DNA of 64,000 nt. Source: Escherichia phage vB-Eco-KMB43. A program made the translations under genes and the position numbers. The notes below the pieces were generated by a model. The model saw nothing but the letters and a program-made list of their open reading frames with translations, did not search any database and was not told the DNA's origin. How positions within the stretch are numbered: the stretch's first letter is position 1; every line of letters starts with the position of its first letter. Where the stretch lies: sequence record OR525698.1. One strand, written 5' to 3'. Shown here piece after piece: positions 1 to 64,000 of the stretch.

Positions 1-2109
1 TTAAAATTTAACATTCTTAACCAGTTTCATAAAGTCTTGTGCGCGTTTGTCGTTATGCAGAATACGATACCAGTTATCTACAATATCATACAGTAACGGG
101 CTATTCTCTTTAAACTTCGCACAAACTGCTTTAATTCGTTCGTTTGCTGCCGTGAATTTTTCATCACAGATCTTTTTAGTTTCTTCGTCCATAATCCAAC
201 GAGTACGAAGGAGTAACTTGGAAACCTCTTTATTATAATGACGACCGTACAGTCTGTCAATAAATTCTGGAACACAGCGTTCTAGTTCATCGTCATGAAA
301 CAACATAGTGATCACACCCAGATATTCGCCATACCCCAGATGATTGGTCTTAACCTTCTTAGCCAGACCAGCCAGCTTACCGCGAACAAATTCTAGCGCA
401 CATTCCAATTGTTCGTCAACGAGATATTTTTGTGTCTCGTTTCGAGTAATAATATACTTTGTTACCCCGAAGTAGTCAAGCGCCGTATGTAATGTATTTT
501 CACTATAGATCGATTTACGACTACGGCTTTCGAATGCATCACCTACGCGGAACATGTGCAAGCCTGATAACTCGCGAATCTCTGCCGCTTTCATGTGATG
601 GCTGGTTTTATGCCAACTGTCACCAATCTTTTCCATAATATACACGTTAGGCAGCTTGGGAGTAGCTTCACGTTGTGTACGCTCGGTCTTCTCCGGTTTA
701 ACTGCTTTAGCACGCAGATCATCGGCCTCTGATACCTTAATCACGGTCATTTCAGAATCATCATAATACTGTTTGATGTACTCGAAAGTCTCCATATGTT
801 TTTCGTTGCGCTGACGGAACACCAGTACCTTTTTATTGATTCCGTATTCCTGGACCATGCCGTTAAGAGTCAGTGCACGCAGTTTCGGTTTATCGGTATC
901 ATCAATTACACACAGAATATCTTCTTTATGCATCCATACAAAATGCGTAATGTTGTATTGACTGCTAACGAAAGCAGGGCGCAATTTACTGATTGTGTGA
1001 CGAGTACGATACAGAGTATACACCTGACCTTCTACGTCATTAGGCGAATCTTTACCCGCATTCACAAACTTATTATAGATTGCTACCGGATCATCCCATT
1101 GTCCGATCTTACCCATCTTGCTAATAATATTGCGTTGAGTCGATGAATACTCGCTCATAAATTGCGCAAGTTTACGCTCTGTTTTAATGTTGGCGATCTT
1201 TTCTTTAACCTTTTCCAACATCATTTCATTGATTTCTGCAATGCGTTTTTCGATGTTCGCTTTAGTCTCAATTGACAAGTGAACTTCTTCACGCGATGGC
1301 ATAAGGTCTAGATCACCCAACTCAAAATTAATGTAAATGGTCTGGTGCTGGCGGTTTACAGCTTCTAACCATGTTCCGCGAACATATTCATACGGGATCG
1401 GATACTGGATCTTACCCATGATTGCATATACTACATAGGAATCGTTATCACGCCCATTACAAACATAATAATTATCAAAGCTAGGGAAATAATTAATTTC
1501 GATTGCATTGATATTCGGTTTGTGTTCCCCAAAATGACGCAGTACAAATTGTGCTTCTCGATGCCATGTCTGAATGTCTTTTTCTTTCACCGGAATAGTG
1601 ATTTTCAGACCATTGTCTTCACAGGTCGGTTCGTCGAAAATCTGCACCATTTTCGGCATAGAGTTTTGCACAAATGCCGTAAAGCCATAAGCGCGACCAT
1701 TGTAATAGTTTACGATTGTAAAGGTGTCGGTATAGCTATAAGCAGACTTCGCACCTAAACCAAAAGATCCGATATAATCATTAGTCTGGTCTTTTGTTGA
1801 TTCAAAGTAAACCGTAAACAGTTGTTCTAATTCTTTCTTAGACGGAATACCAGTACCATAATCACGCACAGAAAAATACGGTTCGATTGCAGTCGGTAAA
1901 TGAATATCAAACGGACGATCTAAGGTTCCGGCTTCTTTGTGAGTGTCGGTAGCATTGCACGAATACTCACGGACGCAAGCACGCTCACAATATTGATAAG
2001 TGTTCTTAGAAAGCACCATAAAAGCCTTGCTACTTGCTTTCAGTGAAAAATCAACCGCACCGCTCAAGTCACTGCCAAATACTTCTTCATTATCAATATG
2101 CATTTTCAT
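1..2109 (-). CDS. rIIA: rIIA-like protein (GHKL/HATPase-type fold)
   Basis: 702 aa ORF; ATPase-like motifs DYGTGI and GLGAKS; lies downstream of topoisomerase gene 39 as in T4; ATG at 2109 with GAGGA RBS. Confidence 0.75.
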   Translation of the reverse strand: MKMHIDNEEVFGSDLSGAVDFSLKASSKAFMVLSKNTYQYCERACVREYSCNATDTHKEAGTLDRPFDIHLPTAIEPYFSVRDYGTGIPSKKELEQLFTVYFESTKDQTNDYIGSFGLGAKSAYSYTDTFTIVNYYNGRAYGFTAFVQNSMPKMVQIFDEPTCEDNGLKITIPVKEKDIQTWHREAQFVLRHFGEHKPNINAIEINYFPSFDNYYVCNGRDNDSYVVYAIMGKIQYPIPYEYVRGTWLEAVNRQHQTIYINFELGDLDLMPSREEVHLSIETKANIEKRIAEINEMMLEKVKEKIANIKTERKLAQFMSEYSSTQRNIISKMGKIGQWDDPVAIYNKFVNAGKDSPNDVEGQVYTLYRTRHTISKLRPAFVSSQYNITHFVWMHKEDILCVIDDTDKPKLRALTLNGMVQEYGINKKVLVFRQRNEKHMETFEYIKQYYDDSEMTVIKVSEADDLRAKAVKPEKTERTQREATPKLPNVYIMEKIGDSWHKTSHHMKAAEIRELSGLHMFRVGDAFESRSRKSIYSENTLHTALDYFGVTKYIITRNETQKYLVDEQLECALEFVRGKLAGLAKKVKTNHLGYGEYLGVITMLFHDDELERCVPEFIDRLYGRHYNKEVSKLLLRTRWIMDEETKKICDEKFTAANERIKAVCAKFKENSPLLYDIVDNWYRILHNDKRAQDFMKLVKNVKF

Positions 2110-2123
2110 AATATAATCCTCAC

Positions 2124-2381
2124 TTAATTAAAATCTTCTTTGTCCATCTCTGCGTAGATTACATCCCACGCCCATAAATCAATAAACGCATTATATGTCA
2201 CGGTGCAATCGTTGTCAATCACTTCTTTCGCATATTTCTTGATGTTTTCGTAGGAAACTTGCGGATCAATTTTGTGTTTACGAAGATGCGCATATTCATA
2301 CCTCAAACACTCCATAAACAGGTCCATCGATTTCTTTTCTCGATGACACTTGGCGATCAGAAAATCAAAACTTCGACTCAT
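2124..2381 (-). CDS. hypothetical protein (85 aa)
   Basis: ORF in minus-strand early array between 39 and rIIA; no recognisable motif. Confidence 0.4.
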   Translation of the reverse strand: MSRSFDFLIAKCHREKKSMDLFMECLRYEYAHLRKHKIDPQVSYENIKKYAKEVIDNDCTVTYNAFIDLWAWDVIYAEMDKEDFN

Positions 2382-2391
2382 TTTCTACTCC

Positions 2392-2586
2392 TTATACATT
2401 TTCAATCACCCATTGCAGATGGGCTTCTGCGTCAACCAGTTCAGCGCGGCTTTTCTCTAAGCACTTGCTGTATTCTTTACGTTCCCAATCAGCAATTTCG
2501 TTTTTCAGGACTTCTTCATAGTAAGCAATTACGCCTTTCAGGTCTGAAACTTTACGGCTTGCCAGTTCGATGTAATGGTTACGCAT
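2392..2586 (-). CDS. hypothetical protein (64 aa)
   Basis: small ORF in co-oriented array. Confidence 0.3.
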   Translation of the reverse strand: MRNHYIELASRKVSDLKGVIAYYEEVLKNEIADWERKEYSKCLEKSRAELVDAEAHLQWVIENV

Positions 2587-2782
2587 TTTGATTCTCCTTT
2601 GTTACTAGATAACGAATTTGGTCTTGCATTGCAATCAGTTCCCAGCGTGCTACTTTCATCATGGAAACTGCCTCTTTGAACATAATATTAGCTTTTTCCT
2701 TATTCCCTGTCAAGTAGATTTCTGCAATTTTTTCACAAAATTTTTGAGTTTCTTCATTCTTAAACGGTTTCATATAAGTCAA
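2579..2782 (-). CDS. hypothetical protein (67 aa)
   Basis: small ORF in co-oriented array. Confidence 0.3.
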   Translation of the reverse strand: MTYMKPFKNEETQKFCEKIAEIYLTGNKEKANIMFKEAVSMMKVARWELIAMQDQIRYLVTKENQNA

Positions 2783-2839
2783 CCTTTTATTTTCGATGGG
2801 GATATTATGATATATCCCCGATCCAGTGTCAACAGATTT

Positions 2840-3139
2840 TTAATCTTTTTTCAATGCATCCATTACTCGCTCTGCGATCAGTTCTCGTAAGCACTGATAA
2901 CCATGATATTTGATGGCAATGTCACGCAGATCATTAACCAGTTCCCGTACTTCATGGTCTTTCAAATCGTCTCTGTATTTCGATTTAACCGTGTCTTTAG
3001 GTGGATTGCGGATAACCTGAAAACCTTGTTCTGCAATCACTGCGGCTTCGCGCTGGCGTTCATGCTGTACTGTATTTTTGATCAGGTCTGCTTCCATGAA
3101 CTTTGCCATACTCATCATCATGTTATTCTTTTTGCTCAT
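2840..3139 (-). CDS. hypothetical protein (about 99 aa)
   Basis: ORF track extends to 3220 through the promoter; internal ATG at 3139 preceded by AGGA RBS chosen. Confidence 0.35.
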   Translation of the reverse strand: MSKKNNMMMSMAKFMEADLIKNTVQHERQREAAVIAEQGFQVIRNPPKDTVKSKYRDDLKDHEVRELVNDLRDIAIKYHGYQCLRELIAERVMDALKKD

Positions 3140-3173
3140 TATTAAATCCTCATAAAAGAAAAGGGAGACTCCC

Positions 3174-3201
3174 ATTATAGAGAATCTCCCTTGTGTGTCA
3201 A
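3174..3201 (-). promoter_or_regulatory. early promoter with hairpin (TTGACA, 16 nt, TATAAT; -10 inside stem-loop 3163-3190)
   Basis: read on minus strand; stem GGGAGA/TCTCCC encloses the -10. Confidence 0.5.
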
Positions 3202-3204
3202 GTG

Positions 3205-5028
3205 TTATGATTGCATCCAAATTTTGCGCTGATCTGCATCTTCACTATAGAGCAAATCGAATAGCTCTTTATAGTTTTCCGGTAACGTGATGATCTCCAT
3301 GACAGGATCGTTGATCACGCGATGATAGTCTGATTCTGTGAGCGATGCTAAACCTTTGATATATCGAATGTTGTAACCTTTGATATTATCTCGATCGTTC
3401 TCGAAATCTTCTAGGTCATAATACCATCGAACATCATCACCTTTCTTTGGTTCCGCAATGATAATAGGTGTTTTGATAAACCGGATTCGTCCATCTTCGA
3501 ACAATTCAGGCCAACGAGCAAAGAAAGAGATCAGACTAGGTTTAATAGACCCGATCCCGTCAGTATCAGCGTCGGTCATAATCGCAATATTTTTGTATTG
3601 CATAACTTCCAATGCATCAACACCAAATTGCAAGCCTGTGATCGCCATGATGTTAAAAATTTCGGCGTTCTTAACGATCTTTGCCTCCGGTTGTTCCCAC
3701 GTTGTAAGAGTTTTACCTCGCAACGGGAAACCTCCATGTAAATCTTGATCGCGTACAGAGATCAGATAGTTGATCGCGGAATCACCTTCCGTCAAAAACA
3801 GGGTAGTTTCTGCGTCAGTTCCAATAAGGTTAGCTTTAACGTGTTTTGCCACCTTAGCCCGTTTTGCTGCCTTTGCTGCCTTAGTCGCTGCCGCTTTATC
3901 TGCTGCCTCTTTGCGTGCCAGGACGACAGCAATAATAGGCATGATAATGTTTTCTTTCTTCGCAATGACTTTAGCCAGCTTTTTAAAATCAAGATCAATA
4001 TGACGCTTGATATCACCAGTCGGGTTAGTCAAGCGTTCTTTTGTCTGTGAATCAAAACGAAGGTTAGGCAATTCACGAACAATAAGAATACAGGTCAATC
4101 CAGATTTAACCGCAGCTTTAGTAACATCAACCTTATATTCTTTCTTGATTCGTTTTACAATCTCTTCACAAAGATCATCTGTCACGTAGTCTACGTGTGT
4201 TCCCCCGTTTTTGGTAAACAGACCATTAGCAAAGGATACTGATTTAAAACCTTCTCCCTCGACCGCAGGAACTAGGGCAAGTGAAAAGTTTTTATCTTCA
4301 ATGACAAACGGATCATCATTGTATAGTTTAGCATAATCCTTGAACTTACTAACAATACGTTTACCATTAAACTTAAACGTGATCTTAGGAAATATTACGC
4401 TCAATGATTGCAGACGATCATGAACAATATCTAAAACAGAGTTGTCCATCATATAACCTTCGAAGTGGTCGAAGTCTGGGCAAAATGTAACCTTTGTTCC
4501 CTTCAATTTTGATGGTTTCGATGACCATGTGATATTTTCAGCACCGTTTGTACATTGAACGGTCATTTCTGTTTCGCCGTCACAGGTCACACCAGTAAAC
4601 CAATCGCTAAAGAAATTTGACAACGACGACCCCACACCGTTCATCCCTTGCGTTAATCGATTGGTATCATCAAAGTTAGACCCTGCTTTTGTTCGTGTCC
4701 ATGCGGCTACAGGTTGCGGAATCTGCGTACCCTCTGGGGTAGTAACCATATGTTGAGGAATACCGCGACCGTTGTCTGTTACCGTAACAATATTGTTTTG
4801 GATATCGACGCTAATCACATTGGCAAATTCAAAATTAGTGCGGATCGCCTCGTCTACAGAGTTGTCGATGATCTCATCAATGATTTTAACCAGTCCAGGA
4901 ACGTATGAAATTTTTGTCCACTTACCGAACAGGAAACGTTGATGTTCTTCGTAAGTTGTTGATCCTATATACATTCCTGCACGCTTAAGGACATGTTCAC
5001 GATCAGATAAAATGCGGAACTCACTCAT
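3205..5028 (-). CDS. 39: DNA topoisomerase II large subunit (GyrB-like ATPase), continuous gp39 plus gp60-equivalent
   Basis: 607 aa; N-terminus LKRAGMYIGST and DNGRGIP GHKL motifs; length matches fused 39+60 of non-T4 T-even-like phages. Confidence 0.85.
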   Translation of the reverse strand: MSEFRILSDREHVLKRAGMYIGSTTYEEHQRFLFGKWTKISYVPGLVKIIDEIIDNSVDEAIRTNFEFANVISVDIQNNIVTVTDNGRGIPQHMVTTPEGTQIPQPVAAWTRTKAGSNFDDTNRLTQGMNGVGSSLSNFFSDWFTGVTCDGETEMTVQCTNGAENITWSSKPSKLKGTKVTFCPDFDHFEGYMMDNSVLDIVHDRLQSLSVIFPKITFKFNGKRIVSKFKDYAKLYNDDPFVIEDKNFSLALVPAVEGEGFKSVSFANGLFTKNGGTHVDYVTDDLCEEIVKRIKKEYKVDVTKAAVKSGLTCILIVRELPNLRFDSQTKERLTNPTGDIKRHIDLDFKKLAKVIAKKENIIMPIIAVVLARKEAADKAAATKAAKAAKRAKVAKHVKANLIGTDAETTLFLTEGDSAINYLISVRDQDLHGGFPLRGKTLTTWEQPEAKIVKNAEIFNIMAITGLQFGVDALEVMQYKNIAIMTDADTDGIGSIKPSLISFFARWPELFEDGRIRFIKTPIIIAEPKKGDDVRWYYDLEDFENDRDNIKGYNIRYIKGLASLTESDYHRVINDPVMEIITLPENYKELFDLLYSEDADQRKIWMQS

Positions 5029-5127
5029 TATTAAACCTCTTCATAACATAACCATAACTTACTGCAACCGCCACAAAGACGGCTGCAACAATCATATTAA
5101 AAATTGAGTGATTGTCAAGTATATGAC

Positions 5128-5301
5128 TCATGACACGCGCACATTTTTATCATAGTACCCGCCATTAATACCGCGCGGGGCAGTCAATCCCTGTTTGCAT
5201 TCTTTACCACATTCAGGGCATTCTGCCTTTTCACGCTCGGAAATTTTGCGGATTTTCTGAAATTGACCGTGTTCTTCACAAGAATAATCGTATAATGGCA
5301 T
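5128..5301 (-). CDS. FmdB-like zinc-ribbon protein (57 aa)
   Basis: MPLYDYSCEEHG...CPECG, two CxxC pairs; ATG at 5301 with AAGGGGA RBS. Confidence 0.5.
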   Translation of the reverse strand: MPLYDYSCEEHGQFQKIRKISEREKAECPECGKECKQGLTAPRGINGGYYDKNVRVS

Positions 5302-5302
5302 A

Positions 5303-5971
5303 TTATCCCCTTTGTTTCTTAACTGAATTTGGATCTGGATTTTCTGGTAGGTCTTCCAGACCCATAGCATAACGTTGTGCATAGATTAGCATAAGAATAT
5401 CGCGAGCGCAATCATGAATTGCATCATGTGCGATAAAACCATCTAGCGTACCCATTGGTAACGGACACTCACACATCCCGCGATGCATCAATGTACGCTC
5501 AATGGCGGTGCGAACATCTCGGATATTCCAGAATCGCACAGGTTCAAGGCTGAACGTCTCTCGTGTATTGTGTGCACGGCGGATCATATCAACTAGTAAC
5601 GGAATATCAAACGCATTACCGCGTGACCACATTACGGATTTAACCGGATCTACCCCTACGGCTTCACAGAATGCGTTAAAACGCGCTAAACCTTCTTTAG
5701 TTGATACTTCCGTACCATTTGTGATTAATTGCTTTCTCATGCCTTCTGAGGCGGTATTCTTCCACCATTCAACCACACCATGATCAAACACCCTTACACC
5801 TTTCTGGGAAGGAATATCAAATTTTACCAGAAAGGAATTGTCGACCAGTTCTTTAAATGTAGGTGGATTGTGCGGATCTTCTTTAAATCCGATTGCCGCC
5901 ATATTGATAACCGCCCCATCGGGCGGATAACCTAAACTTTCAAAGTCAATCATTAAATCCACTGGAAGCAT
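5303..5971 (-). CDS. dexA: exonuclease A (DnaQ-like 3'-5' exonuclease)
   Basis: DEDD-type exonuclease motifs (DFESLG, HDAIHD); T4 position between 39 and dda; internal ATG at 5971 with GGAGG RBS. Confidence 0.7.
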   Translation of the reverse strand: MLPVDLMIDFESLGYPPDGAVINMAAIGFKEDPHNPPTFKELVDNSFLVKFDIPSQKGVRVFDHGVVEWWKNTASEGMRKQLITNGTEVSTKEGLARFNAFCEAVGVDPVKSVMWSRGNAFDIPLLVDMIRRAHNTRETFSLEPVRFWNIRDVRTAIERTLMHRGMCECPLPMGTLDGFIAHDAIHDCARDILMLIYAQRYAMGLEDLPENPDPNSVKKQRG

Positions 5972-5972
5972 T

Positions 5973-6215
5973 TTAAATATCCTCCGCGATGTGCCGGAAT
6001 AACTCCAGATCATTTTTATCAAGAATGAAACCGCTACAATCAATAATTCCTTTACCGTAATTATCGGTTAATAGTCGGTCCGTTGCCATGTATGCGCGTA
6101 CTTTGTTGTTAAAATTCATTACATGTTGTGCATAGTCACAATGAATCTTTTGACGGTTCCACGCGACAATTGATTGTAGATGTATTACATTAGCCACATT
6201 ATTAATAACAACCAT
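5973..6215 (-). CDS. hypothetical protein (80 aa)
   Basis: ORF between dda and dexA. Confidence 0.3.
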   Translation of the reverse strand: MVVINNVANVIHLQSIVAWNRQKIHCDYAQHVMNFNNKVRAYMATDRLLTDNYGKGIIDCSGFILDKNDLELFRHIAEDI

Positions 6216-6394
6216 ATCAAAACCCTCGCTTAGTGAAATGCTCGATCATTTTATTGATACATTCAGCTTCACTGTCGCCGGATACGTTCCATCCATAATG
6301 ACCCCAACTAAAACACATGGTAACAGTTCCATTGTGACGGCTTACCGTCACATCATTAAATTCTGGGATACTTCGCATAATCATAATAATTTCC

Positions 6395-7786
6395 TCAAAT
6401 ATAGTCTACTCGATACCGCGCACGGGTAACACCCACATATAATAACTGCATTGCCAGTTCAAAGTCAACATTGTCTGTACACATGCAAGGAGTATACAGG
6501 AACACGCGGTCTACGCTGATCCCTTGTGACTTATGAATGGTGCAAGCTGGTAATGCTTTTACATTCAAGAACATACGCTTCATCGTCCAGAAGGAATCCC
6601 AATCTGGTTTAAATTTTGGATTCTCTTTCTTCATTTCGCGATATTGTCCGGCGACCGTATTCAGATAGATAGAGAAAATGTTCTTCTGACGTTGTTCTGT
6701 CAGAATGTTGATTTCTACTAAATCTGGTTTATCTGTAGTGATTCCGACTGCATCTAAACCGACTTTCTGATTTAGGATTTCTTTGTCTTCGTCATCATCG
6801 ACGCTTTCCACTTTCAGAGTATATCCTAAAACTGGTTGCGGATCTACACCCGTGCAACGTAATGTAAATTCACGCGGGATGACCTCTTTAACTCGGATCA
6901 TCTCACCATTGTTAAAAATAACATTGGGAATCTTCTTCCCGCGTTCATCTCGCAGATATTCGATCAATGGTTCCTGAGTAACCAGAATTTCATCTACAAT
7001 CACTGGTTCATCGGTGTTATAAACGCGCTTACGCACAATTTCATTGAGTTTTTCGACGCTCTTGTTAGTGTAGGCCAGAATACGGTTTTCTAGAAGGTCT
7101 TCCGGCGTTTTAACGGTTTCGAAATAATGCTTCATAAACTCCGGCAGAGTTGAGCTATGGAATACACCCTCGTTACCGCACTGCTTTTCGAATACCCATT
7201 TACCATTACGGACAGCGGTCGCCACATCAATTATTGGCGCATTAGATCGTTTAATCTCTGTAAGTTCTACATTCTGAAACCTTTCATCGGTGAAGAAAGG
7301 AGAGATCGACGTTGCACCGCCCGGATCAACTGGTCGTAACTGGTACAGATCACCCACGGCAATAATAACAATTCGACCGTTGATACTCTTCATGAGAATA
7401 TCAAATAGTTTCTTATCGACCATACTCGCTTCATCAACAATGATGATCTGAACATCATCTAGCTTAGGAGTATCTTTTTGCTCAAATACTTGAGTATCTT
7501 CATAGTTGGTCGGGTTTAGTCGCAGTAGTGCATGTAAAGTAAATGCTTGACGACCTACCGCTTTACTCAAAACTTTTTTAGCCTGGTGGGTAGGCGTTGC
7601 CAAAACCACACCAGTTACACCACGGCGGACCATTTCCTGAACAATGAATTTCATCATTGCGGTTTTACCAGTACCAGCCGCACCACGGACAGTTGTATGC
7701 TTCTTTTGTTCAATGCGTTTCATTAGAACATCAAAAGCATGTTTTTGCCCGTCTGTTAACATATCGAAAGTTAATACTCTGCTCAT
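6395..7786 (-). CDS. dda: Dda-like SF1 DNA helicase
   Basis: 463 aa; Walker A GAAGTGKT, Walker B IIIVDEASM; T4 order. Confidence 0.85.
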   Translation of the reverse strand: MSRVLTFDMLTDGQKHAFDVLMKRIEQKKHTTVRGAAGTGKTAMMKFIVQEMVRRGVTGVVLATPTHQAKKVLSKAVGRQAFTLHALLRLNPTNYEDTQVFEQKDTPKLDDVQIIIVDEASMVDKKLFDILMKSINGRIVIIAVGDLYQLRPVDPGGATSISPFFTDERFQNVELTEIKRSNAPIIDVATAVRNGKWVFEKQCGNEGVFHSSTLPEFMKHYFETVKTPEDLLENRILAYTNKSVEKLNEIVRKRVYNTDEPVIVDEILVTQEPLIEYLRDERGKKIPNVIFNNGEMIRVKEVIPREFTLRCTGVDPQPVLGYTLKVESVDDDEDKEILNQKVGLDAVGITTDKPDLVEINILTEQRQKNIFSIYLNTVAGQYREMKKENPKFKPDWDSFWTMKRMFLNVKALPACTIHKSQGISVDRVFLYTPCMCTDNVDFELAMQLLYVGVTRARYRVDYI

Positions 7787-8100
7787 TATCCTAAAATCCT
7801 CACCTTGCGAACACAGATAGTATTGAGTTCTCGCCGTACCCGTTCTTTCTCATATTCAGGAATTTTGTATTCTATACCATCCCGAACAATTTCAGAAGAC
7901 CGGATTATACCAAATTTTCGTTTAGGCACAACCTTGTATTTCGGTTCACCTGCCAATAGACTCTCACAATAATCTATCTGATCACACATTGACGCTAACG
8001 CAGCATCATGTGTTTCGCAAGTTAGGACGCGACCCTTCGCGTCCACTGAGTATTGAAAGAATCCGTCTTTATCACGATAACATACAGCAAATACATGCAT
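7786..8100 (-). CDS. hypothetical protein (104 aa)
   Basis: ORF overlapping dda start by 1 nt. Confidence 0.35.
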   Translation of the reverse strand: MHVFAVCYRDKDGFFQYSVDAKGRVLTCETHDAALASMCDQIDYCESLLAGEPKYKVVPKRKFGIIRSSEIVRDGIEYKIPEYEKERVRRELNTICVRKVRILG

Positions 8101-8855
8101 TATAAACCTACCTTCGCTTTCATCAATTCAATCCACGACGCATCAATCGGAAGCCCGTATTTCACGCGTTCTTTTTGTGCTGGCGTTAAGTTCTCATACT
8201 TAGAAAGAGATTCAATCAAAACGCTGGTATATTTTAGCACGATTTCGGTATTGTTTGCAATAGCCTTAAGTTTTTCTTCTTTCTTGTTGATTTCGCTAAG
8301 TGCTTGCTTGAGATCTGCAATTTTCTGATAACGTTCTTCCATACGGAAGAGAGTATTTTTAATCGCTCGCTCGGCTGCCTCTGCTTTCTCCTGTTCGTTG
8401 TGCTTTTTGTGGCGCTCGATTGCTAATTTCTTTTCTTCGATTGCCATTTCCTGATTTTTGATGCGATTCTCGTTAAGTTCGATCCACTCGATGTACTTCG
8501 CACGTAGGGCAATTTCATCATCAGAAAGTTTACCGTTAGTTCCCAGTTCCTGGATCTCTTTAAGAGATTCGATAGTGTGATTTCCACGGAAAGAATTGTA
8601 TTTCAGTTTAACCGGAATTACATTGCCATCAACATATCCCAGATTGCAATCAATGCGCTCTAAGGAGAGTCCGTCATCACCTTCACCGAAAGCCTCACCT
8701 GAATAGGCACAATGAGTCTGACGGTAAATGTTACGAACAGTGACTAAGCTCATAGAGAAGTCTTTGTTGCGACGTGAAGCACCAGCCATGATAGAGTTCA
8801 GCCGGAAAACAACCAGCGCCAATTCTTCGTTAGATTTAAAAGCAAACAGTTTCAT
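8100..8855 (-). CDS. hypothetical protein with C-terminal coiled coil (occupies T4 srd position)
   Basis: 251 aa; HNH-like N-terminal motif ERID..GYVDGNV; long charged helical C-terminus; own early promoter upstream. Confidence 0.4.
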   Translation of the reverse strand: MKLFAFKSNEELALVVFRLNSIMAGASRRNKDFSMSLVTVRNIYRQTHCAYSGEAFGEGDDGLSLERIDCNLGYVDGNVIPVKLKYNSFRGNHTIESLKEIQELGTNGKLSDDEIALRAKYIEWIELNENRIKNQEMAIEEKKLAIERHKKHNEQEKAEAAERAIKNTLFRMEERYQKIADLKQALSEINKKEEKLKAIANNTEIVLKYTSVLIESLSKYENLTPAQKERVKYGLPIDASWIELMKAKVGL

Positions 8856-8884
8856 AATTGATTCTCCTTAGTTGGTATGTGTGT

Positions 8885-8913
8885 ATTATTGTCTATCTGG
8901 TTTGTGCTGTCAA
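8885..8913 (-). promoter_or_regulatory. early sigma70-like promoter (TTGACA, 17 nt, AATAAT)
   Basis: upstream of ORF 8100-8855. Confidence 0.45.
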
Positions 8914-8916
8914 CAC

Positions 8917-9420
8917 TTAAATTAAAGAAAATTTGTAAATCTCTATCAGATCGCCATTACACGCGTAAACTTCCTCGATCTCATCAAGGATCATGGTCGT
9001 CCCTGTCTTGTATATGCACTCGCGCTCATCTGCCAACATAGCATACAAAGACAGTCGAGTAGTCGGATTGTCATACTCTTTAGATACCACTCGGTCAATA
9101 GCATGTTCGTAATAATTCATGCAAGGCTTGGTAGGTTTTATTGCAATAATCTTTCCTGTTGCATAAACATCGGTTGCAAAGTCCTCTGCTGTTGATTGCA
9201 GTGGCGTAAAGCTCATAGGACGCTCTACAACGAAAGAATCACCTACAATTAAGGTATCCAGCTTACGACCTTCTCTTTTGCTCACACCGCGATACAAGGC
9301 TTCATGATGCACTAACCGTTCAGTCTTTTCGATCAATCCATTAAGGATCGACATATCGATATTTTCTTTAGAGTTCATCAATTCATCAATGATGTTAAGT
9401 TCTTCTGGTGTAAATTGCAT
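8917..9420 (-). CDS. hypothetical protein, possible ModA/ModB-like ADP-ribosyltransferase
   Basis: 167 aa; LYRG and SFTP motifs reminiscent of the ART R-S-E pattern; T4 modA/modB position; weak. Confidence 0.3.
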   Translation of the reverse strand: MQFTPEELNIIDELMNSKENIDMSILNGLIEKTERLVHHEALYRGVSKREGRKLDTLIVGDSFVVERPMSFTPLQSTAEDFATDVYATGKIIAIKPTKPCMNYYEHAIDRVVSKEYDNPTTRLSLYAMLADERECIYKTGTTMILDEIEEVYACNGDLIEIYKFSLI

Positions 9421-9453
9421 AATAAAAAAGCCTCCAATCTTTCGACGGGAGGC
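9421..9453 (-). terminator. rho-independent terminator (hairpin GCCTCC...GGAGGC plus U-run)
   Basis: minus-strand hairpin followed by TTTTTTATT just before ATG 9420. Confidence 0.45.
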
Positions 9454-9482
9454 ATAATAAAACCATTATAGAGTAGTGTCAA
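9454..9482 (-). promoter_or_regulatory. early promoter (TTGACA, 17 nt, TATTAT) overlapping a terminator hairpin
   Basis: between gene 56 stop and ORF 8917-9420. Confidence 0.45.
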
Positions 9483-9489
9483 CTAATTT

Positions 9490-10008
9490 TTAGTAGCCGC
9501 GTTCTTGACGGGCGAAGTTTTCAGCATTTTTCAGATAGTATAGAATAAAGAGTTCTTGAGCGTCAATACCCAGCGGGATCATCTTTGACAGAATGAAGTG
9601 GATCGCGTCCACAAATTCAAATTTCACTTCAAGCTGATCTTCTGGTGACAGTTCAGAGAATTTACGCGCTCGCGCTTCCCCGTGGTTCTTTTTCCACATT
9701 TTCCAGATTGCACTTGCATCTTTACCATTTGACATGCCACCCAGCGATGTGTAAAGCTCTCGTGTTTCGTCTGCGATAGCGTCATCCATCCGTTGCATCC
9801 AATCCAACATTTCACCGCAAGTCTCTAGCTTAGTTGGATTTGGGACCCAATCAAATTTTTCGGATAATGCAACCTGCAAACCAGTTTGCATTTCGAGCAT
9901 CACCTGAAACGGATCTTTACCTTCTGCAATAGCGTGATGATATGCGGCGATAGCCGCGTTAATATCTTTTTCGTTAACCAGACCAGCACAAGAATTAAAT
10001 TCTGACAT
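9490..10008 (-). CDS. 56: dCTP pyrophosphatase, MazG-like
   Basis: N-terminus MSEFNSCAGL aligns with T4 gp56; EFVDAIHF MazG motif; ATG at 10008. Confidence 0.75.
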   Translation of the reverse strand: MSEFNSCAGLVNEKDINAAIAAYHHAIAEGKDPFQVMLEMQTGLQVALSEKFDWVPNPTKLETCGEMLDWMQRMDDAIADETRELYTSLGGMSNGKDASAIWKMWKKNHGEARARKFSELSPEDQLEVKFEFVDAIHFILSKMIPLGIDAQELFILYYLKNAENFARQERGY

Positions 10009-10022
10009 ATTCACCTCATTAA

Positions 10023-11051
10023 TTAAAATTTACAATATTTCATAAACCGCATTTTAGCCATCAGACCTTGTACGGTGTTCTCTTTGATATATTCCATGAT
10101 CTGGTCGCGTGTAGCGCCCTCGTCCTGAATCATGGCGTTAACGTCTTTAGAATGCCACGGGCAACGGTCCCACAATACAATCTTTTCCCCTGCATTGATA
10201 AACTTTTCCAGTCGGTGCATTGTATCGGCAGACCGTGGTTCCGCATCAAGTACAAACACTCGCTGGTCTGGGAAAGGGATTTCATCTAATCCCAAAGTAC
10301 CGCCAGTAATTGCACACCCGTTATCAATAAACAATGAATCGATCGGACCTTCTAAGAAATACACTGGCCTACTCGGATCGGCGCGTTCAAGACCATAGAC
10401 CTTACTCGCTAACTCATGAGTTTTAATCGTCATATATTTGGTCTTTCCGTAATCCTTTCTCAATGCTCGCCCCTGAATGGATTCTATCTTGTTCTCGCGG
10501 TTAAAGATAGGAATCACTAAACGCGGTTCAGGTTGTGGATTCTTGAAAGTATCAGCCTTAATGTGATTTGCTACCTTTTGCCATTCTCTCGTGAAATACA
10601 GAAGGTCCCATTTATCGTGAGGGATGCAACGATCACTGACATACTTTATTATAGGATGATTAGCCGGAAGAGTATCTAATCTCTCGCAGAAAGGCAATGT
10701 TTGCACTTTCTTAATCTCCGGCTTTTCTACCTTTTTCAGTGGCTTGAACGTGGTGTTCTTGTGGTCTCCTTGTTCCTTCCGTCGTTCCATAAGCCATTCC
10801 CTGAATAGGTCCGGCTTATACTGTTTGAGAAATTCACCTAACGGCTGATTGTAGTTACAGTTGAAACAACCACAACGCAAACTATCCTTATAGGTATAGA
10901 TACGGAATCGCGCCATTGTGCTATTCTTTTTGGAATCTCCGCAGATCGGACAACTTGCTACTAACGTAAATGAGTTAGTATGTAACCGCTTGAAATTTCG
11001 TTCGCCGTATAATGCTTTTTCGGCTATTTCATAATCTGCGTAGTAAATCAT
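10023..11051 (-). CDS. 61: DNA primase
   Basis: 342 aa; N-terminal zinc ribbon CPICG...CFNC; same length as T4 gp61. Confidence 0.85.
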   Translation of the reverse strand: MIYYADYEIAEKALYGERNFKRLHTNSFTLVASCPICGDSKKNSTMARFRIYTYKDSLRCGCFNCNYNQPLGEFLKQYKPDLFREWLMERRKEQGDHKNTTFKPLKKVEKPEIKKVQTLPFCERLDTLPANHPIIKYVSDRCIPHDKWDLLYFTREWQKVANHIKADTFKNPQPEPRLVIPIFNRENKIESIQGRALRKDYGKTKYMTIKTHELASKVYGLERADPSRPVYFLEGPIDSLFIDNGCAITGGTLGLDEIPFPDQRVFVLDAEPRSADTMHRLEKFINAGEKIVLWDRCPWHSKDVNAMIQDEGATRDQIMEYIKENTVQGLMAKMRFMKYCKF

Positions 11052-11058
11052 AAGATCC

Positions 11059-11622
11059 TCACTGTATATTTTTACTTCTCTGCTTTCCTATCCAGATCCG
11101 TCTAACTGTTTCCGCATTAACATCATATATTTTTGCGGTCTTTGCCGCAGATCCGGTTCCTTTTAGAGTTTTGATTTCTTCAATCTGATCTTTGGTTAAT
11201 TTAGCCCAATGGTGTGCATCACCATAACACGAACTCAGACCGTGTGTCAATGCATGAATCTGATTTTCTGATTGTGTAACCCATTCAAGATTATATAGGT
11301 CATGGTTTCTTTTGTTTCCATCGATATGATTAACAAACGGCAAATTGTTTACGTTTGGTATAAACGCTTCTGCTTTTGCTCTGTGTATGTATATCGATAG
11401 AGATTTAACCCTAGACCCTGAACTAGTTTTATTACCGTAAGGATCTCTGATTCTTGCTACGGCGTATCCACCGCTTCTTCCGGCTACAGATTCTCTATAA
11501 ATCTTTCCTGTTTTCTTGTTTCTAATGCGTCCATATGAGCTAACCTCGTAGCCTGGCATTTCGACGCCCATATAAACAAGGTCTTTCCATTCTTCTGGAT
11601 GTTCATCACAATACCGTTTCAT
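11059..11622 (-). CDS. HNH homing endonuclease (NUMOD4-like plus HNH)
   Basis: GYEVSSYGRIRN motif and VNHIDGNKRNHDLYNLEWVTQSEN HNH motif; inserted just downstream of primase gene. Confidence 0.75.
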   Translation of the reverse strand: MKRYCDEHPEEWKDLVYMGVEMPGYEVSSYGRIRNKKTGKIYRESVAGRSGGYAVARIRDPYGNKTSSGSRVKSLSIYIHRAKAEAFIPNVNNLPFVNHIDGNKRNHDLYNLEWVTQSENQIHALTHGLSSCYGDAHHWAKLTKDQIEEIKTLKGTGSAAKTAKIYDVNAETVRRIWIGKQRSKNIQ

Positions 11623-11637
11623 GATGTTATTAACCTC

Positions 11638-11841
11638 TTATAGCTCAAATTTCATGAAAGTTCCAACACTTTCATTTTCATTCTCTCCGTTTTCATCTAA
11701 GCCAAATTTATAGACACTACCATCTGGCGATGTGTAAGAGAATACACGAAAACGGCCTACCGGATCAAGTTCTGTAAATTCATATTCTTTTCCGGCTTCA
11801 AAAAGTGCATATGTGCTTTTAAGACATTTCATCGTAATCAT
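11638..11841 (-). CDS. hypothetical protein (67 aa)
   Basis: small ORF; start overlaps upstream stop (ATGA). Confidence 0.35.
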   Translation of the reverse strand: MITMKCLKSTYALFEAGKEYEFTELDPVGRFRVFSYTSPDGSVYKFGLDENGENENESVGTFMKFEL

Positions 11842-11981
11842 TTAAGCGCCACCGACAACAGAATGAGAACTACACCAACATACATTGTGATCTCGGATAA
11901 CTTTTCTGTTTTTGTTTTGTGTCCAGATAATCCGAAAATAACAACACCGATAATAGCGGACAGCAAGCCAACGATAAACAT
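11838..11981 (-). CDS. small membrane protein (47 aa, below ORF-track cutoff)
   Basis: hand-translated MFIVGLLSAIIGVVIFGL..., one TM helix; stop/start overlap with neighbours. Confidence 0.3.
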   Translation of the reverse strand: MFIVGLLSAIIGVVIFGLSGHKTKTEKLSEITMYVGVVLILLSVALK

Positions 11982-11988
11982 GATGATA

Positions 11989-12165
11989 CTAAGCACCGTC
12001 TTTCTCCTTTTTGCGTTTTTCTTTACCCGCTACACTAGGTCCACGATTGGTAATAGATCCGCTCGTTTCACCTGCTGCGATCTTCTCAGGATTGCCGCCA
12101 GCATCGCCAGCGGTCATATCTTCTTTGAGTTTATTTTCTTCAACAAACTGTTTAAATCCAATCAT
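11989..12165 (-). CDS. small hydrophilic protein (58 aa, below ORF-track cutoff)
   Basis: hand-translated MIGFKQFVEENKLKEDM...; ATGA overlap with upstream ORF stop. Confidence 0.3.
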   Translation of the reverse strand: MIGFKQFVEENKLKEDMTAGDAGGNPEKIAAGETSGSITNRGPSVAGKEKRKKEKDGA

Positions 12166-12539
12166 AGAATAATCTCTTTCAGTAAGTCAACAATCTGGTC
12201 TTTCGTCAGTTTATCCTGATTCTCTACAATCTTGATAACACAAGCATTAACATCTTTTCTAGTCACGCGGGAGATCGTTTTAATACGATGAAACGGTTCG
12301 TAGAAATATACTGCTTCATTATAGAGCGCAGCAATTTTTCGACGCATTTGATCTTTATCCGACAAGAAAACAAGTGCTGTTTTATGACCTTCTACACCCG
12401 CCACGTTATATAGTTCAGCAACACCCCAGCGACCTTCCGGTTCAATCATTCCGGCGTGTTTACCGTCGATAAAAATAAGAATATCTCCGTTGAATGCGGT
12501 TTTGAATGCTACATCTTCCGGCGTAATCATATTTTTCAT
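12162..12539 (-). CDS. hypothetical protein (125 aa)
   Basis: ORF in 61-41 intergenic accessory block. Confidence 0.4.
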   Translation of the reverse strand: MKNMITPEDVAFKTAFNGDILIFIDGKHAGMIEPEGRWGVAELYNVAGVEGHKTALVFLSDKDQMRRKIAALYNEAVYFYEPFHRIKTISRVTRKDVNACVIKIVENQDKLTKDQIVDLLKEIIL

Positions 12540-12569
12540 AATATAGTCTCCTTAGAGTTTCATTATAGA

Positions 12570-13205
12570 TCAAGCGAATGTAGAAAGCAAACGTTTTGTT
12601 TCTTTCAGTTGTCGTTCAAGATCTTTGCGTTTCTCTTTAAGTTGCATTTTAGCATTATTTCGCTGTTTTTCAACATCTTTATCAATATGCTTAGTCCAAT
12701 TATCAATATCAGAATAAGTTGGCATACCCAATTCTAGACCTAATGCGGTTGGATACAGGGTAACAGTCCATAAACCGCTAATCTTCTTAAATAGGTCGGG
12801 GTGTAGTGTACTATCTACATCTTCCGGTGTCAACTCTTTTTCTTCTTTCAGTGGTGGGATCTCGTCATATGGTTCCAGTGCATTTACTTTAATATCAGAT
12901 ACCTCATCAAAGAATCCGCGTACATCCGCAGGAAATACACAAGCAATTTCCCAACCGTGATCACGCAGAGAAGTAATATTTTTCACTTCCCCACCATGTG
13001 TGATGATTGATGTGACATTGCCATCAAGGTCCACCGAATTTACGAGAAATGGCTTATCGTCTGTCAGATCATTATAAAACTGGGCTTCGGCTGTAGTCAT
13101 CTCCAGAAACAGATCTCGGATCGGACGACCATCAGGTGCGTTACCTTCCTTGAGAGTATAAAAGCGACTTACGATCCATTTTGGCGGTAAAGCATTAGCA
13201 ATCAT
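12570..13205 (-). CDS. hypothetical protein (211 aa), T4 61.2-like position
   Basis: ORF between primase and helicase; size and position resemble T4 61.2; no motif recognised. Confidence 0.4.
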   Translation of the reverse strand: MIANALPPKWIVSRFYTLKEGNAPDGRPIRDLFLEMTTAEAQFYNDLTDDKPFLVNSVDLDGNVTSIITHGGEVKNITSLRDHGWEIACVFPADVRGFFDEVSDIKVNALEPYDEIPPLKEEKELTPEDVDSTLHPDLFKKISGLWTVTLYPTALGLELGMPTYSDIDNWTKHIDKDVEKQRNNAKMQLKEKRKDLERQLKETKRLLSTFA

Positions 13206-13255
13206 GTTATATCTCCTATCAAATCATTCACCAGCGCCCCGCAGGGCGCATTTTA

Positions 13256-14668
13256 TTAGAAAGTCATGTTATTTGCTAGCTCGTCGAGTTTTTCTCGTTT
13301 CTCGGCTTGCTGTGCGCTTTGTGGTTTAACCTGTGCATTCTCCTGATCTGCGATCTGGTTTGGTACTTCATACCAACGCTGATTTCCTTTTTTCACACCA
13401 ACGTTAAACCGTGAATAATAGTTCTTATCACCGTAACGAGACTTGATCTGCTTCATGAGTTGGACGCCCATTTTAGCCAGGTCTTCGGTTTCGATAACAC
13501 CCAACATAAAATCGGCTGTCGCCGGAAGACCTGCTGATTCAGCGGTATCACTCATGTTAAGGTCGGAAGCATCCCAACCAGCGCGGGTAGTCTGTGCCGC
13601 AGTCCAACCAACAACATCCCACTTAACAAAAAATCCTCGCAGTTCTTCCGCAATCGCCTTAACTAGTGTGTAACTATTTTCAGAGTATACACGCAAGCGA
13701 GACGATGCGCAAATCCCCAGATAGTCAACAATCACAACATCAGGTTTAAACTGTTTCTTGAGTCGCAATTCATTCATTAACGCCTCAAAGTGATTGGAGT
13801 TTGCGCCACCAGTCGGATACTGCTTGATCATCAATTTTCCAACCGGACGATCCCCGATCTTCTTATTCTTAACACGCTTCATGCGTGCGGAATATTCCGC
13901 AAAAGAAACATTACCATTATCCAATTCATCTAATGTAATGTCAAGCAAGTTTGCGTCGATACGTTTGGCTACGACATGCTCTGCCATCTCCATTGAGATA
14001 TACAATACATCATAACCACATTCCATATAATCCGCAGCAAGAGAACACAAGCCAAGCGATTTACCAACGTTTACACCAGCAAGCAACACATTTAGCGTTT
14101 TTCTTTCCGCCCCTCCTTTCGTGATTTTATTCAACATCGGCAGCTTAAACGGGATCTTATTCGCCTTAGTCTGATATAACAGGAATCGTTTTTCAAAGTC
14201 ATTAAACCAGTCATGACCTACATCAGAATCAAACGTAATGGATAGTGCTTCCTGCATAATTTCAGGAATAGCGCCCTCACTAGGCAATTTCTTATTCTGT
14301 TTCTCTTTTGGTAGTTGTGCGTTCGCCTGAATCTCTAGCGCCCGTGACATTGCATTATACATAGCGCGGTCACGAATAAATTTTTCGGTTTCCTTCATTA
14401 ACCAATCAAGGTCTTCCGGTGTATTCTCAAGCGAATCAAGAAGAGTTTTCGCCCCTTCATATGTTGTCTGATTGCCTCTCTCCTTGTCTAAAGCAATCTG
14501 TAATGCAGTTGGTGTAGGAATATTGGAATATTCGTCTACGTGCTTTTTAATCAGCTTATAAATCAGTTTTTCTTCGTCTTCGGTGAAGTAGTCCTCTTTA
14601 AGGTGAGGCCATACATTCGTAAAGAATGCGCCATTGTAAATCAACTGTGAAAAGATAGTTTTAATCAT
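13256..14668 (-). CDS. 41: replicative DNA helicase (DnaB-like)
   Basis: 470 aa; Walker A GVNVGKS; T4 gp41 length and position. Confidence 0.9.
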   Translation of the reverse strand: MIKTIFSQLIYNGAFFTNVWPHLKEDYFTEDEEKLIYKLIKKHVDEYSNIPTPTALQIALDKERGNQTTYEGAKTLLDSLENTPEDLDWLMKETEKFIRDRAMYNAMSRALEIQANAQLPKEKQNKKLPSEGAIPEIMQEALSITFDSDVGHDWFNDFEKRFLLYQTKANKIPFKLPMLNKITKGGAERKTLNVLLAGVNVGKSLGLCSLAADYMECGYDVLYISMEMAEHVVAKRIDANLLDITLDELDNGNVSFAEYSARMKRVKNKKIGDRPVGKLMIKQYPTGGANSNHFEALMNELRLKKQFKPDVVIVDYLGICASSRLRVYSENSYTLVKAIAEELRGFFVKWDVVGWTAAQTTRAGWDASDLNMSDTAESAGLPATADFMLGVIETEDLAKMGVQLMKQIKSRYGDKNYYSRFNVGVKKGNQRWYEVPNQIADQENAQVKPQSAQQAEKREKLDELANNMTF

Positions 14669-14982
14669 ACATAGCCCCCAACTACACGCATAACAAAGGT
14701 CTTGAGTTTATACCAGAAAGTTTCTTTTTTCAACTTTTCTTCTGCTTCTTTGATCTGCGCGGTTAACGCCTTAATGACGTGAGGATATACCACATCACGA
14801 TCTGACGGCGTGGAGTAGTCGACCATAATACCTTTAGTTTCTGGATCGTATTCAACATTATGAATATAGACAATATGATGTTCTCCCTCTTCATCAACAA
14901 TTATCAGTTCCTGGATAACTGTCTTCATTGCTTCTTGAATCAAGCTGTGTGCTTCTTCTAAACTTGTTGGTTTCTTATCCAT
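14665..14982 (-). CDS. hypothetical protein (105 aa), T4 gene 40 position
   Basis: ORF between uvsX and 41; 4 nt overlap with 41 start. Confidence 0.35.
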   Translation of the reverse strand: MDKKPTSLEEAHSLIQEAMKTVIQELIIVDEEGEHHIVYIHNVEYDPETKGIMVDYSTPSDRDVVYPHVIKALTAQIKEAEEKLKKETFWYKLKTFVMRVVGGYV

Positions 14983-15004
14983 AATATAATCCTCTCTAGA
15001 TATG

Positions 15005-15027
15005 AAAAAGGGGCACGTAGCCCCTTT
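15005..15027 (-). terminator. rho-independent terminator after uvsX
   Basis: GGGGC-ACGTA-GCCCC hairpin followed by TTTTT on minus strand. Confidence 0.55.
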
Positions 15028-15037
15028 ACTACCATTG

Positions 15038-16108
15038 TTATGCTAACATATCTTCGATTTCTTTGTCAACTGCTTCGTCGCTGATCACTTGCCCCAGCTT
15101 ATAATGATCGTTGATTGCTTCGTTAAACTTATCGTTTGTCAGAAGTGGTTTCCAGAACTCAATGCTATTGGTTTCTTTAGCACGGAACTTGCGTTCTTCG
15201 GTTTCCATCTCTCCGGTCTCGGTATTTAGGATTGAACGAGAATACCAGCCGTTTGACGGTTTCACTACCCAGCCTAACTCTACAGCCAATTCCAGCAAGC
15301 CGGAATAAGGATCGATACCACCGCTAAATGTTACGCTAATCGGGAACTTAGATTTTTCTTTAACGGTTCGTGATTTTTCCGCATTCAGGATAAAATCATA
15401 ACCAGTAATTTCGGTTCCTTCTTTCTGCTGACGACGACCAATAATGAAAACTTCATTGGCTGAATACATCGCGCCCGTACCGCCGGACATAACGGTCTTA
15501 CTAAACATTTCTTGCGTTTCGTAAGTGTGGTTAATAGCGATGCACGGGATATCATTCATAGTCAGATATGGCGTCACCATACGGAACAAGCCTTTAAGTG
15601 CTTTAGCTCGCGTCATATCCTGTGCGGATTTCTCATTAATCGCGTCTTCAACTTCTTTTTTACTTGCTAAGTTACCGATTGAGTCAATAAAGATGATCAC
15701 TTTATCTTCACGGGTAATTTGCTCAAGCTGGTTCATGATTTCAAATTTAAGTTCTTCGATGTTCTTGATTGGAACATGCACTACGCGATCAGGATCTACA
15801 CCCATAGATTCAAGATAAGCGGGTGTAATACCGAACTCAGAATCAAAGAACAAACACGCCGCATCAGGATTCTGTTTCATGTATGCACTAACACAAGTTA
15901 ATCCCATGTTTGATTTAAAGTGCTTAGACGGACCAGCAAAGAAAATCAGACCAGATTGAAAGCCCTTTTTAAGATCACCTGAAAACGCAATATTCAGCAT
16001 CGGGATCTTAGTGCGAGTATTTGTTTTTTCGTTAAAGAAGCTGGATTTAGACAGTACCGCAGTAGTTTTCAGGGTAGAGTTCTTTTTCAGTTTTTCCAGT
16101 ACAGACAT
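15038..16108 (-). CDS. uvsX: UvsX recombinase (RecA-like)
   Basis: 356 aa; Walker A FAGPSKHFKS; T4 order. Confidence 0.9.
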   Translation of the reverse strand: MSVLEKLKKNSTLKTTAVLSKSSFFNEKTNTRTKIPMLNIAFSGDLKKGFQSGLIFFAGPSKHFKSNMGLTCVSAYMKQNPDAACLFFDSEFGITPAYLESMGVDPDRVVHVPIKNIEELKFEIMNQLEQITREDKVIIFIDSIGNLASKKEVEDAINEKSAQDMTRAKALKGLFRMVTPYLTMNDIPCIAINHTYETQEMFSKTVMSGGTGAMYSANEVFIIGRRQQKEGTEITGYDFILNAEKSRTVKEKSKFPISVTFSGGIDPYSGLLELAVELGWVVKPSNGWYSRSILNTETGEMETEERKFRAKETNSIEFWKPLLTNDKFNEAINDHYKLGQVISDEAVDKEIEDMLA

Positions 16109-16119
16109 TATTAATACCT

Positions 16120-16347
16120 CTATTCAGTTAATCCGTAATACTTTAATTGCTTCATTGTTATTCGATCTTTGTAGTGCTCTTGAATTAACTTTTTCATCGC
16201 ATCAACATCGATCGTCACAAATACTTCGTTGCTGTGATTTCCGTGAACTTTCTTGAAATGCTCTATGCCTTCCTCACGTTCACGTTTAATCTTTTCAATG
16301 TCTCTCATAATATATTTCTCACATTGGCGGGTATCGTAACCCAACAC
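16120..16347 (-). CDS. hypothetical protein (75 aa)
   Basis: only ORF between DNA polymerase and uvsX. Confidence 0.35.
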   Translation of the reverse strand: MLGYDTRQCEKYIMRDIEKIKREREEGIEHFKKVHGNHSNEVFVTIDVDAMKKLIQEHYKDRITMKQLKYYGLTE

Positions 16348-16369
16348 CCGCCATTATACACACTTTATC

Positions 16370-19048
16370 TTAAATGTCAAACAGGTCCGTAAGCGATGCC
16401 ACCTTTTCATATTGCAGCTTTGCAGCCGTGGTAATGTTCTCCAGTGGTTTGACGAAAGTCTTATTAAACAACAAAGGCCAGTCTAACCACTTTAACACCT
16501 CTGATTCAATTTCTGGAGGAATACGAGTACCGGACAACCAACCAAAACAGATTTCTCCAAACGGATTTCGGTCTTTAAGCGGTACAATCATAACCTTCTC
16601 GCCCTCACGAATTGGATCTAGTCCGAATTTTCGAGCATTACGATTATAACACAATACACTCTTAACCGCATACGGACAACCCTTAATCGGATACCCGTTT
16701 GAATCGCTGTATTTCTGTAGGTTGTTTGCGGATGATACCGCAGCAACCTCAAGATAGTCAAGTTTTCTAAATTCTTGCTCAAAAATACCGTAGTATTCCT
16801 GCAATGACTCTTCACCTTCCTGCAACATACGGCGAATACATTCTTTCAGTGATTTCTGACATGCTTTAGGGGTGGAGCTACGTTGCGTTTCCAAGCCCAT
16901 GATTTTTAGCTTAGGTTCAGCAAAGCGCGTTCCTTCCATATCCCAAACATTAAGAGCATAACGCTTTTTACCAGTCCAGAATCCACCGATACCCGCAGAT
17001 TTCAATGGAGGACCAGCAATTGCCTCACGGTCCATAAACATCAAGTGCTCATAGTTGTTCATGTACTCGCATAACTCGCGATATCCCTTGTCGATAATAG
17101 GTTCCATTCGATGTTTACCGAAATTATCAAGGAAGTCAACAAGTTTTTCGGTATCGTCGAAACGGTCTTCCCCGCCAACCTTATCAATAACATTGTTAAC
17201 CAGCACATAAACGGAGTCAGTATCACAATAACGAACATATGCAAAATCAGTTGTTCCGCAAAGTTCGTTTAAGTATTCGTTAATCTTACGCTCAATCCAC
17301 TGAATTGCAAGCTGACCAAACAAGGTGATCGCACTAGCGTTACGGAGATCATAAAAACGGAATTTAGGATTCCCCAACGCACCATAAAGGGAGTTGATCA
17401 AAACTTTTCGAGAAAGCTGGTTTGTATTGCACAAGATCGACTCGTCTTTACATTCTTCCAGCAATTTCTCTAAGGCATCTTTGCTCAATTCAGAAAGCAT
17501 CGATTTAAACGCTTCATCGAAGTCGTGACGCACTTCAACGCTATAGCTAATGGTTCCCCCATAAACATGATTTTCATCGTGTAGAATCGCTTTACAGAGT
17601 TCAGCATTGCGATCACATGCCAACATCATGTTTTTGTACTGCTTACGCTGATCGAATACCTTTTTAATCTCAATCGGTACGATACCGTGAATATCTTTTC
17701 TATACATCCATCCGTTAGGCGAGCAAGAATACTCATCACTCGGACGTGGTGCAGTTTTATTGATATACTCGTGCATCGGTGCAGCATCAAAAGATCCAGC
17801 GATTGTTTCAGGAGAAATATTAACCTGTCGAATAATAGATGGGTACAGACTTGTTAAGTCAAAGCTCATCATCCAACGGTAAGCATTCGGCACAGGTTCT
17901 TTTACGAATGCTCCTGGATACGTCTGCTTAGGCTGTATCTTGTTCTCTGGTACTACTTTACCCTCAGCTTTCAGAGATCCGAAGATAATAGCATCCCATA
18001 CTTTCATCGGGTTATAAACATGGTTAAATTTAATCTTTGCATAGAAACATAGACTATACACCAGATCAATAAAACCACGCTTTTTATCAATCGCCAGCAC
18101 ACGGTCAACGTCGCCGATGTTATAATCTATGTAAAGTTGATGGTTGTCATCACGCAATTTCTTTAACGGACCATCATAATCAACCTTACCGATTCCTGTC
18201 TCGTATTCAGCAACATAATCTAATGCATATGTTGGTTGAGTAGTAAAGCTAAATTTCTTGTACAGGTCAATATAATCAAGGCTTTCGATCCCCATGATCG
18301 TAAATGCTTCACGCTCGTTGCCAAAATCATCCTGCGAGATTCGGGATTTAATCTTACCGCACGGGCTTAGACGGTTAGCGGTTCTACTTCCGAACTTATT
18401 ACTGATACGTTTAATGATATATGGAATATCGAATGTTTCTGTGTTCCAGCCAGTGAAACCAACGGGTCGGTTTTCCTCAAAGAATCGGATGTATTCTAAC
18501 AGCAATTCATCTTCTGTGTCATAGACGTTATAAACAACGCGCTCTACAATATCAGGGCGAAGAATAGACTTGCTTGCTTCCCAGATTTCACCGTTTTTTC
18601 CTTTCAAATCAAATACAAAGAAACGATCATGTACGGAATCATAATGCGTAATAGCATCGATAGGATATTTCGCTTCTTCTGGTTTAGGAAATTCCGGTGC
18701 AGTGACCTCAATATCAACCCAGGCTACACGGATTTTATTTCGGTCATATCGAATCTCGCCTTTATATGTATCGGACAGATAGGAGATGATAAAATCATCC
18801 ATCCCTAGTGCCTCCTGCCCCATTTCTCCCATCTTTTTACGCCATTTGTTGGCCTCGTTCATAGATGGGAATTTTTTAGCAATGCAAGGCTTGCCATAGA
18901 TATCTTTATAATTCGTAACCATACCGGGCGCGGCATGATGAAATAAAGTTGGCGTATATTCAACGTAACGCTCTTGTTCTTGTCCAGCATCATCAATATA
19001 ACGCTCGTAGATCTTATCACCCACTCGCTCACATGACAGAAAATACAT
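16370..19048 (-). CDS. 43: DNA polymerase, family B
   Basis: YCDTDS motif C, exonuclease motifs; N-terminus aligns with T4 gp43 from internal ATG at 19048 (GAAGGAG RBS); track start 19078 is GTG. Confidence 0.9.
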   Translation of the reverse strand: MYFLSCERVGDKIYERYIDDAGQEQERYVEYTPTLFHHAAPGMVTNYKDIYGKPCIAKKFPSMNEANKWRKKMGEMGQEALGMDDFIISYLSDTYKGEIRYDRNKIRVAWVDIEVTAPEFPKPEEAKYPIDAITHYDSVHDRFFVFDLKGKNGEIWEASKSILRPDIVERVVYNVYDTEDELLLEYIRFFEENRPVGFTGWNTETFDIPYIIKRISNKFGSRTANRLSPCGKIKSRISQDDFGNEREAFTIMGIESLDYIDLYKKFSFTTQPTYALDYVAEYETGIGKVDYDGPLKKLRDDNHQLYIDYNIGDVDRVLAIDKKRGFIDLVYSLCFYAKIKFNHVYNPMKVWDAIIFGSLKAEGKVVPENKIQPKQTYPGAFVKEPVPNAYRWMMSFDLTSLYPSIIRQVNISPETIAGSFDAAPMHEYINKTAPRPSDEYSCSPNGWMYRKDIHGIVPIEIKKVFDQRKQYKNMMLACDRNAELCKAILHDENHVYGGTISYSVEVRHDFDEAFKSMLSELSKDALEKLLEECKDESILCNTNQLSRKVLINSLYGALGNPKFRFYDLRNASAITLFGQLAIQWIERKINEYLNELCGTTDFAYVRYCDTDSVYVLVNNVIDKVGGEDRFDDTEKLVDFLDNFGKHRMEPIIDKGYRELCEYMNNYEHLMFMDREAIAGPPLKSAGIGGFWTGKKRYALNVWDMEGTRFAEPKLKIMGLETQRSSTPKACQKSLKECIRRMLQEGEESLQEYYGIFEQEFRKLDYLEVAAVSSANNLQKYSDSNGYPIKGCPYAVKSVLCYNRNARKFGLDPIREGEKVMIVPLKDRNPFGEICFGWLSGTRIPPEIESEVLKWLDWPLLFNKTFVKPLENITTAAKLQYEKVASLTDLFDI

Positions 19049-19080
19049 AATATAAACTCCTTCACTTACGAAAGACACTC

Positions 19081-19109
19081 ATTATAGGGGAATCGACTTA
19101 GTTTGTCAA
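19081..19109 (-). promoter_or_regulatory. early promoter upstream of DNA polymerase gene (TTGACA, 17 nt, TATAAT)
   Basis: inverted repeat ATAGGGG/CCCCTAT flanks the element. Confidence 0.5.
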
Positions 19110-19130
19110 TACCCCTATCCCATCAGTATC

Positions 19131-19493
19131 TTATCGTCCGATCTGATATTTCTCGATCAGTGTCCATTCTTCTTTCTGTTTGAAAGACAATACACGGAAA
19201 TTGTTAACTTCGGTAGTTTCAAAATCACTATCAATCAGGGTACACAGATTCCACTGCGCAAGAAGTTTTGCAATGTTATTACGGCGTAATTCATCTTCCC
19301 ACGTCATTTTAACACTACGACCATCTAATTTCAACAACTCCTTGAAATGAACGATGTAATAGCGCCCCTTCTTCTGGAGAATATGACAAGACTGATACAG
19401 TGTCTTGTCTCGATTGTTGGCAATGCCGCAGCGGGTTAAAGTTTCCTTAATTTTAAGGAAGTTTTCAGGACTAATCAAATTAATTTCAATCAT
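19131..19493 (-). CDS. regA: RegA translational repressor
   Basis: 120 aa; near-identical stretches to T4 RegA (KETLTR.GIANN.DK.LYQSCHILQKKG.YYIVHFKE). Confidence 0.9.
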   Translation of the reverse strand: MIEINLISPENFLKIKETLTRCGIANNRDKTLYQSCHILQKKGRYYIVHFKELLKLDGRSVKMTWEDELRRNNIAKLLAQWNLCTLIDSDFETTEVNNFRVLSFKQKEEWTLIEKYQIGR

Positions 19494-19494
19494 T

Positions 19495-20073
19495 TTACCA
19501 CCTTTCTATAATCTTTTTAAGTCGTTTCCTTTCTGTCTGGTTCTTAGTAACACCCGCCAAAAGTTCATCGGTCGCATACGGTTTAATGTGCTTCAATAAC
19601 TTGTCCATATATCCCTTTTCATTAGCCAAATCGAGATAAAACCGGGCGTCATCCATATTTACACAATATGCTTTCGCCACTGCCATTAAAACCAATTTTT
19701 GGTCCAATTCTTCTGTTAGTTTAGCCCATTTACCGTATCGTTTCCCCTTAGAAATACTCTGTAAGAGATAATCAAAATGCATTTGATCTGGGAGGCCATG
19801 ACCGATTAAATTCATCACATACGCGCTATATAGGCAATCTGCGTGCTGGGAAAGAGCGGTGTTAATCCATCTCTGGTTATATGCAGAATTGTTTCCCACA
19901 TTAACGCGCTGTTTATCTAAGGTGATATGATCCATCAGAGCAAATAATGCATTGTCGGTTTTCTCGGTGAATGTATCCGCTAATTCAGACACCTTTTCCC
20001 AATCACGAGAGCGCCATGCAATTTCATGCTCGTTTAATTGTGTATCATCTTCACCGAAAAATTGACCTAACAT
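19495..20073 (-). CDS. 62: clamp loader small subunit
   Basis: 192 aa ORF immediately upstream of regA and downstream of 44, as in T4. Confidence 0.7.
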   Translation of the reverse strand: MLGQFFGEDDTQLNEHEIAWRSRDWEKVSELADTFTEKTDNALFALMDHITLDKQRVNVGNNSAYNQRWINTALSQHADCLYSAYVMNLIGHGLPDQMHFDYLLQSISKGKRYGKWAKLTEELDQKLVLMAVAKAYCVNMDDARFYLDLANEKGYMDKLLKHIKPYATDELLAGVTKNQTERKRLKKIIERW

Positions 20074-21047
20074 TATACGAACTCCAATTCAACCATTAAT
20101 TGCATTAACAAAAAGACAATGTGAATCTCTTTATCAGCCGCGTGCGCAAACATCTGATTATTTTCACCGATAATCTCAGTGAGACGAATAATAGAAGCTG
20201 GCTTAACTTGAGTATACAACTCATTATAAAGTTTCTTGACAAATTGAGCGTATGTATTGGTATAGCGTGGCGCGAGTTTACGCACATTAGCAAACTGTTT
20301 AGTTTTAAGTGCTTCCACCACATCGGTTACTTCGGTATTGCTACTTTCGATAACCATGCTCAATACGCCAGCATCAATTTTACCATGTTTAGCGTAGCGG
20401 TCCAAAAGTTTCATTACGCGTCGGAAGTCTGGGAAGTTCTGCTTAACCAATTCCGCTAATACGCGCATTTCTTCTACTGGCACACCTTCTTTATCAAGAA
20501 TTGCTTTACACCGGACGATCATTTCTTTCATCATGCGAAGCTGATCATCTTTAGTCGGAGATCCAAACGTGATGGGATCAAATCGAGATCGCAATGCCGG
20601 GATAATACCTTCTAGATCGTTTGCTGTGATAATGAATGTCACGTTGTTTGAGTATGCCTCAGAGAAACTACGCAAGTGTCTTTGAGCGTCAGCCAACCCC
20701 GCTCGGTCATACTCATCGATAATAACAACTTTGCCTTTTTCTCTTTTTTCTTCATCGAGTGATACACTCTGCGCAAAGCGTGTAATCTCATCGCGGATAA
20801 AATCAATCTTACAATCTGCTCCGTTAACAAACAGATAATCAACACCCACATCTTCGCAAAGCGCCTTAGCAACGGTTGTTTTACCAGTACCTGGCGATGG
20901 GCTATGCAGGATCATAGAAGGGATTCGGCCTTGCTTAACAATCTGCGCGAAGATCTTTTTATCTGCTTCCGGCAGAATACATTCAGAAATTGATTTCGGA
21001 CGGTACTTCTGTTCCCACTGAAACTCATTTTCATTAACACTCAGCAT
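20073..21047 (-). CDS. 44: clamp loader large subunit (AAA+)
   Basis: HSPSPGTGKTTVAKALC Walker A; N-terminus aligns with T4 gp44 from ATG at 21047; track start is GTG. Confidence 0.85.
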   Translation of the reverse strand: MLSVNENEFQWEQKYRPKSISECILPEADKKIFAQIVKQGRIPSMILHSPSPGTGKTTVAKALCEDVGVDYLFVNGADCKIDFIRDEITRFAQSVSLDEEKREKGKVVIIDEYDRAGLADAQRHLRSFSEAYSNNVTFIITANDLEGIIPALRSRFDPITFGSPTKDDQLRMMKEMIVRCKAILDKEGVPVEEMRVLAELVKQNFPDFRRVMKLLDRYAKHGKIDAGVLSMVIESSNTEVTDVVEALKTKQFANVRKLAPRYTNTYAQFVKKLYNELYTQVKPASIIRLTEIIGENNQMFAHAADKEIHIVFLLMQLMVELEFV

Positions 21048-21112
21048 ATAATCACCTCTCACAAATTACATCATTAAAACGGGGAGTATTTACACTCCCC
21101 ACAAACATTATA

Positions 21113-21799
21113 TTAGTCGGTGTAGCTGGAGTCAAGGTCACACGCGATCATATAAGATACGGTTTCACTTGCCAGCCATACAGCCTTACGGCGAGTGAAG
21201 CTCAGTTTGTAATCTCCGAAGTCCGTAGCAACCAGTTTCATGTTATCTTTACGAATAAAGAAATGGAAGTCGGCGGTTCCGGTATATTCGCCCATATCAA
21301 GACAAAACATCTCATTAGGATTGTTTTTGTCAATCTCTTCCCAACCTTTGATCATCAGACGACCATCAATCGGAAGAAATTCAAGGCGGTCCACTTTAAG
21401 CTGATTGCTCATTTTCATAAGCTGTTTCAGATCGTCGTTGCTCAGTTCGTAATCTACATCGCTTGCAGGTGGAGTAACTCGGCCTTTCGGTGATACGATA
21501 GCGGCAGCACTAGCACCAGGATAATTAATTTTCAGACGATCATTAGACACACGAATGTTACCAGTGCGGTTATCAACCGTAATATCTGCTTCATCGCCTA
21601 CCAGATTCAGAATACCCAGGAAAGAGTTAAGATCATAGATCCCGATTTCGTGTTCCAGTTCTTGATTCAGAGTCGCTTCACCATATACAACGTTTGTCAT
21701 GTTTTTGGTGATTAGGACGTTTCCTTTTTTCAGGATGATACCTGGGTTAATAGCGGAAAAGTTTTTCAGGGTAGCAATGGTTTCTTTAGTCAGTTTCAT
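21113..21799 (-). CDS. 45: sliding clamp
   Basis: N-terminus MKLTKETIATLKNFSAIN matches T4 gp45; ATG at 21799. Confidence 0.85.
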   Translation of the reverse strand: MKLTKETIATLKNFSAINPGIILKKGNVLITKNMTNVVYGEATLNQELEHEIGIYDLNSFLGILNLVGDEADITVDNRTGNIRVSNDRLKINYPGASAAAIVSPKGRVTPPASDVDYELSNDDLKQLMKMSNQLKVDRLEFLPIDGRLMIKGWEEIDKNNPNEMFCLDMGEYTGTADFHFFIRKDNMKLVATDFGDYKLSFTRRKAVWLASETVSYMIACDLDSSYTD

Positions 21800-21829
21800 C
21801 AAATCACCTTTATCATGTTAATCAATTAA

Positions 21830-22207
21830 TTACGGGTTTACTGCGTGTTCGTTACGAATCTTGAGCATTTTGTTTTGGAAGTTTTCCGCAGCTTGCTCAT
21901 CAATAGCATGAGTATACTTAAATCCAATGTATGCTGTCAAGTATTGTTGCAGAGCATAGACAGTAACAGGATTCTTTGCGGTCTTCTTGCCTTCGAGATA
22001 TATCAGATCACCACGAACATCAAACGCAAGTTTACGACGAATCACATTATCAACAAACTCATCAACAACAAAATGCCAAATGTTGCTATCGGTTCCAATA
22101 TCAAAATTAATCACACAGCCTTGTTTGACATAATCAAACGGTATCGGGAATAGTTTATAGTCAAGTTCGATAAACATTAATTGTTCTTTTAAGCTCATAC
22201 GTTTCAT
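21830..22207 (-). CDS. hypothetical protein (T4 rpbA position)
   Basis: ORF upstream of gene 45; start chosen at ATG 22207. Confidence 0.35.
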   Translation of the reverse strand: MKRMSLKEQLMFIELDYKLFPIPFDYVKQGCVINFDIGTDSNIWHFVVDEFVDNVIRRKLAFDVRGDLIYLEGKKTAKNPVTVYALQQYLTAYIGFKYTHAIDEQAAENFQNKMLKIRNEHAVNP

Positions 22208-22211
22208 TCTA

Positions 22212-22604
22212 TCACTTCCCATCAGCAATTGCGATCAGACGAGTTACTACTACGCTAGCGGCTTCAATCAGCAGTTCATCAGTGTCAATCTGATAACCCT
22301 TTTCGAGAATATCTTTACCTCGAATAGTTTTAGCGCCTTTAGCAATTGAATCATCGTAATACTTGCGCATTGCCGCGATCCATTCTTTTTGCACCATATC
22401 ATCAATATGCGCGTACAGTTCAAAGCGTGCTTGCTGCGGGATAACCTTCATTTTAGCTTTCTCGCTTTCTGGCATTTGTAGTACCCACGCTTTACGGATC
22501 TTGTTCATTGCTCGGTCAAATTCGAGACTGGTTTTCTTGTTCTGAATGTCTGCTACAGTAATTTTAGCCAGGTTTGCGGAAGTAGTCATAATATTAATCT
22601 CCAA
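22212..22604 (-). CDS. hypothetical protein (130 aa)
   Basis: ORF between 46 and 45. Confidence 0.4.
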   Translation of the reverse strand: MEINIMTTSANLAKITVADIQNKKTSLEFDRAMNKIRKAWVLQMPESEKAKMKVIPQQARFELYAHIDDMVQKEWIAAMRKYYDDSIAKGAKTIRGKDILEKGYQIDTDELLIEAASVVVTRLIAIADGK

Positions 22605-22619
22605 AATAAAATCAGTATA

Positions 22620-22850
22620 TCACGTTCTAAAGTTTGTTGCAACCCCAGCATCAGGGTAATCAAGTTTATCAAAGTTGGGGACCAGCATAAACTCATGATG
22701 ACGACAAGACAACATTTTTGTTATGTCTGCATCGCTGTATATGCTGTTTTTCATATCCCCCATACTAACTACATATTCTTCACCGGAATATAGATTGATT
22801 AAGGTATACAATTCTAACTCCGGCTGCGTCACTCTGTCAAATGTTAACAT
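22620..22850 (-). CDS. hypothetical protein (76 aa)
   Basis: small ORF overlapping the 3' end of gene 46. Confidence 0.3.
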   Translation of the reverse strand: MLTFDRVTQPELELYTLINLYSGEEYVVSMGDMKNSIYSDADITKMLSCRHHEFMLVPNFDKLDYPDAGVATNFRT

Positions 22851-24519
22851 TCATTTCAGTGAATCGCCCACGTTTAACCATCTTGAGATGACGGCTAAAA
22901 TCATCAGGGTTATGGTCACGATGGCTGATAATATACACGTTATCATCTAACTTGTCAATGATGGAATCAAGTGCTTTTACGCCTTGAACATCCGTAGCCC
23001 CATCATAAATTTCGTCGAGTACCAACAAAGAAATATTAGTACCAGATACTTTACCAGCAACATCACGCCATGTAAAGAGCATCGCAAGGTCAATACGTGC
23101 CTTTTCGCCTTGACTGAATGATGTATACGAAAACGATTCACGCCCCCGTGATTTGATTGTTTCGTTAAACTCTTCATCTAGCGTAAAGATATAATCCGCT
23201 TCCATAATATCAAGATAATACGCAATCCGATCATTGAAATATGGAATATATTTCTTGACGATAGACGCCTTAACACCGGAATCCTTCAACATTTCTGTTA
23301 CAAATCCACGGTGATATTTTTCAAGAACTAGCTTTGATTTTTCATTAGTAATCTCTACCAGTTCGTGTTCCAGTTTAGCAAGTTCTTCGGAATTGTCAAC
23401 CCTTTCTTTTTGCAATTCCTGCATTGCTTTCTGGATCTGTTTAGCACGACCTACAGATGCCGTTAAATTCGCTCTCTGTGACTCTATATCGCGTTTAATT
23501 TCCAAGACCTTAGTTTGTGCTGCCTGGAAAGAATTTGCTTTCTCGGCGTATTCTACGCGTTTCTCGTCAATCAGAGACAGTTTATGTTCCGCTTGTGCTT
23601 TTTGTTCGCGTACAGTCTGATCATTACCCTGAATGATCGGTTGTGTGCACGTAGGACAGATCCCGCCTTTCTCGTGCATATGGATAACACGGTCAAAGTT
23701 CTGGATCTGCGCACCAATCTGTGCGATAGCAGTATTAATTTTAGCCAATACCGCGCTAGGATCTTCCGGCATGACAACAGCCAATAGCTCATCGGTCAAG
23801 CGCGTTTCTTCGGCTTTAAATGCTTTAGCCGATTCTACCTCTTTATCATACATATTCTGTAAACGCTGGAGATTCTCGGCACTCGCCTTGCTAGCGTCTT
23901 CTATGTACTTTTTATGAGTGTTGATTTGTTGCTGAACGTGATTAGCTTTCATTTCCTGCATTTGGATATTCTGGGTAATCTCGCGCACATACGCTTTATT
24001 CAGTTTATCCATTTCGCCTAGCGTAGCAATATCAAGCAAATCCTCGACCAGTTTACGGCGACCCGCTGCCGGAAGACTCATAAACGGAACATAACCAGCA
24101 GTGCCTAAAACAACGATCTGTTTGAAGCTGGCTAGGTTCATGCCTATGATACCTTCAAAATATTCCTGAAAGTCTTTGGTGCTTGCGCTCTCGTCGATCT
24201 TTTGACCGTCGCGATGCACTTCGAATACTTCCGGTTTTTGACCACGTTTTATATAAAACTCTTTCCCGTCCAGTTCAAACCAGACTTCGACTAACAGTTT
24301 CTTTTTGTTGACGCTGTTAATCAATTGGCCTTTCTTGATACTACGAAACGGTTTACCGAACAACACAAAGCAAAGCGCCTCGATCATTGTTGATTTACCA
24401 GCACCGTTAACACCAGTGATTAGTGTCTTTTTGAATCCGTCTAGCTGAATCTCAACAGGTTCAGCACCCACGCTCATTATATTTTGATAGCGCAAGGTTT
24501 TAAAATTTAACTTTGCCAT
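22837..24519 (-). CDS. 46: recombination nuclease subunit, Rad50/SbcC-like ATPase
   Basis: N-terminus MAKLNFKTLRYQNIMSVG and Walker A GVNGAGKS align with T4 gp46; ATG at 24519; track start is TTG. Confidence 0.85.
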   Translation of the reverse strand: MAKLNFKTLRYQNIMSVGAEPVEIQLDGFKKTLITGVNGAGKSTMIEALCFVLFGKPFRSIKKGQLINSVNKKKLLVEVWFELDGKEFYIKRGQKPEVFEVHRDGQKIDESASTKDFQEYFEGIIGMNLASFKQIVVLGTAGYVPFMSLPAAGRRKLVEDLLDIATLGEMDKLNKAYVREITQNIQMQEMKANHVQQQINTHKKYIEDASKASAENLQRLQNMYDKEVESAKAFKAEETRLTDELLAVVMPEDPSAVLAKINTAIAQIGAQIQNFDRVIHMHEKGGICPTCTQPIIQGNDQTVREQKAQAEHKLSLIDEKRVEYAEKANSFQAAQTKVLEIKRDIESQRANLTASVGRAKQIQKAMQELQKERVDNSEELAKLEHELVEITNEKSKLVLEKYHRGFVTEMLKDSGVKASIVKKYIPYFNDRIAYYLDIMEADYIFTLDEEFNETIKSRGRESFSYTSFSQGEKARIDLAMLFTWRDVAGKVSGTNISLLVLDEIYDGATDVQGVKALDSIIDKLDDNVYIISHRDHNPDDFSRHLKMVKRGRFTEMNVNI

Positions 24520-24763
24520 TAATCCACTCCGCAATCACACATTCCATAATATTAAATGCTAACACATCTTCATCAATGTTGTAAACACTTGCCGCCTTCA
24601 CTTTAACTAGTGTGTCTCTGCGATCTGGCAACATGATCACATAATCCAGTGTCGCCGGATCATATGTCATAAAGGGATCAACATAAATCCCTTTATTCAA
24701 TGCTAGATATTCGCGAAGACCTTCTATAACCCTGTGTCTAAGGTAGGTCATCGATAGAATCAT
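24500..24763 (-). CDS. hypothetical protein (87 aa)
   Basis: ORF inserted between 47 and 46. Confidence 0.35.
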   Translation of the reverse strand: MILSMTYLRHRVIEGLREYLALNKGIYVDPFMTYDPATLDYVIMLPDRRDTLVKVKAASVYNIDEDVLAFNIMECVIAEWINGKVKF

Positions 24764-25356
24764 TTTAGTTTATGTTCCTCTAAAAATTCTTCAATTTCAC
24801 CTTGCAGGTCTTCCGCTTGTTGTTCCAGAATATCGCGAAATTCACCTACAGTCAAGCGATAATCACACTTCACCAGTCGATGTGGGAGAATATACCCTTT
24901 ATACATCGTCTCTGACGCTTCCAGGAATACCCCACTATGCATGACAGAGATCCAACCTGTTAGCGTCAATGGAGTATTCGGAAAATAATATTTGCTGGAT
25001 TGTTTCCACTGGACGAAAGCACCATATACAATCGGATTATATTCACCAACCACACTCTTAATAATGGATTCTACTTTGTCTTTTACAAAGTCGCCAATGC
25101 CCATAGTCACCATCAATTCTTGTGGGTGAATCACTTTAAGGTAACGACGGTAGCCGTCATCATACCACAGCTTAACCACTGGCTGACCCCACATTTTAGC
25201 AATACGCGCTTTCAGATAACCATAGATCGGATTCTTGTAATATGATTGTTTTAGTGTGTACGCGTGCACCAATTCAATAAAATATTCCATTGCTATCGAA
25301 TCAGGATCAGCCGCGACCATAGTCGTATTCATAATATGTTCCTCGTTCAATTTCAT
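24760..25356 (-). CDS. hypothetical protein (198 aa)
   Basis: ORF inserted between 47 and 46. Confidence 0.4.
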   Translation of the reverse strand: MKLNEEHIMNTTMVAADPDSIAMEYFIELVHAYTLKQSYYKNPIYGYLKARIAKMWGQPVVKLWYDDGYRRYLKVIHPQELMVTMGIGDFVKDKVESIIKSVVGEYNPIVYGAFVQWKQSSKYYFPNTPLTLTGWISVMHSGVFLEASETMYKGYILPHRLVKCDYRLTVGEFRDILEQQAEDLQGEIEEFLEEHKLK

Positions 25357-25624
25357 ATTGTTTCAGGTCTTCTAAAAGTTCATCCACTGCTTGTTTCAGT
25401 GTATGACGTAGCGTAAAGTAATAGCTTTCATCAAATTCTATTTCCGCGCGAGGAATAGAGCGAAACTTACACTTAACGGTAGTATCAGTGAGTCGCTTTT
25501 CGACCATCATCCGAACTTCTTCATGCTCTTTGGAATACCATACATCAACGGAGATCCCCTTGCGTCGAGCAAACATAGGCAACGCGGCATTAAATTCCAT
25601 TACTTTTTGTGCAAGTGTTTTCAT
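25307..25624 (-). CDS. hypothetical protein (105 aa)
   Basis: ORF inserted between 47 and 46. Confidence 0.35.
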   Translation of the reverse strand: MKTLAQKVMEFNAALPMFARRKGISVDVWYSKEHEEVRMMVEKRLTDTTVKCKFRSIPRAEIEFDESYYFTLRHTLKQAVDELLEDLKQYEIERGTYYEYDYGRG

Positions 25625-25884
25625 CGTACAGACCCCATAGACCCACGAGCAATAACATTCTGGGTAATATCAGCAACCTTACGAGATACGATGTTTGTTA
25701 GCCCCTCTTTGGTGATATTTTCACGATCAAATGGGATTTCGTCATGAGTCCACAAACCATAGTTAGACCGAAATGATAGCATATACTGACCATCTCGCAC
25801 AACCTCAAATACATGGATCTTAGTGAATTTCGATAAACCTTCGTTGATTTCTTTCAGTGCATTAGTAATCATAACAACCTCCAA
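25621..25884 (-). CDS. hypothetical protein (87 aa)
   Basis: ORF with own promoter-hairpin cassette upstream. Confidence 0.35.
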   Translation of the reverse strand: MEVVMITNALKEINEGLSKFTKIHVFEVVRDGQYMLSFRSNYGLWTHDEIPFDRENITKEGLTNIVSRKVADITQNVIARGSMGSVR

Positions 25885-25897
25885 TCAATTTTTAGAG

Positions 25898-25926
25898 AGT
25901 ATAACGGGGATTTCTCCCCGCGTCAA
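25898..25926 (-). promoter_or_regulatory. promoter-hairpin cassette (TTGACG, hairpin CGGGGAGAAATCCCCG as spacer, TATACT)
   Basis: 17 nt spacer is almost entirely a GC hairpin. Confidence 0.5.
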
Positions 25927-26952
25927 CTAACTTTTTGCGTTATTCACTTCGGCTAAAAGTTCATCAGAAATACGCTTGACCGCCGCAAGTTCTTCCGGTT
26001 CTAGGTTTTGTTCTTCCAGATATTCATAGACCATCTGAATAGTGCTTTTAACTTCAATAACACCTGTTTCCTGTGATGCGCTACTCTCCAGTTTATGGAC
26101 CACTTTTAGCTTGTGTACAACGGCCTCTAACGCGCTTTCTAACTTAGTTAATCCATTATCAGCGACCGTTGCGATAAGACGCACACTAAGCCCTTTAAAG
26201 CGTTCTACATCGATTTTATCATCTGACGGGTAAGTGATACGCACATGATAAGTTTTGTCATTCTGAATAAACTCTTTTTTGTGTGTATCGGTATCGAATA
26301 CCCAAAAACCACGCGGATCGTTTTCGTCACCCGCCGTTAGTGTGTATGGTGTACCAATATACGTTACGTTACCGCCATCACTGATAGTATGAAAGTGACC
26401 CGAAAACACTTCACGGTATTTCTTGAGGAAGTCCGCGCTATAACCTTCGGATTTTAGCCCTTTATAGAAATAGTAACCGGACAATTCCCAATGGCCTACA
26501 CAATATTCGCTGAATGAGTTTTGAATAAACTCTAAAACCTCTGATTTATTGTCATCACAAAACCACGGGAACAGATCAAATGATACACCATCAAAGGTAA
26601 CTGTTTCCGGTTTATCGATAACCTTAATGCAATCATACTGGCTTAACACTTCACGCGGTGCGTTAGGCTGGATCTTGTTTCGTTTAAACATATCATGATT
26701 CCCGACCGTTATATAACAAGTAATACCAGCCTCTTCCAGTAACGGGATGACCTTAGTACGGTTAAATTTCATGGTTTCATGGGTAATTGCTTTTCGGCAA
26801 TCAAACCAATCCCCTGTTTGAATCCATGTCTTAATATTATGCTCTTTGGAGTATTCAACCGCTTTCTTGATGGTATCAAGAATATACTCATGCACCCACG
26901 GATCATCGCCACCGATACCAGTATGCAGATCACCTAAAAGCAAAATTTTCAT
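25927..26952 (-). CDS. 47: recombination nuclease subunit, Mre11/SbcD-like phosphoesterase
   Basis: 341 aa; calcineurin-like motifs GDLHTG, GNHD. Confidence 0.85.
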   Translation of the reverse strand: MKILLLGDLHTGIGGDDPWVHEYILDTIKKAVEYSKEHNIKTWIQTGDWFDCRKAITHETMKFNRTKVIPLLEEAGITCYITVGNHDMFKRNKIQPNAPREVLSQYDCIKVIDKPETVTFDGVSFDLFPWFCDDNKSEVLEFIQNSFSEYCVGHWELSGYYFYKGLKSEGYSADFLKKYREVFSGHFHTISDGGNVTYIGTPYTLTAGDENDPRGFWVFDTDTHKKEFIQNDKTYHVRITYPSDDKIDVERFKGLSVRLIATVADNGLTKLESALEAVVHKLKVVHKLESSASQETGVIEVKSTIQMVYEYLEEQNLEPEELAAVKRISDELLAEVNNAKS

Positions 26953-26993
26953 AGTCTCTTCCTCTCTTCGTTTTCGATGCTCTCACTATATCA

Positions 26994-27020
26994 CAGAAAA
27001 ATAAAAAGGGAAACCCCTTT
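26994..27020 (-). terminator. rho-independent terminator
   Basis: AAAGGG-GTTT-CCCTTT hairpin then TTATTTTT on minus strand. Confidence 0.45.
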
Positions 27021-27043
27021 CAGAGTCTCCCTTATAAAAGCCA

Positions 27044-27331
27044 TTACAGCATACTTAATACCGTTTGCCGTGTACTAATCCACATAGCAGAAAGCAGTTC
27101 TGGCGTGTGTGGCTGTTTGTAGATATCACGTAATTTTCCGATAGCGTAGATATACGCATCACGATTATCATCGATGATAGCTTGTTCAGCCCACCGCTTA
27201 AGGCGTGCAATCTCTCGCGAGTTCTTACGCAAGATCTTTTCCGCTTTCTTAGCGGCTTTAGCCTCTAGTTCTGCTTGTACTTTGTCTACTTCATTCACTG
27301 CAATCTGGTCATGCTGTTCATCGTAAGTCAT
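27044..27331 (-). CDS. hypothetical protein (95 aa)
   Basis: ORF between 55 and 47, where T4 has alpha-gt. Confidence 0.35.
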   Translation of the reverse strand: MTYDEQHDQIAVNEVDKVQAELEAKAAKKAEKILRKNSREIARLKRWAEQAIIDDNRDAYIYAIGKLRDIYKQPHTPELLSAMWISTRQTVLSML

Positions 27332-27332
27332 G

Positions 27333-27566
27333 TTATTTTCCTTCTGGGATATAGTCGATGATTAAAGAAAATTCATCTTCTGATACATTATAGCTATGTG
27401 AGATTGTACCCGTCAAGACCTCAAGATCCGGTGATTTGATATTGCACGGATCGATAATCACCGGAACGCCGCAATCTCTCAAAAATAATTTGGCGAAATA
27501 CGGCACAAGGTCAGTTTCAAACTCTGCTTCTTCCAGCAAACGGGAAATGTTAATTTTCAATCTCAT
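27333..27566 (-). CDS. hypothetical protein (77 aa)
   Basis: ORF between 55 and 47. Confidence 0.3.
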
Positions 27567-28083
27567 AAAATTGGTCCAAGCTAGGCAATTCCTCGGTCAA
27601 TACATCTTCAACCTTTGGCGCTTTCGGTTTATTGACCGATTCCTCGTAGTTGTTGATTTTATCGTAAATGTCCTGTATGAATGCCTCATCAGCAATCTGG
27701 CACATATCAGCGTCGCGTTCGTCATATACATGATGCACAAAATATTTGTATTTTGCGGCTGTCGCTGTTCTCTCTTTTTTAATGCGCTGTACAAAAGCAT
27801 TAAAGCACGCTTGCGTGATGTAAGCATGAGGATTTTTATACTTTGTCTCGTCAAAATTAATCAAACCCTTGACCGCCGCTTCGATTCCATCGTCGATCAT
27901 TTCTTCGCGCCATGTTTGACTATAACCAGAAAAGTTAAAACGACGTGATAGATTTTTAGAGATTTGCATAATTGCCAGGCCGATTTGATCGCTCATTGGC
28001 ACTTGTCGACCTTCTGCCGCAATTCGTTGTTTCCAACGGCAAATTTCTTCGTAAAGCTCTTTATTGTTTACATAATCAGACAC
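27550..28083 (-). CDS. 55: late transcription sigma factor
   Basis: YVNNKEL...RFNFSGY...[22 protein letters not shown] nearly identical to T4 gp55; GTG start with GAGGGTG RBS. Confidence 0.85.
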
Positions 28084-28123
28084 TTCGCACCCTCGCTATT
28101 ATTTAGGAAATAACCCTTTCGGG

Positions 28124-29593
28124 CTATTCCCCATTACCATTATACTTTCTTTGCTTAGTTATCCACACTCTAACCATCTCTACAGATTCACCGTCAGACG
28201 GATCAAGAGTTTTTCCTTTTTTCTTCATGCGGTACTTAAATCCGTTAAATCTTGCATTCTCTTGCTCGTTAAAATCGAACATCTTTTTAAATGATTTTCG
28301 CCCTTTACGCTCACCACATTCTAGCGGAATCATCCGATCTGTTATTACATTGGCATTAGGCAGAAACGTTTTTAGATAATCTACCAACGCCCAATCAGGA
28401 ACATATAGATTAACATTCTCCTTGCTCTCGTTGTCTCTCAAGTTACAACGCAAACATAATTGAAATGCTGGTTCCAGATAATCAGACACATGACGCGCTT
28501 TCAAAAACTCATTTGTTGGGAGATCACAACTATTAGCAAGACCTTTTAAAATATCAATCTCCCATCGTTGAGGGTTAAAGCTGAACATCACAGCAACATT
28601 TTTATGATGAATGTAAGAGTTAAGACCATAAGACCCGTAAGGTATCCGCTCACCAATACCATTTGTGCACGCTTCACGGTCCCGATTCACGGTATAAATG
28701 AAGTCATCACCACATTCATTTTTAACCATATCAACAAGACGTTCAAAGGTATTGTTTGTTTCTGACTGGTGACGCGACCATCGTTCGGAGTCCGTCATAA
28801 GGATGATATTAACTCTATCTGTATTTTTATACTCTTTGAAATATAGTCTGGATTCTAGCGCACTCGGAACAAAATCGCAATTTGCATAGTATCGTAGATA
28901 CTTCCCGCTATATGTATCAAAGAGATTTGCACATGCTATCGTAACCTTTTTAAAGTCTCCCCACGTACCGTGTTTGTTATCGTTCAAGAAAACAATTTTC
29001 GACCCATTCTTCCGGTGTCCTTCGTTATGTTTTACCATAACGTTGATTTTCTTCTCTAATAACGCCTCATAAAGCCCTCTAAGAGAAGAATCGATCATAT
29101 CAGTACCATCCTTCGCACTTTCTATCTTTTCTTTGATAGCGGCCTTCTCAGAGTCTTTTAGAACTAAGTTCTGTAGGCATTCCGATTCGTCGGCGATTGG
29201 TTCGCAATGCTTCGTGATAAGTTCAAGATTAGACTTAAACGGATACTCATTAAATTCAACCAGTTGAGGAACTTCATCAATGTAAAGAGCATAATCACCA
29301 AACATTTTTGAACGTTCCATATTAGATAACGCTGTATGTGTAATGAATATCACATCAGCACCATCTTTAACTGATTGCATTATCGACGCTTGCACTGTCT
29401 TAAGGCTTCTTAGTCTGGTGCTATCAATCAAGACAGCACGACCGCCCATTCTTTTAAACTTATTGTAAGATTGTTCACTTAAAACACGAGATGGCGAAGC
29501 AATAACCGCTTTTTCTTTTGTCTCTAGGACGTGGGAAAGTATAGCATCAGTTTTCCCCGCCGCTGGCAATGCGATTAATGTTTCAATCTTCAT
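28124..29593 (-). CDS. P-loop NTPase of unknown function (489 aa), Cys-rich C-terminal half
   Basis: Walker A ALPAAGKT at residues 8-15, SF2-like Ia PSRVLSEQ, Walker B LYIDEVPQ; no T4 counterpart recognised. Confidence 0.5.
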   Translation of the reverse strand: MKIETLIALPAAGKTDAILSHVLETKEKAVIASPSRVLSEQSYNKFKRMGGRAVLIDSTRLRSLKTVQASIMQSVKDGADVIFITHTALSNMERSKMFGDYALYIDEVPQLVEFNEYPFKSNLELITKHCEPIADESECLQNLVLKDSEKAAIKEKIESAKDGTDMIDSSLRGLYEALLEKKINVMVKHNEGHRKNGSKIVFLNDNKHGTWGDFKKVTIACANLFDTYSGKYLRYYANCDFVPSALESRLYFKEYKNTDRVNIILMTDSERWSRHQSETNNTFERLVDMVKNECGDDFIYTVNRDREACTNGIGERIPYGSYGLNSYIHHKNVAVMFSFNPQRWEIDILKGLANSCDLPTNEFLKARHVSDYLEPAFQLCLRCNLRDNESKENVNLYVPDWALVDYLKTFLPNANVITDRMIPLECGERKGRKSFKKMFDFNEQENARFNGFKYRMKKKGKTLDPSDGESVEMVRVWITKQRKYNGNGE

Positions 29594-29880
29594 TAGAAAC
29601 CCTTACGTCGTGCTTTCTGGCATTTCTTGATCATTTTATCAGAAATTTCGCGCTTAGGTGCAATCTCTTTCACACCGAAAGCACTAATGCCAAATTCAGA
29701 GAGAATATATTCAACTAACAATTCACGCACACGCGCTTTACCGATATTCACGCCGTTATTTTTCAGATATGTCTGGCCTTCGACTTGCATCAGATCTAAA
29801 TCTGCGTCGGTAATATTGATTTCTTCCATGCGCCCAAATCGAGAATAAACCATGTGTGCGATTGCATTGTGTACCAACAT
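29593..29880 (-). CDS. hypothetical protein (about 95 aa)
   Basis: stop overlaps start of the NTPase (TAATG); ATG at 29880 with GAGGA RBS. Confidence 0.35.
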   Translation of the reverse strand: MLVHNAIAHMVYSRFGRMEEINITDADLDLMQVEGQTYLKNNGVNIGKARVRELLVEYILSEFGISAFGVKEIAPKREISDKMIKKCQKARRKGF

Positions 29881-29901
29881 AATATATTCCTCACTCAAGA
29901 A

Positions 29902-30060
29902 TTACTTAATGATACTTACTTTACCAGATCCGTGACAATGAGCGCAACACCCATCACCACGCAATCCTGTTCCGTTACAGTGTTTACACTTCTTCAACGG
30001 TAAAGCCATTATAGCAAATAAAGCAATAATGAACACCGAAACTAAATTCTCAATAATCAT
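29902..30060 (-). CDS. small membrane-anchored zinc-ribbon protein (52 aa, below ORF-track cutoff)
   Basis: hand-translated MIIENLVSVFIIALFAIMALPLKKCKHCNGTGLRGDGCCAHCHGSGK; N-terminal TM helix plus CxxCxGxG repeats. Confidence 0.35.
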   Translation of the reverse strand: MIIENLVSVFIIALFAIMALPLKKCKHCNGTGLRGDGCCAHCHGSGKVSIIK

Positions 30061-30319
30061 AAATCGCCCTCAGTTCTTTATAGCCTCCAATGTGCTCGTT
30101 GTCAATGAATATCTGGGGGTATACAAACCGGAGGCTCTTTGAGTTTAGCCTCCCCGCCAGTTCTTCAATCATATCACGGTCGGGAATAATGTCAACCCCG
30201 ACCTGCTTGAATACTGGTTTAAGTGTATACGGAATACCCAGATCATCCAGTAGCTTCATTGCACTAATACAACCATAACAATGATAAGCCTCTTTCGGTA
30301 TACCGTATATCTCGATCAT
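30050..30319 (-). CDS. glutaredoxin-like protein (NrdH-like)
   Basis: 89 aa; active-site-like CYGC near N-terminus and C-terminal IGGY..L motif; adjacent to anaerobic nrd genes. Confidence 0.55.
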   Translation of the reverse strand: MIEIYGIPKEAYHCYGCISAMKLLDDLGIPYTLKPVFKQVGVDIIPDRDMIEELAGRLNSKSLRFVYPQIFIDNEHIGGYKELRAIYDY

Positions 30320-30819
30320 TTCTCAGCCTTTAATCTTTCCAATTCTTCTTCCAGTTCCTTGATCCGTCGGTCACGTTCAAAGTCACGCTGCAACTTAGTG
30401 GCGAATACTCGTTTAAACTGATTGTAATCATCGATTTTAAACACTTCTTCTTCGCCATAGCGACGTACAGAAACTTCGTAGTTGTTGAAAAATTGTTCCA
30501 ACATTGCATCAGTAGTCAGTTCTGACGACACCACTTTAAAATAACGTTCTTCTGATTGCAAAAACCAGTTGTGCGCGTATTCCCGTACATCATCAACATC
30601 TCGACAGGTGTATGTTTTTCCATCAATTTCAATCGCAGAAACATATTCGATATCTGACGCAATTTTTTCAAAAGCGATAACTTTAAATGTACGGTCACCG
30701 ATAAAGTCTGCTATTGCATCATTTGCAACACTGGTTGCAAATGCTTTCCGCGCTCGATCGTTTTTCCACTGATAGGTCATACCAACAACAAACATATTAC
30801 CAACCTCGCTCTTTACCAA
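30316..30819 (-). CDS. paralog family A member (167 aa), coiled-coil C-terminus
   Basis: shares YQWKND, IEIDGKTY and FATKL motifs with ORFs at 30797-32621 and 36462-39099. Confidence 0.45.
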   Translation of the reverse strand: MVKSEVGNMFVVGMTYQWKNDRARKAFATSVANDAIADFIGDRTFKVIAFEKIASDIEYVSAIEIDGKTYTCRDVDDVREYAHNWFLQSEERYFKVVSSELTTDAMLEQFFNNYEVSVRRYGEEEVFKIDDYNQFKRVFATKLQRDFERDRRIKELEEELERLKAEK

Positions 30820-31621
30820 TCAAAAATTCAACTTCACGACGTTTAATGTCTTCTTGAAGGTCTTTAATCTTCTGGCGATCTTGCATTATTTCGTCCATCT
30901 TGTCAAGTGCTGCGATGAAATCATCGAAACGTTCAAAGGTTTTACCTTCATTTGCTTCGCCAAATTTAACCATTGTCAGGCCGTAACGACTACTAAACAG
31001 ACGTTTCAACTGTCCAACGATTTTAGAATCAGTGGTTATAACTTCCAATTCTTCTACTTCACGAAAGAATTTTCTATCAGAATCAATAAACCAGCTAGTT
31101 CCTTTATGGTCTCTATCTTCGGTTGCGCTCATTAGAGTATGGTCTTTACCATCAATTTCAATTACATCAATTTGCCCACATGGACTAACATTTTTAACAG
31201 TAAAAGGTCTATAATTTATTGCTCGTGCAATAACATAATTAAGGTTAGATACGTTTTCAGCATAATGGCAGAAGTCTGTCATAGCATTCGCATCTTTCCA
31301 AGTATAAGTTTTACCAACTTCCCATTTCTGGGGAACTTCTTCAACTTCACGAAAGAATTTTCTATCGAATGGACTAAAGAAATATGTTGCAGTCCAAATG
31401 TCTTTTCCTGTAGCAGTTTTCGCCGTATGATAAACACCGTCTAGCTCTATTGCATTAATCCAACCGTTGCCATCGATCTCGATGATGGTAAATGGCTTGT
31501 CACCAATAGATGCACTAATATCGCTGTTAAGTGGAGAAAGAACACCTTCTCCGGTAGTAATAAACTCAGTTTTAGCGTTTTCATCTTTCCAAGTGTAAGT
31601 TTTACCAATTTCCCATTTCAT
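30797..31621 (-). CDS. paralog family A member with two tandem domains (274 aa)
   Basis: two internal repeats, each KWE.GKTYTWKD ... RPFTV ... IEIDG ... RKFFREVEE. Confidence 0.5.
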   Translation of the reverse strand: MKWEIGKTYTWKDENAKTEFITTGEGVLSPLNSDISASIGDKPFTIIEIDGNGWINAIELDGVYHTAKTATGKDIWTATYFFSPFDRKFFREVEEVPQKWEVGKTYTWKDANAMTDFCHYAENVSNLNYVIARAINYRPFTVKNVSPCGQIDVIEIDGKDHTLMSATEDRDHKGTSWFIDSDRKFFREVEELEVITTDSKIVGQLKRLFSSRYGLTMVKFGEANEGKTFERFDDFIAALDKMDEIMQDRQKIKDLQEDIKRREVEFLIGKERGW

Positions 31622-31633
31622 AATATATTCCCC

Positions 31634-32134
31634 TTAACCGATTTTATCAAGTTCGTTTAATGCTTTCTCTGCTTCCTGTATAGCTTGCACCCTTTCCGGC
31701 ATTTTGTAAAGAAAATCTTTCAACTCTTCAAAACTGGAGATATGACGCAAGGCGTTAGCACCGATAGCCGCATGTGATTTGCATTCAAAGCGGATTTTAT
31801 AATTATCCATCGCCAATTTGAGAAGGTCTATTAGATCATATTCATGACCAGGTAATAAAACTTCTTTGAAGCACGCTCGGTCACCATCGGAAAACCATAT
31901 ATTATCACCAATATCGATAGAACTAATATAATCCCCTTCGTGATTATAGATTGAACGCACATTACCCCAACGGTCTACCGTAGCGACAGTAAATGGTTTA
32001 TCTAGATATGTAAACATACCATCAATATTAGGTCTTTGTTCGTAACTCCAACAATCACGCAAAATACGCTTTTCGTATTCGCCAACCAACGCATAGGTCT
32101 TACCTTCTTCCCATTTCATAATATTATCTCTCAT
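31634..32134 (-). CDS. paralog family A member (166 aa)
   Basis: MKWEEGKTY ... KPFTV ... CFKEV domain. Confidence 0.45.
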   Translation of the reverse strand: MRDNIMKWEEGKTYALVGEYEKRILRDCWSYEQRPNIDGMFTYLDKPFTVATVDRWGNVRSIYNHEGDYISSIDIGDNIWFSDGDRACFKEVLLPGHEYDLIDLLKLAMDNYKIRFECKSHAAIGANALRHISSFEELKDFLYKMPERVQAIQEAEKALNELDKIG

Positions 32135-32621
32135 TTTTGATACGTGATTCTAATTGGATCATACGGTCGCGCGTTTGCTTGTATTCACGGATAGCACCGA
32201 TCCGGCTAGGCATACCATCTAGGACGCTCTTAATCCCTTCTAGGGTAGTGATTTTAGCAATGCTATTATGTAACCCCATCTTATCGATCAACTGAATGTC
32301 GTAGGCTTCCATAAGCAGACCCAGACGTTCTAAGGTTAGATCTGGTTCTTTAACTTCTTTAAAGAATCGACGTTCACCAGCCCAAAACCACGCACCGTGC
32401 GCACCAATTGGAGTGTCTCGAACAGAAATACATTTACCATCACTTAACGAGATTTCAAGAACATGACCCTCATTACTCATAACCTCGACTGTAAAAGGAC
32501 GTCCATCAAGAAACTCAGCAACTTGACGGTTGATTGACAGTTCAGATTTGGTAAATTCTGCTTTCTTCTCATCACCATCAAGAGTGTACATCTTACCCAA
32601 TTCCCATTTCATAGCAATCAC
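32124..32621 (-). CDS. paralog family A member (165 aa)
   Basis: MKWELGKMY ... RPFTV ... RRFFKEV domain. Confidence 0.45.
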   Translation of the reverse strand: MIAMKWELGKMYTLDGDEKKAEFTKSELSINRQVAEFLDGRPFTVEVMSNEGHVLEISLSDGKCISVRDTPIGAHGAWFWAGERRFFKEVKEPDLTLERLGLLMEAYDIQLIDKMGLHNSIAKITTLEGIKSVLDGMPSRIGAIREYKQTRDRMIQLESRIKNER

Positions 32622-32622
32622 C

Positions 32623-33126
32623 TCAAATAATTTTTACTGGAATACTATTAACAATCTTGTATTGTACTTGATTGTCAGACCCCCGCCACGGCTTCTTCGT
32701 TGGCATATCTTTAATATAACGACCATCGATGAACATGTCAACTGATTCTACAATTTTTCTTTGCTCATCATTCAATTGGTCAAGGGTATAACCAGACCAT
32801 AGCCAAATATCTTTATTTGGCATCCATGATTTTACTTCATCGATGATCCGCTGTACACCCTTTAAATTGCGTTTATACAGTGGATCTCCACCTAAGAATG
32901 TTAGCCCCTGAATAAAATCAGGTCTAAGCAGATCCAGAATCAATCCCATTGTATCATCGGTGAATGGTTCCCCGTTCTTAGGATTGAGTAGACTAGCATT
33001 AAAGCAACCATCACATGCGTGTGAACATCCGGTAACGTAAAGGGAGACTCTCACTCCCTCACCGTTAACCATATCACAATCTTTAATATCGGCATAGCGT
33101 AATTTGCCGTATGTATCAGAACTCAT
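32623..33126 (-). CDS. nrdG: anaerobic ribonucleotide reductase activating protein (radical SAM)
   Basis: CSHACDGC cluster and TFLGGDP motif; ATG at 33126 (track start is TTG). Confidence 0.85.
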   Translation of the reverse strand: MSSDTYGKLRYADIKDCDMVNGEGVRVSLYVTGCSHACDGCFNASLLNPKNGEPFTDDTMGLILDLLRPDFIQGLTFLGGDPLYKRNLKGVQRIIDEVKSWMPNKDIWLWSGYTLDQLNDEQRKIVESVDMFIDGRYIKDMPTKKPWRGSDNQVQYKIVNSIPVKII

Positions 33127-33268
33127 ATTCAATTACCCCGAACTCGTTTACAATCTGCGCTTTATAGTAACCACCGCGAGATGCTAATAGATAAGCTGGG
33201 CTTAGGTATTCGTATTCGCGGATTTCTACTTGTGCGTTTTCAGTTTCCCAAATCAGTAAAGTCCACAT
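33116..33268 (-). CDS. small hypothetical protein (50 aa)
   Basis: ORF track runs through the upstream promoter; internal ATG at 33268 follows a GGAGAATCAAAT RBS. Confidence 0.25.
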   Translation of the reverse strand: MWTLLIWETENAQVEIREYEYLSPAYLLASRGGYYKAQIVNEFGVIEYEF

Positions 33269-33310
33269 ATTTGATTCTCCTGTAAAGTTGTATCTCGTCT
33301 TGATGAATAT

Positions 33311-33339
33311 AGTATAGGGGATCGCGAGATCCCCGTCAA
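33311..33339 (-). promoter_or_regulatory. promoter-hairpin cassette (TTGACG, hairpin GGGGATCTCGCGATCCCC, TATACT)
   Basis: upstream of small ORF and nrdG. Confidence 0.5.
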
Positions 33340-33357
33340 GCATTTATTTTAAAAATC

Positions 33358-33903
33358 TCAAAGTATTCTTTCTAGCCATTCGCGACCAGTCATATGAGTA
33401 CCCGCAATCATAAAATTATGGTCTGGCGAGGACCGAAACATATCTAAAATAAACTTCCGACATTCCTCATAGTCATCACGTTTAAGATAGACCACGTTCT
33501 CGCCAGTGCCAATAACTCCTTTACGATAGCCATGTTCTTTACGCGTAGACCATTGCACAGTATCCTTTTTAACTCGAATCACGATTGGTTCCCAATATCC
33601 AGCACATCCAGCATGACCACACGAACAAGTAAGGAAGTATTGACCCTTTGCTTTGTTCTCATCCCATCCAACATTAATCGGATAACATTCATGAAACAAT
33701 GCTAAAACATCATGTGTCTCGTCAATATCTTTATCGTCAATTCGTGCAGTAAACACCCAAACAGGGATCTTATTACCTATTGGTTCATAATCATCGCCCC
33801 ACTCGTCATAAATAGTTTCTAAGGTCATATCAATATTGATTGATTTTGCCGCGTCAATATGTCGTTGTGCTTTACGTTTACGGTTTAATGATTTCATAGT
33901 CAC
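33358..33903 (-). CDS. hypothetical protein (181 aa)
   Basis: ORF between nrdD and nrdG; Cys/His-rich stretch CSCGHAGCAGYW. Confidence 0.4.
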   Translation of the reverse strand: MTMKSLNRKRKAQRHIDAAKSINIDMTLETIYDEWGDDYEPIGNKIPVWVFTARIDDKDIDETHDVLALFHECYPINVGWDENKAKGQYFLTCSCGHAGCAGYWEPIVIRVKKDTVQWSTRKEHGYRKGVIGTGENVVYLKRDDYEECRKFILDMFRSSPDHNFMIAGTHMTGREWLERIL

Positions 33904-33914
33904 CTCACATTATT

Positions 33915-34454
33915 TCAAAGATCGCGATATTGTACATTATGAAAATGAGAACTTGCATTACCAATATTGTAGATAACAAATTCTTCATCCGGCGCTTGCG
34001 CTACAAATTGAGTATGAGCAACCGCCACAACCTTAAAAATACGATCCGTGATCTTGTGTTTAATTTCTGCCCCTACTTCCATAGGAACATATTCATTTGT
34101 TTCTGTTTCAGTCGCAAAACAGCCATCTTCTTCATAAGCACGAACAAATCGGTCGCAATCAGTACGCTTAACAAATTCAAGAGTATATAATTCTCGTGAA
34201 TTGTCGGTATAGACCAATACAGAATTATTATGATAGCGAATCACATACAGGTTATTATCATCGTCAATTACGCAAAAGCTACGGATTCCTTCGCCTTGAC
34301 TCCAGCAGATATTAACCACCGTTCCTCTAATAAAAAAACTTTCCTTTAAATTAAAACTAGCCAATGTGCTAGCGTGCATTTTAACAACAACGCCATCACC
34401 AATTTCCAGTTTACGAAGTTTAACTTCTTTGCTCAGTACACAAAACATCATCAT
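33915..34454 (-). CDS. hypothetical protein (179 aa)
   Basis: ORF directly downstream of the nrdD terminator-promoter cassette. Confidence 0.4.
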   Translation of the reverse strand: MMMFCVLSKEVKLRKLEIGDGVVVKMHASTLASFNLKESFFIRGTVVNICWSQGEGIRSFCVIDDDNNLYVIRYHNNSVLVYTDNSRELYTLEFVKRTDCDRFVRAYEEDGCFATETETNEYVPMEVGAEIKHKITDRIFKVVAVAHTQFVAQAPDEEFVIYNIGNASSHFHNVQYRDL

Positions 34455-34483
34455 GTTATCCTCTCGTTGTTTTCGATGTGAGC

Positions 34484-34511
34484 ATTATACATTAGCTAAT
34501 CAGGTTGTCAA
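34484..34511 (-). promoter_or_regulatory. early promoter (TTGACA, 16 nt, TATAAT) directly after nrdD terminator
   Basis: consensus hexamers. Confidence 0.55.
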
Positions 34512-34519
34512 CACCCCAA

Positions 34520-34550
34520 AACGAAAAAGCCGACCCTTTCGGATCGGCTG
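34520..34550 (-). terminator. rho-independent terminator after nrdD
   Basis: AGCCGATCC-GAAA-GGGTCGGCT hairpin then TTTTTCGTTTT. Confidence 0.6.
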
Positions 34551-34554
34551 AAAA

Positions 34555-36417
34555 TTACATGTGCTTAACGCGGTTTACCATCTCGGAGTGTTTCCCGTGG
34601 TTAAATGGACGCAGATCAACAGATCCAAGATATCCACTAACGCGACGGATAACATTCATCTTTTCCAGATTGTCATTGCCGCAATCAGGGCAAACAAAAC
34701 CAGACTCGGTCGCTCTCATTTCCTTATTAGATCCGCATACATGACATACATCAGAAGGAGTATTAACACCGAAGTAGTGCAATTTATCCATTGCATAGTC
34801 TACTACAGTTTCAAGACCTTTCAGGTTGTTTTTCATGTCTGGGAACTCAACATAAGAGATCATGCCACCGGACGCCAGCCAGTGATAATCTTTCTCAAAG
34901 TCGATTTTCTCAAACGGTGTGACTTTCCGGTCTACGTCAAGGTGGAATGAGTTGGTGTACCAGTCTTTATCGGTAGCACCCTTAACAATACCAAATTGCT
35001 CTCGGTCCAGTCGATTAAATCGATAGCAAAGGCTCTCGGCTGGAGTACCGTAAAGACTAAACCCAAGTCCGGTTTCGTCCTTCCATTTTTCAGTATAATG
35101 ACGCAAGATCTTAAGAATATGTTTACCGTATCGCTGCGCATCTTCCGAATCAAACGGATGAACACCAAACAGGACGCTCAATACCTCATGTAAACCAATA
35201 TATCCAAGAGAGATACTAGCGCGACCATCTTTCAACACTTCCAAAATTTCATCGTTTTGATGAATACGGAAAAACGCACCTTCGGTATACAGTACAGGAG
35301 CAACATTGGCTTTAGCACCTTTTAAAGCGTCTACGCGACTCATGAGCGCATCAAAGCAAATAGGCATACGATTAGCTAGCTCTTGTTCGAATAGCTCAAT
35401 TCTGCGCATTACAGACGCTTTACCAGCACGACGCGCGGCAATAAGGGCAATACGCGGAAGATTCAGAGTCACAACACCTAAGTTATTACGTCCGTCTAAT
35501 ACTTCCTCGCCTTTCTCATTATGCCACACACCCAGGAAGCTACGACAACCCATCGGGCTAACCGGAACACTAGATCCGGTGATACTACGGTTATTCTTCG
35601 CAGAGATATAATCAGGGTAAAGACGCTTACTAGAACATTCCAATGCAAGTTGCTTAATGTCGTAGTTCGGATCTTCCGGTTTAAGGTTTAATCCTTCTTC
35701 TAAGAACATCACCAGCTTAGGAAACACCGGAGTGATACCATCTTTACCTAAACCTTTAGTTCGAACGTTCAGGATCGCTTTCTGAATCAGTTTTTCTTCC
35801 CAGCTAGTCCCCATACCAAATGTTAAAGTCACAAAAGGTGTTTGACCGTTGGTGGAGAACAAAGTGTTGATTTCATATTCCAACGCTTGATACCCGTCTA
35901 GCGTTTCTTTTTCTGTCTTCTCTTGTGCATAGAGAGTATCCGCTTTGATTCCGTAGGTTTCGGCATCAGCAAGGTGTTTATGATATGTTTTCTCAACGTA
36001 TGGCGCTAAAACCTGATCGATGTTTGCAATTGTGGTCCCGCCATATTGATGACTTGCCACCTGTGCGATAATTTGAGCGGTTACAGCACAAGCAACGCCG
36101 ATTGATTTCGGACTTTCGATTTGTGCGCTACCCAATTTAAAACCATTCTCTAACATGTCTTTGAGGTTAACAAGACAGCAGTTAGTAAACGGCATAGCGG
36201 GTGCATAATCCATATCATGATAATGAATGTCACCGTCTACATGCGCTTTATAGATGTGCTCAGGTAACACGGTTTTAGCAATCTGTTTAGACACAGCACC
36301 AGCAATCAGATCTCGACGTGTCGGGAATGTTCGCGCGTCTTTGTTCGCGTTCTCTTTGCTTACTTCGTTTTCTTTACCCGTTGCGATCTCTGTAATGTCT
36401 TTGATTAGTTTTTCCAT
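34555..36417 (-). CDS. nrdD: anaerobic ribonucleoside-triphosphate reductase (class III, glycyl radical)
   Basis: 620 aa; C-terminal zinc ribbon CHVCG...CPDCG and glycyl-radical-type RRVSGYLG; T4 NrdD length. Confidence 0.9.
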   Translation of the reverse strand: MEKLIKDITEIATGKENEVSKENANKDARTFPTRRDLIAGAVSKQIAKTVLPEHIYKAHVDGDIHYHDMDYAPAMPFTNCCLVNLKDMLENGFKLGSAQIESPKSIGVACAVTAQIIAQVASHQYGGTTIANIDQVLAPYVEKTYHKHLADAETYGIKADTLYAQEKTEKETLDGYQALEYEINTLFSTNGQTPFVTLTFGMGTSWEEKLIQKAILNVRTKGLGKDGITPVFPKLVMFLEEGLNLKPEDPNYDIKQLALECSSKRLYPDYISAKNNRSITGSSVPVSPMGCRSFLGVWHNEKGEEVLDGRNNLGVVTLNLPRIALIAARRAGKASVMRRIELFEQELANRMPICFDALMSRVDALKGAKANVAPVLYTEGAFFRIHQNDEILEVLKDGRASISLGYIGLHEVLSVLFGVHPFDSEDAQRYGKHILKILRHYTEKWKDETGLGFSLYGTPAESLCYRFNRLDREQFGIVKGATDKDWYTNSFHLDVDRKVTPFEKIDFEKDYHWLASGGMISYVEFPDMKNNLKGLETVVDYAMDKLHYFGVNTPSDVCHVCGSNKEMRATESGFVCPDCGNDNLEKMNVIRRVSGYLGSVDLRPFNHGKHSEMVNRVKHM

Positions 36418-36461
36418 TGTATCACCTATGAAAAAGCGGGATTTCTCCCGCTCGTTGATAG

Positions 36462-36956
36462 TTATTTTACCAGTTCTGCTAATTCTTTTTCCGCCGCTTC
36501 CAGTTCAGCTTTCAGTTGTTTGATCTCTTGTCGCTTCTTATTAGCGGCTTCCTGCTTACTATTTCGGATAATCTGATCTAGATATGAATCCCACTCCTGA
36601 ATATTTTTGATAATGTAACCGTCAACATTAATTGGTCGGAGATTTAGTACAGCTTCCAGTTTAGTTGCAAAAACTTTAATTGCTGGTGTGAAGTATTCAT
36701 ACTCGTTATCTTCAAACCAATAGCCTAGACTTGCATTCTCAATACGAAGACGAAGTTCAAGATCAAGGTCTTTATCTTCGGTGTAAAGATCTTGCACATG
36801 CCCCATCGAACTAACAACAACTTTAAAACGAATTTTATCAACACCACCAAACACACCAGTAAGTATACCAGCAATTGAGCTATTAGCGCAAGATTGGTCG
36901 CTGAATGCGTCAAGGTTTTCTTTAGTTACAGTATACCAAACATCTTGTACCCACAT
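36462..36956 (-). CDS. paralog family A member (164 aa), coiled-coil C-terminus
   Basis: GYWFEDNEYEYF..FATKLE motif shared with 30316-30819. Confidence 0.45.
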   Translation of the reverse strand: MWVQDVWYTVTKENLDAFSDQSCANSSIAGILTGVFGGVDKIRFKVVVSSMGHVQDLYTEDKDLDLELRLRIENASLGYWFEDNEYEYFTPAIKVFATKLEAVLNLRPINVDGYIIKNIQEWDSYLDQIIRNSKQEAANKKRQEIKQLKAELEAAEKELAELVK

Positions 36957-36986
36957 AATATAATCCTCTCGTTGTTAAGTGGGAGT

Positions 36987-37014
36987 ATTATAGCATACTC
37001 CCTTCGCATGTCAA
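36987..37014 (-). promoter_or_regulatory. promoter-hairpin cassette (TTGACA; TATAAT in loop of GGGAGTAT/ATACTCCC stem)
   Basis: -35 overlaps stop codon of upstream gene. Confidence 0.5.
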
Positions 37015-38189
37015 ACACTAACTTTTTTCTTTACTGCTTTCACCTTCTGGCGAATTGCTCGAATCTCTTCGATCTCTTTTTCAGTCTCTTTAACAATTTC
37101 TTTGCGATTCTGAATATCTGTATCTAGATTCTCATCGAGTTTAGGAAGCATGTCGATCAAGAACTTTTTAAGGTCTTTCAGGTTGCGAATAACAGTACCT
37201 TCACCCATTACCGCAACACCCACACCATCCGGCAGATCACCAAACAGCTTAACCAGTTCAGACAGATGATCATGATCTTCTAGTGCTTCTTCCGGTTCAG
37301 ATGGCAGTTCAACAAAGTTATAACGTTCATCATTGCTGATCAAGTGATACCAGCAAAGCCCGAAAGATTTCGGTGTATATTCTACACCATCAATTTCAAC
37401 CGCGTCAACACTTCCATAATCATCTACTTTAGTTACCTTAAATCCTTGTCCCAGCTTTTGAACAATTTCAACAACATGACTTGATACAGTTTCAGCGGTA
37501 AACCAATATGGCAAATTATGCTGATTTGGCTTGTAGCGTTCACCTACTTTAAATCTCTGACCATCCGCTTGCATAGCATGAAATTGTTGTTGCGTGATTT
37601 CCGCGAAGTATTCAAATTCGCTACCGTCAAACAAGCAATTCCATTGATCACAAAAACGATCTGCCTTAACAGTTTCACCTTTCGCGGTGATCATGGTAGC
37701 TGATCCGTGCAATTCTTCTTCAACTAAAAAGCCATATTCGACAAAATCAACAAGTTTCATAGCTTCTTTGTGATCTGGATCATGCTCTCCCCAGAATCGC
37801 TTAAATTCTTGCAAACCTTCTGGGGTAAACGAATAACATTTACCTTTTTCAAAGTAAGTCGGCATTGCATCCTCTTTCTTGTTCATCGCTTCGTATGCCT
37901 CTTTTGAGATACGTTTAAAGTATTTGCGCTCATTGTTCATAATCATAGTAGCCCAATAATCCACAATATCATTAGCGGAATAAACTACATCTCCAGCTTC
38001 AATAGTAATAACATGACCGTGGTCATCTTTTTCTAATACTTTAAAGCCCTTTTCTACGATTTCAGCAACCCGAATATGACCACGGCGCGAAGCATCGGTC
38101 AGAATAATTGAATAGCGAGAAAAGTCTAGAAACTCATCTTTACCGCCTTCACGGAATGCATAGTAATGACCTTCAAAGAATTTAGCCAT
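37011..38189 (-). CDS. paralog family A member with multiple repeats (392 aa)
   Basis: repeated GFKVLEKDDHG / GFKVTKVDDYG and ERKYFKRI segments. Confidence 0.5.
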   Translation of the reverse strand: MAKFFEGHYYAFREGGKDEFLDFSRYSIILTDASRRGHIRVAEIVEKGFKVLEKDDHGHVITIEAGDVVYSANDIVDYWATMIMNNERKYFKRISKEAYEAMNKKEDAMPTYFEKGKCYSFTPEGLQEFKRFWGEHDPDHKEAMKLVDFVEYGFLVEEELHGSATMITAKGETVKADRFCDQWNCLFDGSEFEYFAEITQQQFHAMQADGQRFKVGERYKPNQHNLPYWFTAETVSSHVVEIVQKLGQGFKVTKVDDYGSVDAVEIDGVEYTPKSFGLCWYHLISNDERYNFVELPSEPEEALEDHDHLSELVKLFGDLPDGVGVAVMGEGTVIRNLKDLKKFLIDMLPKLDENLDTDIQNRKEIVKETEKEIEEIRAIRQKVKAVKKKVSV

Positions 38190-38220
38190 AATATAATCCT
38201 CTCGTTGTTTAGATGGGAGT

Positions 38221-38249
38221 ATCTTACTACTCCCGTTTCATCATGTCAA
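38221..38249 (-). promoter_or_regulatory. promoter-hairpin cassette (TTGACA; TAAGAT in loop of GGGAGTA/TACTCCC stem)
   Basis: same architecture as 36987-37014. Confidence 0.45.
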
Positions 38250-38830
38250 GCGTTAAATGACTTTTGGATCTCTTTCAGTTCAGCTACTTTATCGGCGCTA
38301 TATTTTGCTTGATGTTCCATGCGCTTAAGCTCACCTTTGATATAGGTTTCTAGCTTAGGTTTATTCTCAATCAGAAAATCTTTCAAGTCATCGGCATTTT
38401 TAAAGTATAGCTGATTGTCAAAGCTAAAATCTTCCAGCGTCAATGATACCAAAGAAGACTTCGCAAACAAGTTAATCAGACCTTCCAGAGATTCTTCTTT
38501 CTTAACTGGTTTCATTTCTTCAAACTGCTTTTTAGTGATGCGTTTAAAGTATTTGCGCTCGTTTGCAGCAATCAGAACAGATGCACCTTCATACCCATGA
38601 GTTTCTACCAGATACACACGCCCCATCGCATCAACAGTGAGAACTTTAAAGCCGTTACAAAGCACGTCATACAAGAACTTATTATGTTGCGGACATCGTT
38701 TGATAAATTCTGCGGCTGTTTCTGCACTACGGAAAGTGTAATAACGACCTCGTTCAAAAACAGCATCATTTGAAGACTTAGCCGGATACAATTTATACGT
38801 TTTCTGTACCATAATATAATCCTCTATCAT
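38246..38830 (-). CDS. paralog family A member (194 aa)
   Basis: NGFKVLTVDAMG and ERKYFKRI motifs. Confidence 0.45.
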   Translation of the reverse strand: MIEDYIMVQKTYKLYPAKSSNDAVFERGRYYTFRSAETAAEFIKRCPQHNKFLYDVLCNGFKVLTVDAMGRVYLVETHGYEGASVLIAANERKYFKRITKKQFEEMKPVKKEESLEGLINLFAKSSLVSLTLEDFSFDNQLYFKNADDLKDFLIENKPKLETYIKGELKRMEHQAKYSADKVAELKEIQKSFNA

Positions 38831-38838
38831 TTCACTAA

Positions 38839-39099
38839 TTAAACAGCACGGAACAGAATGCGCTCACACGGAAGCAGCATAAATTCCCAACGCGGGTCAA
38901 AGTCTTTAGCGGTGTATGTTTTCCCATCAACCGCTATTTCACTTACATAACCAACAGGTGACACTTTAAGAACAGTAAACCCATTCTTGATGACTTCGTA
39001 GGTATCTTTCACCCCTTCGTATTCATCATCTAAGAAGTCTTTATGTGCTTGCTCAGATTTAAAAACATAGGCCACACCGGATTTAAACATCTTACGCAT
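38839..39099 (-). CDS. paralog family A member (about 86 aa)
   Basis: KNGFTVLKV...VDGKTY...ERILFRAV; ATG at 39099 with GGAGAATCAAC RBS; track ORF extends through the promoter. Confidence 0.4.
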   Translation of the reverse strand: MRKMFKSGVAYVFKSEQAHKDFLDDEYEGVKDTYEVIKNGFTVLKVSPVGYVSEIAVDGKTYTAKDFDPRWEFMLLPCERILFRAV

Positions 39100-39130
39100 T
39101 GTTGATTCTCCTTCTTGATTAGATGGGAGT

Positions 39131-39159
39131 ATTTTACTACTCCCATTTCTTATTGTCAA
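39131..39159 (-). promoter_or_regulatory. promoter-hairpin cassette (TTGACA; TAAAAT in loop of GGGAGTA/TACTCCC stem)
   Basis: same architecture. Confidence 0.45.
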
Positions 39160-39162
39160 CTA

Positions 39163-39636
39163 CTATCTTAATCTTTGTATGAATTGTTTCTTATACTTCT
39201 TCGTGATTTCTTCTCGTGTATCAGCGTCACAGTAATCGAAACCTTCTGCGTCCATAATATCAACCATCTCCGCGCGTGTCAAGCGTGAAAATCGTTTTAC
39301 TTTATCAACGGCATATTGAGGATGTAAATGATTGTTGGTGTAGTCTCCTTTGATGTAATTAACATAGTTTGTAGCCCAAACAACGAAATCAGCACCTAAA
39401 GCACCAACACCAAACCGTTTAAAGTCTCCGGTCAACGATCCTTCTAGGCGGTTGCAACACGAATGAAGCAATCCCCTTACTCGGCCTTGCCCTTTCCCAT
39501 CTAGATCATGATCATGGTCAAGATGGTTTTTGCTCATATCCTCAAAAAGTGGCAATTGACAAAGGGGGCAAATGCCCCCCTGTTTTTCGAATAGTTCTTG
39601 TTTGTACTCTTTAGCACTCTTAGCAGTCAGTAACAT
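39163..39636 (-). CDS. 49: recombination endonuclease VII
   Basis: N-terminus MLLTAKSAKEYKQ and CPLCQ...HLDHDHD match T4 endo VII; ATG at 39636 (track start is TTG). Confidence 0.85.
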   Translation of the reverse strand: MLLTAKSAKEYKQELFEKQGGICPLCQLPLFEDMSKNHLDHDHDLDGKGQGRVRGLLHSCCNRLEGSLTGDFKRFGVGALGADFVVWATNYVNYIKGDYTNNHLHPQYAVDKVKRFSRLTRAEMVDIMDAEGFDYCDADTREEITKKYKKQFIQRLR

Positions 39637-39660
39637 AAATTCACCCTCCAAAGAAGGTAT

Positions 39661-39942
39661 TTAACCATTAATCTTGTTTTTGACTACAAAGGATCGGAAC
39701 TCATCAAAACCACCGATATAATCACCGTCATAGAAAATCTGCGGCATGGTGGCAATAACTTCTACCCCTGCGCGATCCTGAATGTCGGCAATGATAGAAT
39801 CAATCTTTACCGGACGACCGTTTTCGTCTACACCATCATTAACCGGAATGTAGATGTAAGGGATCTTACGCGATTCACAAAGGCGCTTTGCATTCTGGCA
39901 ATACTTACAGTTGTAACCTTCAAAACCAAAAATTTCTACCAT
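39661..39942 (-). CDS. nrdC: glutaredoxin/thioredoxin (NrdC-like)
   Basis: CKYCQNAKRL active site and TMPQIF..G..IGGFD resemble T4 NrdC; ATG at 39942. Confidence 0.7.
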   Translation of the reverse strand: MVEIFGFEGYNCKYCQNAKRLCESRKIPYIYIPVNDGVDENGRPVKIDSIIADIQDRAGVEVIATMPQIFYDGDYIGGFDEFRSFVVKNKING

Positions 39943-39943
39943 G

Positions 39944-40699
39944 TTATACCTCATTCAGTTCTATATCAAGTTCATTTTCAATAATATAGGCATTAACTGC
40001 CCGTGCCGCATCATCTTCTGTGTCAAATCTTCCTATATACACACCGCGAACTTTAGCACCGTAATTACCTTGTTTTGGTACTTTGTAAACGTATCTATGA
40101 CGGGAACTTGCTGCTTTTTGGAGCTTCTTGCCATATTCAGACTTTGCATATTCTATATCATCAATCTCGTTTATACAAGACCTATCACCAAAATGTTTCA
40201 ACGCGGCAAGATTATATGCATACGCCGCGCCGATCTCGGAGGGAAAATATCCTAAATGTATCGACTTCCCATCCAACATTATTGCACCAGTCCAATAACC
40301 TTTATTCTTATTAAACGACACACCTTTATACTTCGAATATGTTTTGCATTTGGTCTTGCTCATATTCATATTATTTTGTTTGCGTGTCGTCTCTCTAAGG
40401 TTTTCAATGCGGCTATTATAACGATCTCGGTCTTTATGATCTATATACTTAGGACAATGACCATGAAACATATGATAGATAACACGGTGCATACGTTCGT
40501 ATCGCTCGCCAGTCCATACAATACGATACCCATCGGGGGTATCACTTCCAGCTAATCCGTTTATAACACCTTTTCGGTGCGGGTGAATCTTCCACCTAAG
40601 AAAACCATCATCATAATAAAACCGTGAATGATATAAATCATATAAACGTTTATCTTCTGGAGTCTTGTGTATAACCTCATATTTTAACATTGGTGACAT
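39944..40699 (-). CDS. HNH homing endonuclease with AP2-like DNA-binding domains
   Basis: HRVIYHMFHG...IDHKDRDRYNSRIENLR HNH motif; YKGVSF..GYW...AAYAYNLAALKHFG and YRGVY...AARAVNAY AP2-like modules. Confidence 0.75.
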   Translation of the reverse strand: MSPMLKYEVIHKTPEDKRLYDLYHSRFYYDDGFLRWKIHPHRKGVINGLAGSDTPDGYRIVWTGERYERMHRVIYHMFHGHCPKYIDHKDRDRYNSRIENLRETTRKQNNMNMSKTKCKTYSKYKGVSFNKNKGYWTGAIMLDGKSIHLGYFPSEIGAAYAYNLAALKHFGDRSCINEIDDIEYAKSEYGKKLQKAASSRHRYVYKVPKQGNYGAKVRGVYIGRFDTEDDAARAVNAYIIENELDIELNEV

Positions 40700-41492
40700 A
40701 AACTTCCTTAGTATCGGATTTTTTACCCCCGCTACGATCTAAACAATATGTTTTATCCAGTTCAACAACAGAAACATCATTACGTTCGATAAAATCGAGC
40801 AAATGGTTGTTAACTTTCCCTTTGTGGTGAGTAACATTGCTTAATCCAAACTTAGCACCGCTAGACATTAATGATTCTATCCACATGTAGAATTTAATCT
40901 CTTCTTCTTCACTCCAGAACTTATTATATTCTGCCGACGTGATCCAATATGGCGGATCAAGGAAAACGAAATCACCTGGCAAGATCTCGATCTCGTCATA
41001 GCGACCAGACGTAAAACTGATTCGACCGTCTTTGTTTTCTTCCTTAAAATTCAGGACACGCTCTACCGCGTTTTCGTTAAAAGTCCGGCGACCAAAATTA
41101 GCATTAAATTCGCCCTTCCGGTTATGGCGGTTAATGTTGCTAAAACTATGCTGAATCAACACAAACAGCGATAGCGGATCTGGATTCTCATTATACTTCT
41201 TACGGAATGCCATGTAAGCGTCTTTATCTTCGCGAGACAAACCATTTTCGGCAATAATCCGCTTGATCGTAGAAACCGGATCAGGACACTCGTCAATGGC
41301 CTTGTAAGCGTCAATTAAGCGGTGATCATAGTCATTAGCCAGCACATCCCCTTCGACGTACAGAGACACGCTCAAGCCGCCACAAAAGGCATCAACAAAG
41401 CGGTTATAGTGCTTAGGGAAATACTTACTAACACCGGGCAATAACTTTTCCTTATTGCCAGTATAGGGAATTAAACCTAATGCTTTCTTCAT
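40677..41492 (-). CDS. dam: DNA adenine methyltransferase
   Basis: 271 aa; FxGxG-like DAFCGG and catalytic DPPY motifs. Confidence 0.8.
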   Translation of the reverse strand: MKKALGLIPYTGNKEKLLPGVSKYFPKHYNRFVDAFCGGLSVSLYVEGDVLANDYDHRLIDAYKAIDECPDPVSTIKRIIAENGLSREDKDAYMAFRKKYNENPDPLSLFVLIQHSFSNINRHNRKGEFNANFGRRTFNENAVERVLNFKEENKDGRISFTSGRYDEIEILPGDFVFLDPPYWITSAEYNKFWSEEEEIKFYMWIESLMSSGAKFGLSNVTHHKGKVNNHLLDFIERNDVSVVELDKTYCLDRSGGKKSDTKEVYVTNVKI

Positions 41493-41923
41493 TATCCCTT
41501 CCTCAAATAAGTTCGCTCAATCTCTACCAGTTCGAAAAATTCATTCCAATCACACGGAAAATTGCAGTTTCCAAAATGGTCTTCGTTATAGAGTTCTTTA
41601 CCGGATGGCAGCTTAATATCTGTTACAGTATACCAACCGCAACAATCGCAATCACCCTCAGCAACAGAAACCTTCGTAGGAATTTGCATCATTGCTAGAT
41701 AGGTCGGTACGTCAGACTGTTCAAAGATCATGTAACCTTCATGGTCAAACGAGACAAAATTGTCATCACCCAAAAAAGGAATGTAATGGTCATAATCGGT
41801 TACAGGTTGACCGTGCAATTCCCATTCTACAATTTTAACATTACCACTAAACTTTATACCCATAATTTCAACAAGAAAATGAGTATCGTCAATGTAAATC
41901 TTACTAGGAGTTGGATAAACCAT
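41492..41923 (-). CDS. hypothetical protein (143 aa)
   Basis: ORF; Cys-rich segment GDCDCCGW. Confidence 0.4.
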   Translation of the reverse strand: MVYPTPSKIYIDDTHFLVEIMGIKFSGNVKIVEWELHGQPVTDYDHYIPFLGDDNFVSFDHEGYMIFEQSDVPTYLAMMQIPTKVSVAEGDCDCCGWYTVTDIKLPSGKELYNEDHFGNCNFPCDWNEFFELVEIERTYLRKG

Positions 41924-41933
41924 TATATAATCC

Positions 41934-42230
41934 TCATATCTCAGAGAATAGAATCTCTGTTAGCTTCACTGACTGCTCTCTGAATGTTAGCGTATACTCG
42001 AAAGGAAAGTCAACACCCAACTTCAAAAGAGAATAGCCTACCGCCTCTTTATGCTTATCGGTTAGGGCGATCCTAACCAATTCCCGTTGAATCTCTTTAG
42101 GCGGTGAATGGATAGTAACACGGGTATCATGCAATGTCCAGTCACCATTACGAATTAAGATTAACGGTTTATCGTCATTGAAGATCACCGACCCCTTTCC
42201 GGTCGGTGAGTGTTTTATACTAATCATCAA
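41934..42230 (-). CDS. hypothetical protein (98 aa)
   Basis: small ORF in accessory array. Confidence 0.35.
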   Translation of the reverse strand: MMISIKHSPTGKGSVIFNDDKPLILIRNGDWTLHDTRVTIHSPPKEIQRELVRIALTDKHKEAVGYSLLKLGVDFPFEYTLTFREQSVKLTEILFSEI

Positions 42231-42441
42231 ATTCTAAGAAATATTCTGGAACGATATAACCGTTAAAGTCATTACACTTATAAAAATGTGGTGCATTTAA
42301 TGCTGGATGAGCATTAGTAAAGAGTTTACCCTCTAGAAACAGAATGTAATTAATAGGTCTAATACCGACAGAATCAGGGTCTAAACCTTTTTCTTTCAGT
42401 TCAGCCAGCGTTAAAACTCGTCCAGATCGTAACTTAGCCAT
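42220..42441 (-). CDS. hypothetical protein (73 aa)
   Basis: small ORF in accessory array. Confidence 0.3.
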   Translation of the reverse strand: MAKLRSGRVLTLAELKEKGLDPDSVGIRPINYILFLEGKLFTNAHPALNAPHFYKCNDFNGYIVPEYFLEFDD

Positions 42442-42727
42442 GATTTACCCCTAATTCATCAAGATTATGTCGCAGCATTTCAGAGTATTTTTCTACTTCC
42501 TTGATCTTAGTGTGGATCTCCACGATCTCATCTTCACTATCAGAAAGTTTAATGGCAATAGCGAGCGTGCTTTTACCCGCTTTCACAGTCTCTTTCAGTT
42601 CAGCCAACAGGTCAGCGTGTTTCAATAGTAATTCTTCACGTCGAACATAAGCGACGGTCAAAGCCTCATCAGCAATTTCTAAAGCGTTTTCAGCGACACC
42701 AACAACCATTTTACGAGTAGACAGCAT
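42434..42727 (-). CDS. hypothetical protein (97 aa)
   Basis: small ORF in accessory array. Confidence 0.35.
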   Translation of the reverse strand: MLSTRKMVVGVAENALEIADEALTVAYVRREELLLKHADLLAELKETVKAGKSTLAIAIKLSDSEDEIVEIHTKIKEVEKYSEMLRHNLDELGVNHG

Positions 42728-42741
42728 AAATTCACCTCACA

Positions 42742-43050
42742 TTATTTCACGTTAACGCCGTCATCAATCCAGCCGACGCTATTTGGTTTAACAGTTTTAC
42801 CATAGGATGCATACTTAATCAAGCATGGTTTAACATCATTATCAAATCTTCCTAAACGTACTCCCAAATCAGGAATATCCATGTATGCGGCTTTATATCC
42901 CCATGTGCCATATTCAGAATCAATCTCAACCGGACGGCCTTTAAAAGCATACACTACACCGTGACGGTCAACGATAACATAACAATAACCAGCCGGAAGA
43001 TACACAGTTTCGCCGTAAACTTTAACTGGAGTAGCAGAAGAGATAAACAT
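42742..43050 (-). CDS. hypothetical protein (102 aa)
   Basis: ORF with promoter-hairpin cassette upstream. Confidence 0.35.
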   Translation of the reverse strand: MFISSATPVKVYGETVYLPAGYCYVIVDRHGVVYAFKGRPVEIDSEYGTWGYKAAYMDIPDLGVRLGRFDNDVKPCLIKYASYGKTVKPNSVGWIDDGVNVK

Positions 43051-43084
43051 AATATAATCCTCACATCGTTCATTTGATGCGGCT

Positions 43085-43113
43085 ATTATAGATTAACCGC
43101 ATTTTCATGTCAA
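43085..43113 (-). promoter_or_regulatory. promoter-hairpin cassette (TTGACA, 17 nt, TATAAT in hairpin loop)
   Basis: stem GCGGTTA/TAGCCGC. Confidence 0.5.
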
Positions 43114-43120
43114 ACAGTTT

Positions 43121-43495
43121 TTAAAAATCTTCTTCCGGTTTATATCGACCGTCATCGACTGGTTTTGGACTGAATCCTTTATGCGTGCGCGGCTTCGCTT
43201 CCGGTTTACCAGCAATCATCAAACCAAAACATTTCAGCCCCTTATAACACATAACAATATCAACCACGGTCCACGTTATAGGCCATAAGATTGCAGCAAT
43301 ACAAAATGCTCCTGTATCGACCTCTTTGGTGTCCTTGTCGAATCTGGCGTACAAGCAGAATACTAGATACGAGATCATTGCACCAGTAGTCCAGATATAA
43401 AGCACATTAACAATATCTTGTGTTGTCACATTATCCTCCTTACATGTCTTGCAGTGCATAAAAGCATTTTTCTTCGTAGTCATAGAAAATGTCAA
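43121..43495 (-). CDS. membrane protein (124 aa)
   Basis: two or three hydrophobic helices; start uncertain because of overlap with upstream ORF. Confidence 0.35.
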   Translation of the reverse strand: MTFSMTTKKNAFMHCKTCKEDNVTTQDIVNVLYIWTTGAMISYLVFCLYARFDKDTKEVDTGAFCIAAILWPITWTVVDIVMCYKGLKCFGLMIAGKPEAKPRTHKGFSPKPVDDGRYKPEEDF

Positions 43496-43718
43496 AGTAT
43501 GCTTTTTCTACATACTCACCATTGATCCAAGCGGCAGTAACAATCAGAGTGGTCCAGTTAGATCCGCTCTCAACGGTAAAGGTTTTAATACCCAGCTTCA
43601 CAGCAAGGTCACGAGCAAACTGGTCACAACCACGGCAGGAAGTGATATTGGAAGTTTTGATTTTAAAGCCACCGCGAGTTTTAGAAATTTCTACTTTAGC
43701 GAAAGACAGGTTGCTCAT
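43440..43718 (-). CDS. hypothetical protein (about 92 aa)
   Basis: ATG at 43718 after AGGAGAATCAAA RBS; track ORF extends through the promoter. Confidence 0.4.
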   Translation of the reverse strand: MSNLSFAKVEISKTRGGFKIKTSNITSCRGCDQFARDLAVKLGIKTFTVESGSNWTTLIVTAAWINGEYVEKAYFDIFYDYEEKCFYALQDM

Positions 43719-43760
43719 TTTGATTCTCCTTAAGAAAGTGTGTTTCGTTTTGATGTGTGT

Positions 43761-43789
43761 AGTATAGGGGATCACCGATCCCCTGTCAA
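43761..43789 (-). promoter_or_regulatory. promoter-hairpin cassette (TTGACA, hairpin GGGGATCGGTGATCCCC as spacer, TATACT)
   Basis: 17 nt palindrome exactly fills the spacer. Confidence 0.5.
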
Positions 43790-43806
43790 CAACTTTTTTT
43801 ATGATT

Positions 43807-44127
43807 TTAGTGAATTAACTCTACACCAAAATGAGGCACAGAGAACGCCTTACGAAACACATATTCATCATGTTTAGGAATCGCGCCTAACCTCTCTATT
43901 TCGCTCGCTAACACGATAAACTGTTTATCTGGTGCATATGCCTTGTGTGCTTCAACAACGCACGGAAAACGCGTTTTAGAGAGTTCTGGATAGTTTTCTG
44001 AATCCAGAAGGACAATGAATACCCTGTTACATTGATTGTAGAATCCTGTTTTTGATTTCATCAAGTTTTCTTCTCTGTACAATTCGTGCAATCTTCCTTT
44101 CATGATTTCGTTGGTTCTTGTCTTCAC
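43807..44127 (-). CDS. hypothetical protein (up to 106 aa)
   Basis: ORF; 5' part overlaps the next ORF, true start probably internal. Confidence 0.3.
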   Translation of the reverse strand: MKTRTNEIMKGRLHELYREENLMKSKTGFYNQCNRVFIVLLDSENYPELSKTRFPCVVEAHKAYAPDKQFIVLASEIERLGAIPKHDEYVFRKAFSVPHFGVELIH

Positions 44128-44368
44128 AGTTTACCCACTCAACAAGATCTTTACCTAACTCGAAAGCCCATTCTCGGTCTTGCTTTACATTTTGTAGGTA
44201 TGGACTTTCCGACACTCGACGAAGTGATCTTGTCGTAACAAGAATGATCCCAGGAATGTTCGGATGTTCCTTTCCATATACAATAGGACGCGAGTCACTA
44301 TCAATACCCTGTAAGAAGGTGTATCCTGAATCACTTAGGATCATATACATTTTCATTTCATACATCAC
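44027..44368 (-). CDS. hypothetical protein (113 aa)
   Basis: ORF in accessory array. Confidence 0.35.
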   Translation of the reverse strand: MMYEMKMYMILSDSGYTFLQGIDSDSRPIVYGKEHPNIPGIILVTTRSLRRVSESPYLQNVKQDREWAFELGKDLVEWVNCEDKNQRNHERKIARIVQRRKLDEIKNRILQSM

Positions 44369-44622
44369 AGTTTCCTCAACCAGTTATTAAAGCGAGTAAA
44401 CCATGATGCTTTTCGTGCTTCTTTTACTTTATATGCACGCAAACCACTGAAACACCATTCATAATCATCACTGAAACATGATTCAACAGGAACACCCGCA
44501 TTTCGTAGTTCTCTGGTCTTTATCATGAATCCTTGACATAAGGGGCGACCTTCAACAATGATAGGAAGTTTAACTTTTTCCATGAAAGTATACCCAGCAC
44601 GGTCAATAATTTCAATCTTCAT
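44365..44622 (-). CDS. paralog family B member (85 aa)
   Basis: MKIEI...F.FM..V.LPI.VEG...AGV.V....YEWCF.G shared with 44633-44845. Confidence 0.4.
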   Translation of the reverse strand: MKIEIIDRAGYTFMEKVKLPIIVEGRPLCQGFMIKTRELRNAGVPVESCFSDDYEWCFSGLRAYKVKEARKASWFTRFNNWLRKL

Positions 44623-44632
44623 AATATAATCC

Positions 44633-44845
44633 TCAATTAGTTATAGCGCGTGCTTCGTTGCCAGTAAAGCACCATTCATACTTACGATTATGAATACCTG
44701 AAACAGATACACCAGCTTTGATCAATTCTCCAGTTGCCACAAGAAACGATCCGCCAAACTTCTTACCTTCTACAACAATTGGTAATTCAACACCTTTCAT
44801 AAAGCTAAATGCAATATCTTCTAAAGTAAAAATTTCAATTTTCAT
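44633..44845 (-). CDS. paralog family B member (70 aa)
   Basis: MKIEIFTLEDIAFSFMKGVELPIVVEG...KAGVSVSG...YEWCFTG. Confidence 0.4.
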   Translation of the reverse strand: MKIEIFTLEDIAFSFMKGVELPIVVEGKKFGGSFLVATGELIKAGVSVSGIHNRKYEWCFTGNEARAITN

Positions 44846-45089
44846 TTACATTATCTCCATAGATCTTTCCAGCAATATCAATTTCACCAGCGCGAACATC
44901 TAGGATAAGATGCGGTAGGTGAATGCAGTTTTCCCACCCTACGCGCTTCATTTCTGAAACAGTGACGTAAGCCCATCCGTTCGCTGTAATAAAGTCTACT
45001 TCAACCTTGAGAGGAAAGCAAGACTTTTCTATGTTTTCAAATCCGATAATGTGTTTTGTCGTTGAATATGGAATATATCCGGTGATCAT
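44835..45089 (-). CDS. hypothetical protein (84 aa)
   Basis: small ORF. Confidence 0.3.
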   Translation of the reverse strand: MITGYIPYSTTKHIIGFENIEKSCFPLKVEVDFITANGWAYVTVSEMKRVGWENCIHLPHLILDVRAGEIDIAGKIYGDNVNEN

Positions 45090-45547
45090 TTTGTGATCTC
45101 CTTATACTCAACACACCATAAGCGGGTAGCCCATGATAAACGCTCATAACGCTGGCAGAAATCGGACCATAGATATTGTGTACCGTCTTGCATGGTTGAA
45201 ATATGCGTTTTCTCACCTACTTTCACGAAAGAAGTATTCGATTTTGTGATCTCGACCGGAGTATATCCGAAAGCTGGTTCCAAGTCAACATCTGAACTAA
45301 ATGCTAATTTAACAGAATTTGTTTTTCTGACCGCTGTCCGGTTTCCTTCTGGGTATAGCACAGCAGGTTTAGCGCCTAAGCGGATAAACTCAGTGTTTTT
45401 AATAAACAGAATATCATGATAACCGTCATATTCCGACACTTCCATAGTAACAGGAAAATCGACAGGTTCTAAACCTGGTAGATCTCGCATATCATGAAAG
45501 GTCGCCATCAACTTTTTCATTCTATATTCCTCACTCTTCTGTTTCAT
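45086..45547 (-). CDS. hypothetical protein (153 aa)
   Basis: ORF in accessory array. Confidence 0.4.
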   Translation of the reverse strand: MKQKSEEYRMKKLMATFHDMRDLPGLEPVDFPVTMEVSEYDGYHDILFIKNTEFIRLGAKPAVLYPEGNRTAVRKTNSVKLAFSSDVDLEPAFGYTPVEITKSNTSFVKVGEKTHISTMQDGTQYLWSDFCQRYERLSWATRLWCVEYKEITK

Positions 45548-45767
45548 TTCTTTTATATGGTACTATAACAGGATTAATACAGCAAGCACCAATTACGTTA
45601 TGAGCACCACAATTTAAGCATTTATAATCATGGAACTTATTAAGGAATCGCCCGAACTCATAACCGACCAACGCCGAGTGTACTTGAGTCTCGATCTCAT
45701 CCATATCAGCCAATGTTTTAACCTTCATAATATAATCCTCAAATACTGGTTTTGCGAAGATGGTCAT
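45531..45767 (-). CDS. hypothetical Cys-rich protein (78 aa)
   Basis: CLNCGAHNVIGACC cluster. Confidence 0.3.
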   Translation of the reverse strand: MTIFAKPVFEDYIMKVKTLADMDEIETQVHSALVGYEFGRFLNKFHDYKCLNCGAHNVIGACCINPVIVPYKRNETEE

Positions 45768-46029
45768 TACATGCTTTTAATGCATCAGTCGCGGTGTCAT
45801 AGCGAGTATTATCATAGCACCAATAACCATCTGTCAACTGATAAATTAATCCATCCTTTTTAGCGTCGATGAAAGACAATTCTTTGAAAGTTTCTACTTT
45901 CTTTGCTGATACTCCACGGTCACGGCGTTTATAGAGTTTAGCTAAAACGCGTTCAGCTTGTTCCTCTTTATCGCCAGACAGATCCCAGATGACGTTTCTG
46001 ATATGCTTGATTAATTGTTCAGTGGTCAT
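45739..46029 (-). CDS. hypothetical protein (96 aa)
   Basis: ORF preceded by promoter-hairpin cassette. Confidence 0.35.
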   Translation of the reverse strand: MTTEQLIKHIRNVIWDLSGDKEEQAERVLAKLYKRRDRGVSAKKVETFKELSFIDAKKDGLIYQLTDGYWCYDNTRYDTATDALKACNDHLRKTSI

Positions 46030-46059
46030 ATTTGATTCTCCTTAGTTGGTATGGTTATC

Positions 46060-46088
46060 ATTATACGGGGATTTCTCCCCGTGTCAAC
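46060..46088 (-). promoter_or_regulatory. promoter-hairpin cassette (TTGACA, hairpin CGGGGAGAAATCCCCG, TATAAT)
   Basis: same hairpin as at 25905-25920. Confidence 0.55.
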
Positions 46089-46090
46089 AA

Positions 46091-46312
46091 TTAAATGATC
46101 TCTGCTTCACCGTTAAGGAAGAAAGACCATGTTTTGTTAGGATAGCGAAGCGCCCATGATTCAGCAGTTTTAACACCAGCTTCAAACAATTGACGGCTGG
46201 TTACTTTAGCCATACCATCTTCGATGGCAACGTTTTCAATAATCATCGGGTACTTAGCGCCACGCATGAAACCGAAGCCAGCGGAAGATTTGATAATTTT
46301 AACAGTTGCCAT
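46091..46312 (-). CDS. hypothetical protein (73 aa), distantly family B-like
   Basis: AGFGFMRGAKYPMIIEN...EAGVK pattern; GGAGAATCAAAA RBS. Confidence 0.35.
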   Translation of the reverse strand: MATVKIIKSSAGFGFMRGAKYPMIIENVAIEDGMAKVTSRQLFEAGVKTAESWALRYPNKTWSFFLNGEAEII

Positions 46313-46353
46313 TTTTGATTCTCCTAGAAAGTGTATCTCGTTTCGATGTGTGT

Positions 46354-46382
46354 ATTATGCAATAACACAGGATCGCTGTCAA
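46354..46382 (-). promoter_or_regulatory. early promoter (TTGACA, 17 nt, CATAAT) with conserved downstream block
   Basis: conserved TATAGCATAAT...CATCGAAACGA block. Confidence 0.45.
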
Positions 46383-46400
46383 CACTTTCTAAGAAAAATT

Positions 46401-46685
46401 TTAAACTAATCGAATGTAGCCCAGAATTTCAGCACCTTTAGCCAGACCTAAAACTTCCCATTCAAGGTCGCCGTAGTCATAATTTGCAACCATCAACTGA
46501 CCATTTTTCATGCAGCAATCATGAGAGAAAATTTGCCCCGCATAAACTACGATAGTAATAAACTTTCCTGATTCTGGCGGTGTGGAAGACAAAGCGACCA
46601 TATGACCATTCAGCTTAGTCACCAGTGATGGAACAATAAAATTCGGGCTTACCTGAATACCGTTAAATTCGTTTGTGTCTTTCAT
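46401..46685 (-). CDS. hypothetical protein (94 aa)
   Basis: small ORF. Confidence 0.35.
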   Translation of the reverse strand: MKDTNEFNGIQVSPNFIVPSLVTKLNGHMVALSSTPPESGKFITIVVYAGQIFSHDCCMKNGQLMVANYDYGDLEWEVLGLAKGAEILGYIRLV

Positions 46686-47032
46686 GCCATACCCCTTAAA
46701 ACACTAATAGCATAATCATGCTGGTTATTCATAATATCAATTGCATTGTGATAACGAGCTAAACCATCAAGGATAAATTCTTGTTTATCCTGTTTCAGTT
46801 TGGTATCACGCGCAGCCATAAGAGCATCAAGAACAGGTCCAAAGTGATTATCTAATTCATCTTCGGTTGCAATATTTCCTATTGCCTCGTCGATCCGTGA
46901 TTCTAATGCTTGCTTTTCGTTGATCACTTGCTGGGTATATTCCAACACATCAAGAATATCGCGGGTAACGTCGCCATGATAAGGTATTCCCGCATGAAGA
47001 TGATCAATTAATCGCTGAATATCAATGTTCAT
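46682..47032 (-). CDS. hypothetical protein (116 aa)
   Basis: ORF overlapping neighbours by 4 nt. Confidence 0.35.
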   Translation of the reverse strand: MNIDIQRLIDHLHAGIPYHGDVTRDILDVLEYTQQVINEKQALESRIDEAIGNIATEDELDNHFGPVLDALMAARDTKLKQDKQEFILDGLARYHNAIDIMNNQHDYAISVLRGMA

Positions 47033-47367
47033 TTGTAACCCTCCTCTGAAAGCACATCCCAGATCGTTGAGTCAAGGTGCATTAAATTCCACATAATAGA
47101 GTCATAACTACCGAAGCCAGAAGTAAAAATTACATCACACTGGCGATATGTCTTATGAAAATCGGTGGCTGTCTCTGCATCAATCGGCATATCGTCACCT
47201 GAAAGCACCAGACATTTAAGAATCATAACTCTGTTAGCCGTTGGCGCTTGCTTAGTCTTTTCAGCATATTTTTCGATGATCCGTTTTGCCTTTTCTTCTT
47301 TGATACGTCCAGACCAAATCCGGTTTCGGTATTGATTCATAATAATTTCAATCACATCATTTTGCAT
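47029..47367 (-). CDS. hypothetical protein (112 aa)
   Basis: ORF in accessory array. Confidence 0.35.
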   Translation of the reverse strand: MQNDVIEIIMNQYRNRIWSGRIKEEKAKRIIEKYAEKTKQAPTANRVMILKCLVLSGDDMPIDAETATDFHKTYRQCDVIFTSGFGSYDSIMWNLMHLDSTIWDVLSEEGYK

Positions 47368-47566
47368 TCTTCACGGTCTCCATAATTGTTTTGTAAGCCA
47401 GTTTAAGATGATCACCGAAAAACTTTGCGGTGTTACCCTTCGGATCGCGGAGCATGGTTTCTACGATCTCATCGGCAGTAACAATTTCTCCTTTCTTTGC
47501 TGCATGTTCTACCATATACTTCAAAGTTTCTTCGGAAGCAAGTGCTGCCGCTACTGGATTAATCAT
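47357..47566 (-). CDS. hypothetical protein (69 aa)
   Basis: ORF with AGGAGAATCAAAA RBS and promoter cassette upstream. Confidence 0.35.
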   Translation of the reverse strand: MINPVAAALASEETLKYMVEHAAKKGEIVTADEIVETMLRDPKGNTAKFFGDHLKLAYKTIMETVKNAK

Positions 47567-47596
47567 TTTTGATTCTCCTTTGTTGTCGATGTGTGC

Positions 47597-47625
47597 ATTA
47601 TGCTATACCCTATTCCGGTTGTCAA
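47597..47625 (-). promoter_or_regulatory. early promoter (TTGACA, 17 nt, CATAAT)
   Basis: directly downstream of terminator 47627-47662. Confidence 0.5.
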
Positions 47626-47626
47626 C

Positions 47627-47662
47627 ACCTAAAAACGAAAAAGCCACCCTTTCGGATGGCTT
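47627..47662 (-). terminator. rho-independent terminator
   Basis: AGCCATCC-GAAA-GGGTGGCT hairpin then TTTTTCGTTTTT. Confidence 0.6.
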
Positions 47663-47894
47663 TTGATTATATTTTATTCACGTCCATTTGTATAGTAGTG
47701 TTTGAATCGACCTTTGCTAAACTAGTTAAACATAGTAACCAATTCACCATCCCTTTCCAATGATAACCCTTCCTCGTCTTAGACGGGTCTTCCGATTCGG
47801 CAGTAATTGAACACGCGAAAGTATGAGGAAGCCAAATAGTTGTCTTAATGCTAGTATTCTTTTACTTCTGGTATGCATCCCACGGTGACTAACA

Positions 47895-48296
47895 TTAAGA
47901 CAGTCGAGTGAGTTTATAAATTGTTTTAAAACATAGAGCTTTGATATCGTCTAAAACGCTCTGTAACGAGCTATCAACATCATTATAAATCTCACTAGCC
48001 ATTTGCGTTAACTCTTGCAAATAGGCAATTTCGCTAATCTCCTTGCGGACGACCAACGTTGGCTGATAACGACCAGTGATCCCAATATTGGTTTCAGTGA
48101 AATCATCAACCAATTCTTGCATTTCAAGATAGAACTCTTCTAGAGCCTTATGTTTTGCATAAGATCCAGGACCAGTTACCCCAAAATGCGCAGAATGCAT
48201 ATAAGTAACACTCATCAGACATTCACCGATAAAGCGGTCAACTTTATTAGCTTTCCCCTCTTCGGACGTCTTTCGAAAATCACTGAATTTCATGTT
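47895..48296 (-). CDS. hypothetical protein (about 133 aa)
   Basis: ATG at 48296 (MKFSDFRK) after GGAGAATCGAGAAC; track ORF has an N-terminal extension. Confidence 0.4.
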   Translation of the reverse strand, partial: NMKFSDFRKTSEEGKANKVDRFIGECLMSVTYMHSAHFGVTGPGSYAKHKALEEFYLEMQELVDDFTETNIGITGRYQPTLVVRKEISEIAYLQELTQMASEIYNDVDSSLQSVLDDIKALCFKTIYKLTRLS

Positions 48297-48582
48297 CTCG
48301 ATTCTCCATATTATGCAACATAACAAACTGTTGTGCGGCATATTCCCCCATAATAAAACACTGCTTAGAATCCATACATTTACTACGAGCATACATCTTC
48401 ATAATATGGGCATGAAATTTCTGGCTGGTTTCAATGGAAGGAGATATTTTGTTTACATATACTATCATTGCGCCGTCGAAATAATCAGTAAAGTCACCAG
48501 TTGGATCATATTGATCAGCACTGACACTTCCGACCGCAGTCAAGCATATTGCCGCTGTTAGAGTTTTACGAATAAATGACAT
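48280..48582 (-). CDS. secreted protein with signal peptide (100 aa)
   Basis: N-terminal signal-like MSFIRKTLTAAICLTAVGSVSA; TATAAATA late-promoter motif 34 nt upstream. Confidence 0.4.
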   Translation of the reverse strand: MSFIRKTLTAAICLTAVGSVSADQYDPTGDFTDYFDGAMIVYVNKISPSIETSQKFHAHIMKMYARSKCMDSKQCFIMGEYAAQQFVMLHNMENREHEIQ

Positions 48583-48615
48583 AAGTCATTCCCCCAGATT
48601 AAAAATATTCAGTTA

Positions 48616-48623
48616 TATTTATA
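48616..48623 (-). promoter_or_regulatory. T4-type late promoter motif TATAAATA
   Basis: 34 nt upstream of secreted-protein ORF start at 48582. Confidence 0.4.
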
Positions 48624-48650
48624 ATCTGGGGCTTTATTTATGATTAACTC

Positions 48651-49247
48651 TTATTTGGTAGTACCGTCAATAAAATGTTTACGACACACAGAAACATATT
48701 TATCCTCTGCACCAACTTCTATTTGAGCACCATCGCGAATAACATTACCATCTTTATCTACGCGAAGGACCATAGTCGCTTTCTTGCCACAATGACAAAT
48801 ACCCTTCATTTCGACCAGTTTATCAGCAAATGCCATTAATGCCGTAGATCCTTCAAATAGATTGCCCTGAAAGTCAGTGCGAAGGCCATAGCACAGTACA
48901 GGGATATTAGCATCATCAACAAGCGCACACAAGCCTAAAACATGCTCTTTAGTCATAAATTGGGCTTCGTCTACAAAAACTGCATCTGGACGCCATCGAT
49001 CCGGTCTACGCTTACCTAACGATTCACGATAAACCAAGTCGAAAAGATCATCCGATTTAGTGAAGGTGATCGCTGGAGCACTTAGGCCAATTCGGGAAAC
49101 GACTTCACTTTCTGAATCTCGATTATCAATCGCTGGCTTAAGAATTAATACTCGCATATCACGTTCGGTATAGTTATAAGCACTTTGTAACAGAGAAGTT
49201 GATTTGCCAGCGTTCATAGATGCATAGTAGAAATATAATTGCGCCAT
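48651..49247 (-). CDS. tk: thymidine kinase
   Basis: 198 aa; near-identical motifs to T4 Tk (AMNAGKS, VFVDEAQF, YGLRTDF, CHCGKKA). Confidence 0.9.
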   Translation of the reverse strand: MAQLYFYYASMNAGKSTSLLQSAYNYTERDMRVLILKPAIDNRDSESEVVSRIGLSAPAITFTKSDDLFDLVYRESLGKRRPDRWRPDAVFVDEAQFMTKEHVLGLCALVDDANIPVLCYGLRTDFQGNLFEGSTALMAFADKLVEMKGICHCGKKATMVLRVDKDGNVIRDGAQIEVGAEDKYVSVCRKHFIDGTTK

Positions 49248-49540
49248 TAATTAATCTCCAAAAATCCAACAAGGCCTAAACCGATATAAGTCCAGATACC
49301 AATGAAAAAGATGTTAATGCTCATGGCAAGGATAAACCCTTTCAGAGTTTTGGGATACCCGACCCAATATTCCCGACCATCTTCTAACCGGATCAACTTA
49401 TTGCCTTGCGAGTCCATATCAACTACAACATGTTTATTTCGAGATTGCAATAGATATTGTTTTACAATCTCTACACCCGCCATAATAACAATAACGAAAA
49501 TAAAAGTCCACACAACAAGATTAATGATAGTCTCAAGCAT
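49247..49540 (-). CDS. membrane protein (97 aa)
   Basis: two hydrophobic helices. Confidence 0.35.
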   Translation of the reverse strand: MLETIINLVVWTFIFVIVIMAGVEIVKQYLLQSRNKHVVVDMDSQGNKLIRLEDGREYWVGYPKTLKGFILAMSINIFFIGIWTYIGLGLVGFLEIN

Positions 49541-49775
49541 TTTCTATCACCTCCACCCAATCAGGTGTTTCCTGAAAGACTCCTTCACCTTCATGATGGT
49601 CGCAACCTTTATTGCTGCAATACATCCACCAATCCCACATTCCCCACGGTAAACGCTGCATATCGTCGTTACAGCAAGTGAAGATAATAGGCCAACCACA
49701 TCTAACACATCGGCAGTTTTCCTTCATGTGTGCGGTATTAGGCTTCTTCATAGATGACTCCAATATAATCGACAT
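49533..49775 (-). CDS. Cys-rich zinc-binding protein (80 aa)
   Basis: CRCVRCGW...FTCCNDD...CSNKGCDHHEG. Confidence 0.35.
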   Translation of the reverse strand: MSIILESSMKKPNTAHMKENCRCVRCGWPIIFTCCNDDMQRLPWGMWDWWMYCSNKGCDHHEGEGVFQETPDWVEVIENA

Positions 49776-49978
49776 TTACATTTAGGGCAATGCGGTTCTT
49801 TAATATAATACCCGTCTGTCTTTGGAACACTAACAGGAGCGGTTTTTATATTGTATTCAGTGAAACAACGAAAACAAGTTACGTTTTCTACAGACTGACG
49901 TTTCACCCAATCACCGGAATATAGATCATTTTTATTTGTCATATTCAACCACCACAATGTTAATGTCTGGAGTAGCAA
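49748..49978 (-). CDS. zinc-ribbon protein (76 aa)
   Basis: CFRCF...CPKCKC. Confidence 0.3.
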   Translation of the reverse strand: MLLQTLTLWWLNMTNKNDLYSGDWVKRQSVENVTCFRCFTEYNIKTAPVSVPKTDGYYIKEPHCPKCKCRLYWSHL

Positions 49979-50387
49979 TATTAATGATCTCTTCTACACA
50001 TTCCCACTCAAGGCCACCGATACCGCAACCGATTTTAGGAATATAGAAAGGCTGTATAGCACCTTCAAAAACATCATTGATAGTCTCAAATCCTTTCAGG
50101 ATAGCACCATATTCAGCATTTGGACCCGGTCGGAATTGGGTATAGAGATTCACCCCGCACCAGTTATAACCATTAACTTGATGCGTCCAGACACTAAACC
50201 CACCCAGCTTTTCTACCTTACCGCGAGAAGTTTGCTTGTCAATCTCTAACGCTTGCGGGAACTCTTTCGCGATCTTTGCAGCAATACCAGCGCCCATAGT
50301 ATGAAAACAATTACAACCATGAATTAAATGACCGTTTCCTTGTTTAAACAGGGCGATGAGATCGCCCTTTACAGTATCAATAATCAT
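49932..50387 (-). CDS. macro domain protein, TARG1/DarG-like (ADP-ribose hydrolase family)
   Basis: 151 aa; LIHGCNCFHTMGAGIAAKIAKEFP matches the H-C-x-x-x-M-G-A-G-I-A signature of TARG1-type macro domains. Confidence 0.6.
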   Translation of the reverse strand: MIIDTVKGDLIALFKQGNGHLIHGCNCFHTMGAGIAAKIAKEFPQALEIDKQTSRGKVEKLGGFSVWTHQVNGYNWCGVNLYTQFRPGPNAEYGAILKGFETINDVFEGAIQPFYIPKIGCGIGGLEWECVEEIINIATPDINIVVVEYDK

Positions 50388-50402
50388 AATATAAACCTCT
50401 CA

Positions 50403-50762
50403 TTAGTCACGGGAAGACAACCCAGCCATAAAACGGCTTAACAGTGTGTCGCGATAAGCAAAGCATAATTGCTTATCAGGGGCAGTATCACAAAGGTTGC
50501 GTTTTGTTTTAGCAAAGCTGGCAATACTCAGATCCCATGCTCGATTTTTTCGTTTTTCGTCTCGACCTTGTTTGTATGCTTCGTCGAGTTCAAGTGCGAT
50601 AAAATCACTACACATGTTATCATCATCACAGAAAGTTTTAATGATCTTTTTGTTGATCTCAAATCCTTTGTATTCGAACTTTGGATAAGGGCGCTCATTA
50701 CTAGCAAGCGCACCAGCCGAGAACATCATAGCAATCATAGCAATTATTGTCAACTTTTTCAT
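50403..50762 (-). CDS. secreted/periplasmic protein (119 aa)
   Basis: signal peptide MKKLTIIAMIAMMFSAGALA; several Cys. Confidence 0.4.
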   Translation of the reverse strand: MKKLTIIAMIAMMFSAGALASNERPYPKFEYKGFEINKKIIKTFCDDDNMCSDFIALELDEAYKQGRDEKRKNRAWDLSIASFAKTKRNLCDTAPDKQLCFAYRDTLLSRFMAGLSSRD

Positions 50763-50769
50763 ATATTCC

Positions 50770-51360
50770 TCAATAGCGTTTAGTCTTAAGAATGCCTTTA
50801 CTCTTTAGATGGTTAGCCTTTTTTAGTACGTCATCAGCATAACCTAATCCGGCTTTATAGTTCCATCCAGCATTGTAAGAAGCTAGCGCGAGTCGGATAT
50901 TACCGTTTCGAACATCCAGCCAGTATGCTAACTCATCCATCGCGTAGAATGCAGAAACCTCGCGATTCATGATAAAGTTGATAGTCTGGCGATCACTCAT
51001 TTTAACACCGCGCTTTGCATTTTTCGCTTTCACCGTTTTAAGGTAATTTTGAAATAATCCATAAGCATGATGATTTTTCTTTGGTGCTAAGTTTGCACCC
51101 GCGCTTGATTCTTGCCATGCGATACCCGCCAGGATGTGACCTAAACCCTTTCCGTTATAGCGAATATTCGGATGGTCCTTTTTCAACTTACCGCTTTTCT
51201 CGAATTGCTCGCCGTATTGATAGGCGAAATGTAAATTATCTAGTTGGTGTGCTGTAAAGTTGTCTATCGGCGCTTTTTTGATCGGTGCGCTAGTCGATGC
51301 GTGTGTAGCACCAACGGCTAGTGACAGACTCAATACTATCGCTTTTAGAACTTTTAACAT
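50770..51360 (-). CDS. secreted lytic transglycosylase-like protein (SLT domain)
   Basis: signal peptide; AWQESS, YGLFQ and SYNAG motifs typical of the SLT family. Confidence 0.6.
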   Translation of the reverse strand: MLKVLKAIVLSLSLAVGATHASTSAPIKKAPIDNFTAHQLDNLHFAYQYGEQFEKSGKLKKDHPNIRYNGKGLGHILAGIAWQESSAGANLAPKKNHHAYGLFQNYLKTVKAKNAKRGVKMSDRQTINFIMNREVSAFYAMDELAYWLDVRNGNIRLALASYNAGWNYKAGLGYADDVLKKANHLKSKGILKTKRY

Positions 51361-51446
51361 TAATTTCTCCTGTTTGGCTTAACTTTCTGATTCCATAATA
51401 TAGCCCTATCACCAGAAAGTCAAGCATTATTTTTAACCAATTTCCA

Positions 51447-51869
51447 TTATTGGTCTACCTTCAAAACAACCGCCGACATTTTACCCGCCAGTCGTTTTGG
51501 ATTCTCTATAATCATTCGACAGCATAGACCGTGATACGGCTTGCCGTCTTCAATTAGGTCTACTGTCATCCCGATCCACATGTTACCGTCAGTAATTTCT
51601 AATCGATTAGGTCGGTCTTCCATTTTCAGGAAGTCGAAGATCTCCGGCAAACGAGTTTCTATCTTATTGAATAGTTCCATTGTCTTATGTTCATCGATAT
51701 GACGATCGGTTAGACGGTCGATCATATGCGGACTAAAGCGAATAAAAATATACTCACCATAACCATCATTCAAACACTTTTCTTTGATCTGCGCATTGGT
51801 TTTGCGCATTTCGGTTTCGAAGAATCTACGCAGCTTACTACGGCGAACATGTACGTTAATTGTTTCCAT
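51447..51869 (-). CDS. regB: RegB site-specific endoribonuclease
   Basis: RRSKLRRFFE, RLEITDGNMW, CRMII..RLAGK align with T4 RegB; ATG at 51869. Confidence 0.8.
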   Translation of the reverse strand: METINVHVRRSKLRRFFETEMRKTNAQIKEKCLNDGYGEYIFIRFSPHMIDRLTDRHIDEHKTMELFNKIETRLPEIFDFLKMEDRPNRLEITDGNMWIGMTVDLIEDGKPYHGLCCRMIIENPKRLAGKMSAVVLKVDQ

Positions 51870-51873
51870 TTTA

Positions 51874-52209
51874 TTATCCTTTCTTAAACAAATTGCGAAT
51901 CCAGTATACAAACGGGATTTCTTTAAACTTGAACTTGTCAATAGTTAATTCTTTAGTAGCAAGATGAATACCATAAGCATCATGTGTAACTATATGCCAT
52001 TTTCTATAGTCCAAATGTGAACAACCGTCTGGATCTAGGTTAATAAGAGTTTCTCTCTCACTAGGATTATTTTTCCACAATTTTGTAATAGGATCGCACA
52101 TAATTCGACCTAGCGTACCATGAATAATCTCACAACGGTAAAGTTTTCCAGCAGTGAGATAGGCGCACCCGTCATAGTCGGTATAAACAAACACTTCTTT
52201 AACACTCAT
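51874..52209 (-). CDS. paralog family C member (about 111 aa)
   Basis: DPDGCSHLDYRKWHIV shared with 52270-52706; ATG at 52209 after promoter-hairpin cassette. Confidence 0.4.
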   Translation of the reverse strand: MSVKEVFVYTDYDGCAYLTAGKLYRCEIIHGTLGRIMCDPITKLWKNNPSERETLINLDPDGCSHLDYRKWHIVTHDAYGIHLATKELTIDKFKFKEIPFVYWIRNLFKKG

Positions 52210-52240
52210 TTTAATACTCCTTTGTTGTTTCGATGGGGGT

Positions 52241-52269
52241 ATATTACTACCCCCGATCATGTGTGTCAA
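52241..52269 (-). promoter_or_regulatory. promoter-hairpin cassette (TTGACA; TAATAT in loop of GGGGGTA/TACCCCC stem)
   Basis: same architecture as family at 60748-60776. Confidence 0.45.
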
Positions 52270-52530
52270 CTACTTTTTCAAGATTTTTTTGATTGCATTC
52301 CAAAGACCTTTATTTCCAGGTTGTTTTGGTTCTTCGATCAGTGTCCATGTTCGACCGTCTAAGTGTGCACAATTTTTAAGACAAATAAAAATCTGGTGTC
52401 CCTTATCATCACGGATATAACCACTATTCGCAAATCTTTCATGTGGTGTATATTCATACAGTGTATTAGGTGTAATATACTTGCGGTTACTATAAGGTGT
52501 CATCACATACATCATGGTACTAACTCCCAA
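52270..52530 (-). CDS. paralog family C member (86 aa)
   Basis: YEYTP...GYIRDDKGHQIFICLKNCAHLDGRTWTL. Confidence 0.4.
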   Translation of the reverse strand: MGVSTMMYVMTPYSNRKYITPNTLYEYTPHERFANSGYIRDDKGHQIFICLKNCAHLDGRTWTLIEEPKQPGNKGLWNAIKKILKK

Positions 52531-52706
52531 TTATCACCGCGAAGATGAGAACATCCACCATCAAGAAGGATCGTAATACGATAACCTATATCATCTTTGA
52601 TGTAACCGATTGTCGGTGGATTTTCGTAGTCTCGTGTCGGGGTAAAATCATACATCTTTCCTGGCGTAATATCTTGTCCTTTATTGCTATTGGTATAAAC
52701 TTTCAT
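52512..52706 (-). CDS. paralog family C member (64 aa)
   Basis: YDFTP...GYIKDDIGYRITILLDGGCSHLRGDNWEL. Confidence 0.4.
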   Translation of the reverse strand: MKVYTNSNKGQDITPGKMYDFTPTRDYENPPTIGYIKDDIGYRITILLDGGCSHLRGDNWELVP

Positions 52707-52727
52707 TTTCTTAATCTCCTATATTAA

Positions 52728-53426
52728 CTAACCACGGGTATAGTGTTCCAGAACAACTGTCAGATGAATATATTCTAATAAATCTTTCCAAAAGTCAACA
52801 TCTGGTTCTTCCGGCATACCGTTTTTCTTTGCCTCTTCACGAGCGAGTTTAACACGCTCGTAGAGATCTTTCAATTCTTCCCGCACATTATCAAAGGTTC
52901 TTTCTCCTAACTTACACGCTAAAATAGAAGAACGTCGCGCGAGCGGGAATTGTAGATCACCTGTCTGATAGATTTCAAGTAGCTGATAACCAACACGCAG
53001 AGCATGAGAAAGATCTTTCCAGTTACTGAAATACTTTTCAGATTTGGCTACCTGCTTTTTGAGATAGCCAGACAAACCCCACATACCAACATGATAGAAT
53101 TTATCTCGATGTGTTCGGATGTATTCCCATTCTCTGGAGGATTCAATCAACATGTTACTAGGAGCGTGCACCATGTCAATAGCGCCGATATCGCCTTTAC
53201 ATGCCAGATTGATAAACCGTTTTAGACTGAACATATTAACATCAATATCGTCTTTGGTGTTCTTGATACCTTGACCGCTAGTGCTTTGGTCATAGTGTTC
53301 TTTCATCGATCCTAAGATAATTTCTTTCGCAGTCGGAACAAAGATACCACGATAATCTTTATCGGAATTTTCAGTATCAAGGCCGTATAAGTGAGATCCG
53401 AAGACCATTTTAACCATTGTATGCAT
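52728..53426 (-). CDS. polymerase-beta superfamily nucleotidyltransferase (232 aa)
   Basis: N-terminal FGSHLYGLDTENSDKDYRGIF fits the GS-x(9-13)-DxD minimal NTase signature. Confidence 0.55.
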   Translation of the reverse strand: MHTMVKMVFGSHLYGLDTENSDKDYRGIFVPTAKEIILGSMKEHYDQSTSGQGIKNTKDDIDVNMFSLKRFINLACKGDIGAIDMVHAPSNMLIESSREWEYIRTHRDKFYHVGMWGLSGYLKKQVAKSEKYFSNWKDLSHALRVGYQLLEIYQTGDLQFPLARRSSILACKLGERTFDNVREELKDLYERVKLAREEAKKNGMPEEPDVDFWKDLLEYIHLTVVLEHYTRG

Positions 53427-53469
53427 AATTAAACCCTCAGTTGATTAAGAGATTGCATCATATCATCAT

Positions 53470-53500
53470 AAAACGAAAAAGCCAACCCTTTTCGGATTGG
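53470..53500 (-). terminator. rho-independent terminator after grcA
   Basis: AGCCAATCC-GAAAA-GGGTTGGCT hairpin then TTTTTCGTTTT. Confidence 0.6.
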
Positions 53501-53512
53501 CTTGATGAAAAA

Positions 53513-53929
53513 TTAGAGAGATTCGGTAAAGGTACGAGCGATAACATCACGTTGCTGGTCTGGAGTCAGACTATTGAAGCGCACTGCGTAACCAGAAACG
53601 CGAATTGTAAGCTGCGGGTACTTCTCAGGATGTTCAACAGCGTCCAGCAACATTTCTCGTAACAATACGTTAACATTCAAATGCTGACCACCTTCGACAA
53701 CCGGAGCACCATTATCTACAATCACCGGACGGAAGCTAGTTGTGTGCAGTGCCAGCGAATCGACGTCTTCTGCGGTGATCACATGGTCTTCTGCGAAAGT
53801 TTTACTAACAATTACTTTAGCGCCGATCAGTGCTTTCGGTTCGGATACCAGAATCATAGGCGCGAAGTGTCCACCAATAATAGTACCTTTATGTTCACCT
53901 TTCATGATTTGAATTGCTTTAAATTCCAT
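53513..53929 (-). CDS. grcA: autonomous glycyl radical cofactor, GrcA/YfiD-like
   Basis: C-terminal [11 protein letters not shown]...[39 protein letters not shown] is near-identical to E. coli YfiD. Confidence 0.85.
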
Positions 53930-54064
53930 AATTCACCTCTTATAGATCAGGACGTTCGTCATTAATTTTACCAACCAAAACACCATAGAGTTTATCAGGT
54001 TGGACTTTACGATTCTTATTGATTTTAGCACGGAATCGACGAGCTACGCTATCTTTATTTTTCA

Positions 54065-54556
54065 TTAGTTGATACCTAAGCCAATGAAAATAGGTTGGTC
54101 TTCTACATTACCCATCCCAACACTAAGTCGATTTACTTCTAAAAACTGCAATACGCTGTCAGTAAATCCGCGCATGGTAGTATCTAGGATAAAAATTGTT
54201 TTGTCAAGACTACGACCTCGCCATGTGATCGGATTCAGGAAAGTTCGGATCGACGTACAATCTACATTTGAAATATTTACATTTTCACCGCGACCGCGAT
54301 CTCGGATCGTTTTGGCATGTCCCCGCGTCGTTGAAACGATAAAGACACTATAGCCTTTTCTCGTATAATGGTCATATAACTTGATTGTAGCGTCTGTATG
54401 CCCTGTCTGACGGCCTAAATTGATTGAGACAATGGAATCTAGGTCATCAGCAAAATTGCGTCGCTTACGGCGTTCTATGATGCAATTTACGGCAGAAATA
54501 CACGCAGCATAAATCAAATCTTTACTTTCTAATTCTAAATCAATGTCAATATTCAT
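54065..54556 (-). CDS. hypothetical protein (163 aa)
   Basis: ORF; basic RRKRRN patch; no motif recognised. Confidence 0.4.
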   Translation of the reverse strand: MNIDIDLELESKDLIYAACISAVNCIIERRKRRNFADDLDSIVSINLGRQTGHTDATIKLYDHYTRKGYSVFIVSTTRGHAKTIRDRGRGENVNISNVDCTSIRTFLNPITWRGRSLDKTIFILDTTMRGFTDSVLQFLEVNRLSVGMGNVEDQPIFIGLGIN

Positions 54557-54618
54557 GGTAAAGTCTCCAGTGAACGGGGAGAGATCCTTAGATTGTCTCC
54601 CCGTTGATGGTTAATATT

Positions 54619-55194
54619 TTATTTTGGATCTGGGAAATTCAATAGAGCATATTCTCCATAAAATTTCCTAGCTGCATTATCATAAGCGATTGCAGCTTCG
54701 ATTTCTGTGTCATATTGTCCAAGAACATGTCTTTGTAGGTTGACCATTATACTAGCTCTCCATTTCTTACGCAAATCCTTCCTGTTACACTTACTAACAC
54801 CCTTATACACACTAGAAAACTTTTTAGACTTCTTCTTTCTATTATGTTGATTTTGCGCGTCGGTTGCCTCCCTAAGATTTGGAGGATTGTTATTAGCAGG
54901 ATTACCGTCAATATGATCAATTAATCTAACTTGCGTCCCATGTTCTAGAAACCAAACAACCCTATGCACGAATAAATGAACTCTAGGAAGACCGTCATCT
55001 CTACTATGCCAAAATCGAAGATGACCATCTTTATTTGTTCTGACTTTAACTAAATCGCCGTGTTTATATCTACTCCCTAATGGTCGTCCTTTGATAGCTT
55101 TACTATCGACTCTATAATATAAGATACCCTCTATATGAGCATATCTAAGTTTTATCTCGTTTTGTAGGGATTCATCCCAATATTTAAAAGCCAT
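54619..55194 (-). CDS. HNH homing endonuclease with AP2-like domain
   Basis: HRVVWFLEHG...IDHIDGNPANNNPPNLREAT HNH motif; YKGVS...GQYDTEIEAAIAYDNAARKFYG AP2-like module. Confidence 0.75.
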   Translation of the reverse strand: MAFKYWDESLQNEIKLRYAHIEGILYYRVDSKAIKGRPLGSRYKHGDLVKVRTNKDGHLRFWHSRDDGLPRVHLFVHRVVWFLEHGTQVRLIDHIDGNPANNNPPNLREATDAQNQHNRKKKSKKFSSVYKGVSKCNRKDLRKKWRASIMVNLQRHVLGQYDTEIEAAIAYDNAARKFYGEYALLNFPDPK

Positions 55195-55239
55195 TTTATA
55201 ATCCTCACAAAGCCAGCGATTAAGCTGGCTTGATTTTAG

Positions 55240-55629
55240 TTATACCGGGTCTGGATATACCTTTTTATCGAGTTCCATATGCGGTCCGTCTTTAAAAGTA
55301 ACCCAATCAACACCGCAGATAACAGGAACACCCAATTCTCGACCAGCTTGTTTAAATGCATCCGCGATCATGCGGTAGTATTTCATGTTCCATGTATCCT
55401 TATCTTTCGGATACGCTACAACGTCAACCGCGAAACCGTGAAGATGACGAGATTTCATAGTCTTAGATTTACCTTCCGCAACATATTTCTTTTGCGTTTC
55501 TAGACTACGTACACCTTCCGTAATACCAAAATCGACCGGAGTCAGTTCTAACGCACGATGAACGACTTTTACCAGGTCAGGATGCACACCAACAAGCCGA
55601 TCTTTGCTTCTTTGAGATAATTTAAACAT
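55240..55629 (-). CDS. endolysin, L-alanyl-D-glutamate peptidase (M15/VanY-like)
   Basis: SRHLHGFAVDV...DGPHMEL zinc-binding H..D..H pattern; resembles phage T5-type endolysin. Confidence 0.7.
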   Translation of the reverse strand: MFKLSQRSKDRLVGVHPDLVKVVHRALELTPVDFGITEGVRSLETQKKYVAEGKSKTMKSRHLHGFAVDVVAYPKDKDTWNMKYYRMIADAFKQAGRELGVPVICGVDWVTFKDGPHMELDKKVYPDPV

Positions 55630-55657
55630 TATTCACCCCCTTTGTGAGTGATAATAT

Positions 55658-55849
55658 TTAGATTCCGGCGATCCTGCATAGAGTTCTTGTATTAGCACCA
55701 ATAAGGATAGCATTAACGACAACCATTCCCCAATCAACCCACGGATTATTATAAATGCTAAATCCGTTTGCTAGGCCAAATACAAGCATTCCGGTACACA
55801 TACTCAGAGCAATAATCAACATCACGGTAAAACCAAATGCAAATCTCAT
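55658..55849 (-). CDS. small membrane protein (63 aa)
   Basis: two TM helices. Confidence 0.35.
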   Translation of the reverse strand: MRFAFGFTVMLIIALSMCTGMLVFGLANGFSIYNNPWVDWGMVVVNAILIGANTRTLCRIAGI

Positions 55850-55850
55850 A

Positions 55851-56117
55851 TTATTTTCCTTTTCTCTGTTTACGTTTATAAAAGTAATACATTACCTCAT
55901 CGCGTCCGGTGATCCAACATGCTAGGGCGGTAAACAGGTTTACAATTCCCAACACACCTACGGATGCGGCGCTGTCAACAGACATAGGAACAGTAAAGGC
56001 CATAGCTAACATAGCAACGCCACAAATGACATTAAGCACCATTATAATAAGACCGAAGAAAACCATTGTCAATCCTCCGACACAAGAAAACCAACAATCA
56101 CGCCAGTGATAAGACAT
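55851..56117 (-). CDS. small membrane protein (88 aa)
   Basis: two or three TM helices, basic C-terminus. Confidence 0.35.
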   Translation of the reverse strand: MSYHWRDCWFSCVGGLTMVFFGLIIMVLNVICGVAMLAMAFTVPMSVDSAASVGVLGIVNLFTALACWITGRDEVMYYFYKRKQRKGK

Positions 56118-56260
56118 GATGCGCCGCTAATCAGACAACCCGCACCAAGTGATTCCCACCAGATCAGAGAAGCGACAATAACACAGAATCCCCACACTAC
56201 CGCAATCACAACATAGGCAAGGGTCGCCCAAAACATATATTTGTTCATAATAAATCCCAT
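56069..56260 (-). CDS. small membrane protein (63 aa)
   Basis: two TM helices. Confidence 0.3.
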   Translation of the reverse strand: MGFIMNKYMFWATLAYVVIAVVWGFCVIVASLIWWESLGAGCLISGASCLITGVIVGFLVSED

Positions 56261-56433
56261 TCACCAAACAAATAAGAAAAAAGCCATATCAACAGAAACG
56301 AGGCAATTGATCCGACAAGCAAAATGATATTAGAGAATCCGCCGTCTATCCAGGCGACAAAACAGAATACACCAGTATAGAAGCATAAACCCATTACAAA
56401 ACATACTATAAGCAACCATAGACAAAACGCCAT
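56245..56433 (-). CDS. small membrane protein (62 aa)
   Basis: two TM helices. Confidence 0.3.
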   Translation of the reverse strand: MAFCLWLLIVCFVMGLCFYTGVFCFVAWIDGGFSNIILLVGSIASFLLIWLFSYLFGEWDLL

Positions 56434-56494
56434 AGAAAGCCCTCCAGTGAGCTAATTTAGTGCGGGTAGTACATTACCCTACCCGTATTGTTAA

Positions 56495-56653
56495 TCATCG
56501 CAGAGCTTCTTCTAGCGCGATCCCAAACCATCCACAAACAACGCCCATACAGACAGCTACAAGAAGATTCATTCTCTCTTTAGGGATCATTGCAATCATA
56601 ACAACAACCATACAGAAAGCCATTACCATTGAAGTTAACATTTGTTCAACCAT
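56495..56653 (-). CDS. small membrane protein (52 aa, below ORF-track cutoff)
   Basis: hand-translated MVEQMLTSMVMAFCMVVVMIAMIPKE... Confidence 0.25.
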   Translation of the reverse strand: MVEQMLTSMVMAFCMVVVMIAMIPKERMNLLVAVCMGVVCGWFGIALEEALR

Positions 56654-56656
56654 TTA

Positions 56657-56995
56657 TCACACCTTTAAAGTCATAGACGCATAAACATTAATGCCAGGCC
56701 AGTTAGGATCGCAATTATACTCAACATCCCACAAATAAAGCGGTTTAGATGTATCAGCCAAGTTTTTAAAATCTTCTACCCACATTTCAAGGCTATATGA
56801 TGGATAAACTAGGCTATCATATCCGCCGTAACGTTGGCCTACTGGTCGGTCAGTAAAAACTACCTCAAGATCCGGTAATTCTTTTTCAAGGATAACCGCC
56901 AGCGCATAAATCAGACGGTCTTCCTTGTTACGCTGCCGAAGGACCGTTGTCAGTTGGTTTTTCTGGTTCACTAGCAAGCACCTCCACATTTTCAC
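56657..56995 (-). CDS. hypothetical protein (112 aa)
   Basis: ORF in accessory array. Confidence 0.35.
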   Translation of the reverse strand: MKMWRCLLVNQKNQLTTVLRQRNKEDRLIYALAVILEKELPDLEVVFTDRPVGQRYGGYDSLVYPSYSLEMWVEDFKNLADTSKPLYLWDVEYNCDPNWPGINVYASMTLKV

Positions 56996-57248
56996 AGAAT
57001 GAAATTTTCACAGACACAATTTTACCATAAGTGAAGAATGAATATACATTATCGAGATATTCAACGTCACCTACAATCACATCAAACTGCGGATCAGCAA
57101 CCACCGCAACATATTCTACCAGTTCATCAAGAGAATGCAACTTAATTTCATCAATTCGGCTGTATTTGGTCGCATCTTTAATTTTAAAACCAAGTTCTTT
57201 CAGCTTGTCAATCAGAATTTCACGCGGAGTTTCAAACAGTTTGCTCAT
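56928..57248 (-). CDS. hypothetical protein (106 aa)
   Basis: ORF; 3' overlap with next ORF. Confidence 0.35.
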   Translation of the reverse strand: MSKLFETPREILIDKLKELGFKIKDATKYSRIDEIKLHSLDELVEYVAVVADPQFDVIVGDVEYLDNVYSFFTYGKIVSVKISFCENVEVLASEPEKPTDNGPSAA

Positions 57249-57269
57249 AATATAATCCTCACATTAAAT

Positions 57270-57470
57270 CTAAAATTTGTTAACGACGAATTGCATAATT
57301 AGACTAATCACAAACATTGCAAACCAAGTATAAATGCAACAGATAAAAGCTACATACAATTCAATCTGGTCAGAGAATACACCGGGTAAAAGCATTAGCA
57401 AAATAACAACAGTAAAGACGCTAGCGATACCCGCAACAAAACCAATATCATTTTTACTAATCGTCATCAA
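57270..57470 (-). CDS. small membrane protein (66 aa)
   Basis: two TM helices. Confidence 0.3.
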   Translation of the reverse strand: MMTISKNDIGFVAGIASVFTVVILLMLLPGVFSDQIELYVAFICCIYTWFAMFVISLIMQFVVNKF

Positions 57471-57664
57471 GTCACCGTTTTGTAAAGAAACACAATAAAA
57501 TCCCAGACAAAAAAGACAGTGAAAATAATCATCGTCAAGACAATAAACACTGTCAGATTTTCATCGTTAGTTAATTCATGACCGTCCATCCATATAATCA
57601 CCAGATAAAACATCGAAATCAAGGAGGCGAATACCAAATTATAAAACTCTTCCTTTAATGACAT
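57467..57664 (-). CDS. small membrane protein (65 aa)
   Basis: two TM helices. Confidence 0.3.
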   Translation of the reverse strand: MSLKEEFYNLVFASLISMFYLVIIWMDGHELTNDENLTVFIVLTMIIFTVFFVWDFIVFLYKTVT

Positions 57665-57665
57665 A

Positions 57666-57848
57666 CTACACCTCGTCGCGGCTTAAGTCAACAGCAATTG
57701 CATACAGCATAATTAATATGCTAGCAGATCCGAGAATCAATGCACCCTCACATTTTGAAACTCGCTCATCAAAATGTAACATTATCCATCCGAGGATGTT
57801 AAAGGCGCAGACCGCGCCTATGTTCGCTAACCAATTAATCTTTTTCAT
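57666..57848 (-). CDS. small membrane protein (60 aa)
   Basis: two TM helices. Confidence 0.3.
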   Translation of the reverse strand: MKKINWLANIGAVCAFNILGWIMLHFDERVSKCEGALILGSASILIMLYAIAVDLSRDEV

Positions 57849-57856
57849 AATATACC

Positions 57857-58183
57857 TTAGAAAGAAACAGTTTTCAAGAAATCCAGATTTTTAGTACCGA
57901 AAACAGAAAAGTAGTGTTCTCCTTTTTCGGTTTTAGAGAAAGCGATTGTCTTCTCTACATGGTGACGGAAGCCAGACAGACGATCACCCAGGTCAAGGCG
58001 GCAAGCGTAAGTAGTGCCGTTTTCGAAAGTAACCTCGATTTGAGTTTTGTCATATTCGCTTTCATAGGCTTTTGCTGCTGCGTCCTGTGCTTTACGCTCG
58101 AAGTCTTCGAAGTGGAATACTTCGTTTGCGTTAGCGAATACAGAAGATTCAGAGAAGATAACTTTAACAGATACTGGTTTCAT
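57857..58183 (-). CDS. hypothetical protein (108 aa)
   Basis: ORF with AGGAGTATCAAA RBS and promoter cassette. Confidence 0.4.
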   Translation of the reverse strand: MKPVSVKVIFSESSVFANANEVFHFEDFERKAQDAAAKAYESEYDKTQIEVTFENGTTYACRLDLGDRLSGFRHHVEKTIAFSKTEKGEHYFSVFGTKNLDFLKTVSF

Positions 58184-58225
58184 TTTGATACTCCTTAGTA
58201 GTTCGTGTTTCGTTTCGATGGGTGT

Positions 58226-58254
58226 ATTATGCTATACACCCTCTCTCGTGTCAA
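58226..58254 (-). promoter_or_regulatory. promoter-hairpin cassette (TTGACA, 17 nt, CATAAT in loop of GGGTGTAT/ATACACCC stem)
   Basis: perfect 8 bp stem 58220-58241. Confidence 0.5.
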
Positions 58255-58262
58255 CAACTTTT

Positions 58263-58451
58263 TTAGTCTTTTTTCATAATTTCTAGAGCTGTTTCTACAG
58301 CACCTTTCCAACCCTCCCACATAATGGACATAGTAAGGAAGTTAAAGCACCCGCAGGAATCAACCTTTTTAGAGATAAACCATTCTACAAACGCTTCGCT
58401 CATACCATGCTCTTTAGCGGATTCGCGTAATTGTTCAATTTGGTCTTCCAT
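58263..58451 (-). CDS. hypothetical protein (62 aa)
   Basis: small ORF. Confidence 0.3.
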   Translation of the reverse strand: MEDQIEQLRESAKEHGMSEAFVEWFISKKVDSCGCFNFLTMSIMWEGWKGAVETALEIMKKD

Positions 58452-58473
58452 AGTATCACCTCAACACTTAACG

Positions 58474-58668
58474 TTATTCAAACTCAAACGGTCTATTCAA
58501 CCTATTGTAAAAGTACATATAACAAGCAAAATTATGCTTTGGCTGTACCGTATCAGATAGACACGCTTTTACAGCCTCGCGGTCCGATGGGTCTACACCC
58601 TCAGCTTTAAGTAATGCTAAAATCTGGTTATAGCGTACTCTTAGTTGTACTAATGGTTTATCCCCCAT
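58474..58668 (-). CDS. hypothetical protein (64 aa)
   Basis: small ORF. Confidence 0.3.
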   Translation of the reverse strand: MGDKPLVQLRVRYNQILALLKAEGVDPSDREAVKACLSDTVQPKHNFACYMYFYNRLNRPFEFE

Positions 58669-58677
58669 ATTACCCCC

Positions 58678-58905
58678 TTATAGTTGATCAGCAATGTATG
58701 CGGTGCATTTGCGGAGTTTAGCCATAGCACCACCTTTCATGTCGCTTGCGCCTACAATGTTCATGATCTCTAAGCGATCAGCCGGATTCAGTCTAGTAGC
58801 CCAGATCTGGTTAGCCAGTTCCATTTTACCCATCTGCGGTTCCATCTCAAACATTTCACGCTCAAAGTCGATAATTTCTTTTGCTGCGTCTTTAAAGTTA
58901 ATCAT
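58678..58905 (-). CDS. hypothetical protein (75 aa)
   Basis: small ORF. Confidence 0.3.
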   Translation of the reverse strand: MINFKDAAKEIIDFEREMFEMEPQMGKMELANQIWATRLNPADRLEIMNIVGASDMKGGAMAKLRKCTAYIADQL

Positions 58906-58971
58906 TTTGGTCCTCCCGTTTCGTTGATGGTTGTATTGTAGGGGAGTTATCCTCCCATGTCAACACTTTTA

Positions 58972-59157
58972 TCAGAAATATGCAATATAGTTTGCCAGTC
59001 CTACAGAGTCATCATTCGGCATTGCTTTTACCGCCAGTTCAAACCCTGCTTCAACTTTCTGTTTAGCGGATTCTTCGTTATAACCCCAGATGACCAGAAT
59101 AGCTACTACGTTTTCTTTGCTTACTGCTTTCAGTGCTTTAGTGATGCGACGTGCCAT
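58972..59157 (-). CDS. hypothetical protein (61 aa)
   Basis: small ORF with promoter cassette upstream. Confidence 0.3.
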   Translation of the reverse strand: MARRITKALKAVSKENVVAILVIWGYNEESAKQKVEAGFELAVKAMPNDDSVGLANYIAYF

Positions 59158-59203
59158 AATTTGATTCTCCGTTTAAGAAAGCGTGTTTCGTTTCGATGGG
59201 TGT

Positions 59204-59232
59204 ATTATGCTATAGGCGTGATCTGGTGTCAA
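59204..59232 (-). promoter_or_regulatory. early promoter (TTGACA, 17 nt, CATAAT)
   Basis: downstream of terminator 59254-59286. Confidence 0.5.
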
Positions 59233-59253
59233 CAACTTTTTTAAAAAAATTTT

Positions 59254-59286
59254 AGGCAATAAAAAAGCCACTCCGAAGAGTGGCTT
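59254..59286 (-). terminator. rho-independent terminator closing the ORF-free stretch 59287-59434
   Basis: GCCACTC-TTCG-GAGTGGC hairpin then TTTTTTATT. Confidence 0.6.
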
Positions 59287-59434
59287 ATAGGGAAGGTAGC
59301 GAATCTTCCTTGTCTCCAACCTGCTAGCGGCCTAGCAAGTGAATGCTTTAGCGTACCGGATCACCCCATACGCTGTAATAAATGCGGCTAGGTGACGTCC
59401 AAATCATTCTAACCGCGCTGTCTTTAGTTCACTA

Positions 59435-59653
59435 TTATTTATATCGCTTTCTCTCGCGACGTTTTTGATCTTCTTCCTTGATAGAGTTAAACGCATCAAA
59501 AAGACACATGACACTGATAATGAACATAACCGTATTTTCTACGATATCCCACGGCTTCGCATCAGTACAGATCCCCCAAACGGTAAGAAATGCAAATAGT
59601 GCAGAAGAGATCACAAGCATGATACTTGCTAAGATATAAAAAGTCATTTTCAT
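59435..59653 (-). CDS. small membrane protein (72 aa)
   Basis: two TM helices, basic C-terminus. Confidence 0.3.
   Translation of the reverse strand: MKMTFYILASIMLVISSALFAFLTVWGICTDAKPWDIVENTVMFIISVMCLFDAFNSIKEEDQKRRERKRYK
59436..59443 (-). promoter_or_regulatory. T4-type late promoter motif TATAAATA facing an ORF-free stretch
   Basis: overlaps stop codon of ORF 59435-59653. Confidence 0.35.
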
Positions 59654-59844
59654 GGTTTTACCTCAATTCTTCGATATTCATCACACATCCACGCAGTAAG
59701 CAAGAATCCCAGCACATAAGCAACAAAATACGTTAATGCTTCTTCTGGTTCGGTGCTATGCGCCATCATCAGACCAGCGAGAAAGGTCTTAACAATTACA
59801 TTTAAAATAATTAGCCACGCAAATAATTTCATCGTTTGCCCCAT
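59650..59844 (-). CDS. small membrane protein (64 aa)
   Basis: two TM helices. Confidence 0.3.
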   Translation of the reverse strand: MGQTMKLFAWLIILNVIVKTFLAGLMMAHSTEPEEALTYFVAYVLGFLLTAWMCDEYRRIEVKP

Positions 59845-60068
59845 TTCGGTCGAGTCTTTTCAAACTTATACATCCCGTAACAATCTCGAATCATCCACGT
59901 AACAAGAGCACCAGTCAACACAGACAATACACAGAAGAAGTAAAACGGTCCGGTTGCATTATCAACATGAGCAAGCCAGGTAAAGAAAACACATGCTAAG
60001 AATGTGAAGAACATCATAAAACACAAGAAAGCAAAATATTTTATGCTACTCATAGCGCCACCATACAA
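59829..60068 (-). CDS. small membrane protein (79 aa)
   Basis: two TM helices. Confidence 0.3.
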   Translation of the reverse strand: MYGGAMSSIKYFAFLCFMMFFTFLACVFFTWLAHVDNATGPFYFFCVLSVLTGALVTWMIRDCYGMYKFEKTRPKWGKR

Positions 60069-60156
60069 CAGATCATAAGAAAACCCAACGCAATAAGAAT
60101 TGCATCAAATTTAGTGAACTCCGGTCCACATATCAACATCATTCGTTCCTGTTCAT

Positions 60157-60399
60157 TCATAGATCACAGAGCCATCTTAAAGCACCACATAAAGCGAGCA
60201 GAATACTAGGTATAAACGAGATCAAAACAAGTTTGCAAAAATCATCTAAGGTAATACCGGAATAGATACCAACTGTAACAACACCGATCATCAGACACAG
60301 AAAGAAAACAAATGCAATCAGAAACAAAGTATTGCTAAACAGTTTAGTGATCATTAGACACCCCACGACGATCAATTTCAAAAACTTTTTTATCATCAA
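60157..60399 (-). CDS. small membrane protein (80 aa)
   Basis: two or three TM helices. Confidence 0.3.
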   Translation of the reverse strand: MMIKKFLKLIVVGCLMITKLFSNTLFLIAFVFFLCLMIGVVTVGIYSGITLDDFCKLVLISFIPSILLALCGALRWLCDL

Positions 60400-60547
60400 C
60401 GAAGCATGTCACAACTGCCTCGTTGACTTCCGCAAATTGTTGTGTTACCCACTTAAGGTCAGAGCGAAACAATGTTCTATTAATAACAAATGTTTTACCT
60501 TTCTTATCCATACCCATAAATTTTGCTTTAACCATATCCAATTCCAT
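60344..60547 (-). CDS. hypothetical protein (67 aa)
   Basis: small ORF. Confidence 0.3.
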   Translation of the reverse strand: MELDMVKAKFMGMDKKGKTFVINRTLFRSDLKWVTQQFAEVNEAVVTCFVDDKKVFEIDRRGVSNDH

Positions 60548-60553
60548 ATTATC

Positions 60554-60715
60554 ACCTTATTTGCTAATCGCTAAACCCAATCCGAAGAGAGCACCCGATG
60601 CTACAGTATACCCGAAAGTTTCAAAGGCAGTAAAGATATCTAAGCCGCCAGCTAACAGAGTTGCAGTAAACAGAGTACCAGCTACGAACATAAAAGTTTT
60701 ACCGATAAATTTCAT
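60554..60715 (-). CDS. small membrane protein (53 aa, below ORF-track cutoff)
   Basis: hand-translated MKFIGKTFMFVAGTLFTATLLAGGLDIF...; AGGAGAATCAAA RBS. Confidence 0.3.
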
Positions 60716-60747
60716 TTTGATTCTCCTTTCGTTTGTTTGTGGGGGGT

Positions 60748-60776
60748 ATCTTACTACCCCCGTTTCATGTTGTCAA
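60748..60776 (-). promoter_or_regulatory. promoter-hairpin cassette (TTGACA; TAAGAT in loop of GGGGGTA/TACCCCC stem)
   Basis: same architecture. Confidence 0.45.
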
Positions 60777-60782
60777 CTGTTT

Positions 60783-61157
60783 TTAAGAAAATTTTACTTC
60801 GTCTACAATGTCTTTCATGACATTGATTTCCATTCCGGTCAGAACACGTTGGAACATGTGCTGCACATACGCTTTCAGGTATTCATTTGATGGCTTGCTA
60901 TCGAAAGTCTTTTTAGTGTAGTAGTCATCACCGAAAGCTACTGTAATTACATTTTCGTCGTCGTTCCAAGCGATATAAGCAAATTTGCCGTTATCCCAGA
61001 AGCGAGCACTAATTGCTACTTTTGTTGAATCGAATCCTACTTCGCTGTGAGATTCAAGAACTACTTGCGTGCCAGTTTCTTTATGAATGTAGTAGCGGGA
61101 TACTAAGTCAAAGTTACGGGTGTAGTGACATTCGAATTTATCTTTAAACATCATCAT
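60783..61157 (-). CDS. hypothetical protein (124 aa)
   Basis: ORF with GGAGAATCAAAAA RBS, promoter and terminator cassette upstream. Confidence 0.4.
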   Translation of the reverse strand: MMMFKDKFECHYTRNFDLVSRYYIHKETGTQVVLESHSEVGFDSTKVAISARFWDNGKFAYIAWNDDENVITVAFGDDYYTKKTFDSKPSNEYLKAYVQHMFQRVLTGMEINVMKDIVDEVKFS

Positions 61158-61195
61158 TTTTGATTCTCCTAAGTGTGTTTCGTTTCGATATGTGC

Positions 61196-61224
61196 ATTAT
61201 GCTATAGTCGTTTATGGTTGTCAA
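61196..61224 (-). promoter_or_regulatory. early promoter (TTGACA, 17 nt, CATAAT)
   Basis: downstream of terminator 61228-61262. Confidence 0.5.
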
Positions 61225-61227
61225 CAC

Positions 61228-61262
61228 CTAAAAACAAAAAACCCCGAAAAATTTTTCGGGGT
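61228..61262 (-). terminator. rho-independent terminator after 57B-like gene
   Basis: perfect palindrome CCCCGAAAAATTTTTCGGGG then TTTTTTGTTTTT. Confidence 0.6.
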
Positions 61263-61268
61263 ATAGAA

Positions 61269-61733
61269 TTACAGTTTGGTCGTCCACTCCAGGTCTAGAT
61301 CTTCGACATACTCATGAGATCGGACAATCTCTAAATCGAACTCAAGGTCAGTGCCAAATTTACGCGCACCAACATCATAAGAAAGCGTGATATGCGGTAC
61401 ATATTCAGGATAATCCCACGTCGCACCTAAAGCAGTGCCGATATCGTGTCTGAATTGCATGTAGTCGCTTTCAAATGCCAGCACAAGCGCATTAGTACCG
61501 GATTGAGTTTCAAACACTTTCAGATGGCATAGAGAGCCTAAGAACTTCTCCCCTTCTTCTGGGATAAACGGAACATAGACACGAGAATATAAGATAGTGC
61601 TATGCAGTTTATCACGAGGAACGGCATTAGGCAGATCGTAGAACTCCTGCAATTTTTCAATGCGGTCTAGTGTATCCTCAGTGAATTTAACCGCCGCATA
61701 TGTACCTTTAACGGATTCTCTAAACGGGGTCAT
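61269..61733 (-). CDS. 57B: 2H-phosphoesterase family protein, Acb1-like (T4 57B position)
   Basis: two H-x-T/S-x motifs (HSTILYS, HITLSYD); immediately upstream of 57A and gene 1; ATG at 61733. Confidence 0.6.
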   Translation of the reverse strand: MTPFRESVKGTYAAVKFTEDTLDRIEKLQEFYDLPNAVPRDKLHSTILYSRVYVPFIPEEGEKFLGSLCHLKVFETQSGTNALVLAFESDYMQFRHDIGTALGATWDYPEYVPHITLSYDVGARKFGTDLEFDLEIVRSHEYVEDLDLEWTTKL

Positions 61734-61735
61734 AA

Positions 61736-61996
61736 TCAAGCCTCCGTGATCAGTTCTACTTCCTCTTCTGCTTCTTCTGCGGCTTCGTCTTTAGGGAGAA
61801 GTGCTTTCACTTCTTCGACGATAGCATCAAGGGAAACAGTCCCGTTTTCGTCTGGCTGAATACCCAGAATGCGTACCAGTTCCATCAATACACGCTCACG
61901 ATCTTTCAGTTGGCCTTCTAAGAATGCGGCCTTTTCTTGAGTGTCAAACAGACGTACTTTCAGGACATTAATCATTTGTTCATGCTGATTGGACAT
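61736..61996 (-). CDS. 57A: tail fiber assembly chaperone gp57A-like
   Basis: about 86 aa acidic helical protein between 57B-like gene and gene 1; ATG at 61996 (track start is GTG). Confidence 0.6.
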   Translation of the reverse strand: MSNQHEQMINVLKVRLFDTQEKAAFLEGQLKDRERVLMELVRILGIQPDENGTVSLDAIVEEVKALLPKDEAAEEAEEEVELITEA

Positions 61997-62028
61997 ATTC
62001 ACATCTCCTACTTGTTGATAACTTTTTA

Positions 62029-62685
62029 TTAAATGTTCGCGAGAATCGCGCTTTCAAATTCTTCTAATGTACCATTATTTATGATAATGGTTTCACTGTC
62101 AATAGGCAAAATTCCTTTTTCGGTGGAGTGAGTCGATACAATACCAGTATCACGCTGAATATGCAACACCTTAGCACCCATAGCACGCACGAGAGCAATT
62201 TCAATAGGCTGACGCACATCAACCACTACAAAATAACCTTCTTCATTTTTGCGCTTCATAAACTCATTAACGAAGAGATTACACCAATAAAGCGGATTGA
62301 TCAAGTTAACCATTATATCAGTACCGAGAGTGGTTAACATGAGACGAATAGACCAGACGTTATTATGTTTTTCGCCAATCTCATTAACGACCTTGTAAAT
62401 CTCAGCCAGACGATCACAAGTAAAGGAACTACCTCCATACTTCGAATCTAGCATAAGCAGACACTGAATAAACCACTTATGCGCGGTATAGGTATCAATA
62501 CCTAGATCGGATTCTCTGTCACGCCCTAACCCGTCAAAGTCAAGATAAGTCAGACCTAAGTCTGGTTGACATTCGCACAATATTTCTTTGATCGGTGCTG
62601 CCAGTTGATAACTATGTCCATCAATGATTAACGCGGCAGTGTCTTTTCCTACTCGCTTTTTACCACAAAGTGCAATCAATTTCAT
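62029..62685 (-). CDS. 1: deoxynucleoside monophosphate kinase
   Basis: MKLIALCGKKRVGKDT P-loop and LGTD...RQ..E...RAMGA align with T4 gp1. Confidence 0.8.
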   Translation of the reverse strand: MKLIALCGKKRVGKDTAALIIDGHSYQLAAPIKEILCECQPDLGLTYLDFDGLGRDRESDLGIDTYTAHKWFIQCLLMLDSKYGGSSFTCDRLAEIYKVVNEIGEKHNNVWSIRLMLTTLGTDIMVNLINPLYWCNLFVNEFMKRKNEEGYFVVVDVRQPIEIALVRAMGAKVLHIQRDTGIVSTHSTEKGILPIDSETIIINNGTLEEFESAILANI

Positions 62686-62700
62686 TATATAAGCCTCTTA

Positions 62701-63291
62701 TTACTTTCTAAAAGCAGGGTGCATAGCTTTAATACCTTCCACCCGCTGACGATCCGCCGCCTGAATTGCTGGGCGAGGAACGATCAGTTGACCATCACGT
62801 TCAATGCTCATTGTTTTAAAGGGAAGAATTGCAGTACACACCAGAGATTCATGCATATCATCGGTGTATGTTAACTCAAGTTCCCCCAATTGTGAACACC
62901 AACAACCATAAAAGTTAAAAGTGCACACAATGTTACGTCGTTCGTTGTCCATCATGTGAACTTGAACGGCTTCCGGCATTGAATCCTTCCACGCAGTGGA
63001 GTTACCGTTATTGTAGTCTACTATAGAAAGCATCCATGTGTAAAGGTTTAGATAACTTTCCAAATGCTCATCGACAATAAACCGGACTACCAACGGGTCA
63101 AACTCCACATGACTAGAAGGATAATCAGCAACCGCCAAACCATATTGACCAGCAACTTGCTTAGTCGGTGGAATGGTTATAGCCGGAAGTGTAACACCTT
63201 GAGCATTTAAAGTAAAGCCTTTTGTTAGTTGTCCATCTGGAATATTGATCTGCCAGTTGCTGGGGTTAGCATAGTTAAAGAGATTGGACAT
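62701..63291 (-). CDS. probable tail completion protein (gp3-like late gene)
   Basis: 196 aa ORF following gene 1 as gene 3 does in T4; TAATAAATA late-promoter-like motif 22 nt upstream. Confidence 0.4.
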   Translation of the reverse strand: MSNLFNYANPSNWQINIPDGQLTKGFTLNAQGVTLPAITIPPTKQVAGQYGLAVADYPSSHVEFDPLVVRFIVDEHLESYLNLYTWMLSIVDYNNGNSTAWKDSMPEAVQVHMMDNERRNIVCTFNFYGCWCSQLGELELTYTDDMHESLVCTAILPFKTMSIERDGQLIVPRPAIQAADRQRVEGIKAMHPAFRK

Positions 63292-63312
63292 TTTCGATTC
63301 CTCAAATGAAAA

Positions 63313-63321
63313 TATTTATTA
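63313..63321 (-). promoter_or_regulatory. late-promoter-like motif TAATAAATA upstream of gp3-like gene
   Basis: 22 nt upstream of ATG at 63291. Confidence 0.35.
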
Positions 63322-63445
63322 ACAATTGTCGCTTTGCGACGTGCCGGAGGCACTGACTACTTTTTAACCGAAACAAATTTCTATTATTCTAAAGATCTTT
63401 CTTCGTTTTGGTTATGTTTTAACCAATAACTATATTTTTATACAG

Positions 63446-63454
63446 TAATAAATA
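63446..63454 (+). promoter_or_regulatory. late-promoter-like motif TAATAAATA upstream of plus-strand ORF
   Basis: 26 nt upstream of ATG at 63481. Confidence 0.3.
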
Positions 63455-63480
63455 AAACGGGTACTATACGAGGACTTCTT

Positions 63481-63735
63481 ATGACAGAAGACATTTTGTT
63501 AAAACTCTATGATCGTTTGGATAACGAATTAGCAACATTGCGGGGTGAAGTTCTCTATTTGTCTAAATGCAATACAGATCTGCTTAAGCAGATTGCAGAA
63601 AGGGATGATCAAATAAAATCCCTTTCAGGTGCATTACGTGATCGCGACAAGGCATTAGAGATTTTACAGCGTGTTACCAATAAGGAAGAATTAAAAGACT
63701 TCTTACATGGTTATGCTCATGCTATCGATCTATAA
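63481..63735 (+). CDS. hypothetical coiled-coil protein (84 aa)
   Basis: only plausible plus-strand gene; GAGGA RBS, late-promoter-like TAATAAATA upstream, hairpin downstream. Confidence 0.45.
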   Translation: MTEDILLKLYDRLDNELATLRGEVLYLSKCNTDLLKQIAERDDQIKSLSGALRDRDKALEILQRVTNKEELKDFLHGYAHAIDL

Positions 63736-63740
63736 TAAAA

Positions 63741-63772
63741 AAAAGCCCGTCAATGACGGGCTTAATGTTATG
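63741..63772. terminator. bidirectional terminator hairpin
   Basis: GCCCGTC-AAT-GACGGGC flanked by an A-run on plus (T-run on minus) and TTAATGTT. Confidence 0.5.
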
Positions 63773-63983
63773 CATCCTTCCAAACTTTCCTTGCGTCGTA
63801 TTTCTTGCCTTTTGACATAAACTGATATGTCGGCATATAGATAATATTGCTCCAGTCTTTCGGGCTAATCTCAACAAGTTTTGTTTTAATGTGTCCCGGT
63901 AGATATGCTTTGATCATGTGGTCACTACCACGCATACCTTTTACATCGCTCCATTTGATTTTTAAGCGTGTTTTATTGCTCAA
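63768..63983 (-). CDS. hypothetical protein (71 aa)
   Basis: ORF followed by strong hairpin plus T-run. Confidence 0.35.
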
Positions 63984-64000
63984 GGTAGGAGTAGATGCAT

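Follow-up and report, generated by a model that had tools for sequence, protein, structure and literature searches.

The gap between gene 56 and the adjoining Mod-type ADP-ribosyltransferase gene of Escherichia phage vB-Eco-KMB43 is most probably filled by a PeSL (promoter-early stem-loop) cassette, in which a stem-loop lies just downstream of the -10 box of a promoter. Such a cassette would separate a replication-gene unit from a host-takeover unit and place mod on its own early promoter. The window, that is, the whole stretch of DNA that was analysed, is 64,000 nucleotides long (sequence record OR525698.1), and all coordinates given here are positions in it. The cassette lies on the minus strand, and its -35 box begins at 9482.

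By its sequence, the source phage is a Krischvirus, an RB49-like T4-type coliphage. A 1.2-kb query around the locus returned 59 phage records, all of them Krischvirus (RB49, phi1, JSE, GEC-3S and others), most with 95-99% identity. RB49 positions 8850-10050 align with window positions 8850-10050, so that RB49 numbering and window numbering are the same in this region.

The genes on both sides of the gap are encoded on the minus strand. Upstream lie gene 61, coding for primase (10023-11051), and the direct neighbour, gene 56 (9490-10014), coding for a dCTPase / NTP pyrophosphohydrolase (PHROG 173, E = 5e-37; Pfam dUTPase_2). Gene 56 is annotated as gp56 in RB49, GEC-3S and others and ends with the stop codon TAA at 9492-9490. 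Downstream lies the Mod-type ADP-ribosyltransferase gene (8917-9420, with its ATG at 9420), which is annotated modB in RB49-like phages. Its product of 167 amino acids matches PHROG 832, “RNA polymerase ADP-ribosylase” (E = 1.6e-20), and is about 29% identical to the Mod proteins of other T4-like genera. It is followed by srd (8100-8855), which has a separate strong promoter at 8913, a Y01A-like open reading frame (7786-8100) and dda (6395-7786). The cassette thus has the core replication genes 61 and 56 as neighbours, and not ORFans or the classic hyperplastic region.

Direct reading of the minus strand allows every base of the 69-nt gap between 56 and modB to be assigned to a signal. The first is the AT-rich stretch AAATTAG (9483-9489), which resembles an UP element and corresponds to the “AT-rich region” of PeSLs. 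Together with the stop codon of gene 56 it forms TAAAAATTAG, directly 5' of TTGACA. This is shorter than the family consensus, which in an alignment of the PeSLs of the window is AAAAAGTTG plus an A/T run before TTGACA. Next come the -35 hexamer TTGACA (9477-9482), invariant in 15 related loci, and a 17-nt spacer (9460-9476) that varies among relatives (AACTCAATCAATGGTTT in JSE, TTCCCCTATAATGGTTT in the metagenomic locus L012). The -10 hexamer TATTAT (9454-9459) is annotated as a minus_10_signal in GEC-3S and is kept in 14 of the 15 loci, the remaining one (L011) having TATTGT. In a consensus scan, TTGACA-17-TATTAT matches at 11 of 12 positions. The original prediction had read this order of hexamers, followed by a hairpin and a U-run, between gene 56 and the reading frame at 8917-9420 on the minus strand, and the sequence, the consensus match and the fold all confirm it.

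Promoters of this type are far from randomly placed. The exact pattern TTGACA-N17-TATNAT occurs eight times in the window, where shuffled sequences would lead one to expect 0.09 occurrences, and every copy is on the minus (coding) strand. Relaxing the definition gives 74 promoter-like sites, 68 of them on that strand. These figures bear on a very unlikely explanation, in which the promoter match is inactive or irrelevant, the region only ends the 61/56 unit, and mod is expressed by read-through. The score of this promoter (Pe:9496) under the RB49 early-promoter HMM is indeed modest, at 11.3 compared with about 29 for its neighbours, and the GC-rich discriminator GCCTCCC is unfavourable and may weaken the promoter. 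The next gene, srd, moreover has a strong promoter of its own. However, the exact pattern is about 90-fold enriched and confined to the coding strand, and the hexamers are conserved while the spacer varies. In phages JSE and G37-3 the upstream gene is reversed, yet the cassette is intact from the -35 box onward. Finally, on read-through RNA the Shine-Dalgarno sequence would be masked, which would leave mod almost silent without its own promoter.

The spacer also holds a perfect TATAAT (9470-9465), 6 nt from the -35 box. It is embedded in CTCTATAATGG, a sequence common to the -10 region of the PeSL at 3201, and is probably the remnant -10 box of another PeSL. Remnant -10 elements have been ascribed to recombinational slippage (Comeau et al. 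2014, PMC4122927). As a real -10 box this orphan was rejected, since it has neither a -35 box nor a TG extension and is absent from JSE.

If transcription began 5' of the hairpin, for instance near 9458 under the control of the orphan TATAAT, the element would be a self-attenuating leader, whose own transcripts would contain the complete terminator and need anti-termination or some factor. Of all the explanations considered, this is the most improbable. The TATAAT is present in most relatives, and the cassette at 21135 does have its hairpin at +1 to +20, inside its own transcript. Nevertheless, the TATAAT lacks a usable -35 box: the best candidate, CTAAAA, matches at 3 of 6 positions, and TTGACA is only 6 nt away. 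In JSE it is gone, although everything else is kept. An Rfam search also found no leader or riboswitch family; its best match, L10_leader (E = 0.77), reached 18.6 bits, well short of the gathering score of 44.

The terminator hairpin (9430-9453) is 24 nt long, and its first base directly follows the -10 box. It has the form GCCUCC / C·U mismatch / GUC-GAAA-GAU / GGAGGC. The outer stem pairs G9453-C9448 with G9435-C9430 and consists of 6 bp, five of them G-C. A mismatch, C9447·U9436, forms a 1x1 internal loop. The inner stem pairs G9446-C9444 with G9439-U9437 in 3 bp and is closed by a GAAA loop (9443-9440). There are thus nine pairs in total, six of them G-C. The predicted fold has an energy of -15.0 kcal/mol (z = -4.35); one of 200 shuffles was equally stable, and the hairpin ranks within the top 0.3% of all 36-nt windows on the minus strand. 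A scan that allows internal loops finds it as one of nine strict hairpin-plus-T-run sites on that strand. A packaged terminator scan does not report it, since with the 1x1 internal loop included the “loop” is longer than that tool permits.

The hairpin is followed directly by the U-tract UUUUUUAUU (9421-9429), composed of U6 (9429-9424) and AUU (9423-9421). The combination of a GC-rich hairpin and an immediately adjoining U-rich tract is that of an intrinsic terminator. The U-run had been described as ending 1 nt before the ATG. This needs correction, as the U-rich tract directly abuts the ATG at 9420, with 3 nt between the pure U6 and the ATG.

The 3' arm of the hairpin contains GGAGG (9431-9435), the Shine-Dalgarno sequence of the Mod-type gene, which is annotated as a ribosome-binding site in Ec_Makalu_002. 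This feature was not part of the original prediction. It lies 10 nt from the AUG, where a typical PeSL of the window has about 7 nt. The U-tract accounts for the stretched spacing, which suggests that the tract has been selected or kept for termination.

The transcription start is predicted at G9446, or alternatively at C9447, directly 3' of the outer 5' arm. Three lines of sequence evidence converge on these positions. First, they lie at the usual sigma-70 distance of 7-8 nt past the -10 box, where a purine is preferred. Second, the CCC at 9449-9447 fits the early-promoter consensus of RB49, which has C at -3 to -1; according to Nolan et al. (2006, PMC1524935), this consensus agrees with the mapping of 5' ends by Desplats et al. 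Third, the match to the RB49 promoter model, Pe:9496, has its 3' end at 9446. Typical cassettes of the window read -10/ACNCCC/ATCGAAAC and the cassette at 9482 reads -10/GCCTCCC/GTCGAAAG; in typical PeSLs, an (A/G)TCGAAA motif directly follows the CCC. A search of the literature on Krischvirus found no mapped 5' or 3' transcript ends for the 56-modB element, and no Term-seq or 3'-RACE data for the genus. The start had earlier been placed inside the 5' arm of the stem. This agrees with the present analysis, in which it falls where the 6-bp outer arm meets the 3-bp inner stem, inside the composite arm.

The position of the start has consequences for folding. RNA that enters from upstream is predicted to contain the full hairpin of -15 kcal/mol, followed by the U-tract. 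With a start at any position between 9449 and 9443, the 6-bp outer GC stem is lost and the RNA folds with only about -4 to -7 kcal/mol. Because the predicted start is past the outer 5' arm, RNA made from the cassette's own promoter should be unable to form the terminator, while transcripts from gene 61/56 can. The claim that only transcripts from upstream would form the full terminator is thus upheld by the predicted energies. A similar difference is predicted for the Shine-Dalgarno sequence. GGAGG has a probability of 0.00 of being unpaired when the RNA is initiated upstream, but of about 0.1-0.7 when it starts at 9447 or 9446, and opening the region 9437-9408 would cost 14.1 kcal/mol in the long RNA but 4.5-6.3 kcal/mol in the short one. 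Since the Shine-Dalgarno sequence is the 3' arm of the hairpin, read-through RNA would, according to these models, be masked for translation as well. We infer that the choice of start site decides whether an RNA carries both the terminator and the mask over its ribosome-binding site.

The proposed mechanism begins with host RNA polymerase arriving from the gene 61/56 unit. It would transcribe the whole hairpin and the U-tract and be released at about 9424-9421, before the AUG. Any polymerase that reads through would make an RNA in which the GGAGG is locked in the 3' arm. Initiation at the cassette's own promoter, at about G9446, would instead yield pppGUCGAAAGAUUGGAGGCUUUUUUAUUAUG..., which does not have the GCCUCC arm. 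Such an RNA would not cause termination and would have a free ribosome-binding site. As a result, the replication-gene unit would be kept apart from the host-takeover unit (mod, srd, the Y01A-like gene and dda), and expression of the Mod enzyme would depend on its own early promoter. At the level of DNA, the conserved cassette could in addition serve as a patch of homology for the exchange of gene modules. The insulation of the downstream gene, which had been proposed earlier, is likewise favoured by the predicted geometry of the start, the folding and the published logic of PeSLs (Arbiol 2010, Comeau 2014).

Some points weigh against the PeSL mechanism. They are the reversed polarity of the stem, the low HMM score, the GC-rich discriminator, the setting among core genes and stems without compensatory changes.

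Another explanation is that the hairpin acts mainly as a translational mask, as in T4 e, soc, 49 and I-TevI, and that termination is secondary or inefficient. This is unlikely, even though several observations speak for it. The GGAGG forms the 3' arm itself, and the values for pairing and opening given above separate the long RNA from the short ones. T4 provides precedents: there, an RNA that starts at an internal promoter does not include the 5' strand of the inhibitory helix (PMC3014915). The reported high toxicity of ModA-type enzymes to E. coli would provide a reason for tight control. On the other hand, a U6AUU directly after the stem is a signature of termination and is unnecessary for masking. 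The spacing of 10 nt between the Shine-Dalgarno sequence and the AUG, instead of about 7 nt, suggests selection for the U-tract, and TransTerm gives the terminator a confidence of 100. Masking and termination do not exclude each other, and masking is best seen as a second layer of the PeSL mechanism more than as a rival to it.

If both layers operate, the cassette may be a kind of double lock. In this tentative extension of the PeSL mechanism, which is possible but has less than an even chance of being correct, one 24-nt hairpin would be both a terminator and a mask over the Shine-Dalgarno sequence. The potentially toxic Mod enzyme would then be made only from RNA of its own promoter, and the GGAG exposed on this RNA would be open to RegB, leading to a short early pulse of expression. 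High toxicity to E. coli has been reported for ModA-type enzymes, and Mod proteins are made early, which together give a plausible reason for such tight control. RB49 encodes the RegB nuclease (PMC3014915). That the exposed GGAG on the promoter-proximal RNA is a candidate RegB site is speculation.

The relatives of the element were compared at 15 loci, taken from GenBank phage records, IMG/VR and metagenome contigs. Across these loci neither the hexamers nor the two stems change, apart from the one altered -10 box mentioned above. The parts that drift are the spacer (in three variants), the mismatch base, the A-run and the T-run, which is 5, 6 or 7 long and never shorter. The only substitution inside the hairpin is a change of U9436 to C in L012. 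It affects the unpaired mismatch base and is compatible with the structure. As the stems are invariant in the 15 loci, no compensatory changes occur in them, and the hairpin structure therefore rests on thermodynamics and not on covariation. Conserved hexamers and stems amid drifting sequence fit the behaviour expected of functional signals.

Relatives of intermediate divergence are scarce. A tblastn search with the Mod protein against 50,697 phage records gave matches of at least 95% identity (58 records) or below 31%, with none between. IMG/VR contributed one relative at 74%, and a single metagenome scan yielded only copies at 99%.

Two of these comparisons show junctions at the cassette. 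In JSE and G37-3, an HNH endonuclease gene on the opposite strand lies between gene 56 and modB. Homology to the window resumes exactly at TTGACA, and the AT-rich stretch 5' of the -35 box has been replaced. The cassette has stayed with modB and is the only co-directional promoter adjoining the gene. Since the upstream neighbour is on the opposite strand, there is no co-directional neighbouring gene to supply transcripts. The second case is the metagenomic locus L012. Over the bodies of its gene 56 and mod, identity to the window is 45-80%, compared with 94-96% for the stretch 9535-9375. Identity returns to 94-100% from the next PeSL (8913), from 8924 onward. By this pattern of identity, the modB allele of L012 is one that was swapped between two PeSLs. 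The junctions in JSE, G37-3 and L012 fit a role of the cassette as a recombination linker; in both cases the association is correlative.

These junctions also speak for another explanation, that the element has a role in DNA only, as a linker for the exchange of modules, and that its regulatory activity is incidental. In L012, the alleles of gene 56 and mod have diverged while the cassette between them is still 94-96% identical, the insertion in JSE and G37-3 has its junction at the -35 box, and a published model describes PeSL-mediated shuffling and mini-circles. This explanation is nevertheless highly improbable. Every base of the 69-nt gap is a signal for transcription or translation in the correct register. 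Drift affects the spacer, the bulge base and the length of the T-run but spares the hexamers and stems, which is the pattern expected of functional signals. The insertion in JSE, furthermore, is a homing endonuclease with its own mechanism of insertion.

PeSLs were defined in RB49 and phi1, where 51-52 of them were counted and five positional subclasses distinguished, including one “downstream of the -10” (Arbiol et al. 2010, PMC2839356). They were proposed to insulate genes from upstream transcription, described as “transcriptional isolation”, and to serve as recombination linkers (Arbiol et al. 2010, PMC2839356). Only PeSL193/192, PeSL206/205 and PeSL211/210 have lacZ data on their activity as promoters and terminators (PMC2839356). 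The text of Arbiol et al. (2010, PMC2839356) does not mention modB or 56. Comeau et al. (2014, PMC4122927) called the elements “composite promoter-terminator motifs” and extended them to T4/PST and KVP40/nt-1.

The window contains more than 25 intergenic cassettes that combine a promoter with a stem-loop. They share a common layout: an A/T-rich stretch, TTGACA, 16-17 nt, a -10 box, a C-rich discriminator, a Shine-Dalgarno sequence and ATG, with CCC-(A/G)TCGAAA after the -10 box. The element had been presented as a singular design, and in this respect the earlier view has to be abandoned, because it belongs to a repeated and published family. In most cassettes of the window the stem is of the form GGGG...CCCC and the -10 box is the loop. 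A few have a terminator upstream of the -35 box (for example 61261-61242 and 59284-59267), and in one (3190-3163) the terminator is wrapped around the -10 box. The cassettes at 16380 and 5118 have a hairpin downstream of the -10 box, without a U-run. Only the element at 9482 has a full hairpin-plus-U-tract terminator in that position.

The traits by which PeSLs are recognised can be followed through this element. It has a near-consensus sigma-70 promoter and an AT-rich region that contains the upstream stop codon. A stable stem-loop occupies one of the five positions, in this case downstream of the -10 box and just before the start. The element is intergenic, takes up all 69 nt of the gap, ends in a Shine-Dalgarno sequence and ATG, and belongs to a family that recurs in the genome. 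It is associated with junctions of insertion or replacement between related phages, although this association is correlative. A G(n)-loop-C(n) stem is absent, as the stem is GCCUCC...GGAGGC with the C-run on its 5' side. Such a stem is “frequently” present in PeSLs, which describes a tendency and not a requirement (PMC2839356, PMC4122927).

The element at 9482 is already known: it is a PeSL promoter-terminator, and both of its halves were predicted at these coordinates in 2006. It carries little weight as a discovery, since composite promoter-terminator cassettes have been known from the same phage lineage since 2010. What the present analysis adds is the predicted masking of a Shine-Dalgarno sequence that serves as a 3' arm, and the recombination junctions at the cassette in JSE, G37-3 and one metagenomic relative. 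The only point that is modestly new is that the 3' arm of the terminator doubles as a ribosome-binding site. This detail may be of use in the design of compact insulators, and possibly of interest for the way in which T4-like phages limit the expression of toxic ADP-ribosyltransferases. The element is also a textbook-like case of signal compaction, with an UP-like stretch, a -35 box, a -10 box, a terminator, a Shine-Dalgarno sequence and a start codon arranged in 69 nt with no spare bases.

The closest known systems are the PeSLs of RB49 and phi1, from the same phage group. Their AT-rich stretch, near-consensus sigma-70 promoter, adjacent stable stem-loop (a proposed terminator of transcription from upstream), Shine-Dalgarno sequence and ATG are all present at 9482. 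There are, however, several differences. The stem of the element at 9482 is C-rich on its 5' side and G-rich on its 3' side, reusing the C-rich discriminator, and is not a G(n)-loop-C(n) stem. It is followed by a full U-tract, which most PeSLs of the window do not have. The published PeSLs have their Shine-Dalgarno sequence at the 3' extremity, beyond the stem-loop, whereas here it is the 3' arm; no terminator with such a 3' arm was found in the accessible parts of the published PeSL descriptions. The element also lies beside the core genes 61 and 56 and not among ORFans.

The same element was predicted, at the same coordinates, in the genome of RB49. Nolan et al. (2006, PMC1524935, Additional files 3 and 6) listed a promoter, Pe:9496 (9446-9496, minus strand), and a TransTerm terminator, “modB<--56” (9430-9453, confidence 100). 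The two features stand in separate tables, and the accessible text does not discuss their 8-nt overlap or its consequence. Among GenBank records, the promoter is annotated in GEC-3S, the terminator in Ec_Makalu_001 and Ec_Makalu_002, and the ribosome-binding site in Ec_Makalu_002.

The hairpins of T4 e, soc, 49 and I-TevI offer a second comparison. In these genes a hairpin masks the ribosome-binding site, and translation takes place on transcripts from an internal promoter, which lack its 5' strand (McPheeters et al. 1986, reviewed in PMC3014915). At 9482, the Shine-Dalgarno sequence is likewise predicted to be paired in upstream-initiated RNA, and own-promoter transcripts are predicted to lack the 5' strand. 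In T4, however, the internal promoter is a late one (gp55, TATAAATA), and the hairpin takes part in an early-to-late switch. The promoter at 9482 is a sigma-70 early promoter, the late motif TATAAATA is absent from the 56-modB gap, and no temporal switch is implied. Moreover, the T4 hairpins have no U-tract and are not terminators, unlike the hairpin of the element at 9482. By analogy, the element would thus work partly like this class of ribosome-binding-site masks without being a member of it.

With the canonical intrinsic (Rho-independent) terminators of E. coli the element shares a GC-rich hairpin, here of -14 to -15 kcal/mol, and directly after it a U-tract, here with 8 U in 9 nt. It differs in its position, as it occupies -7 to +17 of a promoter with 0 nt left before a start codon, and in having a ribosome-binding site as its 3' arm. 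A last comparison, made by Arbiol et al. (2010, PMC2839356), is with the lambdoid “morons”, which are likewise gene cassettes with autonomous transcription. In a moron the gene lies between its promoter and its terminator, and these are not thought to mediate mobility, whereas at 9482 the terminator that ends the upstream unit is fused with the promoter that begins the next.

Fusion of a promoter with a terminator is not confined to one layout in this phage. Clean terminators, each a hairpin followed by a U-run, also lie on the minus strand at 61261-61242, 59284-59267, 63761-63745, 27031-27008 and 3190-3163. Because the first two of these sit immediately upstream of the following cassette's -35, while the one at 3190-3163 encloses a -10 box, the predicted elements show that such fusion has been achieved in several geometries within the window.

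Two further minus-strand cassettes, at 16380-16316 (-22.9 kcal/mol) and 5118-5059 (-20.7 kcal/mol), carry a strong hairpin directly after the -10. Given this position, their own RNAs would start within the 5' arm. Both are without a U-tract, and the Shine-Dalgarno sequence is part of neither hairpin. Another arrangement is found at 21135-21060 (-), where TTGACT-17-TATAAT is followed by the hairpin GGGGAGTG-UAAA-UACUCCCC and then GUUUUAAUG. Here the hairpin spans approximately +1 to +20 and so, unlike those of the other cassettes, would lie inside the transcript of its own promoter. It could possibly serve as a leader attenuator or as a 5' stabiliser.

The promoter after the 9482-9421 cassette, TTGACA-17-AATAAT at 8885-8913 (-), lies ahead of srd. 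It has no stem-loop, the best local hairpin reaching only -1.9 kcal/mol, and therefore RNAs begun at 9446 should continue through srd, the Y01A-like ORF and dda. The Srd ORF (8100-8855, minus strand) matches PHROG 1400, the Srd anti-sigma factor, with E = 3e-74. Residues ~20-170 are matched as well by PHROGs of HNH endonucleases and of endonuclease VII (E = 1e-10 to 1e-12), a hint that Srd descends from a nuclease fold.

Within the spacer of the 9482-9421 promoter, 6 nt from the -35, is a perfect TATAAT without a partner (9465-9470, minus strand). The 11-mer CTCTATAATGG at this orphan hexamer recurs in the cassette at 3201, within its -10 region, and the orphan itself is missing in JSE. It is probably a -10 left over from past recombination between PeSL (promoter-early stem-loop) cassettes. 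Among the 15 related loci, the sole hexamer change is a natural -10 variant, TATTGT, at the equivalent of position 9455 in IMGVR_UViG_3300045988_033703, which keeps A-11 and T-7.

Homing endonuclease genes are found in the neighbourhood of the cassette. A free-standing ORF of 187 aa with HNH_3 and NUMOD4 domain matches (11059-11622, minus strand) is flanked by the gene 61 primase and a small upstream ORF. Judged by this comparison it is a strain-specific mobile insertion, since no such ORF occurs at the equivalent position in the four relatives compared, GEC-3S, Ec_Makalu_002, JSE and G37-3. A second, different HNH endonuclease gene (~306-309 aa) is present on the opposite strand in the loci of JSE (1524-2444) and G37-3 (1515-2444). 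It is located between gene 56 and modB, at a site equivalent to ~9483-9540 of the window, and its 3' end overlaps that of gene 56 by ~77 nt. Past this insertion, homology of both phages to the window restarts exactly at the -35 TTGACA.

IMGVR_UViG_3300005711_000037 resembles window 10223-7720 in a mosaic fashion. Across the bodies of gene 56 and modB, nucleotide identity is 45-80% (amino-acid identity of the modB protein, 74%), versus 94-100% for the cassette region (9535-9375) and for everything from 8924 onward, a stretch that comprises the srd cassette, srd itself and the Y01A-like ORF. This pattern looks like an allele swap with a PeSL at each boundary.

Follow-up and report, generated by a model that had tools for sequence, protein, structure and literature searches.

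Three putative HNH homing endonuclease genes beside primase, dam and endolysin in an RB49-like coliphage, each linked to a one-sided divergent tract in its neighbour

Results

Three HNH genes in the left end of an RB49-like genome

The DNA analysed here, called the window below, is a stretch of 64,000 nucleotides of Escherichia phage vB-Eco-KMB43 (OR525698.1), which its sequence places as the left end (first 64 kb) of an RB49-like, T4-type coliphage genome (Krischvirus, Straboviridae). Three open reading frames, HNH1 (11059–11622, 187 aa), HNH2 (39944–40699, 251 aa) and HNH3 (54619–55194, 191 aa), lie on the minus strand, as do the genes of all the regions studied, and each has an HNH_3 domain scoring above the Pfam cut-off of 24.8 bits. 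The original prediction, made from the letters of the sequence, had given these coordinates exactly and had named the neighbouring genes as we find them: the primase gp61 (gene 61, 10023–11051) adjoins HNH1, nrdC (39661–39942/39954) and dam (40677–41492) flank HNH2, and an M15 endolysin (55240–55629) adjoins HNH3. In a phmmer scan of all ORFs these three were the only ones of the HNH_3 type in the window, and a scan of the window ORFs for a GIY-YIG-like motif found none.

When the three HNH regions were compared by megablast with 50,697 phage records, the matches were confined to about 58 Krischvirus genomes at 93–99% identity. The coordinates of the window and of RB49 (AY343333) agree to the base as far as position 11051, with the primase at 10023–11051 in both. 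When 50 kb of the RB49 and Cognac genomes were compared with it by BLAST, the window showed three additional segments relative to RB49, namely 11053–11627, 39957–40685 and 54635–55278. The T4-type late-promoter motif TATAAATA was not found upstream of HNH1, HNH2 or HNH3 and occurs just twice on the minus strand over the full length of the window, so that expression of the three genes would depend on read-through. Mosaic blocks with no link to a homing endonuclease gene (HEG) are common in this genome, for example at 38200–38800, 41600–41800 and 43200–43400.

Domain architecture of the three proteins

HNH1 consists of a NUMOD4 module (PF07463; aa 10–47, nt 11482–11595; 26 bits, cut-off 23.4, E 1.1e-5), which bears out the NUMOD4-like module originally proposed for it, of an HNH_3 domain (aa 78–121, nt 11260–11391; 30.0 bits, E 3.9e-7) and of a possible C-terminal helix-turn-helix (aa ~141–177, nt 11092–11202), a weak resolvase-type profile match that stays below the cut-off (HTH_7, E 0.0038, 17.8 bits against 23.8). 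The protein aligns with residues 2–107 of I-HmuI, an HNH homing endonuclease of solved structure (1U3E), at E 6.7e-5. Its motif reads N98-H99...N111...N120, in which H99, N111 and N120, the equivalents of H75, N87 and N96 of I-HmuI, are kept, and in which the asparagine of N98-H99 stands in place of the metal ligand D74 of the I-HmuI pair D74-H75. The architecture of HNH1 appears to be I-HmuI-like. PHROGs assigns it to phrog_59 ("HNH endonuclease"), and relatives of HNH1 from the NUMOD4/HNH_3 family (PHROG 59/959) are present in about 1,900 phage records. It is only remotely related to HNH2 and HNH3.

The HNH2 protein starts with an N-terminal beta domain, followed by HNH_3 (aa 70–111, nt 40367–40492; 51.8 bits, E 6.3e-14), a first AP2 module (aa 122–168, nt 40196–40336; E 1.2e-8, 35.6 bits, over the Pfam cut-off of 33.3) and a degenerate AP2-like module (aa ~204–241, nt 39977–40090) that was delimited on a structure model. 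Two AP2-like modules had been predicted for this ORF; the one preceding the C-terminal part is an AP2 domain by the Pfam standard, and the other is recognisable at the level of the fold in a degenerate form. By sequence this second module is weak (AP2 E 0.057 for the isolated C-terminus), and the C-terminus of HNH2 aligns with the second AP2 domain of a distant two-AP2 relative, P0008. An AlphaFold2 model of HNH2 (mean pLDDT 79) contains two beta-beta-beta-alpha units, at residues 127–173 and 204–241, the latter at pLDDT 70–80, and the top fold match of the model is the double-AP2 protein WRINKLED1 (WRI1), with 151 aligned columns. From the model we hold with moderate confidence that a second, degenerate AP2 fold is present. 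Such a module is rare among the relatives of HNH2, just one distant relative, of 256 aa, having two.

HNH3 has a simpler layout, with HNH_3 (aa 75–116, nt 54847–54972; 40.2 bits, E 2.6e-10) and one AP2 domain (aa 129–180, nt 54655–54810). The AP2 score of 25.2 bits (E 2.1e-5) is below the Pfam cut-off of 33.3; direct comparison with solved plant AP2/ERF domains gave matches to WRI1 (1.4e-9), TEM1 (4.8e-5) and ERF1 (8e-4), in agreement with the AP2-like module predicted for this ORF. HNH3 shares 39% identity with HNH2 over HNH+AP2 and 46% with RB49 ORF040c, and both HNH2 and HNH3 belong to phrog_99 ("HNH endonuclease") in PHROGs. Their motifs, D87-H88...N100...N110 in HNH2 and D93-H94...N106...N115 in HNH3, keep the equivalents of I-HmuI H75, N87 and N96 (H88, N100, N110 and H94, N106, N115, respectively) and have an aspartate before the histidine. 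Loss of the HNH catalytic residues was looked for, and the residues are intact in all three proteins.

Relatives of HNH2 are few. A search of 5.8 billion proteins returned only 10, one of them full-length at 99% identity, and a scan of IMG/VR found none; because of this scarcity the donor lineage of HNH2 appears to be unsampled.

Insertion sites

At the primase site, the insert (11053–11627, 575–577 bp) lies between the ORF017c stop codon and the ATG of gene 61 and is missing in RB49, GEC-3S and most Krischvirus genomes. RB49 has nine bases from the ORF017c stop to the primase ATG; the window has 577 bp there. The insert supplies gene 61 with a new ribosome-binding site, GAGGATCTT, and the old one, GAGGTTAAT, now precedes HNH1. 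FL20 has another HNH gene at this site, which shares 56% identity with HNH1 and goes with a primase 5' end of its own that is even more diverged; the primase site thus has competing occupants.

At the second site, the start of HNH2 overlaps the final 23 nt of dam, and its stop codon falls 1 nt ahead of the annotated ATG of nrdC (39942). The insert itself (39957–40685, 729 bp) is confined to HNH2 carriers, and its left joint falls where the dam stop codon and the nrdC ribosome-binding site used to be.

The insert at the endolysin site (54635–55278) measures 644 bp vs 23 bp in RB49 and comprises the HNH3 cassette, a hairpin and a replacement endolysin 3' end. The 16 nt immediately to its left (54619–54634, minus strand), TTATTTTGGATCTGGG, do not differ from the endolysin 3' end of RB49, which is HEG-less here; they encode PDPK and a stop codon and now form the C-terminal end of HNH3. 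This sequence is a remnant of the resident endolysin tail and marks the left recombination joint. Since the PDPK-stop is now found in HNH3 and the endolysin of the window ends in an insert-supplied VYPDPV-stop, the cassette recombined within the last codons of the endolysin gene and captured its tail. The space from the endolysin stop codon to the ribosome-binding site of HNH3 holds the hairpin (55210–55231; 8-bp stem, AAGCCAGC-loop-GCTGGCTT). The records of phages G5211 and TB34 list it as a terminator; we rejected it as a terminator upstream of HNH3, as its T-run is on the plus strand and the genes are on the minus strand, and its role is uncertain. Three-piece BLAST matches had pointed to an alternative insert at the endolysin site in MIZ4, G37-3 and 011D4, but the extra gene of these phages sits elsewhere, between nrdC.11 and vs.6, about 1.2 kb from the endolysin site, and the idea of competing occupants at that site was therefore dropped.

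The junctions at all three sites are precise and preserve the translation signals of the downstream genes. The original description of the HNH genes as free-standing insertions between conserved genes is borne out by the empty sites in relatives (see below) and needs correction in one respect: insertions 2 and 3 are not strictly intergenic, since each replaces the 3' end of the gene upstream (dam and endolysin, respectively).

Distribution of the genes among Krischvirus genomes

HNH1 is carried by Cognac, ECD7, where it is annotated as "HNH_1: HNH homing endonuclease", Whisky, TB34 and SAP (roughly six records) and is missing in about 50. Carriers of HNH2 make up 7/58 records, among them phiS, PHB13, pEJ01, GEC-3S, Sf20 and ELT3, and HNH3 is found in 13 of about 58, including JSE, TB34, SAP, G5211, G2248, Whisky, pEJ01 and phiS. 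The pEJ01 copy of HNH3 is broken, being annotated as two ORFs with 92% coverage. The comparison with endonuclease-free relatives, proposed along with the original prediction, showed the empty site to be the majority state: most of the remaining records, RB49 included, have clean empty sites, and these are identical and precise in about 45–51 records. All three genes are already present in GenBank records at 99–100% identity, mostly under the annotation of homing endonucleases.

HNH1 and HNH2 were not found together in any record of the collection (about 58 Krischvirus genomes, the window itself aside), in which the combinations seen are HNH1 only, HNH2 only, HNH1 with HNH3, HNH2 with HNH3, and none. 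Counting the window, each pairwise combination of presence and absence exists, and the distribution of the genes therefore does not fit on one tree. The window is itself empty at other positions: beyond its three occupied sites, at least four HEG sites of the genus are unoccupied in it, and RB49 ORF040c, located in RB49 between gene 47 and a-gt.4, is missing, leaving a clean empty site at ~26950.

One-sided divergent tracts in the neighbouring genes

Sliding-window identity of the window against 5–9 relatives per site revealed next to each HNH gene a short tract, on one side only, in which carriers are 96–100% identical to the window and non-carriers far lower, differing by 20–30%. Gene and tract together are 99–100% identical among carriers (99.2–100% measured) against 93–98% for the backbone; the 2–3 kb flanks are likewise at 93–98%, and carriers are no more similar there than non-carriers. 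As gene and tract are 99–100% identical and the backbone is 2–7% different, the HEG with its tract is younger than the backbone, i.e., recently shared and not anciently inherited.

The primase tract (10905–11030, minus strand) covers the 5' end of gene 61, codons ~10–46, in the zinc-ribbon region, and is 80% identical in non-carriers. It contains 18 differing codons (13 of them synonymous) vs about 10 in the other 296 codons. The tract is at least 99% identical in ECD7, TB34, SAP and Cognac. The linkage is imperfect: the HEG-less phages JK32 (99.2%) and AV108 (97.6%) have the carrier-type allele, and the tract of the carrier Whisky (90.5%) is partly of the non-carrier allele. Whisky is a recombinant, its primase being of carrier type to about +110 and of non-carrier type at +113 to +137. 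The primase tract is predicted to be the target/immunity region or a co-conversion tract, and because of the three exceptions a part of it, at least beyond +110, may be hitch-hiking background rather than a determinant of immunity.

Linkage is complete at the second site. The dam tract (40686–40964, minus strand, ~280 bp) comprises the final ~93 dam codons, from the DPPY motif to the end; by blastn it is at least 98.5% identical in 7/7 carrier records and 70.7–74.8% identical in 51/51 non-carrier records, and at 40965 the identity jumps back to about 97%. The differences are mostly in third positions and amount to 30% in DNA and about 22% in protein vs all other Krischvirus. A blastn search of the phage collection did not find this tract outside the seven carriers; in tblastn the carriers are followed by HEG-less Krischvirus at 77–82% amino-acid identity and then by matches of at most 47%. 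A donor of HNH2 and the dam tract was found by none of blastn, tblastn and IMG/VR searches. Because of the 30% divergence from all non-carriers and of the sharp boundary, the dam tract must, on sequence grounds, derive from a lineage outside the sampled genus.

The endolysin tract (55240–55325, minus strand) is the last 85 bp of the gene, residues ~104–129, which read ICGVDWVTFKDGPHMELDKKVYPDPV in the window vs EWGGDWTSFKDGPHLQLPHSKYPDPK in RB49. It occurs at 98.8% identity or more in 13/13 HNH3-carrying records and nowhere else in the collection. Divergence on one side is also seen beside HEGs that are missing from the window, in gene 56 by the HEG of TB34 and in vs.6 by the HEG of JSE/MIZ4/011D4. 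The linked tracts are likely target or immunity regions. The view that the HNH genes mark recombination hotspots, put forward at the outset as a likelihood, is borne out by these data: foreign tracts on one side of the genes, gene and tract more alike than the backbone, a breakpoint in Whisky and a second allele in FL20.

Discussion

HNH-AP2 genes of T4-related phages have reportedly been described by Magnani et al. in 2004, Nolan et al. in 2006 and Petrov et al. in 2010. The kinds of genes found in the window are thus already known in RB49-type phages, HNH-AP2 having been in the literature since 2004–2010. This class of homing endonuclease genes is noted for RB49 and RB43 (PMC1524935, citing Magnani et al. 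2004), and HNH-AP2 gene counts of 1 in RB49, 2 in JSE, 3 in RB43 and 6 in RB16 have been given (PMC2993671). HNH2 and HNH3 share the defining HNH+AP2 architecture of the class. The JSE gene at the endolysin position and HNH3 are 100% identical, and HNH2 stands apart from the class by its extra degenerate second AP2. The window is without the RB49 copy, ORF040c, and has copies at two other sites instead. The AP2 modules of HNH2 and HNH3 match plant AP2/ERF domains (WRI1 7WQ5, TEM1 7ET4, ERF1 1GCC) in sequence at E values of 1e-9 to 1e-3, and the HNH2 model matches the double-AP2 WRI1 in fold; unlike in the plant proteins, AP2 is fused to a nuclease in the phage, with no sign of a transcriptional role.

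For HNH1, the closest comparison is with I-HmuI, the intron-encoded HNH nicking enzyme of Bacillus phage SPO1. The N-terminal beta domain is common to the two, as is the HNH motif; they are of similar length (174 aa in I-HmuI, 187 aa in HNH1), and HNH1 has a weak match at the place of the C-terminal helix-turn-helix of I-HmuI. In contrast to I-HmuI, HNH1 is free-standing, reads N-H where I-HmuI has the D-H of its first metal ligand, and its predicted target is a primase gene instead of a DNA polymerase gene.

The free-standing endonucleases of T4 lie between conserved genes, cut the neighbouring gene and co-convert its flanks (PMC2988022). HNH1–3 share with SegF (soc/56), SegG (32/59) and MobE (nrdA/nrdB) the position between conserved genes, presence or absence in sister phages and adjacent co-conversion, as well as the cut in the neighbouring gene, which for HNH1–3 is only predicted. 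The Seg enzymes are of the GIY-YIG type, while HNH1–3 are HNH proteins like MobE, whose DNA-binding region is nevertheless another one. Also, T4 cleavage sites may be hundreds to thousands of bp away (PMC2988022), whereas the tracts of HNH1–3, of 85–280 bp, abut the gene. By analogy, the intronless-homing scheme of the T4 seg and mob genes fits HNH1–3.

Under this scheme the process would begin with co-infection by a sister phage lacking the gene. The DNA-binding modules of the enzyme (NUMOD4 and a putative helix-turn-helix in HNH1, two AP2 in HNH2, one AP2 in HNH3) would recognise an extended asymmetric site, and its HNH centre, of the beta-beta-alpha-metal type, would nick or cut a conserved neighbouring gene of the rival, the predicted targets being the 5' end of primase gene 61 for HNH1, the 3' part of dam for HNH2 and the 3' end of the endolysin gene for HNH3. 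The break would then be resected and repaired by the phage recombination machinery with the carrier genome as the template, and the endonuclease gene would thereby be transferred along with the adjoining part of its neighbour, a part that differs in sequence and for that reason would presumably not be cut. Lateral spread of each gene with its adjoining tract is the preferred reading because break-initiated gene conversion predicts data of just this kind. We put at roughly 0.85 the probability that these are three intact selfish HNH genes whose distribution and tracts are explained by intronless homing with one-sided co-conversion. The endonuclease activity, the exact cleavage sites and the mobility of HNH1–3 are in each case what we infer from the sequences.

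The polymorphism could also have arisen in the opposite direction, by repeated deletion of genes that were all present in the common ancestor of Krischvirus, so that it would reflect loss instead of homing. The carrier-type primase allele of the HEG-less JK32 and AV108 can be read as a trace of HNH1 loss, and decay does happen, as the broken HNH3 of pEJ01 illustrates. Many independent deletions are nevertheless an unlikely source of identical and precise empty sites in about 45–51 records, a dam tract 30% diverged from that of non-carriers needs import from outside, every combination of presence and absence exists, and the 99–100% identity of HEG and tract among carriers is set against a backbone that is 2–7% different; we consider ancestral loss very improbable. 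Hardly better placed is the notion of inactive or domesticated relics, by which the proteins would serve as DNA-binding regulators through AP2 or the helix-turn-helix, or would be neutral passengers of ordinary recombination. AP2 is a transcription-factor domain in plants and apicomplexans, no dedicated promoter was seen, and mosaic blocks unconnected with HEGs are common in the window's genome, all of which would suit relics. On the other hand, the HNH motif residues are intact in HNH1, HNH2 and HNH3, the ORFs are full-length and 99–100% conserved among carriers, and foreign tracts that are strictly adjacent and one-sided point to break-initiated repair, not to random mosaic exchange, which makes this explanation improbable as well.

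Somewhat less remote, though still unlikely, is the possibility that the nucleases act mainly in phage–phage competition or in evasion of host defence, by marker exclusion or amplification of neighbouring loci, their spread being a by-product. Homing endonucleases of T4 do exclude T2 markers (PMC2988022), and SegB is reported in a 2026 paper to promote amplification of anti-defence loci (PMC13096335). The window offers no specific support for such a role; the neighbours, primase, dam and endolysin, are housekeeping genes, and because the mechanism would be the same as that of homing, competition would be an added benefit rather than an alternative.

Within the homing explanation, a further step may be considered, in which the linked tracts are immunity alleles and, at the same time, a means of exchanging portions of essential genes for versions from an unsampled sister lineage. 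We regard this step as tentative, its chances being a little short of even; that the tracts confer immunity rather than hitch-hike is something we infer from their sequences and linkage. If it is true, the exchange would affect the zinc-ribbon of the primase, the catalytic C-terminal third of Dam (from DPPY onward) and the C-terminus of the endolysin. It would also provide precise predictions for three targets of AP2-HNH and NUMOD4-HNH phage enzymes, and a natural system for AP2 DNA recognition outside eukaryotes. To our knowledge, no enzyme of the HNH1–3 types has a target with a mapped site in T4-type phages.

The general understanding of homing endonucleases is unchanged by these results. 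They are of use for annotating and comparing the genomes of therapeutic coliphages of the RB49 type, and the narrowing of the likely cleavage/immunity regions to 85–280 bp would shorten the biochemistry on AP2-HNH enzymes. For the genus, HNH1–3 together with the further sites, at least four, that are empty in the window account for much of the variation in gene content, and HNH1–3 also account for the local mosaic blocks in primase, dam and endolysin.

Other sites of homing endonuclease genes, and decay in relatives

Further sites at which Krischvirus relatives carry homing endonuclease genes (HEGs) are empty in the window. Between the gene 47 ATG and a-gt.4 (window ~26950) there is a clean empty site for ORF040c, the HNH-AP2 gene of RB49, which amounts to 565 bp in that phage; the HNH gene next to the M15 endolysin in our phage (HNH3, 54619-55194) is 46% identical to ORF040c. 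The gene 56/gene 61 intergenic region (10009-10022) is likewise empty, an HNH-AP2 gene being located between these two genes in TB34 and SAP, where the identity of gene 56 falls to 68-86%. At the empty nrdC.11/vs.6 intergenic site (53427-53512), JSE, MIZ4 and 011D4 possess a HEG of 531-594 bp, and the vs.6 genes of these carriers show an identity of only 74-82%.

A strong hairpin (ACGGGGAGAGATCC...TTGTCTCCCCGT) located at 54560-54610, between vs.8 and HNH3, is kept in all the relatives. Since in the HEG-less phages it directly follows the endolysin stop codon, this hairpin is probably the original endolysin terminator, which in the window is now found 3' of HNH3.

Signs of decay were encountered in the relatives. 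In phiS (PP449093) one extra C is present in the 3' end of dam (position ~3900-3925 of the phiS locus compared, aligned to window 40725), due to which the gene is annotated as ~45 bp shorter, while the HNH3 copy of pEJ01 (OP114734 157559-158130) is represented by two annotated ORFs and aligns in two pieces with 92% coverage.

Variation at other loci

The ~909-bp cassette of RB49, Cognac and GEC-3S, which comprises gene 38 with its own terminators, is missing at window 46053-46091. Gene 38 (RB49 45367-46143) encodes a long-tail-fibre adhesin/assembly protein, and a tblastn search yielded no copy of RB49 gp38 in the whole 64-kb window, the site holding just a 38-bp stretch adjoining a hairpin (GGGGATTTCTCCCCG). 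In the vB-Eco-KMB43 genome, the gene for receptor binding may be located elsewhere or may have been replaced.

The stretch 31833-33860, which aligns only patchily to RB49 and Cognac (RB49 ORF050c-ORF055c region, around nrdG), is a hypervariable segment bearing no relation to the three HNH genes of the window. In the short mosaic blocks at 38200-38800, 41600-41800, 43200-43400 and 57200-57700, some relatives match the window at 57-84% identity and others at 96-100%; the spread of these blocks across the relatives is independent of HEG presence, so allele shuffling among the small ORFs of the hyperplastic region is general.

The DNA polymerase gene 43 is unbroken in the window and in RB49. In Cognac it harbours a 1.1-kb insertion at the position matching window ~17846-17855, so that the polymerase is annotated as two CDS with an 825-bp ORF in between; this insertion is probably another mobile element of Krischvirus.

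Follow-up and report, generated by a model that had tools for sequence, protein, structure and literature searches.

In phage T4, gene 43 (DNA polymerase) and uvsX (recombinase) are separated by 3635 bp that carry imm.1, imm, 42, b-gt, and segA. In Escherichia phage vB-Eco-KMB43 (OR525698.1), the same junction measures 261 bp. What does so short a junction contain, do the genes that T4 keeps there reside elsewhere, and what does their absence say about the cytosines of this phage? We addressed these questions in a stretch of 64,000 nucleotides of the phage's DNA (hereafter, the window), which represents ~39% of a 164-kb genome and extends from rIIA to gene 3.

A query of 7 kb taken around the junction matched 58 phage records, all of which are RB49-type Krischvirus coliphages (95 to 99% identical) and among which are RB49, Phi1, JSE, and GEC-3S. 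With the RB49-type phages, the window shares 98 to 99% nucleotide identity over 7 kb, and it is collinear gene by gene with the RB49 annotation (AY343333 / NC_005066), both sequences beginning at rIIA. The window has a GC content of ~40%, and almost all of its genes lie on the minus strand. Neither tRNA nor tmRNA genes were detected in the window by ARAGORN, and an Rfam scan of the entire window at the gathering threshold gave zero matches. We identify the window as the early/replication region with which a Krischvirus genome (RB49-type, “pseudo-T-even”) begins. The RB49-like organization proposed in the first-pass annotation of this DNA is borne out by the identity to Krischvirus records and by the collinearity with RB49. 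From rIIA on, RB49, Phi1, and JSE have the same gene order as the window, also have no tRNAs, and share with it an unsplit gene 39, dam, a gene 56 homolog, and, between genes 43 and uvsX, an open reading frame (ORF) of 62 amino acids (RB49ORF025c) with an annotated early promoter. The sole difference is in homing-endonuclease content: the HNH genes at 11059-11622, 39944-40699, and 54619-55194 of the window are not at those sites in RB49, while RB49ORF040c, located between gene 47 and a-gt.4 in RB49, is not in the window.

Positions 16109-16369 (261 bp) are the exact interval from the uvsX start codon (16108) to the gene 43 stop codon (16370). The two flanking genes and the three features that make up the contents of the gap are as follows.

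16370..19048, minus strand: gene 43, family B DNA polymerase (55% identity to T4 gp43 over 903 aa)
16353..16380, minus strand: sigma-70 early promoter with a perfect match to the consensus (12/12; TTGACA at 16380-16375 and TATAAT at 16358-16353, spaced by 16 nt)
16325..16353, minus strand: GC-rich hairpin UGGCGGGUGUUG-GGUUA-CGAUACCCGCCA, with a 12-bp stem, adjoining the -10 box
16120..16308, minus strand: hydrophilic 62-aa ORF, homolog of RB49ORF025c (coding 16123-16308, stop codon 16120-16122)
15038..16108, minus strand: uvsX, RecA-like recombinase (64% identity to T4 UvsX)

The assignments of the flanking genes agree with their domains: the gene 43 product matches Pfam DNA_pol_B and DNA_pol_B_exo1 as well as phrog_262 and is collinear with the RB49 annotation, and the UvsX product matches Pfam T4_UVSX_C (4.7e-35) and RecA. 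The annotated ATG start of gene 43 is at 19048; an in-frame GTG further upstream, at 19078, is unlikely to be used. Except for a few substitutions, the gap is collinear base for base in the window, in RB49, and in another Krischvirus, SAP. The gap is a small regulatory and ORFan unit, not a functionless deletion scar.

The first-pass annotation had stated that T4 places beta-gt, 42, and imm between uvsX and 43, which the T4 annotation confirms, and that none of the three is present between these genes here. Searches with the T4 proteins (tblastn) likewise find none of them in the gap. We carried out these gene-absence searches against the window and also against two closely related genomes, those of RB49 and SAP, in their entirety. 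For T4 b-gt, a-gt, Imm, Imm.1, segA, and 47.1, there was nothing below an E value of 0.5 in the window or in the whole RB49 genome. Imm had zero matches in either at E ≤ 10; a-gt likewise had none in the window up to that limit, and in the whole RB49 genome the best match to a-gt had an E value of 1.8. In the SAP genome, b-gt, a-gt, Imm, and Imm.1 also gave nothing below E = 0.5, and T4 segA matched SAP's own homing endonuclease (3e-18). For T4 gp42, the best match in the window (E value of 3.9) is not a homolog, and the sole match in the whole RB49 and SAP genomes is the thymidylate synthase Td (E values of 0.006 to 0.008), whose gene lies outside the window. The residue at the position of gp42 D179 separates dUMP from dCMP enzymes, with Asn specifying dUMP. 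In RB49 Td (410 aa), N321 is aligned to gp42 D179, and the catalytic Cys lies in a CHPF motif. Because of Asn321 and the CHPF motif, we conclude that the phage's sole protein of the thymidylate synthase family is a true thymidylate synthase; the Asn at the specificity position and the thymidylate synthase-type motif rule out Td as a disguised hydroxymethylase.

Other genes of the T4 cytosine-modification system show a mixed distribution. With Alc, DenB, and Arn, the searches of the window, RB49, and SAP returned nothing below E = 0.05, and Ndd, MotA, and AsiA are absent as well; homologs of DenA and Cd are present. Across ~40 ORFs of the window, including every unknown ORF of at least 120 aa, Pfam searches found zero glycosyltransferase domains and zero thymidylate-synthase-like domains. 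In RB49-type phages, gene 42, a-gt, b-gt, alc, and denB are reported absent and gene 56 present (PMC2993671, Table 4), and another gene survey agrees with that distribution (PMC12115623). Two genes of nucleotide metabolism are present in the window.

9490..10008, minus strand: gene 56 homolog, dCTPase/dUTPase family (49% identity to T4 gp56, full length; Pfam dUTPase_2; phrog_173)
62029..62685, minus strand: gene 1, dNMP kinase (Pfam DNMK, 1.5e-67; RB49 annotation)

The phage keeps these gp56 and gene 1 homologs despite lacking gene 42; in T4, both belong to the hmC pathway. Overall, the window lineage has in common with the T4 hmC system homologs of gp56 (49% identical), gp1, DenA, Cd, and Dam, along with the syntenic flanking genes 43, uvsX, 47, a-gt.4, a-gt.5, and 55, whereas gp42, alpha-gt, beta-gt, Alc, DenB, and Arn are missing from it.

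Could gene 42 and the glucosyltransferases have been relocated outside the 64-kb window? The window covers only ~39% of the 164-kb genome, and dam does occupy a different locus than in T4. However, the search of the rest of the genome that the first-pass annotation had called for, here carried out on the complete RB49 and SAP genomes, was negative for T4 gp42, a-gt, b-gt, and Imm, save for the match of gp42 to Td, and the published surveys agree on the absence (PMC13390438, PMC2993671, PMC12115623). Relocation is therefore exceedingly unlikely. This absence from RB49-type phages is already known, since it has been published both that these phages are without gene 42 and the glucosyltransferases and that RB49 cytosine is unmodified; it is a textbook distinction that separates pseudo-T-even from T-even phages. 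Our result is useful for annotating the window, and nothing new follows from the gene absence as such.

The second location at which T4 carries a glucosyltransferase gene is between genes 47 and 55, where the T4 annotation places 47.1, alpha-gt, mobB, and a-gt.2 to a-gt.5, in agreement with the first-pass annotation. In the window, the interval is laid out as follows.

25927..26952, minus strand: gene 47, Mre11/SbcD-like nuclease subunit (56% identity to T4 gp47)
27044-27331, minus strand: a-gt.4 homolog (tblastn to T4 a-gt.4, 3.4e-12)
27333-27566, minus strand: a-gt.5 homolog (tblastn to T4 a-gt.5, 2e-7)
27550..28083, minus strand: gene 55, late sigma factor (61% identity to T4 gp55)

The window has no alpha-gt and no mobB in this interval, whose sole ORFs are the homologs of a-gt.4 and a-gt.5. 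These are the small ORFs that had been noted there in place of alpha-gt, and they can now be named.

Two further genes had been taken to mark an RB49-like organization. The first of them encodes the large subunit of topoisomerase II.

3205..5028, minus strand: unsplit gene 39, large subunit of topoisomerase II, corresponding to T4 gp39 + gp60 (607 aa)

Residues 1-475 of T4 gp39 align to 5034-3607 and residues 31-158 of gp60 to 3603-3214, in one uninterrupted frame, and the four GyrB-type domains HATPase_c, DNA_gyraseB, Toprim, and TOPRIM_C are all found by Pfam in one protein. T4 mobA and 60.1 have no match in the window. Because the gp39 and gp60 alignments abut in frame and mobA and 60.1 are unmatched, gene 39 is unsplit and has no bypass gap, exactly as described from its single 607-aa ORF. 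The protein is homologous to those of T4 genes 39 and 60 (57% identical to gp39 and 55% to gp60), but the T4 genes are split by a mobA insertion and joined by a 50-nt translational bypass, whereas the window has a single continuous ORF without the mobA/60.1 insertion or the bypass gap. The RB49 record likewise notes that RB49 gene 39 corresponds to T4 gp60 plus gp39, divided in T4 by an insertion. Relatives of T4 usually have gene 39 unsplit. The split genes 39 and 60 of T4, with their bypass element, are a special case, and the unsplit gene is the common state in the Krischvirus group.

The second gene is dam.

40677..41492, minus strand: dam, D12-class N6-adenine DNA methyltransferase (45% identity to T4 Dam; MethyltransfD12, 1.3e-29)

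Its presence, as given in the first-pass annotation, is upheld by the similarity to T4 Dam. The use of dam as a pointer to unmodified cytosine is not: T4 has Dam too, and because T4 DNA is fully modified, Dam says nothing about the status of cytosine.

What the 43-uvsX gap does contain is a compact regulatory element. The -35 box of its promoter sits within the last codons of gene 43, and the RB49 record annotates the same promoter as a hypothetical early promoter. Near-consensus promoters are strongly skewed in orientation across the window (35 on the minus strand versus 1 on the plus strand). The first base of the hairpin is the last T of the -10 box. Its 12-bp stem is kept in the centroid structure (-22.2 kcal/mol; z = -3.0 in a 101-nt context). 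The hairpin escaped a simple terminator scan, as no T-run (U-tract) comes after the stem, and for this reason we call it an attenuator or stabilizer, not a canonical intrinsic terminator. About 15 nt past the hairpin, a purine-rich GUGAGAAAUAUAUUAUG provides a Shine-Dalgarno sequence leading into the 62-aa ORF.

We recognize the promoter and the hairpin as a PeSL (promoter-early stem-loop) element with predicted promoter and attenuator activity. It combines an intergenic near-consensus sigma-70 promoter, an adjacent stem-loop of a G-run and a C-run, and a Shine-Dalgarno sequence with the start of a small ORF. Its partner upstream of gene 43 is the other promoter with a 12/12 match (19109-19081); in RB49 and phi1, gene 43 is bordered on both sides by PeSLs (Arbiol et al. 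2010, PMC2839356). Promoter and terminator activities have been shown experimentally for other PeSLs, namely those at 193/192, 206/205, and 211/210 (PMC2839356). The window element resembles the RB49 and phi1 PeSLs (PMC2839356; Comeau et al. 2014, PMC4122927) in its TTGACA-N16-TATAAT promoter, G-run/C-run stem-loop, Shine-Dalgarno sequence, and small ORF start. It differs from them in three respects. The -10 box is followed immediately downstream by the stem-loop, whereas the commonest positions are between the -35 and -10 boxes or in overlap with the latter; where an “AT-rich region” usually lies upstream, this element has the final part of the coding sequence of gene 43; and its ORF is fixed across the genus, while PeSL-associated ORFs are otherwise variable.

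The overlap of promoter and hairpin suggests how the element may work. Read-through RNA from gene 43 would hold the complete hairpin and might be attenuated or stabilized at its 3′ end there. Transcripts from the PeSL promoter would begin within the 5′ arm, which would leave them unable to form the hairpin, and would continue into the small ORF and uvsX, allowing their early expression.

The stop codon of the 62-aa ORF is 11 nt from the ATG of uvsX. The ORF is present in 58 of the 58 Krischvirus records, with 95 to 100% conservation, and matches phrog_12120 (4e-42), a family of unknown function; a Pfam search with it gave zero matches. A word-indexed homolog search returned 4 near-identical clusters only, and an exhaustive HMMER search of 1.84 billion representatives returned just 8 relatives, all of them free-standing proteins of 56 to 77 aa, so the latter search gives no functional annotation. 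The conserved core of the family reads R..AIEHFKK.HGNHS.EV.V.ID...YKGR. In Salmonella phage Akira, the homolog of the ORF stands alone as a gene of 60 aa (51% identical). The module forms, in Klebsiella phages KpTDp1 and BUCT791, the in-frame N-terminal ~52 residues of a 430-aa DUF2800 / PD-(D/E)XK (Cas4-like) nuclease (48% identical to the 62-aa ORF; pairwise E value of 1e-14), in a helicase-polymerase gene neighborhood. Given this nuclease fusion and the position between polymerase and recombinase genes in Krischvirus, we suggest that the 62-aa ORF may encode a replication or recombination accessory module. The fusion is the first functional hint for an ORFan conserved between these genes. 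An AlphaFold2 single-sequence model of the protein has three helices and is too poor for a fold search (pLDDT of 66, pTM of 0.32). The idea that the ORF is an analogue of Imm was rejected: T4 Imm has no tblastn match, and the sequence is highly charged, without a hydrophobic stretch.

Did the Krischvirus ancestor lose a T4-like cassette at the 43-uvsX junction, or did the T-even phages gain one? If the compact junction arose by secondary loss, the PeSL would be a recombination scar. PeSLs have been proposed to mediate the excision and insertion of cassettes (PMC2839356, PMC4122927), and the retention of the hmC-pathway partners gp56, gene 1, denA, and cd, as well as of a-gt.4 and a-gt.5, the neighbors of alpha-gt in T4, would fit such a loss. 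However, uvsX and 43 are adjacent within ~2.1 kb in Klebsiella phages phiKp_16 and KMI9, Citrobacter phage CfP1, and Aeromonas phage Aeh1; no leftover sequence of 42, beta-gt, or imm can be detected; and, because the small ORF is fixed throughout the 58 Krischvirus records, the junction bears no sign of recent turnover. We consider secondary loss unlikely, though well worth weighing. Tequatrovirus matches fall in two places, and a Dhakavirus has ~1 kb extra that includes imm. Since the adjacency of uvsX and 43 in other, distant T4 relatives makes the compact junction widespread, we propose that it may be the ancestral state and that the T-even cassette may have been inserted later.

The cytosines themselves have been characterized experimentally in two relatives. 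Neither the hydroxymethylase nor beta-gt is present in RB49, and HpaII and NheI cut the DNA of this phage, which accordingly contains no hmC or ghmC (PMC4041780). Krischvirus TB34 has canonical cytosine as determined by HPLC-MS (PMC13390438). The TB34 annotation shows split structural genes, suggesting indel errors.

A further line of evidence comes from hexamer palindromes. By maximal-order Markov expectations, 52 palindromes should occur 5 or more times in the window, and 13 of these 52 are wholly missing from it. In the whole RB49 genome, 19 of 60 are missing, in contrast to 0 of 38 in T4 (1-45 kb). The deficits in the window are large (observed/expected: TCCGGA, 0/25.3; AAGCTT, 0/15.5; GAATTC, 0/15.1; AGCGCT, 0/13.9; ACCGGT, 0/13.2; GGATCC, 0/12.9). 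Only 4 of 3648 non-palindromic hexamers are absent, and these belong to a small depleted set that resembles type IIS or degenerate restriction sites (for example, CTGAAG, ACTGGG, and RCCGGY). Every purged site contains G/C, while palindromes made of A and T alone are undepleted, and the SAP genome has the same pattern. The Dam target GATC is not avoided in Krischvirus (377 observed versus 346 expected); in the T4 segment, it is strongly avoided (56 versus 150). In our interpretation, this purge marks a lineage in which cytosines lie exposed to type II restriction. The phage would cope with restriction by purging type II sites, with Dam covering GATC, rather than by modifying its bases.

The purge is of a familiar kind. 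The avoidance of restriction sites in phages with unmodified DNA is a well-known general phenomenon, reportedly treated by Sharp (1986), Rocha (2001), and Rusinov (2018). As in the window, it takes the form of a near-total loss of short G/C-containing palindromes and of some type IIS sites, while non-palindromic words are unaffected. In our literature search, we found no paper that describes site avoidance for RB49 or Krischvirus, and the comparison of Krischvirus with T4 provides an unusually clean contrast within one phage family.

One report runs against unmodified cytosine. In a 2026 paper on the Durham Collection, Krischvirus SAP is described as having hmC, glucosyl-hmC, and gentiobiosyl-hmC, with about one third of 5-hmdC and two thirds of alpha-gentiobiosyl-mdC, and as being cut by the type IV enzyme BrxU (PMC13390438). 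SAP and the window are 97.5% identical and agree in their layout between 43 and uvsX and between 47 and 55. SAP is also 99.96% identical to the unmodified TB34, and no gene-content difference, pathway genes, or informative SNPs were found (PMC13390438). Because SAP is reported as modified with an identical layout, gene absence is strong but not absolute proof of unmodified cytosine.

It could be hypothesized that the cytosines of the phage are modified by a cryptic pathway, non-homologous to gp42 and the glucosyltransferases and encoded among the unknown ORFs. SAP would exemplify it, as it is reported modified even though genes for an hmC synthase or glycosyltransferases are undetectable (PMC13390438), an absence that we confirmed in its genome. 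The retention of the gp56 and gene 1 homologs and the many window ORFs without a recognizable domain would be compatible with such a pathway. However, RB49 and TB34 are unmodified by experiment (PMC4041780, PMC13390438), and TB34 equals SAP in gene content; the purge of G/C-containing sites is genus-wide and includes SAP, although there would be little selective reason for it if cytosines were hypermodified; and Alc, DenB, and Arn, the companions of hmC genomes, are absent. Moreover, seven Tequatrovirus phages of this collection have the same modification profile as SAP (PMC13390438). Given this match, a mixed or mislabeled DNA preparation is plausible, and it would be the simplest alternative explanation of the SAP data. 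We regard a cryptic pathway in the window phage as very unlikely. That Krischvirus can, under some condition or with some allele, make fully hydroxymethylated and glycosylated cytosine, by means of a cryptic non-homologous pathway in the early ORFs from nrdD to rIIA, seems exceedingly unlikely to us.

In favor of unmodified cytosine, as the first-pass annotation had proposed, the restriction digests of RB49 (PMC4041780), the HPLC-MS of TB34 (PMC13390438), and the palindrome purge agree. Together, they provide strong evidence, short of absolute proof, that the virion cytosine of this phage would be unmodified. Taking these observations jointly, we conclude that the window very probably derives from a Krischvirus with a compact replication/recombination cluster, both cassette sites essentially empty, ordinary cytosine, and purged restriction sites.

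These observations suggest that, within the same family, two anti-restriction strategies would exist: T4 hypermodifies its bases and does not avoid sites, whereas Krischvirus would keep ordinary cytosine and has purged ~20 hexamer sites. The purge gives a criterion, read from sequence alone, by which modified DNA may be predicted in T4-like phages, and it bears on the 2026 report of a modified Krischvirus.

Restriction sites were examined in the window, RB49 (segments L001, L002, L004 and L005), SAP (L006 to L009) and T4 (L003). Across the whole window, hexamer palindromes containing G or C are subject to an extreme purge, with 13 of the 52 testable sites at zero counts. The missing sites include, among others, those of HindIII, EcoRI, BamHI, BspEI, AgeI, AfeI, ScaI, PvuII, NcoI, KpnI, SphI and SacII. 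Only 4 of the 3,648 non-palindromic hexamers are missing from the window, and these, CTGAAG and RCCGGY among them, look like recognition sites of the type IIS or degenerate kind. We found no avoidance of hexamer palindromes whatever in the T4 1-45 kb segment. The two phages also differ in their treatment of GATC, although both encode Dam: the tetramer is strongly under-represented in the T4 1-45 kb segment (56 observed versus 150 expected), whereas the Krischvirus window shows no avoidance of it (377 observed versus 346 expected).

Three genes of nucleotide metabolism were located, one of them in RB49 outside the window:

9490-10008, minus strand: full-length gp56 dCTPase/dUTPase homolog, 49% identical to that of T4
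62029-62685, minus strand: gene 1 dNMP kinase
RB49 136870-138102 (21870-23102 of segment L005): Krischvirus thymidylate synthase, 410 aa

The gp56 homolog and gene 1 are both kept in a genome without gene 42. Because an efficient dCTPase would be counter-productive to a cytosine-DNA phage, the specificity of the gp56 homolog has presumably moved towards dUTP. By-eye comparison of the thymidylate synthase with the 286-aa T4 Td revealed an apparent insertion of roughly 140 residues (at about residues 120-260); the catalytic Cys and the dUMP-specifying Asn are both kept.

Two further proteins are encoded in the window:

16123-16308, minus strand: 62-aa ORF between gene 43 and uvsX
28124-29593, minus strand: RB49ORF044c homolog (489 aa) between genes 55 and 55.2

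The 62-aa ORF is a member of a very small family sharing the core IEHFKK.HGNHS.EV.V.ID..YKGR, which is also found in a free-standing homolog (2947-3129 of L011) and in Klebsiella phages KpTDp1 and BUCT791 (2968-4266 of L012 and 2468-3760 of L013). Because in the Klebsiella phages the same module is the N-terminal, in-frame part of a 430-aa DUF2800/PD-(D/E)XK Cas4-like nuclease, we suggest a replication or recombination accessory role for the 62-aa ORF. The RB49ORF044c homolog, the largest uncharacterized protein of the window, strongly matches phrog_2467 (function unknown), and its N-terminus weakly matches a DEAD-box helicase (Pfam DEAD at 3.4e-6, scoring 27.3 bits where the cutoff is 26 bits).

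Near-consensus sigma-70 promoters (at most 1 mismatch) in the window number 35 on the minus strand versus 1 on the plus strand; minus-strand examples lie at 19109, 16380, 9482, 5118, 3201, 43789, 46087 and 58254. Many of the minus-strand promoters carry promoter-early stem-loops (PeSLs), with G-run/C-run stems lying within the spacer or spanning the -10 box, and have the recurrent leader ACACCCATCGAAACGAAACAC after them. In the whole window, no Rfam family reached its gathering score and no tRNA or tmRNA genes were detected, the latter being consistent with the tRNA-less genomes of Krischvirus.

The window carries free-standing HNH homing-endonuclease genes, combining HNH_3 with a NUMOD4 or AP2 domain, at three sites where RB49 has none:

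11059-11622, minus strand
39944-40699, minus strand
54619-55194, minus strand

Conversely, the window lacks the HNH-AP2 gene ORF040c, which in RB49 lies between 47 and a-gt.4 (RB49 26380-26934). These differences are typical homing-endonuclease turnover in genomes that are otherwise 98% identical. In another relative, TB34, the gp4 head completion protein and the gp7 baseplate wedge are each annotated as two CDSs (L010, TB34 150001-165220). The splitting of these conserved structural genes suggests indel errors in the TB34 assembly; such errors would make the published comparison of SNPs between SAP and TB34 less clear-cut.
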